Below are positions 1-20,747 of a stretch of DNA of 20,747 bases, one piece after another (positions within the stretch are counted from its first letter, which is position 1; every line of letters starts with the position of its first letter). The stretch lies in UHGV virus genome UHGV-0017034; one strand, 5' to 3'. The position numbers were made by a program, and so were the translations under genes. The notes beneath the pieces are model-generated. The model made no database searches and was not told the origin of the DNA. It saw nothing but the letters and a program-made list of their open reading frames with translations. The stretch comes from a virus.

Positions 1-104
1 TGGTCAGAGATTCGCGTTTCGGAGAAAGTGCGGCTAACATTTCATTAATATTCATTATTGTTTCCTCTTAAGTTAATTAGATATGTTTATTTAGAATTGG
101 AAAC

Positions 105-129
105 AAAAAAGCCACCCCGAAGGATGGCT
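105..129 (-). terminator. Rho-independent terminator closing the tail-tube transcript
   Basis: Minus-strand RNA AGCCAUCC-UUCG-GGGUGGCU (8-bp stem with one G-U, UUCG tetraloop) followed by U6 (plus-strand A-run 105-110); lies 9 nt after the stop of the 138-608 CDS. Confidence 0.7.
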
Positions 130-137
130 AGATAATA

Positions 138-608
138 TTAGAGTTTCTGGAAAACAGCTTGTTTAACCGGAGCACCATCTACTACAAAGGTGAAGGTACG
201 GCCTACTACAGCATCCTCACCACCAGTCATGGTAGTTTTAGACAGGAAGCCGTTATAAGCGATATGTACACCAGATTTTTTCGTAGCGTCGATGTAGTAA
301 GCAATTTTAATCTGTACGCGCTTACCGTCTTCGGTTGCTTTAATCAGTTTTTCGTGTACTTCGTTACCCGGCATGTAGTTGATCGAAAGTTCGATATCCG
401 GTACAGACATACGACCAACCAGCTTACGGTTATACGGACCACCGAAGTTAGGAACATCGACAGTAGAACGTTCTACACCAGTTTCCGGGAAAGCCGCACA
501 TTCTGGAATTTCCAGATAGCTTTCACTGTCAAGATCGGTGTTAGTTACTTCTTCATGCAGAAACAGACCAACGAGGCCACCAGAAAAAATATCAAATTTA
601 GTAGTCAT
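138..608 (-). CDS. Major tail tube protein, lambda gpV-like N-terminal tube domain (156 aa)
   Basis: ORF with AAGGA RBS; motifs INYMPGNE...GKRVQIKI and YNGFLSKTTMTGGEDAVVGRTFTFVVDG resemble lambda gpV (AWMPGEQG...AYKIRF and FRGWVSS...TRTVKVTNVG) as recalled; last gene before a strong terminator, as expected for a highly expressed tube protein. Confidence 0.55.
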   Translation of the reverse strand: MTTKFDIFSGGLVGLFLHEEVTNTDLDSESYLEIPECAAFPETGVERSTVDVPNFGGPYNRKLVGRMSVPDIELSINYMPGNEVHEKLIKATEDGKRVQIKIAYYIDATKKSGVHIAYNGFLSKTTMTGGEDAVVGRTFTFVVDGAPVKQAVFQKL

Positions 609-662
609 TATTCTTTTCCTTCTATTTTAAACAATAGGGCACATACCCGTAATTCTATTTAT

Positions 663-965
663 TTAGCGGTTGCTCAAACGTCTATAACGAAGATGAGCGA
701 TCCCCCTATTTGTGCTAACGGTAATTACCGCCCCTTGCGGTGCAATACAAGAATGAATCTGTCCCCAATCATGACCCTTATGGCTTCCAGAAACACACAA
801 ACCATGAATAAGCAATTCAGAGTCACCACCGCCACCACCGGAAGAATGAGCACAGAATGAAATAGTCCCGAAAGCGTCGGCTGTCCAACCGTTAGGAATA
901 TCAAACCATCCTTGATTTGCTTTACCCGCCCTATTCCCCAAAGCGCCATCTACCCAAAATGCCAT
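663..965 (-). CDS. Small FDIPNGW-motif protein, paralog 3 of 3 (100 aa), function unknown
   Basis: ORF; start ATG overlaps the upstream stop (TAATG); shares M-x-(F/Y)-W, FDIPNGW, Gly/His-rich core and TVS motifs with the two upstream ORFs. Confidence 0.6.
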   Translation of the reverse strand: MAFWVDGALGNRAGKANQGWFDIPNGWTADAFGTISFCAHSSGGGGGDSELLIHGLCVSGSHKGHDWGQIHSCIAPQGAVITVSTNRGIAHLRYRRLSNR

Positions 966-1270
966 TAGTGCATTCTCCTGAATTTAAAATAATGCAAACT
1001 ACCTTTACCCAATGTAAAGCTAACGGTAGCACCAGCGCCAACTAAAGAACTAGCGCCCCAACTCCCAGCATCACCAGCATGATGACCTGATTCAATCAAT
1101 CCATTTACAGCCAATTCAGAATCAAGATCACCAGCACCGTTAATGGCTTCCATATGAGCAAAAACAATTCCGCATGAATCAGTAACCCAGCCGTTGGGGA
1201 TATCAAAATATCCACCATTAGCCCAAATACTAATAGCGTTTGACATTCTTTGATTTATCCATCCAGCCAT
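965..1270 (-). CDS. Small FDIPNGW-motif protein, paralog 2 of 3 (101 aa), function unknown
   Basis: ORF; 2-nt gap to the upstream stop; YFDIPNGW, GAGDLDSEL, WG and TVSFTLG...HYFKF motifs conserved with its neighbours. Confidence 0.6.
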   Translation of the reverse strand: MAGWINQRMSNAISIWANGGYFDIPNGWVTDSCGIVFAHMEAINGAGDLDSELAVNGLIESGHHAGDAGSWGASSLVGAGATVSFTLGKGSLHYFKFRRMH

Positions 1271-1272
1271 AA

Positions 1273-1569
1273 TTAAAACTCCATGAATTTAAAATATTCA
1301 ACACCACCTTCACCCCCTAAACCAAAGGAGACGGTGCAGCCAGCAGGAACAAACGAATTTATAGTAGATCCCCAATTGGTCCCACCACGACGACGAGCAA
1401 CGGTCAAACCATCTACGTTAATATGTGCATCAGACCACCCACCACCAGCATTATGACGCATTACAGCGACACCAGCACGAGCAGTACCATAGCCGTTAGG
1501 AATATCAAATACATGCCATTTTAAAGCATCGATTTTAGTATTAATTTCACTACTTACCCAATATCCCAT
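1273..1569 (-). CDS. Small FDIPNGY-motif protein, paralog 1 of 3 (98 aa), function unknown
   Basis: ORF with AAGGA RBS 7 nt upstream; VFDIPNGY, GGGWSD, NWG and TVSFGLG...EYFKF motifs. Confidence 0.6.
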   Translation of the reverse strand: MGYWVSSEINTKIDALKWHVFDIPNGYGTARAGVAVMRHNAGGGWSDAHINVDGLTVARRRGGTNWGSTINSFVPAGCTVSFGLGGEGGVEYFKFMEF

Positions 1570-1582
1570 ATAAGAATCCTTA

Positions 1583-1600
1583 GCGGAGATTTCTCCCCGC
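1583..1600 (-). promoter_or_regulatory. Intercistronic GNRA-tetraloop hairpin between the fiber gene and the paralog triplet
   Basis: Minus-strand RNA GCGGGGA-GAAA-UCUCCGC (7-bp stem with one G-U, GAAA loop), no U-tract, immediately upstream of the paralog-1 RBS. Confidence 0.4.
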
Positions 1601-1607
1601 TTTCCAA

Positions 1608-4600
1608 TTACCCTAATTTAGCTTCAATTGCAGCAAGACGTTCACGAAGAAGTTTATTTTCTTCGCTCATTTCTTGGACCGCTTTAATTAAAAGCGCGTT
1701 CACTGCGGAGTTTGAAATTGTTAAAATTTCTTCTGGGTTATCAAAACCACCAATTTTTGCGGTTTTAACAGCTTCCGGTAATACCTCTTGTAAATCCTGT
1801 GCGATAATACCAATCTCATGACCTATAACTTCTCGGTCATTAAGAGATTTAACTTTATCGTAGGTTTTAACTTTGAGTTTATTTACCTTATCCACCGCAT
1901 TTTCTTCGTAATCTTCAACATTAATTTTCAGACGACGATCGGAACGAATATAAACATCGTTAAAGTTTCCGTTACCAGTGGCATGAAATTCTCCACTTGC
2001 ATGGAATTGATAATCAGCACCCTGAACATGAAGAACCGCTGCCGCAGTATTATTACTATCACCGGGACAATGAACGTCCATAGCAGCGATGTAGTTACGC
2101 CCCCAATCAACCGCTTTCCAAATAGCATGAGCACTATCAACGCTTTGTTGACAGTCAACCAACAAACCAGCAGGTCGGTCTCTCCATGCAACATATGCAC
2201 CACCAGAAACCTCACCACGGATAAGTCCTTGATCTGCGGCATAAGGAACACGCCCTTCCAGTTTAATCATCGCGCCCTGGAAGTGATGTGTAAATTGTCC
2301 ACCGTGGTTATTGCGAATATGTAAAATACCCTCATCTGTAGCCCAGATAACAGCCTTTTCCGTATCGCTATCATCTCTAAACCAGACGTGGCGAGCACCA
2401 GCAGAGTTTTTGATAGTAATCCCGGAAGGTCCATGCACAGTAAAAGCGCCAGCAACATCAAACATCAAACTGTTATCTGTCCTACGTTCAGTATAGAAGT
2501 GATAACCTTTGGAATCACCGACTTCCATCACTGCCGCGCGACCAACTTCTGAATTTCCCCAATTATTAATAGAGAATCGTTCAGAGCTATTATTCATCTG
2601 ATTTAGGTATAATGTACCATCAGTGAATGTTTCGCCAAAGAATCTGGTTTTAACGCCGTTAGTACCCCCCACGCGTTCAAATTCAGCCAAGAAACCTTTG
2701 GAATCTCGCATACTCAAAACGTTATTGCGTCCTGTATTACTGTTACCCCAATGGATTAATTCAATATAGTCCATTGACTGACGAGACCCTGATCTAAACA
2801 CCATATTATCTTCGATGCGGGTGCTACCATCAATTCCCAGATGTAAACAGCGTGCGGTAGCTGTGCCACCTAGATCTAATCCACCTTCGGCGAAATCATA
2901 ACTAAATGGTCTACGAGTGTTCCACGTCCCAAAGGAATCTTTTAAATCGGTAGTAAGAATATGGAAGCTAGAACCATCATTACGAAGGATTAAACCATAG
3001 TTACCACCTTTGACAGCCAAACGAGCATTTTCAGATAATGCCACTTCGCTATTCATTACAATTTTCTGGCCTCTACCGCCAGTAATATGTAATTCACCGT
3101 CTTCAATCAGGTTTATAGAGTTTTGACCGTTGTCGTTCCACCAAATAAAATCTTTGGTCTGACCATCACCGAAGCCAAACCAGCCATTACGAACATCTTG
3201 TCCAGTGCGATAATCCATGAAATTAAAATGACTTGATTCGTTTGGTCCTCGACGAATATCAATACCAGAATTTCCAGTAACACCGCCATCCAATGTTAAT
3301 TTCTTGACATGTAACCCGGATGTTGCTGACAGCAATAATTCCTGATTTGTATCTTCGTATCCAGTAGCAAGACGATATGCGTTATCATCAACTGTCTCAT
3401 GCCAGATTGTAGCTGGTGCACAACTACGGAAGCGACGCAACATCTTTTTAGCATTTGTCGGTTGTTCGTTCAAATGCTCAATGTCATATTGGCCTTGATG
3501 ATTGCCAGCAAAATTTAATGTTCCACGGTTGCTAAAGTTATTGAACGATGAAATGTTAAGAGCATCAAAAATTTCGTCTGCAACAGGTTTTTCACCACCC
3601 AGATATTCAGGAGTATCCAACAGGTTTAAAGAAACACCACCGGAAGAAACTTGATATTCTGCTAAAACAAATCCTGTATGTGCACCGTAGTAAGCGTAAA
3701 GATCGTAATTGTCGCCATCGGTTGGAATAGCGCAAAAATGTTGTTCATAATGCCAAATAGTATAATACGCATTGAATACAACACCTTTCGGGCTATTGTT
3801 GCCGCATCGAATCACCAATTCGATAATATTGGCTTGTCCATTATGTCCTACGTTATAACCGTTACCACCAACCAAACGGATCTTAGCCGTGCGACCGTGT
3901 TGTTGTGGCATTGTCAAAGTGCCTAGTTTAAACCAACCACCCTCGATACCAAAATTAAGCGTCTTCTGGAACAGTCGGTCAATTTCTGCTTTCGAATATG
4001 CGCCAATTTCAGCCGGAGTAGGTTTATCACCTTCATGATACATGCGGTGAGAATATGCCAAATGTCCCAATTCATCATAGCCGTATGTTCTTACCGTATG
4101 AACCGGATTAGACCCATAAGTGAACTCAAAACCACGAGCATGATTAACGCCGGATGGGTGCGGAACATGCAAGATCATTGCAATATGACCCGCCAGGTCA
4201 TTCATGCGGAATGCACCAAAGTAGTCAAGATTACGCGCACTCGGATCATCAAAATAGTTTGCGGTCTTAGACAGCAAATAACCATCAGTGTAAGTGTTTA
4301 CGTGCTTTTTGATGTACTTGCCATCACTCGATCCATCGGCTGCATCAATACGGCTTTCTAAACGTGCCAGTTCGGAATCAGTGTAAGACTTGTTATTGTC
4401 AACTTTGCTATGAATTGCTGTATTTTTGGCTTCAACATCACGGGTTAATGCTGCGACGTTATCCGCTGCCTCTTGCTTATTGGCTGCAATCACACCAGTA
4501 AGGTTATTGTAGGTGTCAGTTAACTGATTTTCCGCATAGGCGTGATTTGCTGCGATAGTGCGGTCAGTTTCTGCCTTAATCAAATCAACTTTGTCATTGA

Positions 4601-5132
4601 TTGTTTTGTGATTGCTTGCGATGGTTGCATCGGTACGGGATTTAATATCATCAACTTTTTTATTGATGCGGGTGTCCAGTTCCTGAGTTGCTACAGCAGC
4701 CGCAATTTTATTAGCGTTGATGGTATCCGACAATTCAGCTTTAACACCAGCAAGATCGGAAGCAGCTTTATTTTTATTGGCATCGATTGTCGCGTCGGTT
4801 TCGCGTTTAATTACATCAACTTTATTGTTAATTTCTGCATGATTTGCTGCGATAGTAGAATCAGTAGTTTGTTTAATTTCATCTACTTTAGCGTGAATAT
4901 TGCGGTCATTTACTGCAATTGTGCTATCCAATTCTTGTTTGTTAGCATCAACTTTAGATTCTAGTGCCGCGTGAGTTTCAGGAGAAACAGAGATTTGAAC
5001 TACTTCATGATCTCGGTCTTTGGTGAAAATAACATGGTCTTTAAGGTTGATTGCTACCTCACCGACCTGTAATTGTTCCGGCGTTGGTTTTTTGCCAGAA
5101 ACATTTGTTCGTTTAAATTGGATCGACTGCAT
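1608..5132 (-). CDS. Fiber protein (1174 aa) with N-terminal coiled-coil repeats and C-terminal S74 intramolecular-chaperone autoprotease domain
   Basis: Long ORF with GAGGTGA RBS; residues ~50-260 are ~22-aa repeats (D-x-T-I-A-A-N-H...K-V-D-x-I-K); internal GYHFYTERRTDNSLMFDV resembles the P2 gpH / T4 gp37-type distal fiber region as recalled; C-terminus SDRRLKINVEDYEENAVDKVNKLKVKTYDK...LLRERLAAIEAKLG matches the S74 chaperone domain of endosialidase / T5 L-shaped fiber type. Confidence 0.85.
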   Translation of the reverse strand: MQSIQFKRTNVSGKKPTPEQLQVGEVAINLKDHVIFTKDRDHEVVQISVSPETHAALESKVDANKQELDSTIAVNDRNIHAKVDEIKQTTDSTIAANHAEINNKVDVIKRETDATIDANKNKAASDLAGVKAELSDTINANKIAAAVATQELDTRINKKVDDIKSRTDATIASNHKTINDKVDLIKAETDRTIAANHAYAENQLTDTYNNLTGVIAANKQEAADNVAALTRDVEAKNTAIHSKVDNNKSYTDSELARLESRIDAADGSSDGKYIKKHVNTYTDGYLLSKTANYFDDPSARNLDYFGAFRMNDLAGHIAMILHVPHPSGVNHARGFEFTYGSNPVHTVRTYGYDELGHLAYSHRMYHEGDKPTPAEIGAYSKAEIDRLFQKTLNFGIEGGWFKLGTLTMPQQHGRTAKIRLVGGNGYNVGHNGQANIIELVIRCGNNSPKGVVFNAYYTIWHYEQHFCAIPTDGDNYDLYAYYGAHTGFVLAEYQVSSGGVSLNLLDTPEYLGGEKPVADEIFDALNISSFNNFSNRGTLNFAGNHQGQYDIEHLNEQPTNAKKMLRRFRSCAPATIWHETVDDNAYRLATGYEDTNQELLLSATSGLHVKKLTLDGGVTGNSGIDIRRGPNESSHFNFMDYRTGQDVRNGWFGFGDGQTKDFIWWNDNGQNSINLIEDGELHITGGRGQKIVMNSEVALSENARLAVKGGNYGLILRNDGSSFHILTTDLKDSFGTWNTRRPFSYDFAEGGLDLGGTATARCLHLGIDGSTRIEDNMVFRSGSRQSMDYIELIHWGNSNTGRNNVLSMRDSKGFLAEFERVGGTNGVKTRFFGETFTDGTLYLNQMNNSSERFSINNWGNSEVGRAAVMEVGDSKGYHFYTERRTDNSLMFDVAGAFTVHGPSGITIKNSAGARHVWFRDDSDTEKAVIWATDEGILHIRNNHGGQFTHHFQGAMIKLEGRVPYAADQGLIRGEVSGGAYVAWRDRPAGLLVDCQQSVDSAHAIWKAVDWGRNYIAAMDVHCPGDSNNTAAAVLHVQGADYQFHASGEFHATGNGNFNDVYIRSDRRLKINVEDYEENAVDKVNKLKVKTYDKVKSLNDREVIGHEIGIIAQDLQEVLPEAVKTAKIGGFDNPEEILTISNSAVNALLIKAVQEMSEENKLLRERLAAIEAKLG
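1611..1943 (-). other. S74-type intramolecular chaperone domain (C-terminal ~111 aa of the fiber), predicted to be auto-cleaved
   Basis: Domain begins at SDRRLKINVED, with the conserved Ser-Asp-Arg-Arg-Leu-Lys start and a terminal coiled coil. Confidence 0.65.
4355..4985 (-). repeat. In-frame ~66-nt (22-aa) tandem repeats encoding the fiber coiled-coil shaft
   Basis: Successive units DSTIAANHAEINNKVDVIKRET, DATIASNHKTINDKVDLIKAET, DRTIAANHAYAENQL and others, read from the translation. Confidence 0.6.
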
Positions 5133-5161
5133 CGAATCACCTCACTATAAAACAGGAATAA

Positions 5162-5179
5162 GGGAGGCGTTAACCTCCC
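5162..5179 (-). terminator. Hairpin with U-rich tail between the 277-aa gene and the fiber gene (attenuator or weak terminator)
   Basis: Minus-strand RNA GGGAGG-UUAACG-CCUCCC followed by UUAUUCCUGUUUUAU. Confidence 0.4.
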
Positions 5180-5205
5180 GCGTCATGTTTTATTTAGAGA
5201 AGCAA

Positions 5206-6039
5206 TCAGTATTCCCCGAAGTCGATCCGGTCATGGATAGAAACGGCTTCAATCTCGGCTGGTGTCGGTTTTTCTTCTGTGGAATACACTTTCACCCATC
5301 CAGAATTACCGTCTTTCTGGACTGTGCGAACTCGTAAACGTGGTGCGCCGGAAGCGGTGCAAGTTAATTGCCATCCACCATCTTCATTAGGTTGAGCGTG
5401 AATTAGTGAAGTATCAGCACTAAATGGATTAGATGCGCTTGATCCCTGATAAGTTACGAAACGGTTTCCGGCTAACGCTTCGCTATCAATACCCCCTGTA
5501 AATGGAGATACGCCAGCACCAATACCAAAATCACCCTGACGTAAGATCCGGCCTTCGGTCGCGATACCCCTTGCAAGAATCCCGCCATCTGGTTCAAGTT
5601 TAAATTCCAGTGTTACCGCTTTGTTATCGCTACCACGGGTTTTATGTGATGTGACGTAAGCATCATAGATGACATAGTAACCAGTGTTAGCAGCACTATA
5701 ACCAGAGTTCACAACATAGAACATACGGAAGCGTAAAGGTGTTTTATCCTCTACCGCTTTCATCAACATGTCTTGATGTTCGTCATCCAGAACACGGTTT
5801 ACTACTAACGTAGTTGATTCAAGTTTACGATAGCCAGCCAACTTACCAGTAACATCATGGTCATATTCTTCTAACGTCTGGATCTCTGTGGATTCGGTGA
5901 TCGTAGGGAATGCTGCGATGTTCTCGATAGGACTAAATGCAGGATCGAAAAAGTCCGGCTGGTTATCCACCATAGTAGACACGGAGACTTCAACATGCGA
6001 CCCCGTGAAAATGTCTAAGTTATCTTGTGTAATATTCAT
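5206..6039 (-). CDS. Virion structural protein (277 aa) of uncertain role; C-terminus carries the KPTPAEI motif also present in the fiber
   Basis: ORF with AAGGGG RBS 6 nt upstream; C-terminal EEKPTPAEIEAVSIHDRIDF parallels fiber GDKPTPAEIGAYSKAEIDRLF; beta-rich composition. Confidence 0.6.
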   Translation of the reverse strand: MNITQDNLDIFTGSHVEVSVSTMVDNQPDFFDPAFSPIENIAAFPTITESTEIQTLEEYDHDVTGKLAGYRKLESTTLVVNRVLDDEHQDMLMKAVEDKTPLRFRMFYVVNSGYSAANTGYYVIYDAYVTSHKTRGSDNKAVTLEFKLEPDGGILARGIATEGRILRQGDFGIGAGVSPFTGGIDSEALAGNRFVTYQGSSASNPFSADTSLIHAQPNEDGGWQLTCTASGAPRLRVRTVQKDGNSGWVKVYSTEEKPTPAEIEAVSIHDRIDFGEY

Positions 6040-6048
6040 TATTACCCC

Positions 6049-6471
6049 TTAAAAACGCGCTAGATAAGAAAATTTAAGGCTAAGTGTCCCAACGATACCC
6101 CCATCACTAGAATCATCGTCATAATCGGTATTAGAAGCTACTGGAGTGATATCTGAAATAGAGAAGCCCAAATCTTTAAATCGTGGGTTATCCGGCTGAA
6201 TCTGGATTATCTGGCAAATACCCTCATGGATTTTTGTTTCATGAATCTGAGAATATAATTGCATTTCGATAACGCATTCAGCTTGCATTGCATTACCACC
6301 ACGGACCCTATTGTAAGTCTCATTCATTCCGGTAATCCAACAAACCACATCATCACTAAAGCCTTGCTGAGTTTGTTCTACGTTTAAAGCCAGACCTAAA
6401 TCTTGTTCGATAATATCCTGCAAGGCGCGTTTGATTTTCAGTCTAGGCATGTTATTAACGGTAGCGAGCAT
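6049..6471 (-). CDS. Head-tail connector / tail-completion-like protein (140 aa from the RBS-supported start)
   Basis: Start at 6471 (MLATVNN...) is preceded by AGGGGGTACAC, the same SD type as neighbouring late genes; the longer ORF to 6519 would overlap the upstream gene by 65 nt; function inferred from position between capsid and tail genes. Confidence 0.55.
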   Translation of the reverse strand: MLATVNNMPRLKIKRALQDIIEQDLGLALNVEQTQQGFSDDVVCWITGMNETYNRVRGGNAMQAECVIEMQLYSQIHETKIHEGICQIIQIQPDNPRFKDLGFSISDITPVASNTDYDDDSSDGGIVGTLSLKFSYLARF

Positions 6472-6745
6472 GTGTACCCCCTGCCAGAGTGATAAAGCAA
6501 TCAGTTGTATTGTCACCATTGCGCTTAACGTATTGAACTTTGAAACGCTGATTTTCTACAATGACAATATCCCCCTGCTTTAAGTCTCCCTCACGACAAA
6601 ATAAAAATTCTGTCTCTGTCATTACCCCTTGTTCGTCGGTAGTAGTAATTTCATGATAAGCACGAATTGATTTACCACCTTCCACCGAAAATACAGGAGC
6701 ACTTCGGAACATTCTTGATAATTGTGATTCTGATAATTTGAACAT
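6455..6745 (-). CDS. Head-tail adaptor / head-closure-like protein (96 aa)
   Basis: ORF with AAAGGGGGTAACT RBS; small mixed-charge protein directly downstream of the capsid gene; function inferred from synteny. Confidence 0.5.
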   Translation of the reverse strand: MFKLSESQLSRMFRSAPVFSVEGGKSIRAYHEITTTDEQGVMTETEFLFCREGDLKQGDIVIVENQRFKVQYVKRNGDNTTDCFITLAGGTHARYR

Positions 6746-6775
6746 AGTTACCCCCTTTATGGAGTATTTACATAC

Positions 6776-6803
6776 AAAAAAGCCCCACCGTTAGGCAGGG
6801 CTA
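6776..6803 (-). terminator. Rho-independent terminator downstream of the capsid gene (partial terminator raising capsid stoichiometry)
   Basis: Minus-strand RNA AGCCCUGCC-UAAC-GGUGGGGCU (9-bp stem with two G-U) followed by UUUUUUG. Confidence 0.65.
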
Positions 6804-6936
6804 ATTATTATTCTTTAGTTTTACGTTGTTTTTTAACTGTGGCTTTCGCCGTAACCGTCTGAGATTCTTCTTCCTGAGATGGAATCAGATTTTCTTCCCC
6901 CAAATCGGGGGAAGGTTCAGATGGTTCTACGTTAGT

Positions 6937-8943
6937 TCATTCAGCGGAGATGTGAAGAACTTTCAGAGCTTCCGGCTGGGTTACAACGTAATCCAGATCT
7001 ACCCAGATACGCGGAACGATAGCAGACTGTGCGCGGTAGGTAGTGTCATCAATGTCAAGTTCCAGACCACCCCATTCACCGATGGTAATAGCGTCGAACG
7101 ATCCCAGAACGATGTGGTCTACCGGAATAACACCAGAAGTAACTACGTCGTAACCAGCCAGTTTACCGTTTTCGATGATATAACCGGAAACACCGTTATC
7201 TTTCAGGGTAGATTCCAGTTCAGCAGCAGTTGCACCGCTCATTGCAAACTTGATCGCCTGAGCAGGAACGCCAGCGTCGGTCAGTTTAGCAATTTCTTTC
7301 AGGAAGTCTTTATAAGAGAAAGCAGCTTTCTTCTCTACGCGACCAGCATCTACCAGTTGTTTAATCACACCAGCCGGACCACGAGCATTTTCTTTATCAG
7401 ACAGAATCAGTTGTTCCAGTTTGATGCGAACAGCCTGGTTAATGTGATCAGTGATCAGAGTAGCGATGCCGGGTACGGTTTTTAGGCTCGCTCTGCTGAG
7501 CGGATTCCCACCAGCAAACGTCTTAGGAGACAGTTTCACGTTTGCAAATTCAGCTTTACCTTCCGGCGCAGCACCGTTTTCATCAACGAAGCCGAAAGAT
7601 TCAACGCTGGAAGCGGTCATTTTAGGAATAGCGGTCGGCGAAGTCAGACCAGACAGGACTTTCACACCAAGACGACCCAGAACGGATTCCGGCAACAGCA
7701 TCGCTACATAGGAATCATTCAGCAGTTTTTCGTCGGTTACAGCGGTCAGAGTAGCTTTGGTGTTACCATCAGCAGCAGCACGCATAGCAGCAGTCGGAAC
7801 GAATACAGAGCCACCGCGAGCAGCACGACCACGCTGCATAGTTGCAGTAGCAGCCATTGCAGAAAACTCGGCTTCGTGAGCACCCAGAGCTTCACCATCT
7901 ACCAGAGAGCGAATTACGTTGTTCAGGTCAAAAGTTTTTTCCATTTTAGAGTCCTTAATTTGTTGTTCGTTATTACGTTGAGCATTGACGAGATTATTTA
8001 GTGCCTTAGTGCGGAATGCTTCCGGCGTCATATCTTTAACTGCCAATGCGCGTTCTAATTCTTCGTCGTTAATATTTAGCTCGCGTGCAATTTCGCGAAT
8101 TTCTAATTCGTCTTCTTCGGAACGTTCAGCCACTTCCTCGATTTTTTCTTCTTCATCCGGAGCGGCTTCACGTTCTTCTTTTACTTCTTCTGCTTCCCGA
8201 ACAGTTGAACTATCATCATCAACACTTTCAGGATGTTCAGCGTCTTTTCCGTCTTCGAGATTTTCATCTTCTTTATTCTCTTCAACTTGGCGCTCTTGAG
8301 TTTCTTCAACTTCCGATTCTTTATTTTCTTCTACCGGAGCTTCTTCAACCGGAGCGGATTCTTGTTCTTCTTTGATTTCTTCGATTTGTTCTTTAGTCAT
8401 ATCGCGTTTAGCCTCCAAATTAACTGTGATAGTATTTAGAGAGCGATTTAAACCGACCGAATCGTCCGCCGGGACCGTCACAAATGAAATTTCGTGCGGA
8501 ATCCATTTAGAAACAATGAGTTGCGATTTAGCGTAATCGATGTGATATTCTTTAATGTCATAGCCGACAGAAATTTTTTCCATCGTACCTTCAATAACTT
8601 TATTACGAATATCATTAGCCAAAGTGCCATGTTTAGAGAATTTAACCAGAGCACGGCCTACGTTATCCGCATCGATTCGAGCGTCGCAGACTACACCTAA
8701 ATGATTATCGAAAATATGATTGAACAGCAACGGAGCGTTATTATTCAGACGAGACAGATCAACCGCTTCCGGTGTATGTACCAGAATTTCATCTAATACC
8801 ACCATTTCTTGATTTTGCTCATCCCAAAATTGGCGCTGATAAGGCTGTGTACTTGAGAAAGCAATTTCAAATTCGTATTGATCGTTATGCCCTTCGTTAA
8901 TAACTCCACCGTAACCGTTAAGATCGCGGCGAAATTTAAGCAT
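6937..8943 (-). CDS. Prohead protease - scaffold (delta domain) - HK97-fold major capsid protein encoded as one 668-aa ORF
   Basis: N-terminus has HK97-type protease motifs (PLLFNHIFDNHLG with His, KISVGYDI with Ser, HEISFVTVPADD); residues ~180-330 are an acidic coiled-coil linker; C-terminal ~340 aa has major-capsid character; AAGGTGA RBS. Confidence 0.85.
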   Translation of the reverse strand: MLKFRRDLNGYGGVINEGHNDQYEFEIAFSSTQPYQRQFWDEQNQEMVVLDEILVHTPEAVDLSRLNNNAPLLFNHIFDNHLGVVCDARIDADNVGRALVKFSKHGTLANDIRNKVIEGTMEKISVGYDIKEYHIDYAKSQLIVSKWIPHEISFVTVPADDSVGLNRSLNTITVNLEAKRDMTKEQIEEIKEEQESAPVEEAPVEENKESEVEETQERQVEENKEDENLEDGKDAEHPESVDDDSSTVREAEEVKEEREAAPDEEEKIEEVAERSEEDELEIREIARELNINDEELERALAVKDMTPEAFRTKALNNLVNAQRNNEQQIKDSKMEKTFDLNNVIRSLVDGEALGAHEAEFSAMAATATMQRGRAARGGSVFVPTAAMRAAADGNTKATLTAVTDEKLLNDSYVAMLLPESVLGRLGVKVLSGLTSPTAIPKMTASSVESFGFVDENGAAPEGKAEFANVKLSPKTFAGGNPLSRASLKTVPGIATLITDHINQAVRIKLEQLILSDKENARGPAGVIKQLVDAGRVEKKAAFSYKDFLKEIAKLTDAGVPAQAIKFAMSGATAAELESTLKDNGVSGYIIENGKLAGYDVVTSGVIPVDHIVLGSFDAITIGEWGGLELDIDDTTYRAQSAIVPRIWVDLDYVVTQPEALKVLHISAE

Positions 8944-8963
8944 TTAATCACCTTTAATTAATT

Positions 8964-8980
8964 GGGGGCATTGCGCCCCC
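8964..8980 (-). promoter_or_regulatory. GC hairpin between portal and capsid genes
   Basis: GGGGGC-N5-GCCCCC (6-bp GC stem), no U-tract, immediately upstream of the capsid RBS. Confidence 0.35.
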
Positions 8981-8988
8981 GTTGGTTA

Positions 8989-10500
8989 TTAGGGATCGGC
9001 TGGGGAATTTTTTTCTTCACCCTCGCCATCAACGATAATATTTAGTGCGCTCTTTTCGGCTTGAATCTCTGAGAATACTTTTTCAGGATCATCACCACGT
9101 TCAAGAATAACGGCAGTACGTGATTTAAGTCCTTTATCAATTAAAGCAATCTCGGCGCTTACGTCTTTAAATGGATCGACGGATTCAAAACGCGGACGAA
9201 TAATAGTTGTATTATCGATAATATGTGGAATTGCAGTAATACGAATCGGAACAATACCACGCGCGGAATAATGGCGTAGATATGCTTCGAAAATTGGCAA
9301 TACCACGGTTTCAATCAATTTGTTTTGCAGTGCTTTAACGCGCGTTCTTTGAAGTAATTCGCCGTAGCGTGCGGCGCTGTAATTTATTTGGCTAGTATCG
9401 CCAGTTAAGCCCTGATTGAACACGCCAAGACCCATCGCTATACTCGTGAACATACCAGCGTTAAAGGAATTGAAATCATCGCCGCTTTGCGTGGATTGAA
9501 TACTCTTGATCGTTGCCCCTTCCGGTAATTCCTGAATAGTACCTGGCGCGAAATCGTGAATAACTTCCGGCGCTTGATATTGTTCATCATCTTCACCAGT
9601 ATCAAAATCGTCACCAGAATCTTTCGGACGCTCGATGAACGCCATGCTACTAGCTGAAATTCGTTTCTGGACCAATACAGCTTCGCGGAATGCGTCTTGA
9701 TGTGCGATATCCTTAATCACTGGCAGGAAGTCAGTCACACCACGCAGAGATTCAGCCGCAAGTGGTTGATAATAATGACATACTTGCGAAGCATCTACGC
9801 GATAGTTATCACCTGTGTAAGTCTGAGTCAGTAGGTTGATTTTACGAAACCAGTATGCTACGGGCTTCATCGTCTCTACGTCATACTCCACACCTTGATA
9901 TATCGCACGGTCTTTGCTTACTTCACGGTTTAGCGACCAGTCGCATTTATCAGCAGACAGGATAGAAACATTTAACTCATTGTTTTCTTTGGTTAAAACG
10001 ATGAAGCACTCACCACCCATAACGCGCTCACGTTCAGCCATTACCAGCAGTTCACGGAAGTTAAAGCGACCGTTACGAGAGAAGCGTTTAGCATTCTGCG
10101 CCCACTTCCAGAAAGCATTCTCGATCTGCTTATTCAGTGCGCTATCAAGTTTGCCATTTGATTTAACGATTGATGGCTTCGGATCTAGGCCAGTACCAAC
10201 CACCATATCGGTGATGTATTGCGTGTAGCGACTGCCTACGGAAGTGTTTAAGGCCAGAGTACGACCCTGATCATAAAGGCGCTTACCGTTCGATTTGAGA
10301 GCCTTATTGAAGGTTCCTGTAATGGTGTCTTGTTGAAGTGATCCATCAATGCGATCACCAACCAGACCTAAACTACGTTTAGATAGGTCTTTCTGGAATT
10401 TTTCTACTTGCTTATCGATGAAAATTTTTGGTTGTTGCTGGCGGTGATTAGTTTTAACTGGAGTTTCTACCGCCTTTTTGCGTCGAAAAAGATTAAACAT
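8989..10500 (-). CDS. Portal protein (503 aa)
   Basis: Size, position between terminase and protease/capsid, acidic C-terminal tail; AAGGGG RBS overlapping the stop of the upstream gene. Confidence 0.75.
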   Translation of the reverse strand: MFNLFRRKKAVETPVKTNHRQQQPKIFIDKQVEKFQKDLSKRSLGLVGDRIDGSLQQDTITGTFNKALKSNGKRLYDQGRTLALNTSVGSRYTQYITDMVVGTGLDPKPSIVKSNGKLDSALNKQIENAFWKWAQNAKRFSRNGRFNFRELLVMAERERVMGGECFIVLTKENNELNVSILSADKCDWSLNREVSKDRAIYQGVEYDVETMKPVAYWFRKINLLTQTYTGDNYRVDASQVCHYYQPLAAESLRGVTDFLPVIKDIAHQDAFREAVLVQKRISASSMAFIERPKDSGDDFDTGEDDEQYQAPEVIHDFAPGTIQELPEGATIKSIQSTQSGDDFNSFNAGMFTSIAMGLGVFNQGLTGDTSQINYSAARYGELLQRTRVKALQNKLIETVVLPIFEAYLRHYSARGIVPIRITAIPHIIDNTTIIRPRFESVDPFKDVSAEIALIDKGLKSRTAVILERGDDPEKVFSEIQAEKSALNIIVDGEGEEKNSPADP

Positions 10501-10510
10501 GATTTACCCC

Positions 10511-11005
10511 TTATCGCGTAAGACGTAATTTGATATTTTTAATCGGGCTAATTCCCTGTTTACGTCGTTCGGCTTGAATTAATTTTGATAACTGACGTTC
10601 ATAATCAACTTTTAGAGTCTGGAGAACACCCAATGACTCATAAACGAAAGTATTCCCTTTCACTGTCATTTGAGATAATGCGGCTTCGTCCCCAGATAAA
10701 CGGGCGAAAATAACTTGTTCCAAAATGGCGATAGTTTCCCGCAGATATTCTTTTTTGGATTGTTTGGCGAATACTGGCAAAACAGTTAATTCCTGCATTG
10801 ATACCAGTTCTTCTTCAAAAGTTATTACGATGGTATATTTACCTTCGGCAAAATCTAAGGTTTTAATCTCATGATTAGCCGGAGTATCATCAACCTGATA
10901 AATGATACCTTTACTATTTCCTACCTGAATTGTTACACCCTCTTCATTCGCCAGCGTGATTTTTTCACCTTTACGAATTACTAAGGGAATTAGTTCTAAA
11001 CTCAT
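10511..11005 (-). CDS. Hypothetical protein (164 aa) with a gpW-like (head-tail joining) C-terminal half
   Basis: ORF with AAGGGG RBS; sits between large terminase and portal, where lambda W lies; C-terminal LRETIAILEQ...GNTFVYESLGVLQTLKVDYERQL loosely matches the gpW helix-strand-strand-helix pattern. Confidence 0.4.
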   Translation of the reverse strand: MSLELIPLVIRKGEKITLANEEGVTIQVGNSKGIIYQVDDTPANHEIKTLDFAEGKYTIVITFEEELVSMQELTVLPVFAKQSKKEYLRETIAILEQVIFARLSGDEAALSQMTVKGNTFVYESLGVLQTLKVDYERQLSKLIQAERRKQGISPIKNIKLRLTR

Positions 11006-11053
11006 AATTACCCCTTATTTAATTGTTATTGGATTAACAATATTTAGGAGTAA

Positions 11054-11072
11054 GCCGCCCCGAAGGACGGCG
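11054..11072 (-). promoter_or_regulatory. UUCG-tetraloop hairpin downstream of the large terminase gene (attenuator or RNA-stability element)
   Basis: Minus-strand RNA CGCCGUCC-UUCG-GGGCGGC; no clean U-tract. Confidence 0.35.
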
Positions 11073-11077
11073 AGTTA

Positions 11078-12982
11078 TTAGAACGATGTTATCCAGCTAC
11101 GGCCTCTATTTGGACGTCTGACGATGTTTTGACGTTGTGGTCGTGTGATTGGCTTAGTTTCTTCTATTTGCTCGTTAGATTGCGATTTAGGAGCTTTTAC
11201 GGGTTCTTCGACAACACGGTTTAAGCTGTCTTTCATTGCAATGAGTTTATCCCATGACATTTTTGAAAGAACGTAGCGAGAAGCCGCTGTAGCATACACT
11301 GCGCAGTCGAGCGCCTCGTTCCTAACGCCTGGGTTCTTTACCCATCTCACGCCAGTAGTAGTACGCTTGACAGATTCACTTAAAAGCTGATCGAGATAAT
11401 CATCAGGAACGGTTCCTGATATTTCTAAGCTAATGTGAGGATTGTCTTTCAGGTTTCTAACCAACATTTCACGAAATGCAGTTTTACCCACGTTAACACC
11501 CAACATAAGCAATTCATGACCACCTGTGCGGGTAGGTTTAACCGGAATGATCGGAGCGTTACCAGCAGAACTACCTTTGATAGCGTGTAAGTTCTTCCAC
11601 TTGCCGCAAATACGGTATCCAGCTTGAGTGAATCGACCGTTCGATGTATCAAGGAAGCTGGCGAGCATAGGAACACGATCACCCGATACAGTAGTAAATT
11701 TGGTTTTATGGAAGTTGATTAATCTATCCCATACAGGGGATTCATATCGTTCACAGTTATGATCGTAAAAGCTGCGATGATCCAGAATATAAATCTTATC
11801 CTTTGCCACGCCCATGATTGTAGTTTCTGCGCGATCTAATTGCTGGTCAGTACCCGCACACAAGAAAATCACGTCATCAGGGATATTCTCGATAGAAACA
11901 TCTGTTTTTAGTTGTTCCAGTTCATTTGCTTCTACTGCCGTGTCCTGATCGTCGTATACCTTGCCTAACACGGTGTTATAAAATGATTGTAAATCAAAGG
12001 ATTGCCACGCATGACTAAAATCAACCACACAAGCGCGGATCGTGCTGAAAGGTGAATACAGACGGCTGATCCAGAATCCTGCTACCTCACTTTCACGGGT
12101 TGCTCTCCACTCTCCTTGTGCCACCGCCCTGATCCGCTCTCCTTCTGTCCATGCGTTCTTACAGTGGGGGCAAATATAACGAGCGGTATCAGGATCGGGT
12201 AAGTTCTTACCATCAATGTTACGCCATTCAAACTGTACGTTTTCCCACTCGATCACCTGGTGTCTACCGCAATGAGGACACGGAACAAAAAACATACGCA
12301 TATCGCTTGATAACCATTGCTGGTTAATGCTTCCGAGCTTACTGGTCGGGGTACTGGATACGACTAATCGGCCTTCATCGCCAAAGGTAGTTAAACGGTT
12401 AGCAGCCAGTGCCACCGGATCACCTTCTTCTGAGGCTGTAGCAGCATCGATTTCGTCAAGCAGTCCGACCTTTGCTGTCTTACCGCGTAGGGTTGATGGA
12501 CTAGTAAGCGATACCATATAAAGGAAGTGGTTTGATTTGAGCTGGAGCTGATTGTTGTTATTAACAGAATTGCGATCATTCTTGTCTGTAACCACGTCTT
12601 TTAATGCATCACATGCTTCGATAGACGGTCGGATCTTACCCGCGAGATATTGAGACATTTCTTTAGCGGTTGATTGTCCGATAATCATATTGCATGGATC
12701 GTTAGCCATCTGGTTAAATAGGATGCCGTTCAAGATGGTAGTCTTTCCGATCTGCGCACTGGTCATCAGAACATACTTTTTCTTGTTCTCAAGGAAAGGA
12801 GCATCAATCATACCTTTCTGGAATGACAGCAATTTAACTTTATCCCCAGCTTGAGGACCATCTACCAGCACCATATTCGCTTCGCACCATTCAGAAGGAA
12901 GGAGCTTAGGCGGTGGCGTAATATATTTGGCTGCATTTTTGAGAATCTTTTTTAATTTGGCCTTATTTGAAATCAGTTTCAT
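11078..12982 (-). CDS. terL: Terminase large subunit, lambda GpA family (634 aa)
   Basis: Walker A-like [10 protein letters not shown]; motifs matching lambda gpA as recalled ([11 protein letters not shown] vs LTAGIDSQLDR; [11 protein letters not shown] vs RRNEALDCFVYA; CPHCG...YICPHC zinc-finger-like pairs); GAGGGT RBS. Confidence 0.9.
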
Positions 12983-13067
12983 GTAATTACCCTCATTACG
13001 AAATATGAAGGTATTTATTAAATTGTTGATATTTTGATAAATACGGGTATTAATTAAAGGGGGTTGT

Positions 13068-13670
13068 ATGCTAATTAATCAGCAACAAAGAGATGAATTA
13101 GAATTAGCCTTGTCTTGTACCGATCATGAATATCGTTTACCAGTTAAGCATAAGCATTTAAAAACCGACTACACTACATCTGGCTTTAGTCGTGAGGAAG
13201 CGAAAGAGATTTTAATAGAATTTTACCGCGATAATGGTTATACAGACGTTCACAACTTCTTTAAGAAGCATAGAACATCACATACAGAGTTTCGGAGAGT
13301 CCGAGATTGGTTTGATTTTGATATCAAGCGTTATTATCGAGTGGATGACGGTCCTATCTATCGGTTGCAGTGGAAGCCGATCCGAGAAGTGTTGAAACAG
13401 AAGAGATTGAATCACGCAATTACACGCTATCGTAACGAGGCTTTCAAGAAAGGCTATGGTGATACAAGGGAACTATTCGTTGAACTCGCTAACGTGCGTT
13501 ATAGCCACTATTACAACGATCCTAAAGGGTTCTTTGAAGTGCTTCGCAAGGTTGATATAAGTCGGGGTACATACTATTCACGGTTGAAGAAGTACGGGAT
13601 TAAGGCAGAGTTCTTTATGAGTATTGACGATGGAGAACTTTTTCCGATAAAATGTAAGTCCTCTAAATAA
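13068..13670 (+). CDS. Basic DNA-binding-like protein (200 aa) with a C-terminal HTH motif
   Basis: AAGGGGG RBS 4 nt upstream; C-terminal [16 protein letters not shown] resembles the HTH of the two small paralogs at 13705 and 17159; divergent from terL. Confidence 0.55.
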
Positions 13671-13704
13671 AGGTGAACATTCACTTTAATTTGGAGAAAT
13701 GACT

Positions 13705-13932
13705 ATGACTACTAAAGCTACTCGCGGTCGTCCTGCCCGTTTTAACGCTGAACAGATGGCTGATATTGCCTACGCTTACTATACAGCGGATCGTGGTAAG
13801 GAAGCGAAAGAACAGATTCTTAGTGAACATGGGATCTCAATCGCCCAATTCTATAAGAATATGAAGAAGTTAGACATTAAATTCTATGTTCAGATCGGTG
13901 ATGGTCAGATCGTAGAAGCAACAGGTTTTTGA
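13705..13932 (+). CDS. Small HTH protein (75 aa), paralog of the 17159-17338 product
   Basis: N-terminal ATRGRPARF; HGISIAQFYKNMKKLDIK HTH-like motif; GGAG RBS is correctly spaced for the ATG at 13705 rather than 13699. Confidence 0.55.
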   Translation: MTTKATRGRPARFNAEQMADIAYAYYTADRGKEAKEQILSEHGISIAQFYKNMKKLDIKFYVQIGDGQIVEATGF

Positions 13933-13947
13933 GTTTTGATTCTCTTT

Positions 13948-13972
13948 GCCACTCTTCGGAGTGGCTTTTTTG
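13948..13972 (+). terminator. Rho-independent terminator (plus strand)
   Basis: GCCACUC-UUCG-GAGUGGC perfect 7-bp stem, UUCG loop, followed by U6. Confidence 0.75.
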
Positions 13973-14034
13973 TATCCGCACAAAACTGAGCACATCTCTA
14001 TGATCTATAGATGCCAGCAAAAATGCTGTTATCT

Positions 14035-14071
14035 ATAAAAACAAAAAGCCCAGCGCAATTATGCGCCGGGC
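14035..14071 (-). terminator. Rho-independent terminator (minus strand), convergent with the previous one
   Basis: Minus-strand RNA GCCCGGCGC-AUAAUU-GCGCUGGGC (9-bp stem with one G-U) followed by UUUUUGUUUUUAU. Confidence 0.7.
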
Positions 14072-14077
14072 GATTAA

Positions 14078-14893
14078 TTACAGTCCGAAGTGTTCCAGTG
14101 ATCCAACATTCTGGCGGAGACGTTCAGCCGCTTTATTTTGAATCAGAATAGTGTTATTTGGCTGCGGCAGTTTAAGAGTTGCTTTCTGTTCTTCTTCCAG
14201 AACACCCAATTCCACCAACACCGGAAGCACATCAACAGTAAAAGAAAGCTGATAGTGAGTGTTCATGCTGCAAAACGGTAAAGCGGAATCATTAGCAACA
14301 TACCCACACGGCTTGTTATTTTCATCATAGACGCGTTCAATGTAGCCAGCAGTACGTAAGGCCGTCAGTGCTTCTTTAACCTTCGTAGCGCCCTTTTTAG
14401 CGCCTAACAGACGGGTCATTGAATGGCTATCAACGGATTTGCGATAATGAAGTTCAATCAGTTGTTTGTTTTCGCGAGTTTTCTTTAACGCCAGTTCGAT
14501 CCAGTCGGTTTCTTCAAAGTCTGCATACGGGTTAACGGCTAAACGTTCCTGCCGCAGTTTTTCATTTTCTTCTTTCAGTCGTTTCCATTCCTGAATAACA
14601 ACCATTCGACGCTTAACATCGTAACCAGTGACAAGAGTCAGCGTCATTTCTTCGTCTAAGTGATATTCGGTTTGTTCACGTCCACACTGATCAAGATAGG
14701 TGCGCTCAAAACTGAGCACATCTAATTCCAGAGCATCGAGCATGGATTTAATATCACGTTTAACGTTTTTGTGTTCTTTTCCGGTAAATTCAGCGATCTG
14801 ACGAGAAGACATGGTCAGTGGTTTGGTGTTATCAACAACCAGAGACACGGAAGCAGTTTTAACAGCAGTATTCATAGCAGTAACAGTATTCAT
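14078..14893 (-). CDS. Rha-family phage regulatory protein (antirepressor-like), 271 aa
   Basis: N-terminal LTMSSRQIAEFTGKEHKNVKRDIKSMLDALELD...FERTYLDQCGREQTEYHLDEEMTLTLVTGYD matches the Rha domain pattern as recalled; AAGGGG RBS. Confidence 0.6.
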   Translation of the reverse strand: MNTVTAMNTAVKTASVSLVVDNTKPLTMSSRQIAEFTGKEHKNVKRDIKSMLDALELDVLSFERTYLDQCGREQTEYHLDEEMTLTLVTGYDVKRRMVVIQEWKRLKEENEKLRQERLAVNPYADFEETDWIELALKKTRENKQLIELHYRKSVDSHSMTRLLGAKKGATKVKEALTALRTAGYIERVYDENNKPCGYVANDSALPFCSMNTHYQLSFTVDVLPVLVELGVLEEEQKATLKLPQPNNTILIQNKAAERLRQNVGSLEHFGL

Positions 14894-14981
14894 AATTAAA
14901 TTCCCCTTAAACGGTTTAGTGATTTGGTCCTCCTAGTTCCGGCAGCATCACCGGAACATTTTTATTTATGATAGAAATTTA

Positions 14982-15314
14982 TTACCAATCGATTTCTACT
15001 TGGTCTTCTTCATAATAAGGAATCGCATATTCATAACGCCAATTTTCGATGATTTCACGTTCTTCATTAGTAAGAAGGTGATTGTTAACTGGAGTCGCAT
15101 TGTGATTACCAGCTTCGAATTGCTCGCGAACTTCCAGCATTGCATGAATACCAGTTAAGGTCATCAGATCAAACGGAACATGCATACTACGGGAGATAGT
15201 TTCACGGGATACGCCCCAATCATTTTCTACATGGCTAGGGGTTACAGAAACGGTTTTGCCGGAGATTTTAACAGTCCAGTCATACAGGGATTTAGTGATG
15301 GTAAATTCTTTCAT
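14982..15314 (-). CDS. Hypothetical protein (110 aa)
   Basis: ORF with AGAGGA RBS 7 nt upstream; no recognisable family. Confidence 0.6.
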   Translation of the reverse strand: MKEFTITKSLYDWTVKISGKTVSVTPSHVENDWGVSRETISRSMHVPFDLMTLTGIHAMLEVREQFEAGNHNATPVNNHLLTNEEREIIENWRYEYAIPYYEEDQVEIDW

Positions 15315-15370
15315 GTTACATCCTCTTTACAAATCTAGGTCAAATATAATAAAAGTTGTCAAGTGCGATA

Positions 15371-15399
15371 ATCATAAAAAAGTCATAAATTTTTGTCAA
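15371..15399 (-). promoter_or_regulatory. Sigma70-type promoter (minus strand) TTGACA-17-TATGAT
   Basis: -35 at 15394-15399 and -10 at 15371-15376 read on the minus strand; lies ~50 nt upstream of the 14982-15314 gene. Confidence 0.55.
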
Positions 15400-15412
15400 T
15401 ATACCTTGACAA
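15393..15412. promoter_or_regulatory. Operator-like inverted repeat TTGTCAA-N6-TTGACAA overlapping the -35
   Basis: Perfect 7-bp inverted repeat; the 9-mer GTCAAGTGC nearby (15358-15366) recurs at 16778-16786. Confidence 0.4.
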
Positions 15413-15434
15413 GACGCCAAAGGGTTGACCTAAC

Positions 15435-15893
15435 TTACAGCATATCTAAGCCTTCATCGTAACCGTAGAAGCCACCGTGAGAAGAGAAAGCGATTGGTGC
15501 GTAGTCTTCGTCTTCCTCATCTTCTTCATCTTGTTCTGGGGCTTCCTGAGCGGTTTCTTTGCCGTAATCAGCCATAATCTGGTCAAGATCGGCGATCCCA
15601 TAGTAAGAGCCTAAATCAACGTCATATTCACGGACTTGAAACGGCAGATCATCACGAACAATAATTGCTGGAATATCGTTGTATTGAAGACGACCTTCAT
15701 CAGTAAAACAGTCGATGATCACAGTAGGACGACCATTTCGTTTTAAAGCGTAGAAAGCAGTTGAGTAGTTGGAGTCTTCGGAATGACGAATGATGTTATA
15801 ACCACGATTAGCGAAAACTTCTAGCATATGGAAGTTGCCATAGTTTTCAGAGTCCAGACCCAGAAGTACGAAAGGAGTTTTAGTATTGATCAT
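15435..15893 (-). CDS. Hypothetical protein (152 aa) with a strongly acidic C-terminal tail
   Basis: ORF with GAGGA RBS; C-terminus EAPEQDEEDEEDEDYAPIAFSSHGGFYGYDEGLDML; no recognisable family. Confidence 0.6.
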   Translation of the reverse strand: MINTKTPFVLLGLDSENYGNFHMLEVFANRGYNIIRHSEDSNYSTAFYALKRNGRPTVIIDCFTDEGRLQYNDIPAIIVRDDLPFQVREYDVDLGSYYGIADLDQIMADYGKETAQEAPEQDEEDEEDEDYAPIAFSSHGGFYGYDEGLDML

Positions 15894-16085
15894 AGTGGAA
15901 ATCCTCTAAAAGAAAGTGAATCAAGTAAGTTCACTATTATTTATAACGAGAATTTTTTATCTATTTGGAAGTGATTGGATTCAGTCGGGCTAAAGCCCTC
16001 CTTCATATATTTGATTAAATCATCATCAAAACGAAGAAGTATCTTTAGAATATAAGAATCTTTCTTTTGGAGAAATTATAATCAG

Positions 16086-16350
16086 GAAGCAATTTAGCAA
16101 CCGAAGGTTGCAATCCCGAAGGGATACCAATACCTTTCTAGAAAGTGATTGTTACTCACTTCGTTCGTTTACTAGAATCAGTTAGTAACTAGTATTAAAT
16201 CCCTTTCTAAGAAAATCCTTTCAAAAGCGAGTGAACGCCGTAGGCGTGAACGTGAGCGAAGCGAACTATCCAATCCCTTTCGAATCCTGCTTGCAGGTCT
16301 TAGAAGGTGTTGATGGGCGCTTCGCGCACGGCTACGCCGTATTCTTTTTG
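16086..16350 (+). ncRNA. Candidate structured noncoding RNA (hairpin-dense, ORF-free, ends at a terminator)
   Basis: Hairpins GCAACC-GAA-GGTTGC (16097-16111), ATCCC-GAA-GGGAT (16113-16125), palindrome CTTTCTAGAAAG (16134-16145), AGTGA/TCACT, ACGCC-GTA-GGCGT, CCTGC-TT-GCAGG; stops in all frames; weak TATAAT at ~16074; 5' end uncertain. Confidence 0.3.
16317..16350 (+). terminator. Rho-independent terminator (plus strand) with tandem hairpins
   Basis: GCGC-UUC-GCGC then ACGGC-UAC-GCCGU followed by AUUCUUUUUG; no protein-coding gene upstream on this strand. Confidence 0.6.
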
Positions 16351-16471
16351 CGAGATCTTTCTTGAACGTAGTGAGAGAAAACGAGCAAAAAGGAGAACGT
16401 TAGTTCGAATTTTATATTCTATGGTCTGTGGGGTGAAATGTCTTTCAAGATCATACACTTATGAGATTGAA

Positions 16472-16593
16472 GTGTAGGGTTAGTGTAGGTGTGTAGGTTT
16501 CATAGTGTAGGTTTGAGGGTGTTATAGTGTAGGTTTACTGACTAGTGTAGTGTAGGCCAATCCCTTTAAAGCGTAGGTTTGTAGTGTAGGTTT
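16472..16593. repeat. Iteron array: about 9 copies of GTGTAGG(TTT)
   Basis: Copies start at 16472, 16483, 16491, 16505, 16527, 16550, 16584, with a variant GCGTAGGTTT at 16571 and a half-site at 16545; spacing often 11 or 22-23 bp; flanked by an AT-rich tract (16594-16700). Confidence 0.7.
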
Positions 16594-16698
16594 TTCATCA
16601 AAAATTTTGATAGAAAATTCTTGTATATTATTTAACCGGAAAATCACCAAAAATCGCTGTAAATGCATGATTTAAAAAGAATTATCAAAAGGTCGCCG

Positions 16699-16707
16699 TG
16701 CTATAAT
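16699..16707 (+). promoter_or_regulatory. Extended -10 promoter element TGCTATAAT
   Basis: TG-n-TATAAT perfect match; -35 weak. Confidence 0.35.
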
Positions 16708-16787
16708 AGGTTATAAAGGTTGATAATCGTTATCCGCCATTTTCACACAAAAATTTTGATAGTCATTTCTCGCTTAGGTCAAGTGCA

Positions 16788-16816
16788 TTGACAACTGTCA
16801 AGGATTATTTTATACT
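16788..16816 (+). promoter_or_regulatory. Sigma70 consensus promoter TTGACA-17-TATACT with overlapping palindrome TTGACA-AC-TGTCAA
   Basis: -35 at 16788-16793, -10 at 16811-16816, exact 17-bp spacer; GTCAAGTGC 9-mer at 16778-16786 shared with the 15358 region. Confidence 0.6.
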
Positions 16817-17158
16817 TTTTCTCATTGGTAGGGGTTGAAATTTTCGAAACAATCCCCATATTGATGATAAACAAGATTTTTTCGTGTATAAATACATGCA
16901 TGAAATGATTGTTCACTTCTGAAAATCCCCTGATTCACTGTTAACACACACAGCACTGGTTAAACACACAGTGCCTTTTCGATTGAATAATGTACGAATT
17001 GATTAATTATTAATCTTCTCTTTAGCAATTCGTGCTCCCGCTGATCAGATATACAGTGGTTTTGCAGGGTTTTCTGAAATGACTTTTATAAATAGAAGTA
17101 TCGAGGGCGAAAAGCTCTTTTTATTGTCCTTATTAATCCACATTTGAGGAATCTACTT

Positions 17159-17338
17159 ATGGCTAGACCTGTTAAGTTTACTCGTGAAATGATTGTTGAT
17201 ATTGCTAAACGCTTTTATGGCGATACTGAACGAGGCGGCGAGAATTTCTTTAAGAAGGAAGGAATTGATAGAAGCGGATTCTATAAGCTAATGAAGAAAT
17301 ACGAAATTCAGATAAAGATTAACGTTCAAGTTTGTTAA
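17159..17338 (+). CDS. Small HTH protein (59 aa), paralog of the 13705-13932 product
   Basis: GAGGAA RBS 9 nt upstream of ATG 17159 (the track ORF begins at a TTG at 17144); MARPVKFTREMIVDIAKRFY...GIDRSGFYKLMKKYEIQ parallels the other paralog. Confidence 0.55.
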   Translation: MARPVKFTREMIVDIAKRFYGDTERGGENFFKKEGIDRSGFYKLMKKYEIQIKINVQVC

Positions 17339-17379
17339 TCCACTTTCACTGAGAATTATACGATGGCTTTAAAAATAAA

Positions 17380-17409
17380 AAGCCTCCCTTGTTGCAGCAA
17401 AGGAGGCTT
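17380..17409. promoter_or_regulatory. Long hairpin between the small HTH gene and the 333-aa gene; terminator-like only in minus orientation
   Basis: AAGCCUCC...GGAGGCUU with inner UUGC/GCAA pairing; plus-strand A-run upstream gives a U-tract only on the minus strand. Confidence 0.4.
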
Positions 17410-17454
17410 GAAATGAACAATTAAAACTAACACAGCATTCAGGAGTATTTATAA

Positions 17455-18456
17455 ATGAAAAATTCTAAGCGCATCACCTTCAACCTGTTTATTAAATCCA
17501 ACGGCAAACTGAACATTACCGTCATGGAAGGTAAAGCAAGCAAACAAGACAAATCCTTTGAAGTAGTATCCGGTAAGACTCTGACCGAAATGCGTCAGAA
17601 TGCTGGCATCAAAGACGGTGCTGAATGGCAGATCACTAACCGTTTCGACAAACGTCACGTTAAACCTACACTGGTAGAAGGTGAATCCGTTTATTGCTTC
17701 GCTCGTGCTGTTAAAGCCGATGAAACTTACTATCTCGCTGTTGTTAAAACTGCTTCCGGCTTCCGTGCTGTAATGCATCACAAGAGCAAGCGTAACGAAT
17801 ACGGCGTAGAGACCCAGGAAGTCGCAAAACGCTTCCGTACTGTTGCTACCGAATCCACTGTAAAGGATGTTTCTGGTACTGTTAACACCGTTAAAGGCGG
17901 TTCCTTCTACAACCACGCATTACAGGTTACTTCCTCCTTCTTCTGCAAAAAAGAAGCACAGAAAGAAGTTGCTCCGGTAGTAGTTGAAGAAGTTAAAGAA
18001 GAAGTTGCAGTGGTTGAATCTTCCGAAGTTGAAGCACTGAAAGCACGCATTGCTGAACTGGAAGCTGAAAACGCATCTCTGAAAGCTGAACTGGCAGCAC
18101 AGGAAACCACTTTCGAAGTAGCAGCGGTTGAAGTTGAAGCAGTTGAAGAAAAATCCATTGATGAAGAACTGGAAGAACTCCTTAACTATCGCTGGGGTAA
18201 CGGTGAAAAAGTAGAACAGGAAGAACAGAAAGAAGCTGATCCGGTAGTAGTTCCGGTTGAAGAAAAATCCGCACCTGTTACTAACTTTGAATCCCTGCGC
18301 AATAACTTTATGGCTAAATTCAAAACCACTTGGGAAGATACCGAAGAAGAACAAGAAGAGATTGAAGTAAACGAAGACGAGATCCGCGAAGCACAGATGG
18401 CACTGCATGACGCTATCTACGACACCAACTACAGCGCCTACGCATACGCAGCTTAA
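17455..18456 (+). CDS. Hypothetical abundant protein (333 aa): N-terminal globular domain plus acidic Glu/Val/Ala-rich coiled coil
   Basis: AGGAG RBS; codon usage visibly different from neighbours (CGT, CTG, GGT, TCC, ACC, GAA, AAA, TTC, TAC preferred), typical of highly expressed E. coli-type genes; leucine-zipper-like EALKARIAELEAENASLKAELAA. Confidence 0.8.
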   Translation: MKNSKRITFNLFIKSNGKLNITVMEGKASKQDKSFEVVSGKTLTEMRQNAGIKDGAEWQITNRFDKRHVKPTLVEGESVYCFARAVKADETYYLAVVKTASGFRAVMHHKSKRNEYGVETQEVAKRFRTVATESTVKDVSGTVNTVKGGSFYNHALQVTSSFFCKKEAQKEVAPVVVEEVKEEVAVVESSEVEALKARIAELEAENASLKAELAAQETTFEVAAVEVEAVEEKSIDEELEELLNYRWGNGEKVEQEEQKEADPVVVPVEEKSAPVTNFESLRNNFMAKFKTTWEDTEEEQEEIEVNEDEIREAQMALHDAIYDTNYSAYAYAA

Positions 18457-18471
18457 TAGAGGGGTGAATCT

Positions 18472-18714
18472 ATGATGAATCAAAACAAAGAATTTCTGGG
18501 TAATCTGATGTTAGAAATTACCAAAATGAAAGAAAGAATGGTAGCGATGGAATCAGAGATTAAAACACTTAAAGCTGATAATAAGGCGTTGAGAAAGTCC
18601 TTAAAGCTGATTGATGAGACTAATGCGGTTATGATGGATCATGTATTCCCTGAGTGGCGAAATGAAACTAAACCTACACAACATAAGAAACTTACACTTC
18701 GAATTGTTGCATAA
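18472..18714 (+). CDS. Small coiled-coil protein (80 aa)
   Basis: GAGGGG RBS; heptad-like MKERMVAMESEIKTLKADNKALRKSLKLI; starts 16 nt after the upstream stop. Confidence 0.55.
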   Translation: MMNQNKEFLGNLMLEITKMKERMVAMESEIKTLKADNKALRKSLKLIDETNAVMMDHVFPEWRNETKPTQHKKLTLRIVA

Positions 18715-18736
18715 AAAAAAGGACTCCGAAGAGTCC
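18713..18736 (-). terminator. Bidirectional-type terminator hairpin (U8 tract on the minus strand)
   Basis: GGACUC-CGAA/UUCG-GAGUCC perfect 6-bp stem; plus-strand A8 at 18713-18720 gives U8 after the stem on the minus strand; also lies immediately 3' of the plus-strand 80-aa gene. Confidence 0.65.
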
Positions 18737-18812
18737 CTAGTAAGTTTAGGTTAGGTTTGCACAACAAAGATGAGGTTATAATGAACATAATGCTACATTA
18801 TTCTTTAAAGCC

Positions 18813-18838
18813 AGAAAAATAACCGCCCCGAAGGGCGG
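18813..18838 (-). terminator. Rho-independent terminator (minus strand) ending the small-terminase transcript
   Basis: Minus-strand RNA CCGCCC-UUCG-GGGCGG followed by UUAUUUUUCU. Confidence 0.65.
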
Positions 18839-19000
18839 GAGGATTAATACTCAATCTATACTTGTTATGTTTTTATGTTGTATAGATCCTGACTATGAAA
18901 ACACTGTACTGGAAGTGTGTTTTTATGGCTTTTAATCGGGAATCCTCAAAGAAGATCCCCTGTTAATAACCATAAGGAGAAAAGGCAGATTACACTATTA

Positions 19001-19171
19001 TTTAGTATCCTTTTTACAGCAACTAAAAAGAATAAACAAAAAGAAGCATACCCAGCCGTAAGGCGTACCGATTAGAAATTTGAAAAACACCACCAGCGAT
19101 ATAAAAATCAATTTAATGCCAGCGACGATAGTCAAAAACAGCAGAGTAGCAAAGTAGACAAAAAGATCCAT
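19001..19171 (-). CDS. Small hydrophobic membrane protein (56 aa, about two TM segments), below the ORF-track cutoff
   Basis: AAGAGG RBS 7 nt upstream of ATG; hand translation MDLFVYFATLLFLTIVAGIKLIFISLVVFFKFLIGTPYGWVCFFLFILFSCCKKDTK. Confidence 0.5.
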
Positions 19172-19224
19172 AGATAATCCTCTTTGAAAACGACCATCAT
19201 CTATAGTTCAATTCATCGATTTAA

Positions 19225-19326
19225 TTAATGATACTTGAAAGCGTTACACAAAGTAGAAATGCCAATATGTGCCAGTGAATATACGATAGTTAATCCTACA
19301 GCCAGATAAATCAAAAATTCAACCAT
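19225..19326 (-). CDS. Possible 33-aa hydrophobic peptide
   Basis: GAGGA about 9 nt upstream; hand translation MVEFLIYLAVGLTIVYSLAHIGISTLCNAFKYH; very short, weakly supported. Confidence 0.3.
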   Translation of the reverse strand: MVEFLIYLAVGLTIVYSLAHIGISTLCNAFKYH

Positions 19327-19356
19327 AGGTAAATCCTCAAATAAGAAAAAGGTTAG

Positions 19357-19375
19357 CGGGGGATGTTCTCCCCCG
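19357..19375 (-). promoter_or_regulatory. Hairpin downstream of the small terminase gene
   Basis: CGGGGGA-N5-UCCCCCG perfect 7-bp stem; U-rich tract begins about 6 nt after the stem on the minus strand. Confidence 0.35.
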
Positions 19376-19426
19376 TAGACGTTGACCAGCTCAACATCCT
19401 TCACGTATATATTTAGTATCTAATTT

Positions 19427-19978
19427 TTAAGACACATCAAATTCATCGTCTTCTTCTGGTTCTTGTTCCGGTTCATCCATTAATGGTAATTCTTCTTCCT
19501 CGTCTTCTCCCAAATCTGCATTTTCGAACAAGTCCCCTACTTCATTTAAACGACGCTCGATAATCTCTCTTAGCTTATTCTTCAATGTTTTCTGGTCATT
19601 GGCAGATTCGAGAATTTCTAGGGCATCGATTGTGGCGATCTGCAAAATAGTCTGCTTCACTTTCCCGCAATATTCCGCTAGCTCCTGCTCCACATACCCG
19701 ACGGGAATCAGGAGATTCATCGCTTCCTGGTTCTCTCGTTCGGCTGCATCTGCTAATGCTCTCTCACGGCGTAATTTCTCTACGTCGATTTGTTCCTTGA
19801 CAGTAGTTTCTTTAAGCGGGTTGATGATATTTTTCAAGACCCATTCTGTTCCTTCTTTGGCTGGCACGCGGCGGGTATTGGTATTAAATGGCATTCCTCG
19901 TTCTTGCCATTTCTTAGCGGCGTTAATTGTATAGCCGTATAAACGGGAAATTTCTGTAAGGGTTAATTCTTCTTTCAT
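19427..19978 (-). CDS. terS: Terminase small subunit, lambda Nu1-like (183 aa from the RBS-supported start)
   Basis: LTLTEISRLYGYTINAAKKWQERGMPF parallels the lambda Nu1 N-terminal HTH (IFGASIRTIQNWQEQGMPV as recalled); acidic C-terminal tail; GGAGGA sits 8 nt upstream of Met-6 (19978), while the first ATG at 19993 has no SD. Confidence 0.65.
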   Translation of the reverse strand: MKEELTLTEISRLYGYTINAAKKWQERGMPFNTNTRRVPAKEGTEWVLKNIINPLKETTVKEQIDVEKLRRERALADAAERENQEAMNLLIPVGYVEQELAEYCGKVKQTILQIATIDALEILESANDQKTLKNKLREIIERRLNEVGDLFENADLGEDEEEELPLMDEPEQEPEEDDEFDVS

Positions 19979-20089
19979 CCGGTTATCCTCCATTAAATTT
20001 GCGTAAAATTATTTATCTGATCTGCGCATTCAGGAGAGCGCCTAAAACGCTTTATAACGAAGGGAAAGATCGAGGCATGGAAAGGGATT

Positions 20090-20140
20090 GGCGGGTGTTA
20101 ATAGTCGCGTAGCGACCGCGCTGGTGGGCTGCACTGCACC
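20090..20140. other. Candidate cos / packaging-initiation site
   Basis: GC-rich island in AT-rich DNA about 120 bp upstream of the Nu1-like gene, containing the perfect palindrome GTCGC-GTA-GCGAC (20104-20116); GGAAAGGGA-like repeats lie between it and the gene. Confidence 0.25.
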
Positions 20141-20217
20141 TGTTTTGAAATCTCACACGTACATCAAAAACCGGGGTGCCGAAAACTCCCTTTATTTCAT
20201 CCGTGGAACAGTACCTT

Positions 20218-20246
20218 TTGATTTGGTCAAGTCTTTTTTATAAATA
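20218..20246 (+). promoter_or_regulatory. Possible promoter for the 20278 gene (TTGATT, short spacer, TATAAA/ATAAAT)
   Basis: -35-like TTGATT at 20218-20223 and -10-like TATAAA at 20239-20244; spacer is 15-16 nt, so weak. Confidence 0.3.
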
Positions 20247-20277
20247 ATCGAAAATATTTTTCACGCGAGGGCAAATC

Positions 20278-20583
20278 ATGAAGACTAAAGATATTAAGAT
20301 TGAATTTGAAACTGTTGATGACGTTCGGGAACATCGCATTGATTCTACTGGCTGCATCTTCCAGCTTACTAACTCCCCTATTGGATTGATTATCTATGTA
20401 GCAGAAGATGACGTGTACGCTATATGGGATGGACAGGATGAGTTTAAAGGCGGGAATAGCCATCTGATCAATACTCATGAGGGATTTGATCCGACTCCTG
20501 TCTGTATGCTTGCTTATCACGTAACACTGGATGAACTACCGGAAGCAAGCGCGCGTATCCGTAGAATGAAAGACATTAAGTGA
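20278..20583 (+). CDS. Hypothetical protein (101 aa)
   Basis: GAGGG RBS 5 nt upstream of ATG; followed 20 nt later by a strong terminator; divergent from terS. Confidence 0.6.
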   Translation: MKTKDIKIEFETVDDVREHRIDSTGCIFQLTNSPIGLIIYVAEDDVYAIWDGQDEFKGGNSHLINTHEGFDPTPVCMLAYHVTLDELPEASARIRRMKDIK

Positions 20584-20602
20584 TGTAAGTGATTGATTCT
20601 AT

Positions 20603-20633
20603 AGCCCTGTCCTTGTGATGGGGCTTTTTTATT
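20603..20633 (+). terminator. Rho-independent terminator (plus strand)
   Basis: AGCCCUGUC-CUUGU-GAUGGGGCU (9-bp stem with two G-U) followed by UUUUUUAUU. Confidence 0.7.
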
Positions 20634-20649
20634 GGAAAATCGGGTGTTA

Positions 20650-20747
<98 letters not shown>

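Follow-up and report, generated by a model that had tools for sequence, protein, structure and literature searches.

A phased repeat array and its co-varying orphan protein in an enterobacterial prophage family: a candidate origin and initiator of replication

The window, by which we mean the whole 20,747-nucleotide stretch of the virus genome UHGV-0017034 that was analysed, is part of a prophage of ~37 kb that splits ycdX in strain UTME-9. The UTME-9 prophage carries a 559-aa large serine recombinase, through which it integrates; other members of the family are integrated in hicB. A stretch of 1265 bp (15894-17158), without annotation in the RefSeq copies, precedes three genes on the + strand, encoding a 59-aa protein (p59, 17159..17338), a 333-aa protein (protein A, 17455..18456) and an 80-aa coiled-coil protein (p80, 18472..18714). 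A preliminary description of this DNA had marked a 1.25-kb ORF-free region here, and indeed the stretch holds just two short ORFs, both with GTG starts (52 and 56 aa). The gene for a lambda gpA cos-type terminase, TerL (11078-12982), lies on one side of the region and that for TerS (19427-19993), 6.4 kb away, on the other.

Within the ORF-free stretch, an array on the + strand (16468..16593) comprises nine direct repeats of the unit (TA)GTGTAGG(TTT), the extended form of which is TAGTGTAGGTTT. Seven copies of GTGTAGG are exact (16472, 16483, 16491, 16505, 16527, 16550 and 16584) and two carry one mismatch (GTGTAGT at 16545 and GCGTAGG at 16571, the latter site reading GTGTAGG in other arrays of this type). 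All nine point the same way. The count of about nine copies in ~120 bp given by the preliminary description was borne out, and it is far from chance: GTGTAGG occurs nine times in the whole window, seven of these being the + strand copies of the array, whereas 100 dinucleotide-preserving shuffles of the whole window averaged 1.24 copies and gave 5 at most, none reaching nine. The two further copies are inverted, on the - strand, inside the genes for protein A (17665..17671) and p80 (18673-18679), and are kept in relatives with the same array type. A second motif, AATCCCTTT, has four occurrences, one of them within the array. The start-to-start gaps of the array repeats are 11, 8, 14, 22, 23, 21 and 13, and Tandem Repeats Finder reports a period of 22 bp over 16481-16536. 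The helical phasing that had been claimed is real for the seven exact copies (R = 0.84, matched by 1.3% of random sets when periods of 10.0-11.5 were scanned), but the period is closer to 11.2 bp than to 10.5 bp, and the phasing is weaker with all nine copies (8% of random sets). Taken over the six array types described below and the Providencia array, each is periodic, with periods of 10.35-11.25 bp (empirical p 0.002-0.013). These data support the view that the repeats are genuine protein-binding-type direct repeats, roughly phased and adjoining an AT-rich block, an architecture that is iteron-like.

The sequence to the left of the array begins with a conserved part (15894..16354, + strand) containing small GC hairpins, whose stems and loops vary among relatives, a PeSL-like promoter element that points right (16002-16087, an 85-bp stretch) and a terminator-like hairpin with a T-run (16328-16350), situated between this upstream promoter and the array. 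The PeSL-like element is 76-85% identical to unannotated intergenic repeats of RB49, Phi1, JSE and JK32; PeSL cassettes of RB49-like T4 phages consist of a sigma-70-like promoter, an AT-rich upstream sequence and a stem-loop, and are repeated intergenically (PMC2839356). A promoter scan of the - strand gave weak promoter-like matches at 16444-16416 and 16437-16409.

To the right, the array is directly adjoined by a conserved AT-rich block (16594..16787), a candidate unwinding element. The AT-rich tract of the preliminary description is thus confirmed: GC content is 0.30-0.34 over 16450-16899, and few 50-bp windows in the region are as unstable as the one that touches the array (16586-16636). 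The block contains CAAAAATTTTGATAG twice (16599 and 16748), in both cases a match, on the - strand, to all but one position of the IHF consensus, and near 16694-16702 a sequence, TGCTATAAT, that resembles an extended -10. The two DnaA-box-like 9-mers that had been pointed out fared less well. The site at 16730, TTATCCGCC, has two mismatches to TTATCCACA and is not conserved, relatives reading TTATTTGCC, whilst the site at 17133, TAATCCACA, has one mismatch and sits past the leader terminator, ahead of the ribosome-binding site of the p59 gene. A perfect DnaA box is absent from the region; sites with at most one mismatch number six, versus ~2.6 expected from the window-wide density. DnaA boxes were therefore rejected as evidence for an origin, being weak, degenerate and not conserved.

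Immediately beyond the AT-rich block lies a strong sigma-70 promoter, P_R (16788..16816, + strand; TTGACA-17-TATACT, 11/12 matches), which drives the genes for p59, protein A and p80. Its -35 is overlapped by a palindrome, TTGACAACTGTCAA, that is conserved across all array types and hence is not type-specific; being identical in all types, it points to control of P_R by another, conserved protein. P_R is followed by a structured leader of ~335 nt (16823..17158, + strand; fold z-score -3.4) that ends, immediately before the p59 ribosome-binding site, in a short intrinsic terminator (17103-17127). The form of this terminator, AGAGCG-loop-CGCTCT-T5, is conserved in relatives from E. coli, Salmonella and Providencia. 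Searches of the region with Rfam, at gathering and permissive thresholds, and a tRNA/tmRNA scan returned nothing meaningful.

The 6-kb stretch around the array was found in 63 of 5426 complete E. coli genomes, always in the chromosome (all of 65-66 places), with no match in 72,556 plasmids. The window itself is 99.3% identical to FDAARGOS_946 and to O55:H7 DEC5A. Overall, the prophage family is present in ~1% of complete E. coli genomes, including ETEC, STEC and O55:H7, and also occurs in Shigella, Salmonella and Providencia. Among deposited phages the closest TerL shares 45% identity, the region found no counterpart in phages or plasmids by megablast, and a search for literature on prophages in ycdX found nothing relevant. 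For gene content, the proteins of the early region and the left end were compared with Pfam and PHROGs, and the remainder of the 37 kb was read from the RefSeq annotation. No replication, partition or CI-type gene was recognisable in either. A Rha/Ant-family protein was the one exception, and the genes from TerL to the tail bear virion-protein or 'hypothetical' labels in RefSeq.

Relatives of the locus were fetched via the conserved neighbouring 152-aa protein, yielding 20 viral and 13 metagenome contigs (a scan of genome contigs with this protein gave no match), and loci from E. coli, Salmonella and Providencia were added. A scan of viral contigs for the repeat pattern returned mostly unrelated chance matches and three true relatives. 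Across ~35 related loci from E. coli, Salmonella, Providencia and metagenomes, the same position is filled by one of six array types: T1, the type of the window (TAGTGTAGGTTT, 7-9 copies); T2 (TTTCAGGGGCAAAAAT, 6-9 copies); T3 ((A)CGGGGA(T), 13 copies); T4 (TTAGTGCAGGG, 5-6 copies); T5 (TGGAATCTTGGGGATTT, 5 copies, 21-23 bp apart); and T6 (CTTGTACAT, 13 TGTACA cores in four clusters). Arrays of every type are unidirectional. When the types are aligned, conservation stops at ~16355 and returns at 16596, defining a swappable cassette (~16355-16595) to which the type-specific segment left of the repeats (16355..16467) belongs; the left third of the ORF-free region and the sequence from 16596 rightwards are conserved. 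The AT-rich block follows the arrays of T1, T3, T5 and one T2 variant, and T6 repeats are found on both sides of it. In the common T2 variant and in T4 the block is missing and promoters or other sequence are found in its place. The T2 arrays also contain single T5-like and T1-like sites, and one T1-type site lies in the promoter spacer. Among complete E. coli genomes, the whole T1 module is present in 16 and the T2 protein in 35.

Each array type pairs with its own variant of protein A, with no discordant case in the ~35 sequenced loci. The neighbouring genes behave differently. At least four alleles of the 59-aa gene, which lies between the array and the A gene, are found in free combination with the array types, that of the window with both T1 and T2, and the alleles of TerS, TerL, Rha and the 77-aa, 200-aa, 110-aa and 152-aa proteins likewise assort independently of array type. 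Therefore, the linkage between array and protein A is kept by selection rather than by mere adjacency: recombination has repeatedly split the partners from their neighbours and never from each other, which indicates a functional, sequence-specific interaction. The comparison of loci shows array type co-varying with the N-terminal domain of A and with nothing else. Moreover, at the level of sequence the co-evolution is graded with N-domain identity. In a Providencia prophage the N-domain is 66% identical and eight exact GTGTAGG are kept while the spacers and flanks have diverged, and an N-domain of 46% identity pairs with GTGCAGG. The preliminary description had asked whether related genomes conserve the repeats; they do, and the retention of T1 repeats amid diverging spacers in the E. 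coli relatives and in Providencia shows conservation under selection. Protein A is consequently the predicted cognate binder of the array, and direct binding is what the co-variation would lead one to expect. It had been listed as one of several candidate binders and is now singled out by perfect co-variation, whereas the small HTH paralogs and Rha, named alongside it, are excluded as specificity partners, as is TerS, by the independent assortment of their alleles; p59 was rejected on the same grounds. Finally, E. coli BS74R-D hosts two different prophages of the family that have identical A proteins and T2 arrays but differ in their alleles for TerL, Rha and the 77-aa and 200-aa proteins. It is one instance only, and gene conversion between co-resident prophages could have homogenised the module.

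The gene for protein A is the second in its operon and lies ~870 bp downstream of the array. In the window, A has a variable N-domain of ~170 aa (three beta strands, two helices and four beta strands, with a basic motif, GFRAVMHHKSKRN), followed by a coiled coil, an acidic region and the C-terminus ...NYSAYAYAA. The A proteins of all types (313-366 aa) follow one common plan of N-domain, coiled coil, acidic stretch and C-terminal motif. Their N-domains are beyond BLAST recognition between types, although they have motifs in common such as G(F/L)R..M.H(K/R)S(K/R)RN and a terminal G..F...FF, whereas the C-terminal halves align across types at 30% identity with a conserved motif, LHDxxYxTNY/F. 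By sequence comparison the A proteins are chimeric, divergent N-domains being joined to alignable C-terminal halves. The last dipeptide is -AA in 6/7 sequence variants (YAA, RAA, FAA, KAA, LAA). C-termini that resemble ssrA are known ClpXP signals (ClpX C-motif 1), and by this analogy the -AA and -LVA C-termini suggest that A and its companion are turned over by ClpXP. Searches with the 333-aa protein, the second proteins of other types and an N-domain profile matched only 'hypothetical' proteins of Enterobacterales, to which the A family is confined in protein sequence searches; the N-domain search recovered six proteins among 1.84 billion representatives. Against Pfam and PHROGs A gave coiled-coil noise only, and neither the PDB sequences nor a fold search gave a match. 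No similarity to Rep, O or DnaA-type initiators, no NTPase or other known domain, and no helicase, primase or loader partner were found for A.

The proteins encoded around A add further detail. The 59-aa protein is a paralog of the 77-aa and 200-aa proteins and is probably a Cro-like regulator. The 80-aa coiled-coil protein is found only with T1 arrays; in Pfam it gave nothing beyond a weak coiled-coil resemblance to YabA (E 0.005, short of the cutoff). Its tail, ...KKLTLRIVA, resembles that of protein B (...RPTLRLVA), a second protein of 286-333 aa that is added in T3, T5 and T6.

We propose that the array and protein A constitute an iteron origin and its initiator, by analogy with lambda ori and O, and we give this reading an even chance of being right. 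Under it, A would oligomerise via its coiled coil and occupy the same-direction repeats, which at spacings of ~11 or 22 bp would lie on roughly one face of the helix. The variable N-domain would read the repeats, and the C-terminal half, with its coiled coil and LHDxxYxTNY/F motif, would recruit a conserved host or phage partner. The resulting nucleoprotein complex would form beside the easily melted AT-rich block (16594-16787) and serve as the phage replication origin, A being the initiator; initiation of replication by the complex is itself conjectural. A and p80 would be made from the early rightward operon (promoter 16788), behind the structured leader ending in a terminator, and A would be degraded rapidly by ClpXP, as lambda O is. 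Somewhat below an even balance we place the more far-reaching view that the 333-aa protein founds a class of phage initiators, combining an unrecognised DNA-reading fold, a coiled coil, an ssrA-like degron and at least six swappable specificities. To the same view, held equally tentatively, belong the ideas that such initiators have no helicase, primase or loader partner and that each phased array lies upstream of a shared unwinding element.

Several lines of evidence favour an initiator. As no replication protein of a known family was found in the scanned proteins or the RefSeq annotation, an unrecognised initiator must exist, and no unassigned early protein is larger than A. The statement in the preliminary description that no obvious initiator gene is adjacent was too strong, since a cognate candidate lies ~870 bp downstream in an operon starting just past the AT-rich block. 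Furthermore, A is placed behind a consensus promoter, an operator over the -35 and a terminator, which is the position of an early lytic gene and not that of a lysogenic repressor, and the occurrence in BS74R-D of two prophages with identical A/T2 modules argues against A as an immunity determinant. Against an origin, A has no known initiator fold or partner, a good and conserved DnaA box is lacking, and the AT-rich block is missing from T4 and the common T2 variant. In T6, T4 and T2, some repeats lie beside the -35 of the operon promoter or in the leader, which fits transcriptional control at least equally. Lastly, at least six specificity types among genomes that are otherwise 90-100% identical are a degree of diversity seen more often in immunity regions. 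Autoregulation through iterons is common among Rep proteins, and the roles of origin and operator are not mutually exclusive.

The main rival to an origin is an operator array, with which all of these objections agree and through which A, as an autoregulator, switch protein or prophage repressor, would control divergent early operons (the leftward genes for the 152-aa and 110-aa proteins and Rha and/or the rightward genes for p59, A and p80) in the manner of the Mu repressor or of mycobacteriophage stoperators. We regard this as unlikely, though it has more in its favour than any other alternative. The array does lie between divergent transcription units, the plan of A (N-domain, coiled coil, -AA tail) resembles that of the Mu repressor, and the number of specificity types, at least six, recalls the diversity of immunity regions. 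Positions of the repeats speak both ways. Of the T6 repeats, three adjoin the operon promoter at its -35 and a further two fall within the leader, one T4 repeat is 20 bp upstream of the -35, and the T2 array ends ~45 bp from a promoter whose spacer contains a T1-type site; however, the T1, T3 and T5 arrays end ~195 bp upstream of the -35, with no repeat over a strong promoter, and the palindrome at the -35, common to all types, assigns control of that promoter to some other conserved protein. A is moreover the second gene of a terminator-gated operon, ~870 bp off, rather than a divergent first gene by its operators, and a simple repressor needs no conserved C-terminal partner-binding motif. 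The BS74R-D pair, subject to the reservation about gene conversion in this one case, also counts against an operator.

The remaining readings are each less probable than this. Recognition of RNA or single strands, in which the array is transcribed in a long leader and A binds its G-rich repeats, in the RNA or in one unwound DNA strand, to control read-through of the terminator, would have analogues in the N/nut specificity pairs and in TRAP and HutP on repeated UAG triplets. The repeats of every type share one orientation relative to the operon, on the + strand the motifs of five types are G-rich (all but T6, CTTGTACAT), GC skew is +0.40 over 16300-16599, the T1 units include UAGUGUAG, a conserved terminator precedes the 59-aa gene and the upstream PeSL-like promoter points right. 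Nevertheless, we consider it improbable: the terminator-like hairpin at 16328-16350 separates that upstream promoter from the array, transcripts from the main operon promoter start beyond the array and so lack the repeats, a periodicity of 10.4-11.25 bp is a property of duplex DNA, and with four independent types only, a common orientation has p ~0.125. The preliminary description had offered a partition centromere beside an iteron-type origin. Here A would bind the centromere and, like ParR on R1 parC or TubR on tubC, act as the adaptor by which an extrachromosomal phage is segregated or anchored. Phased direct repeats of ~11 bp do resemble parC and tubC, and coiled-coil proteins that bind DNA, KfrA among them, help plasmids to segregate. 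However, no NTPase of the ParA, ParM or TubZ type was found in the scanned early-region and left-end proteins or the RefSeq annotation, every copy in the E. coli genomes is chromosomal with none in the plasmids, and the element integrates via a large serine recombinase. With no partner NTPase and no plasmid form found, this half of the earlier proposal was rejected as very improbable, whilst the iteron-like architecture stands. A packaging signal, with cosB- or pac-like sites for the small terminase subunit, is the least probable of all. The region does lie between the genes for TerS and TerL, the latter of the lambda gpA cos type, and lambda cosB and P1 pac have repeated sites, but TerS is 96-100% identical across T1 and T2 phages and the TerL alleles are independent of array type. 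Neither terminase subunit thus supplies type specificity, which argues that the repeats are not terminase sites.

We therefore return to the pairing of array and protein A as a candidate origin and initiator, and to what it offers. The comparative evidence ties one protein to one DNA array, turning the function of the array into a directly testable question. Six specificity swaps occur naturally, as does one graded change, from GTGTAGG to GTGCAGG where the proteins are 46% identical; together they make a panel for mapping the recognition code of a DNA-reading domain that has no known homologue. The module also belongs to a common E. coli prophage family with no recognisable replication, partition or CI-type gene. 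Were the array an origin, it would bring a new initiator family together with a set of orthogonal origin/initiator pairs; were it an operator array, A would be a new phage switch protein. If the class of initiators is real, co-resident or superinfecting relatives may cross-activate or cross-repress each other's origins, a possibility raised by the single T1-like and T5-like sites in T2 arrays, including the one in the promoter spacer.

Functionally, the module is of a known kind, a specificity module of either the iteron/initiator or the operator/regulator type, yet it is a member of no known family. It is set apart by its orphan protein, by short asymmetric repeats upstream of the operon and by the lack of any helicase, loader or NTPase among the proteins found. 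Centromeres such as R1 parC/ParR and tubC/TubR likewise have phased direct repeats of ~11-12 bp that can be near a promoter, but here neither a partner NTPase nor a plasmid state was found, and ParR and TubR are small RHH or wHTH proteins whereas the candidate binder is a coiled-coil protein of 313-366 aa. The Mu repressor has an N-terminal DNA-binding domain, a leucine zipper/coiled coil and a ClpXP-sensitive tail, and acts on ~9 asymmetric repeats (O1-O3) that lie, with an IHF site, between divergent operons. The domain plan of A and the ~9 asymmetric repeats of the array, also between divergent operons, are similar; in contrast to Mu, the A gene is neither adjacent to nor divergent from its sites, there is no sequence similarity, and the repeats of T1, T3 and T5 do not overlap the early promoter.

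Amongst origins, the iteron plasmids (pSC101, R6K, P1 RepA) share a spacing of ~22 bp (22, 23 and 21 in T5; 22, 22, 23 and 21 in a subset of T1), an adjoining AT-rich region, IHF-like sites and possible autoregulation via promoter-near sites. Unlike them, the module has no winged-helix Rep_3-type initiator and no conserved DnaA box, and it resides in an integrated prophage never found as a plasmid. In SaPI and P4 origins, arrays of 6-8 bp iterons flank or adjoin an AT-rich region, and initiator and iteron specificity are matched for each element. The T6 repeats flank the AT-rich block on both sides in the same way, but the SaPI and P4 initiators (Rep, alpha) carry helicase or primase domains, whereas A has no NTPase or known domain.

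The lambdoid ori/O systems (lambda, Stx phages, P22) differ in several respects. A has no sequence or fold similarity to O, and no P-like helicase loader accompanies it. The repeats are short, asymmetric direct repeats of 7-17 bp, compared with 19-bp inverted-repeat iterons; they number 7-13 versus 4-6, and they lie ~870 bp upstream of the gene instead of inside the initiator gene. The likenesses are those on which the analogy was drawn. In lambda, the O-some is built by O at an origin whose iterons border an AT-rich tract (PMC7466680). Here, too, several sites of the same type lie beside an AT-rich tract, and the specificity pairs differ among related phages. Like the gene for O, that for A comes after a cro-like gene in an early rightward operon. 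Lambdoid O proteins have a variable N-terminal half that reads DNA and a conserved C-terminal half that binds partners, a division which the alignments of A recapitulate. Lambda O is an unstable ClpXP substrate, and A ends in an ssrA-like -AA.

The strongest promoter, that of the early rightward operon (16788-16816), carries a perfect palindrome, TTGACAACTGTCAA, at 16788-16801 that overlaps its -35 element. This palindrome (TTGACA-NN-TGTCAA) is kept across all array types, i.e. the alternative repeat arrays found at the same position in relatives. Given such conservation, the operon, which encodes the 59-, 333- and 80-aa proteins, is probably controlled by a conserved dimeric regulator. This regulator is perhaps one of three paralogous small proteins of 200, 77 and 59 aa (13068-13670, 13699-13932 and 17159-17338, respectively). 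The 200-aa paralog contains the shared motif twice, and none of the three has a match in Pfam, PHROG or PDB. Several alleles of each were found, and these assort independently. Early and regulatory genes fill the 6.4 kb between the large (11078-12982) and small (19427-19993) terminase genes.

The leader of approximately 335 nt that follows the promoter (16823-17158) has a more stable fold than shuffled sequences (z -3.4). At its end, approximately 30 nt upstream of where the 59-aa gene begins, stands a short terminator (AGAGCG-loop-CGCTCT-T5, 17103-17127), which is kept in relatives from E. coli, Salmonella and Providencia. Taken together, the folded leader and the conserved terminator suggest that attenuation or antitermination governs the operon encoding the predicted array-binding protein of 333 aa (17455-18456). 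A strong 12-bp hairpin lies between the 59-aa and 333-aa genes (17380-17409). Since it scores as a terminator for the minus strand only, it implies either that antisense transcription crosses the genes for the 333-aa and 80-aa proteins or that the hairpin acts in mRNA processing or stability.

The 333-aa protein (window 18430-18456) and its array-linked counterparts (sequence records L161, L162, L164 and L166) end in -AA (AYAYAA, LLDFAA, IRKAA, GLDLAA, VLKAA and VRRAA), whilst the companion proteins, including the 80-aa protein of the window (18690-18714), end in -TLR(L/I)VA. Both tails are ssrA-like and are possible ClpXP degrons. In E. coli ETEC1739 (record L163, 2595-3591), a frameshift divides the 333-aa gene into ORFs of 177 aa and 146 aa with the array intact; this module is a decaying copy.

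Beyond the array, the window holds only two GTGTAGG copies, both inverted on the minus strand (17665-17671 and 18673-18679) and lying within the 333-aa and 80-aa genes, respectively. Both are kept in type-1 relatives and could be looping or handcuffing sites, or could be there by chance. A second motif, AAT(A/C)CCTTT, occurs four times (16129, 16198, 16272 and 16559), with the copy at 16559 found within the GTGTAGG array, and the type-5 array has a similar motif within its long gap. Mixed sites are also seen in type-2 arrays, which contain one type-5-like unit (TGGAATCTAGGGGATTT) and one to three GTGTAGG copies (record L126, window orientation, intergenic 820-940). In L126 one GTGTAGG falls between the -35 and -10 elements of a TTGACA-17-TATAAT promoter. 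Such foreign-type units are either recombination scars or sites of cross-talk between phage types.

Polylysogeny within the prophage family was seen in E. coli BS74R-D and UTME-9. BS74R-D carries two members (L167 and L168), at ycdX and hicB, whose type-2 modules are identical but whose flanking alleles differ. UTME-9 (L144) carries a type-1 member within ycdX and a type-2 member elsewhere.

A series of small GC-rich hairpins (e.g. GGGCTAAAGCCC, GCAACCGAAGGTTGC, ATCCCGAAGGGAT, ACGCCGTAGGCGT and GCGCTTCGCGC) occupies 15975-16350 and is closed by a terminator-like hairpin with a T-run (16328-16350). The hairpins are kept in relatives, but their stems and loops differ (GGCTTCGCC and TGCAGCTTCGCTGCA). 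The series, for which no match was found in Rfam, may correspond to a small RNA or to a leader with secondary structure. A similar hairpin-rich stretch of 1.2 kb lies upstream of the TerL gene in a distant relative, Escherichia phage DCP80 (PQ671644; L001 and L003). DCP80 is classed in the Straboviridae and has the T4-type genes endonuclease II, RNA ligase 1 and ndd. Alongside these, it carries a block of lambda gpA-type TerL, portal and capsid genes syntenic with the prophage of the window; either the genome is chimeric or the record was mis-assembled.

Lastly, window positions 16002-16087 share 76-85% identity with unannotated intergenic repeats in RB49-like T4 phages (Krischvirus: RB49, Phi1, JSE, JK32 and others). 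These repeats resemble the PeSL cassettes of promoter and stem-loop described earlier (PMC2839356), and the temperate prophage appears to have a mobile regulatory element in common with virulent phages of the T4 type.

Follow-up and report, generated by a model that had tools for sequence, protein, structure and literature searches.

Genes and features at the locus

The DNA analyzed (the window; the full 20,747 nt of UHGV virus genome UHGV-0017034) belongs to a prophage of ca. 35 kb that is integrated in ycdX through a serine recombinase. The target gene (Table 1) encodes a protein that is termed here the "slot" protein. Its ORF is real: it features an ATG start, 333 codons, and the sequence AGGAG at 17441-17445, ten bases 5' of the start. 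Two antisense ORFs on the minus strand (17449-17916 and 17920-18483) sit within the gene and were not counted as genes. It belongs to the early/control region, 4.5 kb past TerL and outside the structural module. An array of direct repeats is found ca. 0.9 kb upstream of it; the array is located between TerS and TerL, beside GC-rich inverted repeats that could represent a cos site. Among the genes scanned, which covered the non-structural genes of the prophage, there was no recognizable replication gene, and no other repressor candidate was identified. Searches of species-representative genomes with TerL returned no close relative.

Table 1. Features of the slot locus, numbered according to the window
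Feature	Position	Strand	Basis or remark
Variable cassette 1: GC-rich inverted repeats, then array	16228..16595	.	blastn breakpoints vs L011, L016, L018
Direct-repeat array, core (A)GTGTAGG(TTT)	16468..16595	+	putative cognate binding sites
AT-rich spacer from array to promoter, 65-75% A+T	16596..16787	.	candidate unwinding or operator region
15-bp palindrome in AT-rich spacer, ATCAAAAATTTTGAT	16597-16611		
15-bp palindrome in AT-rich spacer, CACAAAAATTTTGAT	16746-16760		
Near-consensus sigma-70 promoter, TTGACA-17-TATACT, towards operon	16788..16816	+	11/12 matches
Tandem LexA-box-like sites, CACTGT-N8-ACAGCACTGG-N8-ACAGTG	16936..16973	+	conserved arms
Third LexA-box-like site, degenerate (CTGATCAGATATACAG)	17041-17056		
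Terminator-like hairpin and T-run in leader, conserved	17103..17119	+	just 5' of small HTH gene
Small HTH-like gene, 59 aa, first in operon	17159..17338	+	no co-variation with repeats
Conserved hairpin with 12-bp stem, directly upstream of target; minus-strand intrinsic terminator	17380..17409	+	
Target gene (slot protein, allele type A), 333 aa	17455..18456	+	ORF call and translation, CAI, orphan family
N-terminal basic alpha/beta domain, aa 1-165	17455..17949	+	putative DNA-recognition part
Leucine zipper, aa 192-216, Asn206 at 'a' position	18028..18102	+	heptad analysis, predicted helix
Acidic, indel-rich linker, then short C-terminal helices, aa 217-331	18103..18447	+	pI, polymorphism, pLDDT
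Terminal Ala-Ala, candidate ssrA-like ClpXP degron	18448..18453	+	conserved end
Downstream coiled-coil ORF, 80 aa, ends ...LTLRIVA	18472..18714	+	same variable cassette as target

Codon adaptation of the target gene

The codon adaptation index (CAI) was calculated using the Sharp & Li weights for E. coli. With a value of 0.702, the target ranked highest among the 24 ORFs of the window; the tail tube gene scored 0.62, the protease-capsid gene 0.48, and most others 0.22-0.35. When the amino-acid sequence of the target was recoded by resampling codons as used in the remaining genes taken together, the CAI was 0.411 ± 0.025 (maximum 0.513 in 5000 draws; z = 11.7). All 29 flanking genes of the E. 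coli chromosome scored lower than the target (mean 0.30, maximum 0.55 for csgA). The bias extends along the entire gene (0.64-0.80 in sliding windows), and it is retained in all homologs and alleles examined. In E. coli, Salmonella, and unassigned contigs, the CAI was 0.55-0.70, and each of these alleles ranked first in its own locus wherever the neighbors were scored; the Proteus allele had a CAI of 0.37 on the E. coli weights and ranked second in its locus. The first-pass annotation had described a strongly optimized codon set differing from that of the neighbors, and the calculation bears this out: the codon adaptation was not like that of the surrounding genes, and the bias was highly significant. 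High synthesis is implied by this optimization. The target is an orphan gene, very strongly codon-optimized, of an uncharacterized E. coli prophage.

Family and fold searches

The target protein had no match of substance to a Pfam, PHROG, or NCBIfam family. Its single PHROG match covered 25 zipper residues (E = 0.003), and PHROG matches were only weak and of the coiled-coil type (E ~0.002-0.009). Neither Pfam nor the fold search assigned it to the winged-helix, Phage_rep_O, or Rep_3 groups. Megablast and tblastn comparisons of the gene to 50,697 phage records returned no match, and a sequence search of the PDB with a profile of the N-domain gave nothing at E <= 10. An exhaustive HMMER search of 1.84 billion representative proteins retrieved six relatives, all from the same phage lineage; a profile built from four homologs found no others. 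The predicted structure matched no known fold. A match to the PUR-alpha/Whirly fold, a possible lead to single-stranded-DNA binding, was dropped because it was insignificant (E = 0.64). A literature search on the protein accession and the ycdX prophage located nothing relevant. Neither a family nor a fold match placed the protein confidently in a known structural family, in line with its initial description as a protein of unknown function.

Architecture of the slot protein

The initial description of a globular N-terminal domain, an acidic segment with a zipper, and a Tyr/Ala end was right. The protein is basic over residues 1-170 (pI 9.8) and acidic over residues 171-333 (pI 4.05; 46 D+E vs. 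13 K+R). The N-terminal domain carries a conserved basic motif, R-x-x-M-x-H-x-S-(K/R)-R, and is the best-conserved part of the protein within type A, with 5-15% polymorphic columns; the acidic linker and C-terminal region have 20-45% polymorphic columns and indels. AlphaFold was run on the full-length protein and on the N-domain, and both runs were limited by a four-sequence alignment (pLDDT 56 and 60). In the AF2 model, the core of the N-domain (residues 30-110) had pLDDT values of ca. 80-90, a helix was predicted over residues 185-248, and values below 50 were found across much of the acidic linker and C-terminal region. The heptad register (V192-L195-I199-L202-N206-L209-L213, with Asn at 'a') was equaled by 6 of 300 shuffled sequences, and the zipper motif LKAR..LE.EN..LKA is kept in types A, A', and E. 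The zipper presumably forms a parallel dimer.

The C-terminus of the target reads ...YDTNYSAYAYAA. Every allele type other than B ends in AA or VA, even though the C-terminal regions are otherwise unalignable; the target ends ...AYAYAA, and the endings in other types are RRAA, LKAA, DFAA, RKAA, NIAA, LNVA, and KNVA. An Ala-Ala with a free carboxylate (Ala-Ala-COO-) is recognized by ClpXP (PMC7652416), and the target possesses such an ssrA-like end. The conserved terminal Ala-Ala/Val-Ala suggests that the slot protein is turned over by ClpXP. Type B, the commonest, ends ...YCQ, which counts against this part of the explanation proposed below. Taken together, codon optimization at the level of structural proteins and an ssrA-like end imply that the protein is made in very large amounts and removed rapidly. 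Counterparts of the 80-residue downstream ORF end in LRLVG, LRLVA, or LRVVA.

Pairing of slot alleles with repeat arrays

The array in the window contains seven exact copies of GTGTAGG and one degenerate copy, all in a single orientation, with spacings of ca. 11/22/34 bp. Outside the array, only two exact copies occur in the window, which is about the chance expectation, and there is one array per genome. The same slot in related prophages (E. coli, Salmonella, and Proteus) is filled by at least six hyperdivergent alleles, and each allele type has its own array of 5-15 direct repeats phased at ca. 10.5 bp. The repeats are GTGTAGG for type A, GTGCAGG for A', CAGGGGCAA for B, CGGGGA for C, GGAATCTTGGGG for D, and CTAGGGAT for E. 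No exception to this pairing was seen in the 40 loci compared, which came from E. coli, Salmonella, Proteus, and unassigned metagenome or viral contigs. The N-domains of slot proteins are at least 78% identical within a repeat type and at most 47% identical across types. In a natural chimera (L049), residues 1-243 are of type B and residues 244-319 of type D; because its array is of type B, specificity maps to residues 1-243.

Of 70 repeat copies, 68 share one orientation, and for 77% of adjacent pairs the spacing is a multiple of 10.5 bp to within 1.5 bp (29% expected). Type E arrays include runs of seven 11-bp tandem copies. Given the common orientation and the helical phasing, the repeats look like binding sites on double-stranded DNA. 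A reading of the array as an RNA sponge (CsrB-like G-rich motifs) was judged less likely, as the spacing tracks the 10.5-bp helical repeat of DNA.

Variable cassette 1 is exchanged jointly with the slot gene. The B/B locus L011 and the A/A window differ only at 16228-16595 and 17455-18713, and the 859 bp between these cassettes are 90% identical; the small HTH proteins of the two are 97% identical. In L023, both A cassettes are kept and the middle segment is replaced, and one HTH variant is found beside both A pairs and B pairs. Because this 0.86-kb segment between array and gene recombines independently, the pairing is more than linkage. The break in allele replacement falls exactly at the start codon of the slot gene. 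No neighboring protein other than the slot protein co-varies with the repeats. The small HTH protein, TerS, ORF152, Rha, ORF200, and HTH77 were rejected as candidate repeat-binders, being 90-100% identical across different repeat types; for TerS, the identity between types A and B is 99%.

Since its N-terminal 243 residues co-vary perfectly with the array in 40 loci, the slot protein appears to be a sequence-specific binder of its own phage's DNA. This is also consistent with the basic N-domain, its basic motif, and the zipper with Asn at 'a'. Judged from sequence comparison, it is highly probable that the N-terminal part binds the cognate array sequence-specifically.

Control region and operon

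In types A, B (L011), C, D, and E, a spacer of ca. 195-235 bp separates array and promoter. L001 and L003 have no such spacer, and their arrays directly adjoin the promoter. The sigma-70 promoter is kept in L003, L005, L011, L013, and L014, and its counterparts in L001 and L019 match the consensus at 12/12 and 11/12 positions, respectively. L003 and L005 have additional cognate repeats at the operon promoter or close to it, and in B-type phages such as L001 the promoter spacer itself contains repeats of type A. Candidate weak leftward promoters were noted beside the array (16444-16409).

The arms of the LexA-like sites are conserved and their 8-nt spacers differ among the window, L005, L012, L013, L014, and L019. 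These boxes do not overlap the strongest promoter. A conserved TATAAAT (17087-17093) precedes the leader hairpin, which separates the strongest promoter from the operon. In the hairpin directly upstream of the target, the 3' arm holds AAGGAGG, which is followed by a mini-ORF (ATG-AAC-AAT-TAA, 17413-17424). Four of its ten predicted pairs were changed on both sides in at least one sequence, and it is retained in allele types A, A', B, C, and D. Rfam searches of the window and, at E <= 1, of the ORF-free region were without a match. The control region contains neither a cluster of DnaA boxes (TTWTNCACA) nor an IHF consensus. Two disrupted loci were encountered: in L015, the array and the HTH gene have been replaced by an IS3 element along with the slot gene's 5' end, and in L023 the slot gene is frameshifted.

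Proposed function

On sequence grounds, the target is most likely a dimeric DNA-binding protein that is matched via its variable N-terminal part to the array, and the array probably marks a replication origin or an early control region. The slot proteins constitute a new family, of a known kind, whose function we infer as follows. Two chains would dimerize through the short parallel zipper, and each basic N-domain would read one repeat of ca. 11 bp, such that dimers align on one face of the phased array. The resulting nucleoprotein complex could serve to recognize the origin or to initiate replication in a phage without a recognizable replication protein. It might open or expose the adjoining AT-rich 190 bp, with the acidic C-terminal half recruiting host replication factors, in the manner of lambda O at its iterons or of plasmid Rep proteins. 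The protein would be produced in a burst from the HTH-slot operon following SOS induction, and ClpXP would remove or remodel it by way of the C-terminal Ala-Ala. Hypervariable allele/array pairs would prevent cross-activation of origins between related phages. Taken in full, this origin-initiator scheme is advanced tentatively; it is the likeliest of the readings considered, and we put it at somewhat less than an even chance.

An origin role is favored by the AT-rich 190 bp between array and consensus promoter, by the single array per genome and the lack of a recognized replication gene, and by the extra cognate repeats near the operon promoter in L003 and L005, which recall autoregulated Rep genes. 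The conserved LexA-box-like sites in the leader favor expression in the lytic phase, and the burst of synthesis is proposed because of the strong promoter, the LexA-like boxes, the good Shine-Dalgarno sequence, and the optimal codons. Several findings count against the scheme: the spacer is missing in L001 and L003, DnaA boxes and IHF sites were not found in the control region, the LexA-like boxes lie away from the strongest promoter, and the terminator-like hairpin stands between that promoter and the operon. Moreover, replication initiators are normally low-abundance proteins, and this role explains poorly a CAI at the level of capsid and tail-tube genes. Tandem spacing at 11 bp is seen more typically in ParR/parC or Cox/Apl arrays than in the 19-22-bp iterons of Rep proteins.

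The co-variation evidence applies identically to a regulator of the lysis/lysogeny switch, possibly the immunity determinant, that polymerizes on the array and represses or activates the promoters of the leftward (morphogenetic/early) and rightward operons; the diversity of alleles and arrays would then represent hetero-immunity types. Repressor/operator pairs are a classic hypervariable specificity pair among close temperate phages, and the hypervariable pairing at this locus fits that pattern. The array lies in a divergent intergenic region beside the candidate leftward promoters, cognate repeats lie directly beside or past the rightward promoter in L003 and L005, A-type repeats enter the B-type promoter spacer in L001, the one-helical-turn spacing resembles Cox/Apl-type arrays, and the scan produced no competing repressor. 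The arrangement of domains also recalls the Mu repressor. However, in most types the array is ca. 200 bp from the rightward promoter and overlaps no strong promoter. The LexA-like boxes suggest SOS induction, the opposite of what a maintenance repressor needs, and lysogens persist with the operon disrupted (L015 and L023), though these may be defective otherwise. Known repressors are weakly expressed and poorly codon-adapted. We regard a switch regulator as possible, if rather unlikely.

Another reading is an abundant architectural or self-marking DNA protein that nucleates at the array and organizes or coats the phage DNA; the very high codon adaptation, which suggests stoichiometric rather than catalytic amounts, speaks for it. 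It could be a nucleoprotein scaffold resembling that of phi29 p6, a centromere complex of the ParR/parC kind, or an accessory factor for packaging specificity that works with terminase close to cos. The 5-15 phased sites with tandem 11-bp runs, as in R1 parC, and the position of the array between the terminase genes beside the possible cos repeats agree with such a role. Against it, a partition system has no obvious use in a phage that integrates through a serine recombinase, and a TerS is present that is nearly invariant across types A and B, without array co-variation. As the repeats show no enrichment in the rest of the genome, the sequence gives no pointer to spreading along DNA. This role appears improbable.

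The functions put forward in the first-pass annotation fared worse still. They comprised a DNA mimic or anti-restriction protein, a modifier of the nucleoid or RNA polymerase, and an internal virion protein; under any of them, the association with the repeats would be a by-product of linkage. The highly acidic C-terminal half speaks for these roles, as do the early-type operon with its consensus promoter and very high codon adaptation, which recall T7 gene 0.3, and the cassette replacement that breaks at the start codon, which resembles defence/counter-defence hot spots. However, the conserved, specificity-bearing part is the basic N-domain, which is at odds with a DNA mimic, and the protein resembles neither Ocr nor ArdA in family or fold, nor any virion protein family. 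A virion role conflicts with the location of the gene in the early/control region and with its co-variation with a DNA array. A modifier of the nucleoid or polymerase is not supported either; the co-variation points to a sequence-specific binder of phage DNA. Linkage alone does not account for the co-inheritance of array and gene across an independently recombining segment in all 40 loci. As a group, these roles are very improbable. A scaffolding protein was ruled out by the position of the gene and the co-variation. It is possible that the acidic tail serves as an intramolecular DNA mimic or as a partner-binding region.

Beyond the origin-initiator scheme, the slot proteins might form a new class of very abundant proteins that mark self DNA. 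A hypervariable reader domain with a new DNA-reading fold would nucleate on a private array with helical phasing, and the zipper and acidic tail would build a large nucleoprotein body through which origin firing, the lytic switch, and the distinction of self from non-self among co-resident relatives are coupled; the Ala-Ala tail, read by ClpXP and held in common with the ...LRLVA partner, would act as a timer. We give this proposal little chance of being correct.

Significance

If the sequence-specific binding holds, an orphan family reads short DNA motifs without detectable kinship to known DNA-binding folds. The six natural allele/repeat pairs and the natural chimera are ready material for deriving a recognition code, and the pairs could provide orthogonal DNA-binding parts. 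The slot system also opens a first functional access to a temperate phage lineage that is widespread in E. coli, Salmonella, and Proteus and whose early genes, replication origin, and immunity system are all unannotated. For an origin or switch protein, strong production followed by fast removal would be an unusual design.

Comparison with known systems

Some RefSeq records give a protein of related prophages the name of the eukaryote-type bZIP transcription factors; that protein may not be the slot protein. The target is like bZIP factors in its short leucine zipper, presumably parallel, which places an Asn in an 'a' position. However, the segment N-terminal to its zipper is acidic (EEVKEEVAVVESSE; residues 171-191) rather than a basic DNA-contacting helix, and Pfam bZIP did not match the target.

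Phage phi29 p6 is a very abundant early protein that forms a phased complex at replication origins, regulates early promoters, and has an acidic C-terminal tail. It differs from the target in its size (103 aa), in reading the bendability of DNA rather than a motif, and in having no allele/repeat pairs; the two are not homologous. R1 ParR, P2 Cox, and 186 Apl bind repeat arrays cooperatively. Their direct-repeat arrays (parC in the case of ParR) are spaced at one helical turn beside a promoter, as at the slot locus, but these are small RHH or HTH proteins (ca. 90-120 aa), whereas the target has 333 residues and no ParM-like partner, and its phage is chromosomally integrated.

The Mu repressor c is composed of an N-terminal DNA-binding domain, a leucine-rich oligomerization segment, and a C-terminal tail that controls degradation by ClpXP. 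The target appears to share this three-part layout and the multiple sites in an early control region. The proteins are not homologous, and Mu c is shorter (196 aa), not acidic, and not codon-optimized; the LexA-like boxes in the target operon are a further difference.

Lambda O is a ClpXP substrate. O and ori-lambda resemble the target system in that a type-specific N-terminal part is matched to direct repeats beside an AT-rich segment, the pair that sets specificity differs between close relatives, and a transcribed promoter is nearby. The target has no sequence or fold similarity to O (no Phage_rep_O, no winged helix) and no P-like partner, and its codon adaptation is far higher. The lambda iterons are 19 bp long and lie inside the O gene, whereas the repeats at the slot locus are ca. 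11 bp long, spaced at 11/22 bp, and 0.9 kb upstream.

Among plasmid initiators, pPS10 RepA has a leucine-zipper-like motif, and plasmid Rep initiators are remodeled by Clp chaperones. The target differs from this group (RepA of P1, pSC101, and pPS10, R6K pi, and RK2 TrfA) in lacking a Rep_3/winged-helix signature and DnaA boxes, in its central rather than N-terminal zipper, in its acidic 160-residue C-terminal half, and in its very high CAI. These initiators form dimers, bind same-orientation repeats, and have sites near their own promoters, as is proposed for the target, and iteron initiators share with it cognate direct repeats of one orientation that co-vary with the protein.

Covariation of the slot protein with the repeat array

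In related E. coli prophages (loci are numbered L001 etc.), nucleotide homology to the window broke off precisely where the 333-aa ORF (the “slot gene”) begins, at its start codon. Beyond it, a different slot protein of the same layout was encoded: a ca. 165-aa N-terminal domain whose last element is a hydrophobic strand containing FF, then a coiled coil and a tail, both acidic. At least six allele types were distinguished: A (the window and L005), A' (L003), B (the most frequent), C (L013), D (L014), and E (L019 of Salmonella, L021 of Proteus, and P0126). Weak motifs common to the types (e.g. Y-x-hydrophobic-A-V ... R-x-x-M-x-H-x-S-(K/R)-R) show them to be homologous yet hyperdivergent (ca. 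20% identity).

The ORF-free region upstream contains a single direct-repeat array per genome, and the repeat sequence depends on the allele type (see the table). Sixty-eight of 70 repeat copies had the same orientation, and 77% of the 60 adjacent spacings lay within 1.5 bp of a multiple of 10.5 bp (29% expected); type E arrays featured runs of seven tandem copies at 11 bp. Such phasing with the helix favors double-stranded DNA over RNA as the target. No enrichment of GTGTAGG was detected in the window outside the array.

Features of the repeat arrays and of the window's control region
Feature	Position (window)	Orientation	Description
Type A array	16468-16595		core GTGTAGG; 7 exact copies, 1 degenerate
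Type A' array			core GTGCAGG; 5 copies
Type B array			core CAGGGGCAA; 6-10 copies
Type C array			core CGGGGA; 13 copies
Type D array			core GGAATCTTGGGG; 5 copies
Type E array			core CTAGGGAT; 14-15 copies
ORF-free stretch	15894-17158		1.26 kb
Palindromes, 15 bp	16597-16611; 16746-16760		ATCAAAAATTTTGAT; CACAAAAATTTTGAT
Near-consensus promoter	16788-16816	rightward	TTGACA-17-TATACT
Tandem LexA-box-like sites	16936-16973		CTGT-N8-ACAG; rightward operon leader
Third LexA-like site	17041-17056		near conserved TATAAAT
Terminator-like hairpin	17103-17119		conserved; just ahead of HTH gene, ca. 300 nt after promoter
HTH-like gene	17159-17338	+	59 aa; first gene of three-gene rightward operon
Slot gene	17455-18456	+	second gene of operon
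Coiled-coil ORF	18472-18714	+	80 aa; third gene of operon

The comparison covered 40 loci (the window itself, 26 loci taken from IMG/VR, and 13 retrieved from assemblies of E. coli, Salmonella, Proteus, and metagenomes), and in every one the array type matched the N-terminal type of the slot protein. Where two loci had the same array type, their N-terminal domains were no less than 78% identical; where the types differed, identity did not exceed 47%. All other neighboring proteins were rejected as co-varying partners, since they reached 90-100% identity between loci with different arrays (small HTH protein, 97%; ORF152, 97%; Rha, 90%; TerS, 99%; ORF200, 100%; HTH77, 100%).

Four observations indicate that the pairing exceeds simple linkage. 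L011 (array and protein both type B) was non-homologous to the window only at 16228-16595 and 17455-18713, with the intervening 859 bp 90% identical; in L023 (both type A), the two cassettes were retained and the middle segment was exchanged; an identical HTH variant accompanied A pairs and B pairs; and L049, a natural chimera (residues 1-243 type B, 244-319 type D), had a type B array. The simplest explanation of these comparative data, and a probable one, is that the N-terminal part directly recognizes the repeats in a sequence-specific manner.

In type B loci with a middle segment like that of L001 (L001 22830-22895 and most type B loci, L035-L047), one to three copies of the type A repeat (GTGTAGG) surrounded or interrupted the spacer of the perfect-consensus operon promoter. 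These are either recombination relics from within an A array or cross-regulation sites for a co-resident type A phage.

Codon usage and architecture of the slot protein

The ORF was present as the first-pass annotation had described it, and its claim of a distinct codon set was upheld by the codon adaptation index (CAI; Sharp and Li's E. coli weights). At 0.702, the slot gene ranked highest of the 24 window ORFs, most of which fell between 0.22 and 0.35 (tail tube gene, 0.62). Resampling its synonymous codons 5000 times from the combined usage of the remaining genes yielded 0.411 ± 0.025, with a maximum of 0.513 (z = 11.7 for the slot gene). The 29 flanking chromosomal genes averaged 0.30, and the curli subunit gene csgA was highest (0.55), which indicates that the scale performed as expected. 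The bias was even over the full gene length, and the adaptation was on a par with that of capsid and tail-tube genes. All relatives retained it: those from E. coli, from Salmonella, or on unassigned contigs had CAIs of 0.55-0.70, the locus maximum wherever neighbors were scored; the Proteus copy had 0.37 on E. coli weights and ranked second in its locus.

Residues 1-170 are basic (pI 9.8). Residues 171-333 form the expected acidic segment (pI 4.05) with a zipper-like heptad register (V192-L195-I199-L202-N206-L209-L213), which was scored equally by 6 of 300 shuffles; the Asn at an “a” position is a signature of a parallel dimeric zipper. The Tyr/Ala-rich C-terminus was likewise found (...YSAYAYAA). 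Alleles of all types except B end in Ala-Ala or Val-Ala (Proteus type E, ...NVA; type B, YCQ), and the C-terminal regions were otherwise unalignable. ClpXP recognizes ssrA-type degrons chiefly by their Ala-Ala-COO- terminus (PMC7652416).

No meaningful match to the protein was found in Pfam, PHROGs, NCBIfam, or the PDB sequence library. An exhaustive HMMER search of 1.84 billion representative proteins returned six sequences, three of them full-length (66, 44, and 28% identity). AlphaFold gave a moderately confident alpha/beta core at residues 30-110 (pLDDT ca. 80-90) followed by one long helix; the model was based on four sequences, so a new fold cannot be claimed. The sequence and fold hallmarks of all families tested (Rep_3/O-type initiators, bZIP proteins, DNA mimics, and scaffolds) were absent from the protein. 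Some RefSeq records label as “bZIP” a protein of related prophages that may or may not be the slot protein; the label would reflect the zipper alone, because the segment preceding it is acidic, not basic.

The downstream ORF is variable (74-333 aa; window 18472-18714, L005 11040-11264, L013 6105-7106, L014 5361-6221, L019 11047-11328, and also in L049), is a coiled coil, and always ends in ...LR(L/I/V)V(A/G). The “LVA” ssrA variant, engineered for fast degradation, is close to these ends. In E. coli and Salmonella loci, this ORF accompanied alleles that end in AA or VA and was missing where the allele was of type B; it was also missing from the Proteus type E locus. In types C and D its product is a full-length, paralogue-like protein that has an N-terminal domain of its own.

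Control region

In most types, the array lies ca. 195-235 bp from the near-consensus promoter, with an AT-rich segment (65-75% A+T) flanked by the two palindromes in between. A perfect extended -10 element (TGcTATAAT, 16699-16707) halfway between the palindromes looks like a second, operator-flanked promoter. The arms of the LexA-like sites were kept while their spacers differed (window, L005, L012, L013, L014, and L019, from E. coli and Salmonella), which suggests SOS control of the rightward operon; no cleavable repressor was recognizable in the phage.

The left half of the ORF-free region (15894-16467; L003 8509-9130, L005 8376-8990) was patchily conserved across diverged phages and is dense in short GC-rich hairpins and inverted repeats (e.g. 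GCAACCGAAGGTTGC, ATCCCGAAGGGAT, and GGCGTGAACGTGAGCGAAGCG / CGCTTCGCGCACGGCTACGCC at 16243-16338), with no Rfam match. It could serve as the cos site of this phage, which has a gpA-type terminase, or could supply a structured leader RNA to the leftward operon or signals for single-strand initiation. A leader motif, CTCTTTAGCAATTCGTGCTCC, was conserved (one copy at 17019-17039, two in L003). The promoter-to-hairpin stretch (16788-17125) could encode a ca. 300-nt non-coding or attenuator RNA reminiscent of P4 or P1 RNA-based immunity. Directly 5' of the slot gene, the element at 17380-17424 includes a conserved hairpin that, read on the minus strand, is an intrinsic terminator. Read on the plus strand, the 3' arm of the hairpin forms a perfect Shine-Dalgarno sequence (AAGGAGG), after which comes a mini-ORF of three codons (ATG AAC AAT TAA). 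Mini-ORFs of 2-4 codons occurred at the equivalent position in L001, L003, and L005, and the element may be a translational loading/coupling device or stabilize the mRNA.

Prophage context

The window is part of a ca. 35-kb E. coli prophage inserted in ycdX, with a large serine recombinase gene at the far boundary. Leftward morphogenetic genes take up the greater part of the window (tail tube, tail fibre, protease-capsid fusion, lambda-type portal, and gpA-type large terminase); past the terminase come a few small genes (one Rha/Ant-like), the ORF-free stretch, the rightward operon, and the leftward small-terminase gene. The large (11078-12982) and small (19427-19993) terminase genes are separated by 6.4 kb that contain the whole early/control region, and TerS adjoins the attachment site in the integrated prophage. 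Two small HTH-like paralogues (13699-13932 and 17159-17338; motif RP-x-(K/R)FT-x-E...IAK) each occupy a rightward islet of the otherwise leftward genome, and neither co-varies with the arrays. In L011 (E. coli PE15, NZ_CP041628.1), an ISApl1-mcr-1.1 unit (colistin resistance; 6560-8714) is inserted directly downstream of the slot gene.

No close relative was found among 50,697 deposited phage genomes. The only phage gene with a match there was the tail fibre, which resembled the long-tail-fibre genes of T-even phages at 79-94% nucleotide identity; the closest capsid match had 45% protein identity. The tail-fibre similarity spans up to 3.4 kb within 647-4269 (the gene at 1608-5132 and genes downstream, minus strand), and its partners are the distal-subunit genes of virulent T-even phages (RB3, KFS-EC, vB_EcoM_G37-3, and others); it looks like a recent horizontal swap of host-range determinants between these and the present temperate phage. 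In the protease-capsid fusion gene (6937-8943, minus strand), the CAI was ca. 0.3-0.5 over codons 1-330, rose to 0.75-0.78 at codons 332-390, and remained at 0.46-0.78 in the capsid part. Such a jump points to translation that starts internally, or to nested scaffold/capsid products that far outnumber the protease part.

Possible functions of the slot protein

A role in origin recognition or initiation, comparable to that of lambda O or the Rep proteins of plasmids, was tentatively favored. Next to the private iteron array are an AT-rich stretch and a promoter that is transcribed; no replication protein was recognized among the scanned genes, which covered the non-structural genes of the prophage; and the putative SOS-linked expression and ClpXP-type turnover would suit such a role. 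However, homology to initiators is absent, DnaA and IHF sites were not found, one-turn spacing is commoner in ParR or Cox/Apl arrays, the AT-rich spacer is missing in some variants, and the abundance is well beyond the usual need for an initiator.

A lytic-switch or immunity regulator, the main rival, would also explain why the specificity pairs are hypervariable, and some variants have repeats at or within the promoter. LexA-type control speaks against it, as do lysogens that carry a disrupted operon (L015, L023), and we regard it as possible but somewhat unlikely. That the protein is an abundant architectural or self-marking factor appears improbable. The roles proposed in the first-pass annotation (DNA mimic, anti-restriction, or virion protein) are very unlikely.

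The slot protein represents an uncharacterized family in an uncharacterized phage lineage. Its presumed task is a familiar one, and what is unusual is its apparent structural-level expression (judged by codon bias), its predicted zipper and acidic tail, and its ssrA-like end. The natural allele/array pairs and the L049 chimera open its DNA recognition to direct testing. By comparison, it probably acts as iteron- and operator-binding specificity proteins do.

Follow-up and report, generated by a model that had tools for sequence, protein, structure and literature searches.

Two short ORFs on the minus strand directly behind the small-terminase-like gene of the virus genome UHGV-0017034, here called ORF33 and ORF57, are very likely genuine protein-coding genes, and they are arranged as a cassette that can be swapped for other small genes. 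That they encode small hydrophobic peptides, as the initial annotation had proposed, is strongly supported: the reading frames are conserved and evolve under purifying selection, the SD sites are kept, and prophages of Salmonella have diverged counterparts. The best overall explanation – genuine genes in a swappable cassette linked to terS, encoding membrane-active peptides made late – is on balance a probable one.

Prophage context

The window, meaning the whole stretch of 20,747 nt that was analysed, is part of a prophage of ~38 kb inserted in the hicB gene of E. coli. An example of the prophage in hicB is found at 2,556,690–2,594,648 in NZ_CP024134.1. The minus strand of the window carries tail, head, portal and large-terminase genes. 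The features discussed below are, in order of position:

11078–12982, minus strand: terL, large terminase of the lambda gpA type
18719–18738, minus strand: intrinsic terminator 2, AGGGACTC-TTCG-GAGTCCTT followed by T8
18823–18838, minus strand: intrinsic terminator 1, CCGCCC-TTCG-GGGCGG followed by TTATTTTT
18923–18975, minus strand: 3' UTR stem-loop, long and three-tiered, from folding and RNAalifold
18998–19171 including the stop codon, minus strand: ORF57, a predicted two-helix hydrophobic protein of 57 aa (MDLFVYFATLLFLTIVAGIKLIFISLVVFFKFLIGTPYGWVCFFLFILFSCCKKDTK), from its SD motif and conservation
18999–19009, minus strand: direct repeat GATACTAAATA, downstream copy, overlapping the last codons of ORF57 (D-T-K-stop)
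19225–19326 including the stop codon, minus strand: ORF33, a predicted one-helix hydrophobic peptide of 33 aa (MVEFLIYLAVGLTIVYSLAHIGISTLCNAFKYH), from its SD motif and conservation
19357–19375, minus strand: hairpin 2, CGGGGGA-GAACA-UCCCCCG, from conserved pairing
19378–19398, minus strand: hairpin 1, GAUGUUGA / UCAACGUC with loop GCUGG, from fold z-score and covariation
19410–19420, minus strand: direct repeat GATACTAAATA, upstream copy, just past the terS stop codon
19427–19993, minus strand: terS-like gene (Nu1-like, product of 188 aa) that opens the unit as its first cistron and matches PHROG 57

The placement of the two ORFs downstream of terS was borne out. The 188-aa product of the upstream gene matches PHROG 57, 'terminase small subunit', over its whole length (E=7e-16, residues 2–173), and some of its homologues are named terminase small subunit in NCBI and UniRef; there was no match in Pfam. 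The distance between terS and terL is 6.4 kb, occupied by short operons of alternating orientation, one of which includes a Rha-family regulator. The same interval also has an ORF-poor stretch of 1.25 kb with iteron-like repeats.

As judged from database comparisons, this is a prophage lineage without a cultured relative. A tblastn search with terS against 50,697 phage records returned no match, megablast of the region against the same records returned nothing, and the best match to terL was 45% identical. Among complete E. coli genomes, ~63 of 5,426 (about 1%) carry the lineage, which is also present in Salmonella; a profile scan for terS in one genome per species found no relatives. A tRNA scan found nothing. 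A literature search on the prophage itself, or on membrane morons beside terminase genes, found only analogies of the SieA and JBD26 type.

Sequence and predicted membrane character of ORF33 and ORF57

Both ORFs are present on the minus strand and each is preceded by the ribosome-binding motif GAGGA, as had been reported. The motif is at 19338–19334 for ORF33, 7 nt ahead of the ATG, and at 19182–19178 for ORF57, 6 nt ahead of the ATG. The length of the larger product needed correction – it is 57 aa rather than 56 aa, and the 19001 given in the initial annotation is the base that directly follows the stop codon.

Some GenBank records place the start of ORF33 further upstream, at a GTG or ATG that gives a protein of 56–73 aa. 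This start was rejected because it has no SD motif. The extension also crosses the two hairpins, and the compensatory changes there affect its amino acids; its frame is shifted by a 2-nt indel in several loci; and a stop codon closes it in the 94-aa allele described below.

The two products fit one-helix and two-helix membrane peptides in the predictions made. GRAVY values are 1.21 and 1.56 for the two ORFs, and the AlphaFold2 model of ORF57 has two helices (residues 2–35 and 37–55, mean pLDDT 80); hydropathy and AlphaFold2 prediction both agree with the initial description of a two-TM protein and a single-helix peptide. The cassette proteins end in basic C-terminal tails of very few residues (KKDTK, NAFKYH and FKQTK), apart from the Salmonella 60-aa protein described below, and the tail of ORF57 is only 5 residues long. 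Hydrophobicity alone is not diagnostic, because out-of-frame ORFs in the window reach similar GRAVY values (1.3–1.7).

Hydrophobic ORFs arise easily in AT-rich and T-rich DNA, and one alternative is that ORF33 and ORF57 are non-functional, having arisen by chance or being in decay, and that the T-rich, structured intergenic region around them acts at the RNA or DNA level, for example through terminators or processing sites. The 712-nt intergenic stretch was shuffled 5000 times with preservation of dinucleotides. An ATG-initiated ORF of at least 57 aa, regardless of SD, was found in 18% of the shuffles, which is compatible with chance. When an SD motif ahead of the ATG was required as well, an ORF of this length on the same strand was found in 1.1%, and a pair of SD-preceded ORFs, both reaching 33 aa or more and one reaching 57 aa or more, in 0.04%, which argues against chance. 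The chance explanation also draws on two further observations: PGAP calls neither ORF in the nearest genomes, and the flanking structures are conserved at least as well as the ORFs themselves.

Conservation and selection

Twenty-three related IMG/VR contigs were collected via terS. Of these 23 loci, 15 have the two ORFs intact, with 91–100% protein identity, and the SD motifs are invariant across the 15. In an alignment of the 15 DNA sequences, all of the indels are outside the ORFs, with several around them. There were 10, 4 and 19 substitutions at codon positions 1, 2 and 3, respectively. The Nei-Gojobori pN/pS ratio in frame was 0.21 for ORF33, 0.24 for ORF57 and 0.24 for the 94-aa allele. 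In shifted frames the ratio was above 1 (1.56 and 1.73 for ORF57), except for one frame of ORF33 (0.41).

The counterparts in Salmonella are more diverged. In Salmonella prophages with a terS ~70% identical to that of the window, the same slot holds a 60-aa protein (MFEFIFLVLMVIATIAAYILVTIFFIFAFLFFTFPGWIILLCILILSSIFGKGNKGKRNK) and a 33-aa peptide (MFDFLIYLTGLLTVSYLVSYIVIKFICHFLFNK). In multiple alignments they are 28–36% identical to the window peptides, as diverged counterparts of ORF57 and ORF33 in swapped order. The C-terminal tail of the 60-aa protein is basic and 10 residues long (GKGNKGKRNK). A relative whose terS is 54% identical has a single 32-aa counterpart of ORF33, preceded by the same ribosome-binding context, TTTGAGGATT.

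Loss of the reading frames in related genomes, which the initial annotation had listed among the outcomes that would refute the genes, was thus not observed: the frames are kept both in the 15 of 23 IMG/VR loci and in the Salmonella counterparts. The low in-frame pN/pS, the indels around but not inside the ORFs, the conserved SD sites and the protein-level similarity to Salmonella all argue against a chance origin, which is considered extremely improbable.

A cassette slot with several alleles

On comparison of the loci, the 33+57-aa pair is one allelic form of a cassette slot common to the prophage lineage. The forms seen in the slot are the 33+57-aa pair, the 60+33-aa pair, one three-helix protein of 92–95 aa, and one peptide of 32 aa. 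These alleles, the three-helix form among them, go beyond the initial annotation, as does the conservation of the flanking hairpins with compensatory changes. In the remaining 8 of the 23 IMG/VR loci and in many complete genomes, the same flanks enclose one ORF of 94 aa. This allele is WP_000190125.1 in the PGAP annotation, and AlphaFold2 predicts three helices for it.

An exhaustive HMM search with the 94-aa family against 1.84 billion proteins found only 6 representatives, i.e. five further ones. Four of these five are 92–95 aa long and 31–42% identical to the E. coli 94-aa allele. The genomic place was checked for the four full-length representatives, with the 35-aa P0087 and P0086 set aside. 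Each of those checked is directly behind a terS homologue and is followed by the same convergent genes, and this synteny holds in prophages at different chromosomal integration sites. No empty slot was found among ~40 loci (the 23 from IMG/VR, annotated E. coli, Salmonella and metagenomic relatives); each has one or more hydrophobic ORFs there.

The slot is bordered by a direct repeat. The sequence GATACTAAATA occurs only twice in the window; one copy overlaps the end of ORF57 and the second is just after the terS stop codon, so the repeat flanks the cassette. The repeat is 17 nt long in locus L037 (GATACTAAATAATAGTG) and shorter in L062. The terminal ORFs of the cassettes all end in TAAATAA, followed by a T.xTGTAAT-like sequence. 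The slot matches that of strain 14EC017 at 99.5% identity, compared with no more than 91% for terS, and flanks of up to 99.5% identity beside such a terS indicate that recombination is frequent at the slot. The cassettes appear to be swapped by recombination at the conserved flanks, among them the repeat and the last codons K-x-T-K-stop.

Whether the 33+57-aa pair could be a split form of the 94-aa protein was also considered, but homology was not established. BLASTP between them found nothing, shuffle tests gave p=0.012 to 0.06, and hhalign was significant only over the last 12 residues, part of which is shared flank. The C-terminal K-x-T-K-stop that they have in common belongs to the conserved 3' flank.

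Unrelated alleles (from 33+57 aa to 94 aa) between near-identical flanks form the kind of mosaic that is typical of conflict genes. The peptides might therefore be superinfection-exclusion or moron-type inner-membrane proteins, made from the prophage or early in infection, that stop incoming related phages at DNA entry or at some other step. The location of the slot fits such genes. It is near the prophage end, beside an outward-facing gene for an LprI-family lysozyme inhibitor that resembles a conversion gene; its GC content is lower than that of terS (33–37% vs 44–49%); and there are terminators behind the ORFs. HK97 gp15 and T4 Imm are examples of inner-membrane superinfection-exclusion proteins. 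The SieA protein of P22, which excludes superinfecting phage at the inner membrane, is 162–164 aa long with 3 predicted TM helices (PMC10883804). The cassette proteins are like SieA in being prophage-encoded and of a predicted inner-membrane type, and the 94-aa allele also has three predicted helices. They are like exclusion proteins more generally in their highly diverged allelic types and in their accessory-looking slot, followed by terminators.

A precedent for a moron between terS and terL is found in Pseudomonas phage JBD26, which has a Tab/anti-Tab slot between the two genes (PMC10884400). The atab gene of JBD26 is immediately after terS and shares a late-operon transcript with it (PMC10884400), and the likeness to the present cassette is in having accessory genes directly behind the small-terminase gene. 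However, there is no sequence relation between the two, and in the present prophage a distance of 6.4 kb, with entire operons in it, separates terS from terL. Tab and anti-Tab act on tail assembly and are not described as membrane proteins (PMC10884400).

Other evidence does not favor exclusion. A promoter-like site was not found between terS and the ORFs, and the slot is never empty in the ~40 loci, whereas morons typically show presence/absence variation. PADLOC and PHROG gave no match to exclusion or defence proteins. The known Sie proteins exceed the 32–33-aa size of the smallest cassette products, and compared with SieA the cassette peptides are much smaller, have no promoter of their own that could be detected, and have no homology. 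An exclusion function is considered unlikely.

Conserved hairpins and proposed transcription

The spacer between terS and ORF33 is strongly structured, with a fold z-score of −2.97. On the terS-sense strand, hairpin 1 is directly upstream of hairpin 2. Over 15 distinct sequences, the two hairpins are 96.8% paired and three pairs are compensatory. In hairpin 1, compensatory changes were found in 2 of 8 pairs. In hairpin 2, which is exactly where the initial annotation had placed it, the six outer pairs are invariant in the 15 sequences, while the closing pair switches between A-U and G-C. The loop of hairpin 2 is inverted in locus L009. The T-run near hairpin 2 is displaced from it by 7 nt and is not conserved, so a canonical terminator was rejected for this hairpin.

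The 294-nt region 3' of the ORFs has a fold z-score of −4.87. In an RNAalifold analysis of 8 diverged sequences from E. coli, Salmonella and distant relatives, the long stem-loop had 14 pairs, of which 8 were compensatory. The stem-loop and the two hairpins may work as RNA, in attenuation, processing or stability, or else as DNA. The two minus-strand terminators that had been described are present. Terminator 1 is kept from E. coli and Salmonella through to the distant relatives, its loop flipping between CTTCG and CGAAG, and terminator 2 is kept in relatives. The T-tracts of both terminators are on the minus strand only, and the convergent plus-strand operon, with genes for proteins of 64, 333 and 80 aa, ends at 18714 without a terminator of its own; transcripts reading past this end on the plus strand would thus run antisense to the cassette.

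A crude consensus search of positions 19000–20000 on the minus strand found no sigma-70-like promoter; a weak or activator-dependent site could escape such a search. A TATAAATA-like motif follows the terS stop codon in most relatives, without a −35 element. The sole promoter-like match in the cassette is a weak (9/12) site on the plus strand, antisense to the ORFs, at 19080–19108 inside ORF57.

Since no promoter was detected between terS and the ORFs, co-transcription with terS is probable, and co-transcription with terS would make the ORFs late in lytic growth. The proposed order of the unit is the terS-like gene, the two hairpins, ORF33 with its SD motif, ORF57 with its SD motif, the long stem-loop and the two terminators. 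ORF33 and ORF57 would be the distal cistrons of this short terS transcription unit, and the hairpins may attenuate their transcription. The peptides, presumably made late in lytic growth, would be inserted in the inner membrane with one helix (ORF33) or two (ORF57).

Structured RNA around short hydrophobic ORFs is also a feature of type I toxin loci. Type I toxins, such as Hok, TisB, Ldr and ZorO, and those of the txpA/RatA and bsrG/SR4 systems in B. subtilis prophages, are hydrophobic proteins of 19–60 aa; they are often prophage-borne, with diverged multiple copies and heavily structured mRNAs. The cassette might encode depolarising peptides of this type, controlled by RNA structure and antisense RNA, with a role in prophage maintenance or abortive defence. 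ORF33, ORF57 and the 32-aa peptide are suitable in size (<~60 aa) and hydrophobicity, the 5' and 3' untranslated regions are structured with covariation (z of −2.97 and −4.87), and type I loci usually have diverged copies in tandem. A possible 3'-overlapping antisense RNA would come from the convergent operon, if its transcription reads through. On the other side, Rfam at E≤1 had no antitoxin RNA or other family in 15000–20747, and the cassette proteins had no match to Hok/Gef, Ldr, TisB, Ibs, ShoB or similar toxin families in Pfam and NCBIfam (E≤10 and E≤1). No dedicated toxin or antitoxin promoter was found, and the 92–95-aa alleles with three predicted TM helices are atypical of type I toxins. 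The same-strand place directly behind terS argues for an operon rather than a stand-alone module. A type I toxin function is considered very unlikely.

Possible functions

No significant family was found for any of the cassette proteins in scans of Pfam, NCBIfam, PADLOC and PHROG. PADLOC had no exclusion or defence proteins and PHROG nothing significant of that kind, and the holin families in Pfam had no match at E≤10. In PHROG, ORF57 had no match at E≤10 and ORF33 matched only families of unknown function, at E 0.2–0.35; the sole line labelled 'holin' was for the Salmonella 60-aa protein, at E=3.5. Foldseek searches of the AF2 models against BFVD found no match for ORF57, and for the 94-aa allele nothing at E≤0.001. 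A tblastn search of ORF57 against 50,697 phage records found nothing. The roles that the initial annotation had suggested (holin/antiholin-like, superinfection exclusion, membrane depolarisation) are possibilities to which none of the sequence, profile or fold searches pointed.

The preferred reading of the function, which is tentative, is that the peptides act late and at the membrane, with a holin/antiholin-like, lysis-timing or depolarising role. The ORFs are on the terS strand, directly behind terS, and 1–3 TM helices and a short basic C-terminal tail are predicted for the cassette proteins. No locus examined has the slot vacant, a pattern that points to a core rather than an optional function. 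Well-known holins and antiholins include lambda S105/S107, the S68 pinholin of phage 21 and T7 gp17.5. The cassette proteins are like holins in their small size, 1–3 predicted TM helices, short basic C-terminus and extreme diversity among related phages, and probably also in late expression. In phages of the T7 type, the small-terminase gene lies between holin and spanin genes. The gene order in T7 – 17.5 (holin), 18 (terS), 18.5/18.7 (spanins), 19 (terL) – is a precedent for the position of the cassette, with membrane lysis genes on either side of the small terminase.

The remark in the initial annotation that no endolysin is nearby was correct, and it bears on a holin function in two ways. 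There is no endolysin in the window; in a complete genome the endolysin of the prophage (PHROG 894) is at the other prophage end, ~30 kb from the slot. This endolysin is soluble and neither of its immediate neighbours has a TM segment, so no gene beside it could be assigned as the holin. Against a holin function, operons on both strands lie in the ~30 kb between slot and endolysin, and the genetic linkage to an endolysin by which holins are recognised is absent. Two TM-containing ORFs of 56 aa and 92 aa, a few genes upstream of the endolysin, are rival holin candidates. The cassette proteins also differ from holins in having no family match and no dual-start motif, and in the 5-residue C-terminal tail of ORF57. 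In one relative the slot holds only the single-helix peptide of 32 aa, which to our knowledge is smaller than any known holin.

A further possibility, and an unlikely one, is a previously undescribed module: swappable micro-proteins with 1–3 TM helices that are tied to terS, bracketed by covarying hairpins and direct repeats and possibly silenced by antisense RNA from convergent transcription, acting as a new class of holin or lysis timer located apart from its endolysin, or as a toxin-like membrane switch confined to this uncultured lineage. The cassette products are candidates for a new family of lysis, exclusion or toxin peptides, and no mechanism outside the known kinds is indicated.

Annotation and significance

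Annotation systematically overlooks small membrane proteins, and in this case comparative data were enough by themselves to show both ORFs to be real. The cassette is always present yet freely exchanged across a prophage family of E. coli and Salmonella. If one of the proposed roles – in lysis timing, exclusion or membrane potential – is correct, the peptides would represent a new sequence family for such a function, and the alleles of 33–95 aa would be a compact natural series for studying how micro-proteins act. If they are ordinary accessory peptides, the main value of the analysis is better annotation.

The initial annotation had described both genes as unannotated. This holds for RefSeq, where PGAP omits both in the closest complete genomes, but not for GenBank, which has the exact proteins. 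Going by these database records, ORF33 and ORF57 are only sporadically annotated and are outside any described family. The 57-aa protein is labelled 'hypothetical' or 'putative membrane protein' in GenBank and the 33-aa peptide 'Uncharacterised protein'. The exact 57-aa protein is encoded on at least 1000 contigs, and the exact 33-aa peptide on 422.

Variation in and around the terS-adjacent cassette

The slot 3' of terS, which in the window holds the 33-aa and 57-aa ORFs, or its upstream flank carries an insertion in two relatives. An ISApl1-mcr-1.1 (colistin resistance) unit sits in the slot of L026 (E. coli HeN100, NZ_CP044443.1 2395013–2399332). Homology between this locus and the window ends at about 19031, within the 57-aa ORF, and the cassette has therefore been disrupted by the transposon. 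In a second relative, L019 (IMGVR_UViG_2877285697_000006, about 1750–3090), hairpin 2 is split by an insertion of ~1.3 kb; both small ORFs are intact and lie downstream of it.

The terS gene (19427–19993) is itself mosaic when compared with 18700–19450. Identity between the window and E. coli strain 14EC017 is 99.5% in the slot and 91% in terS, and in several genomes the terS match is limited to the first 316 nt.

Some relatives carry a single three-helix (3-TM) protein of 92–95 aa in the slot. Just upstream of the 92–95-aa ORFs in L062, L037, L035 and L039 there is still a TTTTTTGAGGATG motif, the sequence in which the ribosome-binding site of the 32/33-aa peptides is set, but only a mini-ORF of 3–7 codons follows it. 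The motif and mini-ORF ahead of the 3-TM alleles may be what is left of a gene for a 1-TM peptide that has been lost, or they may be a leader.

Hairpins, terminators and the convergent operon

Among relatives (L009, L015, L021 and L023) hairpin loops differ by inversion while their stems are retained. This affects the loop of hairpin 2 (19363–19368), which reads GAACA or TGTTC, and the loop of terminator 1 (18829–18832), which reads CTTCG or CGAAG. Inverted loops on kept stems suggest flipping at the DNA level, putatively mediated by the palindromes.

The ~85-nt spacer separating the two tandem terminators (18739–18822) is kept from E. coli to Salmonella. A TATAAC/TATAAT motif lies within it, as does a CTTTGTTGTG...CCTAA block. 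It is conceivable that a short RNA terminates at terminator 2, but no convincing -35 element was found.

An operon converges on the cassette from the other side:

17144–18714, plus strand: convergent operon encoding a 64-aa HTH-like protein, a 333-aa acidic coiled-coil protein and an 80-aa leucine-zipper-like protein

The T-tracts of both hairpin terminators are on the minus strand, and this operon lacks an intrinsic terminator on the plus strand. Any read-through from it would run antisense to both terS and the cassette.

Between divergent operons, at 15894–17143, is a stretch of ~1.25 kb with no ORFs of at least 60 aa, and relatives show a gap of similar size. Within it are about seven iteron-like copies of TAGTGTAGGTTT (16471–16593), spaced 11 or 22 nt apart. 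This ORF-poor stretch may be the replication origin of the prophage or an operator array.

Lysis region and prophage-end gene

The lysis region of the related prophage in the complete genome NZ_CP024134.1 (2560250–2562342; L028 15251–17343) has an unusual layout. A VanY-type endolysin (117 aa) is encoded between soluble proteins of 115 aa and 65 aa, and the only small ORFs with TM segments, of 56 aa and 92 aa, are farther upstream; the 92-aa product has its TM at the N-terminus, plus a coiled coil. No lipoprotein spanin was seen among the six translated ORFs of this region.

An outward-facing gene for an LprI-family lysozyme inhibitor (window 20340–20747; 10641–11420 in the relative L024) separates terS from the hicB attachment junction and is likely a lysogenic-conversion gene.

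Follow-up and report, generated by a model that had tools for sequence, protein, structure and literature searches.

A candidate packaging recognition site inherited together with the DNA-binding half of the small terminase in a family of E. coli and Salmonella prophages

The window analyzed here is the whole 20,747-nucleotide stretch of virus genome UHGV-0017034. Comparison of 35 sequences of related prophages of E. coli and Salmonella, in which the window represents type A, revealed one exchangeable cassette, made up of the non-coding DNA between about position 20150 and terS and of the N-terminal, DNA-binding half of TerS, which are passed on as a unit. The conservation of the region, the boundaries of the cassette, the co-variation of the site with the TerS recognition helix and the independence of both from the large terminase (TerL) are seen directly in the alignments. 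On balance, we think it probable that the segment at about 20055-20150, which takes in a perfect palindrome and two purine-rich repeats, is a cosB-like or pac-like packaging site recognized by the winged helix-turn-helix (wHTH) of TerS, and that the palindrome is not the nicking site. The element is of an ordinary kind, a terminase recognition site, in an uncharacterized prophage family and with a pattern of modular specificity. The features on which this reading draws are as follows.

11078-12982, minus strand: terL, GpA-type large terminase (Pfam GpA_ATPase 2e-56, GpA_nuclease 4e-45)
19427-19978, minus strand: terS, likely a Nu1-type small terminase of 183 aa (phrog_57, E 7e-16)
19997-20031, minus strand: inverted repeat TGCG(C/T)A ... 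TTACGCA around an AT-rich spacer, close to the Shine-Dalgarno sequence GGAGGA (19986-19991) on its upstream side
20055-20071, minus strand: conserved island GATCTTTCCCTTCGTTA, invariant in types A and B except in L224
20059-20069: purine-rich repeat 1, GAAGGGAAAGA, within the island 20055-20071
20072-20096, minus strand: terminase-proximal variable patch, a candidate R-type TerS site with site-helix co-variation
20079-20091: purine-rich repeat 2, GGAAAGGGATTGG, within the patch 20072-20096
20097-20120, minus strand: 24-nt core CGCGGTCGCTACGCGACTATTAAC, which encloses the palindrome and is the same in all type A and type B sequences
20104-20116, no strand: palindrome GTCGCGTAGCGAC (GTCGC-GTA-GCGAC) with perfect arms, C-GTA-G on the plus strand
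20121-20141, minus strand: distal variable patch AGGTGCAGTGCAGCCCACCAG with the tandem pentamers GTGCA GTGCA, differing among cassette types
20142-20160, minus strand: left cassette junction around TTTCAAAAC (20142-20150), where L217 and L218 switch, placed also by sliding identity
20161-20237, minus strand: upstream block common to all cassette types, holding AAAGACTTGAC at 20225-20236
20640-20675, no strand: prophage-chromosome junction (att), core about GGGTTGACTACGTTCGG at 20657-20673, with ycdX beyond
16270-16281 (minus), 16557-16568 (minus), 16127-16138 (minus), 15486-15497 (plus) and 20080-20091 (plus): GAAAGGGATTGG sites

The region upstream of terS sits between divergent genes, and alignments of up to 35 relatives divide it into three zones, namely the upstream block, a typed middle zone and the inverted repeat by the ribosome-binding site. 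The middle zone (about 20030-20150) exists as discrete types, with two conserved islands amid diverged sequence: 20097-20120, found in types A and B and in Salmonella, and 20055-20071, found in types A and B only and different in Salmonella and type C. Salmonella sequences keep the first 16-17 nt of the 24-nt core, and group-specific DNA borders the core on either side. Seen from the minus strand, the purine repeats are two pyrimidine-rich direct repeats, 18 nt apart. The distal patch is not tightly tied to helix type, since it is variable inside type B. In the upstream block, positions 20165-20193 comprise a G-rich/T-tract/C-rich segment and, after it, a T run, and AAAAAGACTTGAC is invariant across relatives whose compared TerL proteins are 58-99% identical to that of the window; AAAGACTTGAC has no second copy elsewhere in the window. 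This block is a possible promoter, or a possible place for a shared cosN/cosQ. Next to the gene, no relative departs from TTACGCA or GAGGAT, and the inverted repeat is a possible operator or promoter of terS. The IHF consensus WATCAANNNNTTR is absent from 19994-20240, between site and gene. RNA elements were also considered and set aside: Rfam gave no match, the RNAalifold consensus was weak (-10.3 kcal/mol, with a covariation term of -0.49), and an RNA hairpin/T-run in the window folded worse than shuffled sequence.

Across the 35 sequences, CCCTTTCC occurred only with the TerS helix (I/L)NAAKKW, CCCTTACC only with LNGG(A/G)KRW and CGCCTTATC only with LPAVTKW, and these site variants lie under purine repeat 2. 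The TerS proteins of types A and B are 94% identical, and of their 12 differences, 7 lie within the predicted recognition helix (residues 17-29); their DNA has diverged in two places, at the non-coding site and over codons 13-26, and is 92-100% identical in between. Recombination at this scale happens, since the codons that follow the helix (QERGMPF or LERGLPY) pair with both site types. In a cosB, R sequences match the recognition helix; here there are two repeats 18 nt apart, and the perfect association of site variants with helix variants (0 exceptions, n=35) is confounded by close linkage; much of it could come from linkage alone because the site and the helix codons are only 100-200 nt apart. 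The suggestion in the first-pass annotation that the purine-rich repeats could be cosB-like binding sites for the small terminase gains support from this co-variation of the DNA under the second repeat with the recognition helix, and both repeats are predicted TerS sites.

The type C cassette, which spans about 20155 to terS codon ~80, separates the palindrome from TerL. It brings a different site and a different N-terminal half of TerS, followed by a C-terminal half that is window-like or identical. All seven of its carriers (L051, L217, L218 and L220-L223) lack the palindrome, and type C reads CCAGCACACTCCACAACGAGC at that position. In L217 and L218 the sequence changes at about 20160, from window-like on the upstream side to type C beyond it, and the cassette is seen at both integration sites. 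In the three carriers that were compared, TerL is 99% (L051), 92% (L217) and 58% (L218) identical to that of the window. Because a cassette without the palindrome pairs with TerL proteins this close, the region looks like a cosB and the palindrome is unlikely to be cosN, an element that is constant among phages with the same TerL, which the palindrome is not. Judged by its distribution, the palindrome appears to behave like part of a TerS-linked module, not like a TerL-linked cosN. The proposal that it is cosN, made when the sequence was first annotated, is not borne out, given its absence from L051 and L217 and its lack of similarity to the lambda cosN.

The palindrome itself was correctly described. 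The GC-rich island and the perfect palindrome at 20104-20116 both exist, the latter within the most GC-rich 40-60 nt of the window: the island is the GC maximum of the 20.7 kb at window sizes of 40, 50 and 60 nt, with 70% GC over the 40 nt from 20103 compared with 41.7% for the whole window (top 0.01% of windows). The estimate of ~120 bp upstream of terS also holds, the measured distance being 125 nt from the ATG at 19978 of this minus-strand gene. On the plus strand the loop is a GNA triloop with a C-G closing pair. Palindromes of the 5-3-5 form are at chance level in the window (28 observed, 22.9 +/- 4.9 expected), and those with GC-rich arms number three (at 16235, 16328 and 20104), all GTA/TAC-centered, with 0.02 expected. 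The palindrome is no chance observation. It is present in 28 of the 35 relatives (types A and B and Salmonella) and missing from the seven of type C. A single-stranded DNA fold of the palindrome region showed no excess stability over shuffled sequence (z about 0). A scan of metagenomes with a 16-mer found nothing beyond chance matches in GC-rich DNA. One unrelated environmental contig (L071, Ga0208544_10020145) has the 13-nt palindrome GTCGCTACGCGAC three times within 180 nt (1172-1346) with other hairpins interspersed, copies that are probably a repetitive palindromic element of another organism, and several other metagenome contigs have inverted pairs of the searched 16-mer.

The assignment of the gene at 19978-19427 as a terminase is likely. 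Its true start is the ATG at 19978 and not that at 19993, since a 1-nt indel in relatives (group B) throws the upstream ATG out of frame; the distance from palindrome to gene follows from this start. RefSeq annotates a product of 183 aa, and GGAGGA at 19986-19991 is the ribosome-binding site. The phrog_57 family ('terminase small subunit') matches over residues 2-173, the full length, at E 7e-16. BLASTP against lambda Nu1 aligns residues 4-30 only, at 33% identity, through the WQExGMP helix-turn-helix motif, and the Pfam Phage_Nu1 model stays under the cut-off for TerS (E 0.016). In an AF2 model (pLDDT 78), helices at 7-13 and 18-26 and a strand at 37-39 come first, residues 40-152 form long helices, and the acidic tail is disordered, which lays the protein out as a wHTH (residues 1 to ~83), then a coiled-coil and the acidic tail. 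This resembles the Nu1-type build of a wHTH, a coiled-coil self-assembly region and a C-terminal TerL-binding tail, the contact with TerL being presumed here. Foldseek against the PDB gave as best match 1J9I, the DNA-binding domain of lambda gpNu1, next the phage-packaging entries 7LW0 and 6HN7, and further excisionases and MerR/BldC proteins, all with weak E-values (0.1-0.4). Taken together, the full-length family match and the modeled fold make the Nu1-like label given to this gene in the first-pass annotation a plausible one. The gene heads its own transcription unit, closed by strong terminators at 18838-18823 and 18738-18719. Two tiny hydrophobic ORFs (18998-19404, minus strand) follow terS in this unit and are odd company for a terminase gene.

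terL belongs to another transcription unit than terS and lies 6.4 kb further downstream; the gap between the genes (19427 to 12982) holds a 1.5 kb non-coding region as well as terminators and genes on the opposite strand, so the lambda-type order of Nu1 and A, with terL directly after terS, is not found here. No cos candidate was found beside terL, where the DNA is AT-rich, with neither a GC-rich island nor a conserved candidate. Among cultured phages the closest TerL is 45% identical (record DCP80). The TerL of L218 (E. coli ETEC1739, 17938-19842) is nearly identical to that of the window in the first 14 and last ~45 residues and only 58% identical overall, which indicates that TerL is itself mosaic; the conserved termini may contact TerS or the portal. 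The C-terminal half of TerS stays conserved alongside the N- and C-termini of TerL even where the TerL core is 58% identical, a joint conservation that would fit a contact between TerS and TerL.

The window is the right end of a prophage of ~36 kb (~36.5 kb) that splits ycdX in strain PEC41; the final ~100 nt of the window match this gene, which had a hit in 5396 of 5426 complete E. coli genomes. Sister prophages (group B) lie in hicB with the similar core CCGAA(C/T)GTAGTCAACCC. A large serine recombinase is encoded at one end of the prophage and terS at the other, and the packaging and head genes are all on the minus strand (terS, terL, a lambda-family portal, a protease-capsid fusion and a 1174-aa tail fibre). 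A literature search on ycdX or hicB prophages found nothing relevant. The 247-nt intergenic stretch ahead of terS was found in 61 of the 5426 complete E. coli genomes, one copy per prophage; 60 of the 61 records leave it unannotated, and terS follows it at all loci examined. There was no PLSDB match that would place it on plasmids, and no satellite bearing only the site among the 5426 genomes. Roughly 1% of complete E. coli genomes carry the family, which also occurs in Salmonella.

Several other genes in the window are worth recording. Between att and the terS control region, a 101-aa ORF (20278-20583, plus strand) that some relatives lack (e.g. L048) includes 102 nt with 73.5% identity to a hypothetical gene that JSE and other T4-like phages carry, and it ends in a terminator at 20603-20625. 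At 663-1569 on the minus strand, just downstream of the 1174-aa tail-fibre gene, are three tandem paralogous ORFs of 98-101 aa with an FDIPNGW/Y motif.

Ends of packaged DNA were sought in 17 Logan, ENA or NCBI contigs carrying terS of this family and in IMG/VR contigs. Logan contig L002 starts at 20146, near the left cassette junction, and is the sole contig to start inside the region; of the other 16, 12 read through the whole region and four start at least 80 nt upstream of 20146. None of the contigs inspected ends at the palindrome. The IMG/VR ends were gene-boundary cuts of predicted proviruses or were scattered in the non-coding region near 16 kb. There were no related cultured phages with mapped ends, the nearest relative being the first ~29 kb of DCP80. 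Since physical DNA ends were not found in the assemblies, cos-type packaging of this prophage is something we infer. The lambda cosN sequence GGGCGGCGACCT has no match in the region upstream of terS. A look-alike elsewhere, GCACGGCGACCT at 16690-16701 on the minus strand, agrees with that cohesive end at 10 of 12 positions and was taken as chance because it is variable or absent in relatives.

DCP80 (L001/L226, GenBank PQ671644.1, Escherichia phage), a 141 kb 'complete genome', looks chimeric: its first ~29 kb are similar to the prophages described here (TerL 45%, capsid 45% and a TerS-like protein 32% identical), and the remainder has genes of T4 type, among them motA and two oppositely oriented rIIA copies. 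In the distant relative in this record, with its 32% identical TerS, a palindromic GC-rich island stands out from AT-rich surroundings about 200 nt ahead of terS.

The other non-coding region of note, 15894-17454, is ~1.5 kb without an ORF over 64 aa, is conserved in position in relatives, and has the appearance of an iteron-type replication origin. Its elements are about nine ACCTACACTA iterons at 16468-16594, which differ in relatives, two UUCG-loop hairpins at about 16095-16125 on the minus strand, and a long imperfect inverted repeat (16243-16263 / 16318-16338) that bears GC-rich hairpins, their GTA/GAA loops lying on opposite strands, and includes the other two GTA palindromes. The DNA fold of this inverted-repeat region is stable (z = -3.5), and in relatives the hairpins change in sequence and keep their pairing and GNA-type loops. 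The window contains 10 matches to GAAAGGGATTGG with at most two mismatches, compared with 1.8 expected, clustered at 15.9-17.4 kb. At two places, 16.3 kb and the region upstream of terS, the motif adjoins a GC-rich GTA palindrome, with opposite orientations at the two. Because type C keeps the hairpins without the palindrome upstream of terS, the resemblance was not taken as evidence of a common function.

Four other explanations were weighed. That TerL makes staggered nicks in or around GTCGC-GTA-GCGAC, with the purine repeats toward terS as cosB, would explain why the GC maximum of the window has two-fold symmetry and a fitting position relative to a Nu1-type terS; moreover, the palindrome is invariant over types A, B and Salmonella and has variable flanks, which alone is the pattern of the lambda/21 cosN. 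This explanation is nevertheless improbable in view of type C, where CCAGCACACTCCACAACGAGC takes the place of the palindrome beside TerL proteins 99% and 92% identical to that of the window, and of the missing similarity to the lambda cosN and of contig ends that fall elsewhere than at the palindrome. Headful (pac) packaging or terminal repeats, with TerS binding here and no fixed cohesive ends, agrees with the favored reading on TerS binding and differs in the type of end only. Flanking TerS sites around a central element are known in pac phages such as SPP1, and no ends were found computationally, but TerL belongs to the GpA family, whose large terminases are characteristic of phages with 5' cohesive ends, and we regard this variant as rather unlikely.

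The region might instead be one of transcriptional control, in which the wHTH protein, as a terminase subunit or a pure regulator, binds operators of its own operon and packaging starts elsewhere. Divergent genes flank the region, it has an invariant TTGAC block, the conserved inverted repeat TGCGYA...TTACGCA abuts the ribosome-binding site, and terS heads its own terminator-closed unit and has a predicted fold shared with MerR, BldC and Xis; the commonness of this modeled wHTH among excisionases and MerR/BldC regulators would count against a packaging role. On the other hand, no sigma-70 consensus promoter was found for terS, the full-length match is to a family of terminase small subunits, and the conservation of the TerS C-terminal half and the TerL termini despite a TerL core of 58% identity fits a contact between the two proteins. 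We consider a pure control region unlikely, though regulation and packaging are not mutually exclusive. A replication hairpin, for example a single-strand initiation signal grouped with the GNA-loop hairpins at 16.2-16.6 kb, is suggested by the centering of all three GC-rich 5-3-5 palindromes on GTA/TAC (0.02 expected), by GAAAGGGATTGG adjoining the palindrome at both loci and by the pairing that the 16.3 kb hairpins keep through sequence changes in relatives. It is highly improbable: type C keeps those hairpins and has no palindrome upstream of terS, the motifs at the two places do not co-vary in relatives, and the local fold is at the level of shuffled sequence. Another protein or process may still read these elements, since GAAAGGGATTGG and the GC-rich GTA palindromes recur in the 16.1-16.6 kb non-coding region. 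It is tempting, if doubtful, to speculate that the swappable cassettes of site and TerS domain (at least four types), with palindromes and GAAAGGGATTGG in common with a putative iteron origin 3.8 kb away, reflect one factor or DNA structure linking replication and packaging.

If, as we favor, the region is a recognition site for TerS, the N-terminal wHTH would bind at about 20055-20150, and the site and the first ~80 terS codons would form an exchangeable specificity cassette. Bound TerS would then position the GpA-type TerL for a cut nearby, so that packaging would start here with ends that are presumably cohesive. By analogy with known systems, the cut site would be expected in the block common to all cassettes, just upstream, at about 20145-20200. 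The palindrome would be specific to the cassette, and its simplest role would be that of an architectural site or of one bound by a TerS dimer. Confirmation would define the packaging signal and the specificity determinants of a prophage family without a cultured phage, and the case is a caution that the most eye-catching palindrome need not be the cut site.

The pac site of SPP1 is arranged as pacL-pacC-pacR, with TerS binding sites flanking a central element. The present region is similar in having variable patches, presumably bound by TerS, on either side of a conserved central element; SPP1 differs in its terminase family and in headful packaging, and here the distal patch does not track helix type. 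The closer parallel is lambda, with which this prophage shares a Nu1-type TerS with an N-terminal wHTH, a GpA-type TerL and recognition DNA directly upstream of terS. The R sequences of lambda are pyrimidine-rich repeats of the TTTCC type, which the pyrimidine-rich repeats here resemble. Unlike in lambda, terS and terL are 6.4 kb apart, the IHF consensus is absent, there is no cosN similarity, a 13-nt perfect palindrome lies inside the variable cassette, and the site is only 0.2-0.55 kb from attP. Between lambda and phage 21, cosQ and cosN are identical, and cosB and the TerS N-terminus with its recognition helix differ (PMC4669245); in the same way, site and recognition helix change together in these prophages and TerL does not. 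N15 has a simple cosB that is short, contains few R-type sites and does not require an IHF site (PMC4669245), features that recur here, although there is no sequence similarity and N15 has adjoining terS and terL genes and the cosN of lambda. If confirmed, the cassettes described here would be a second natural example, after lambda/21/N15, of the joint exchange of a TerS DNA-binding domain and its site.
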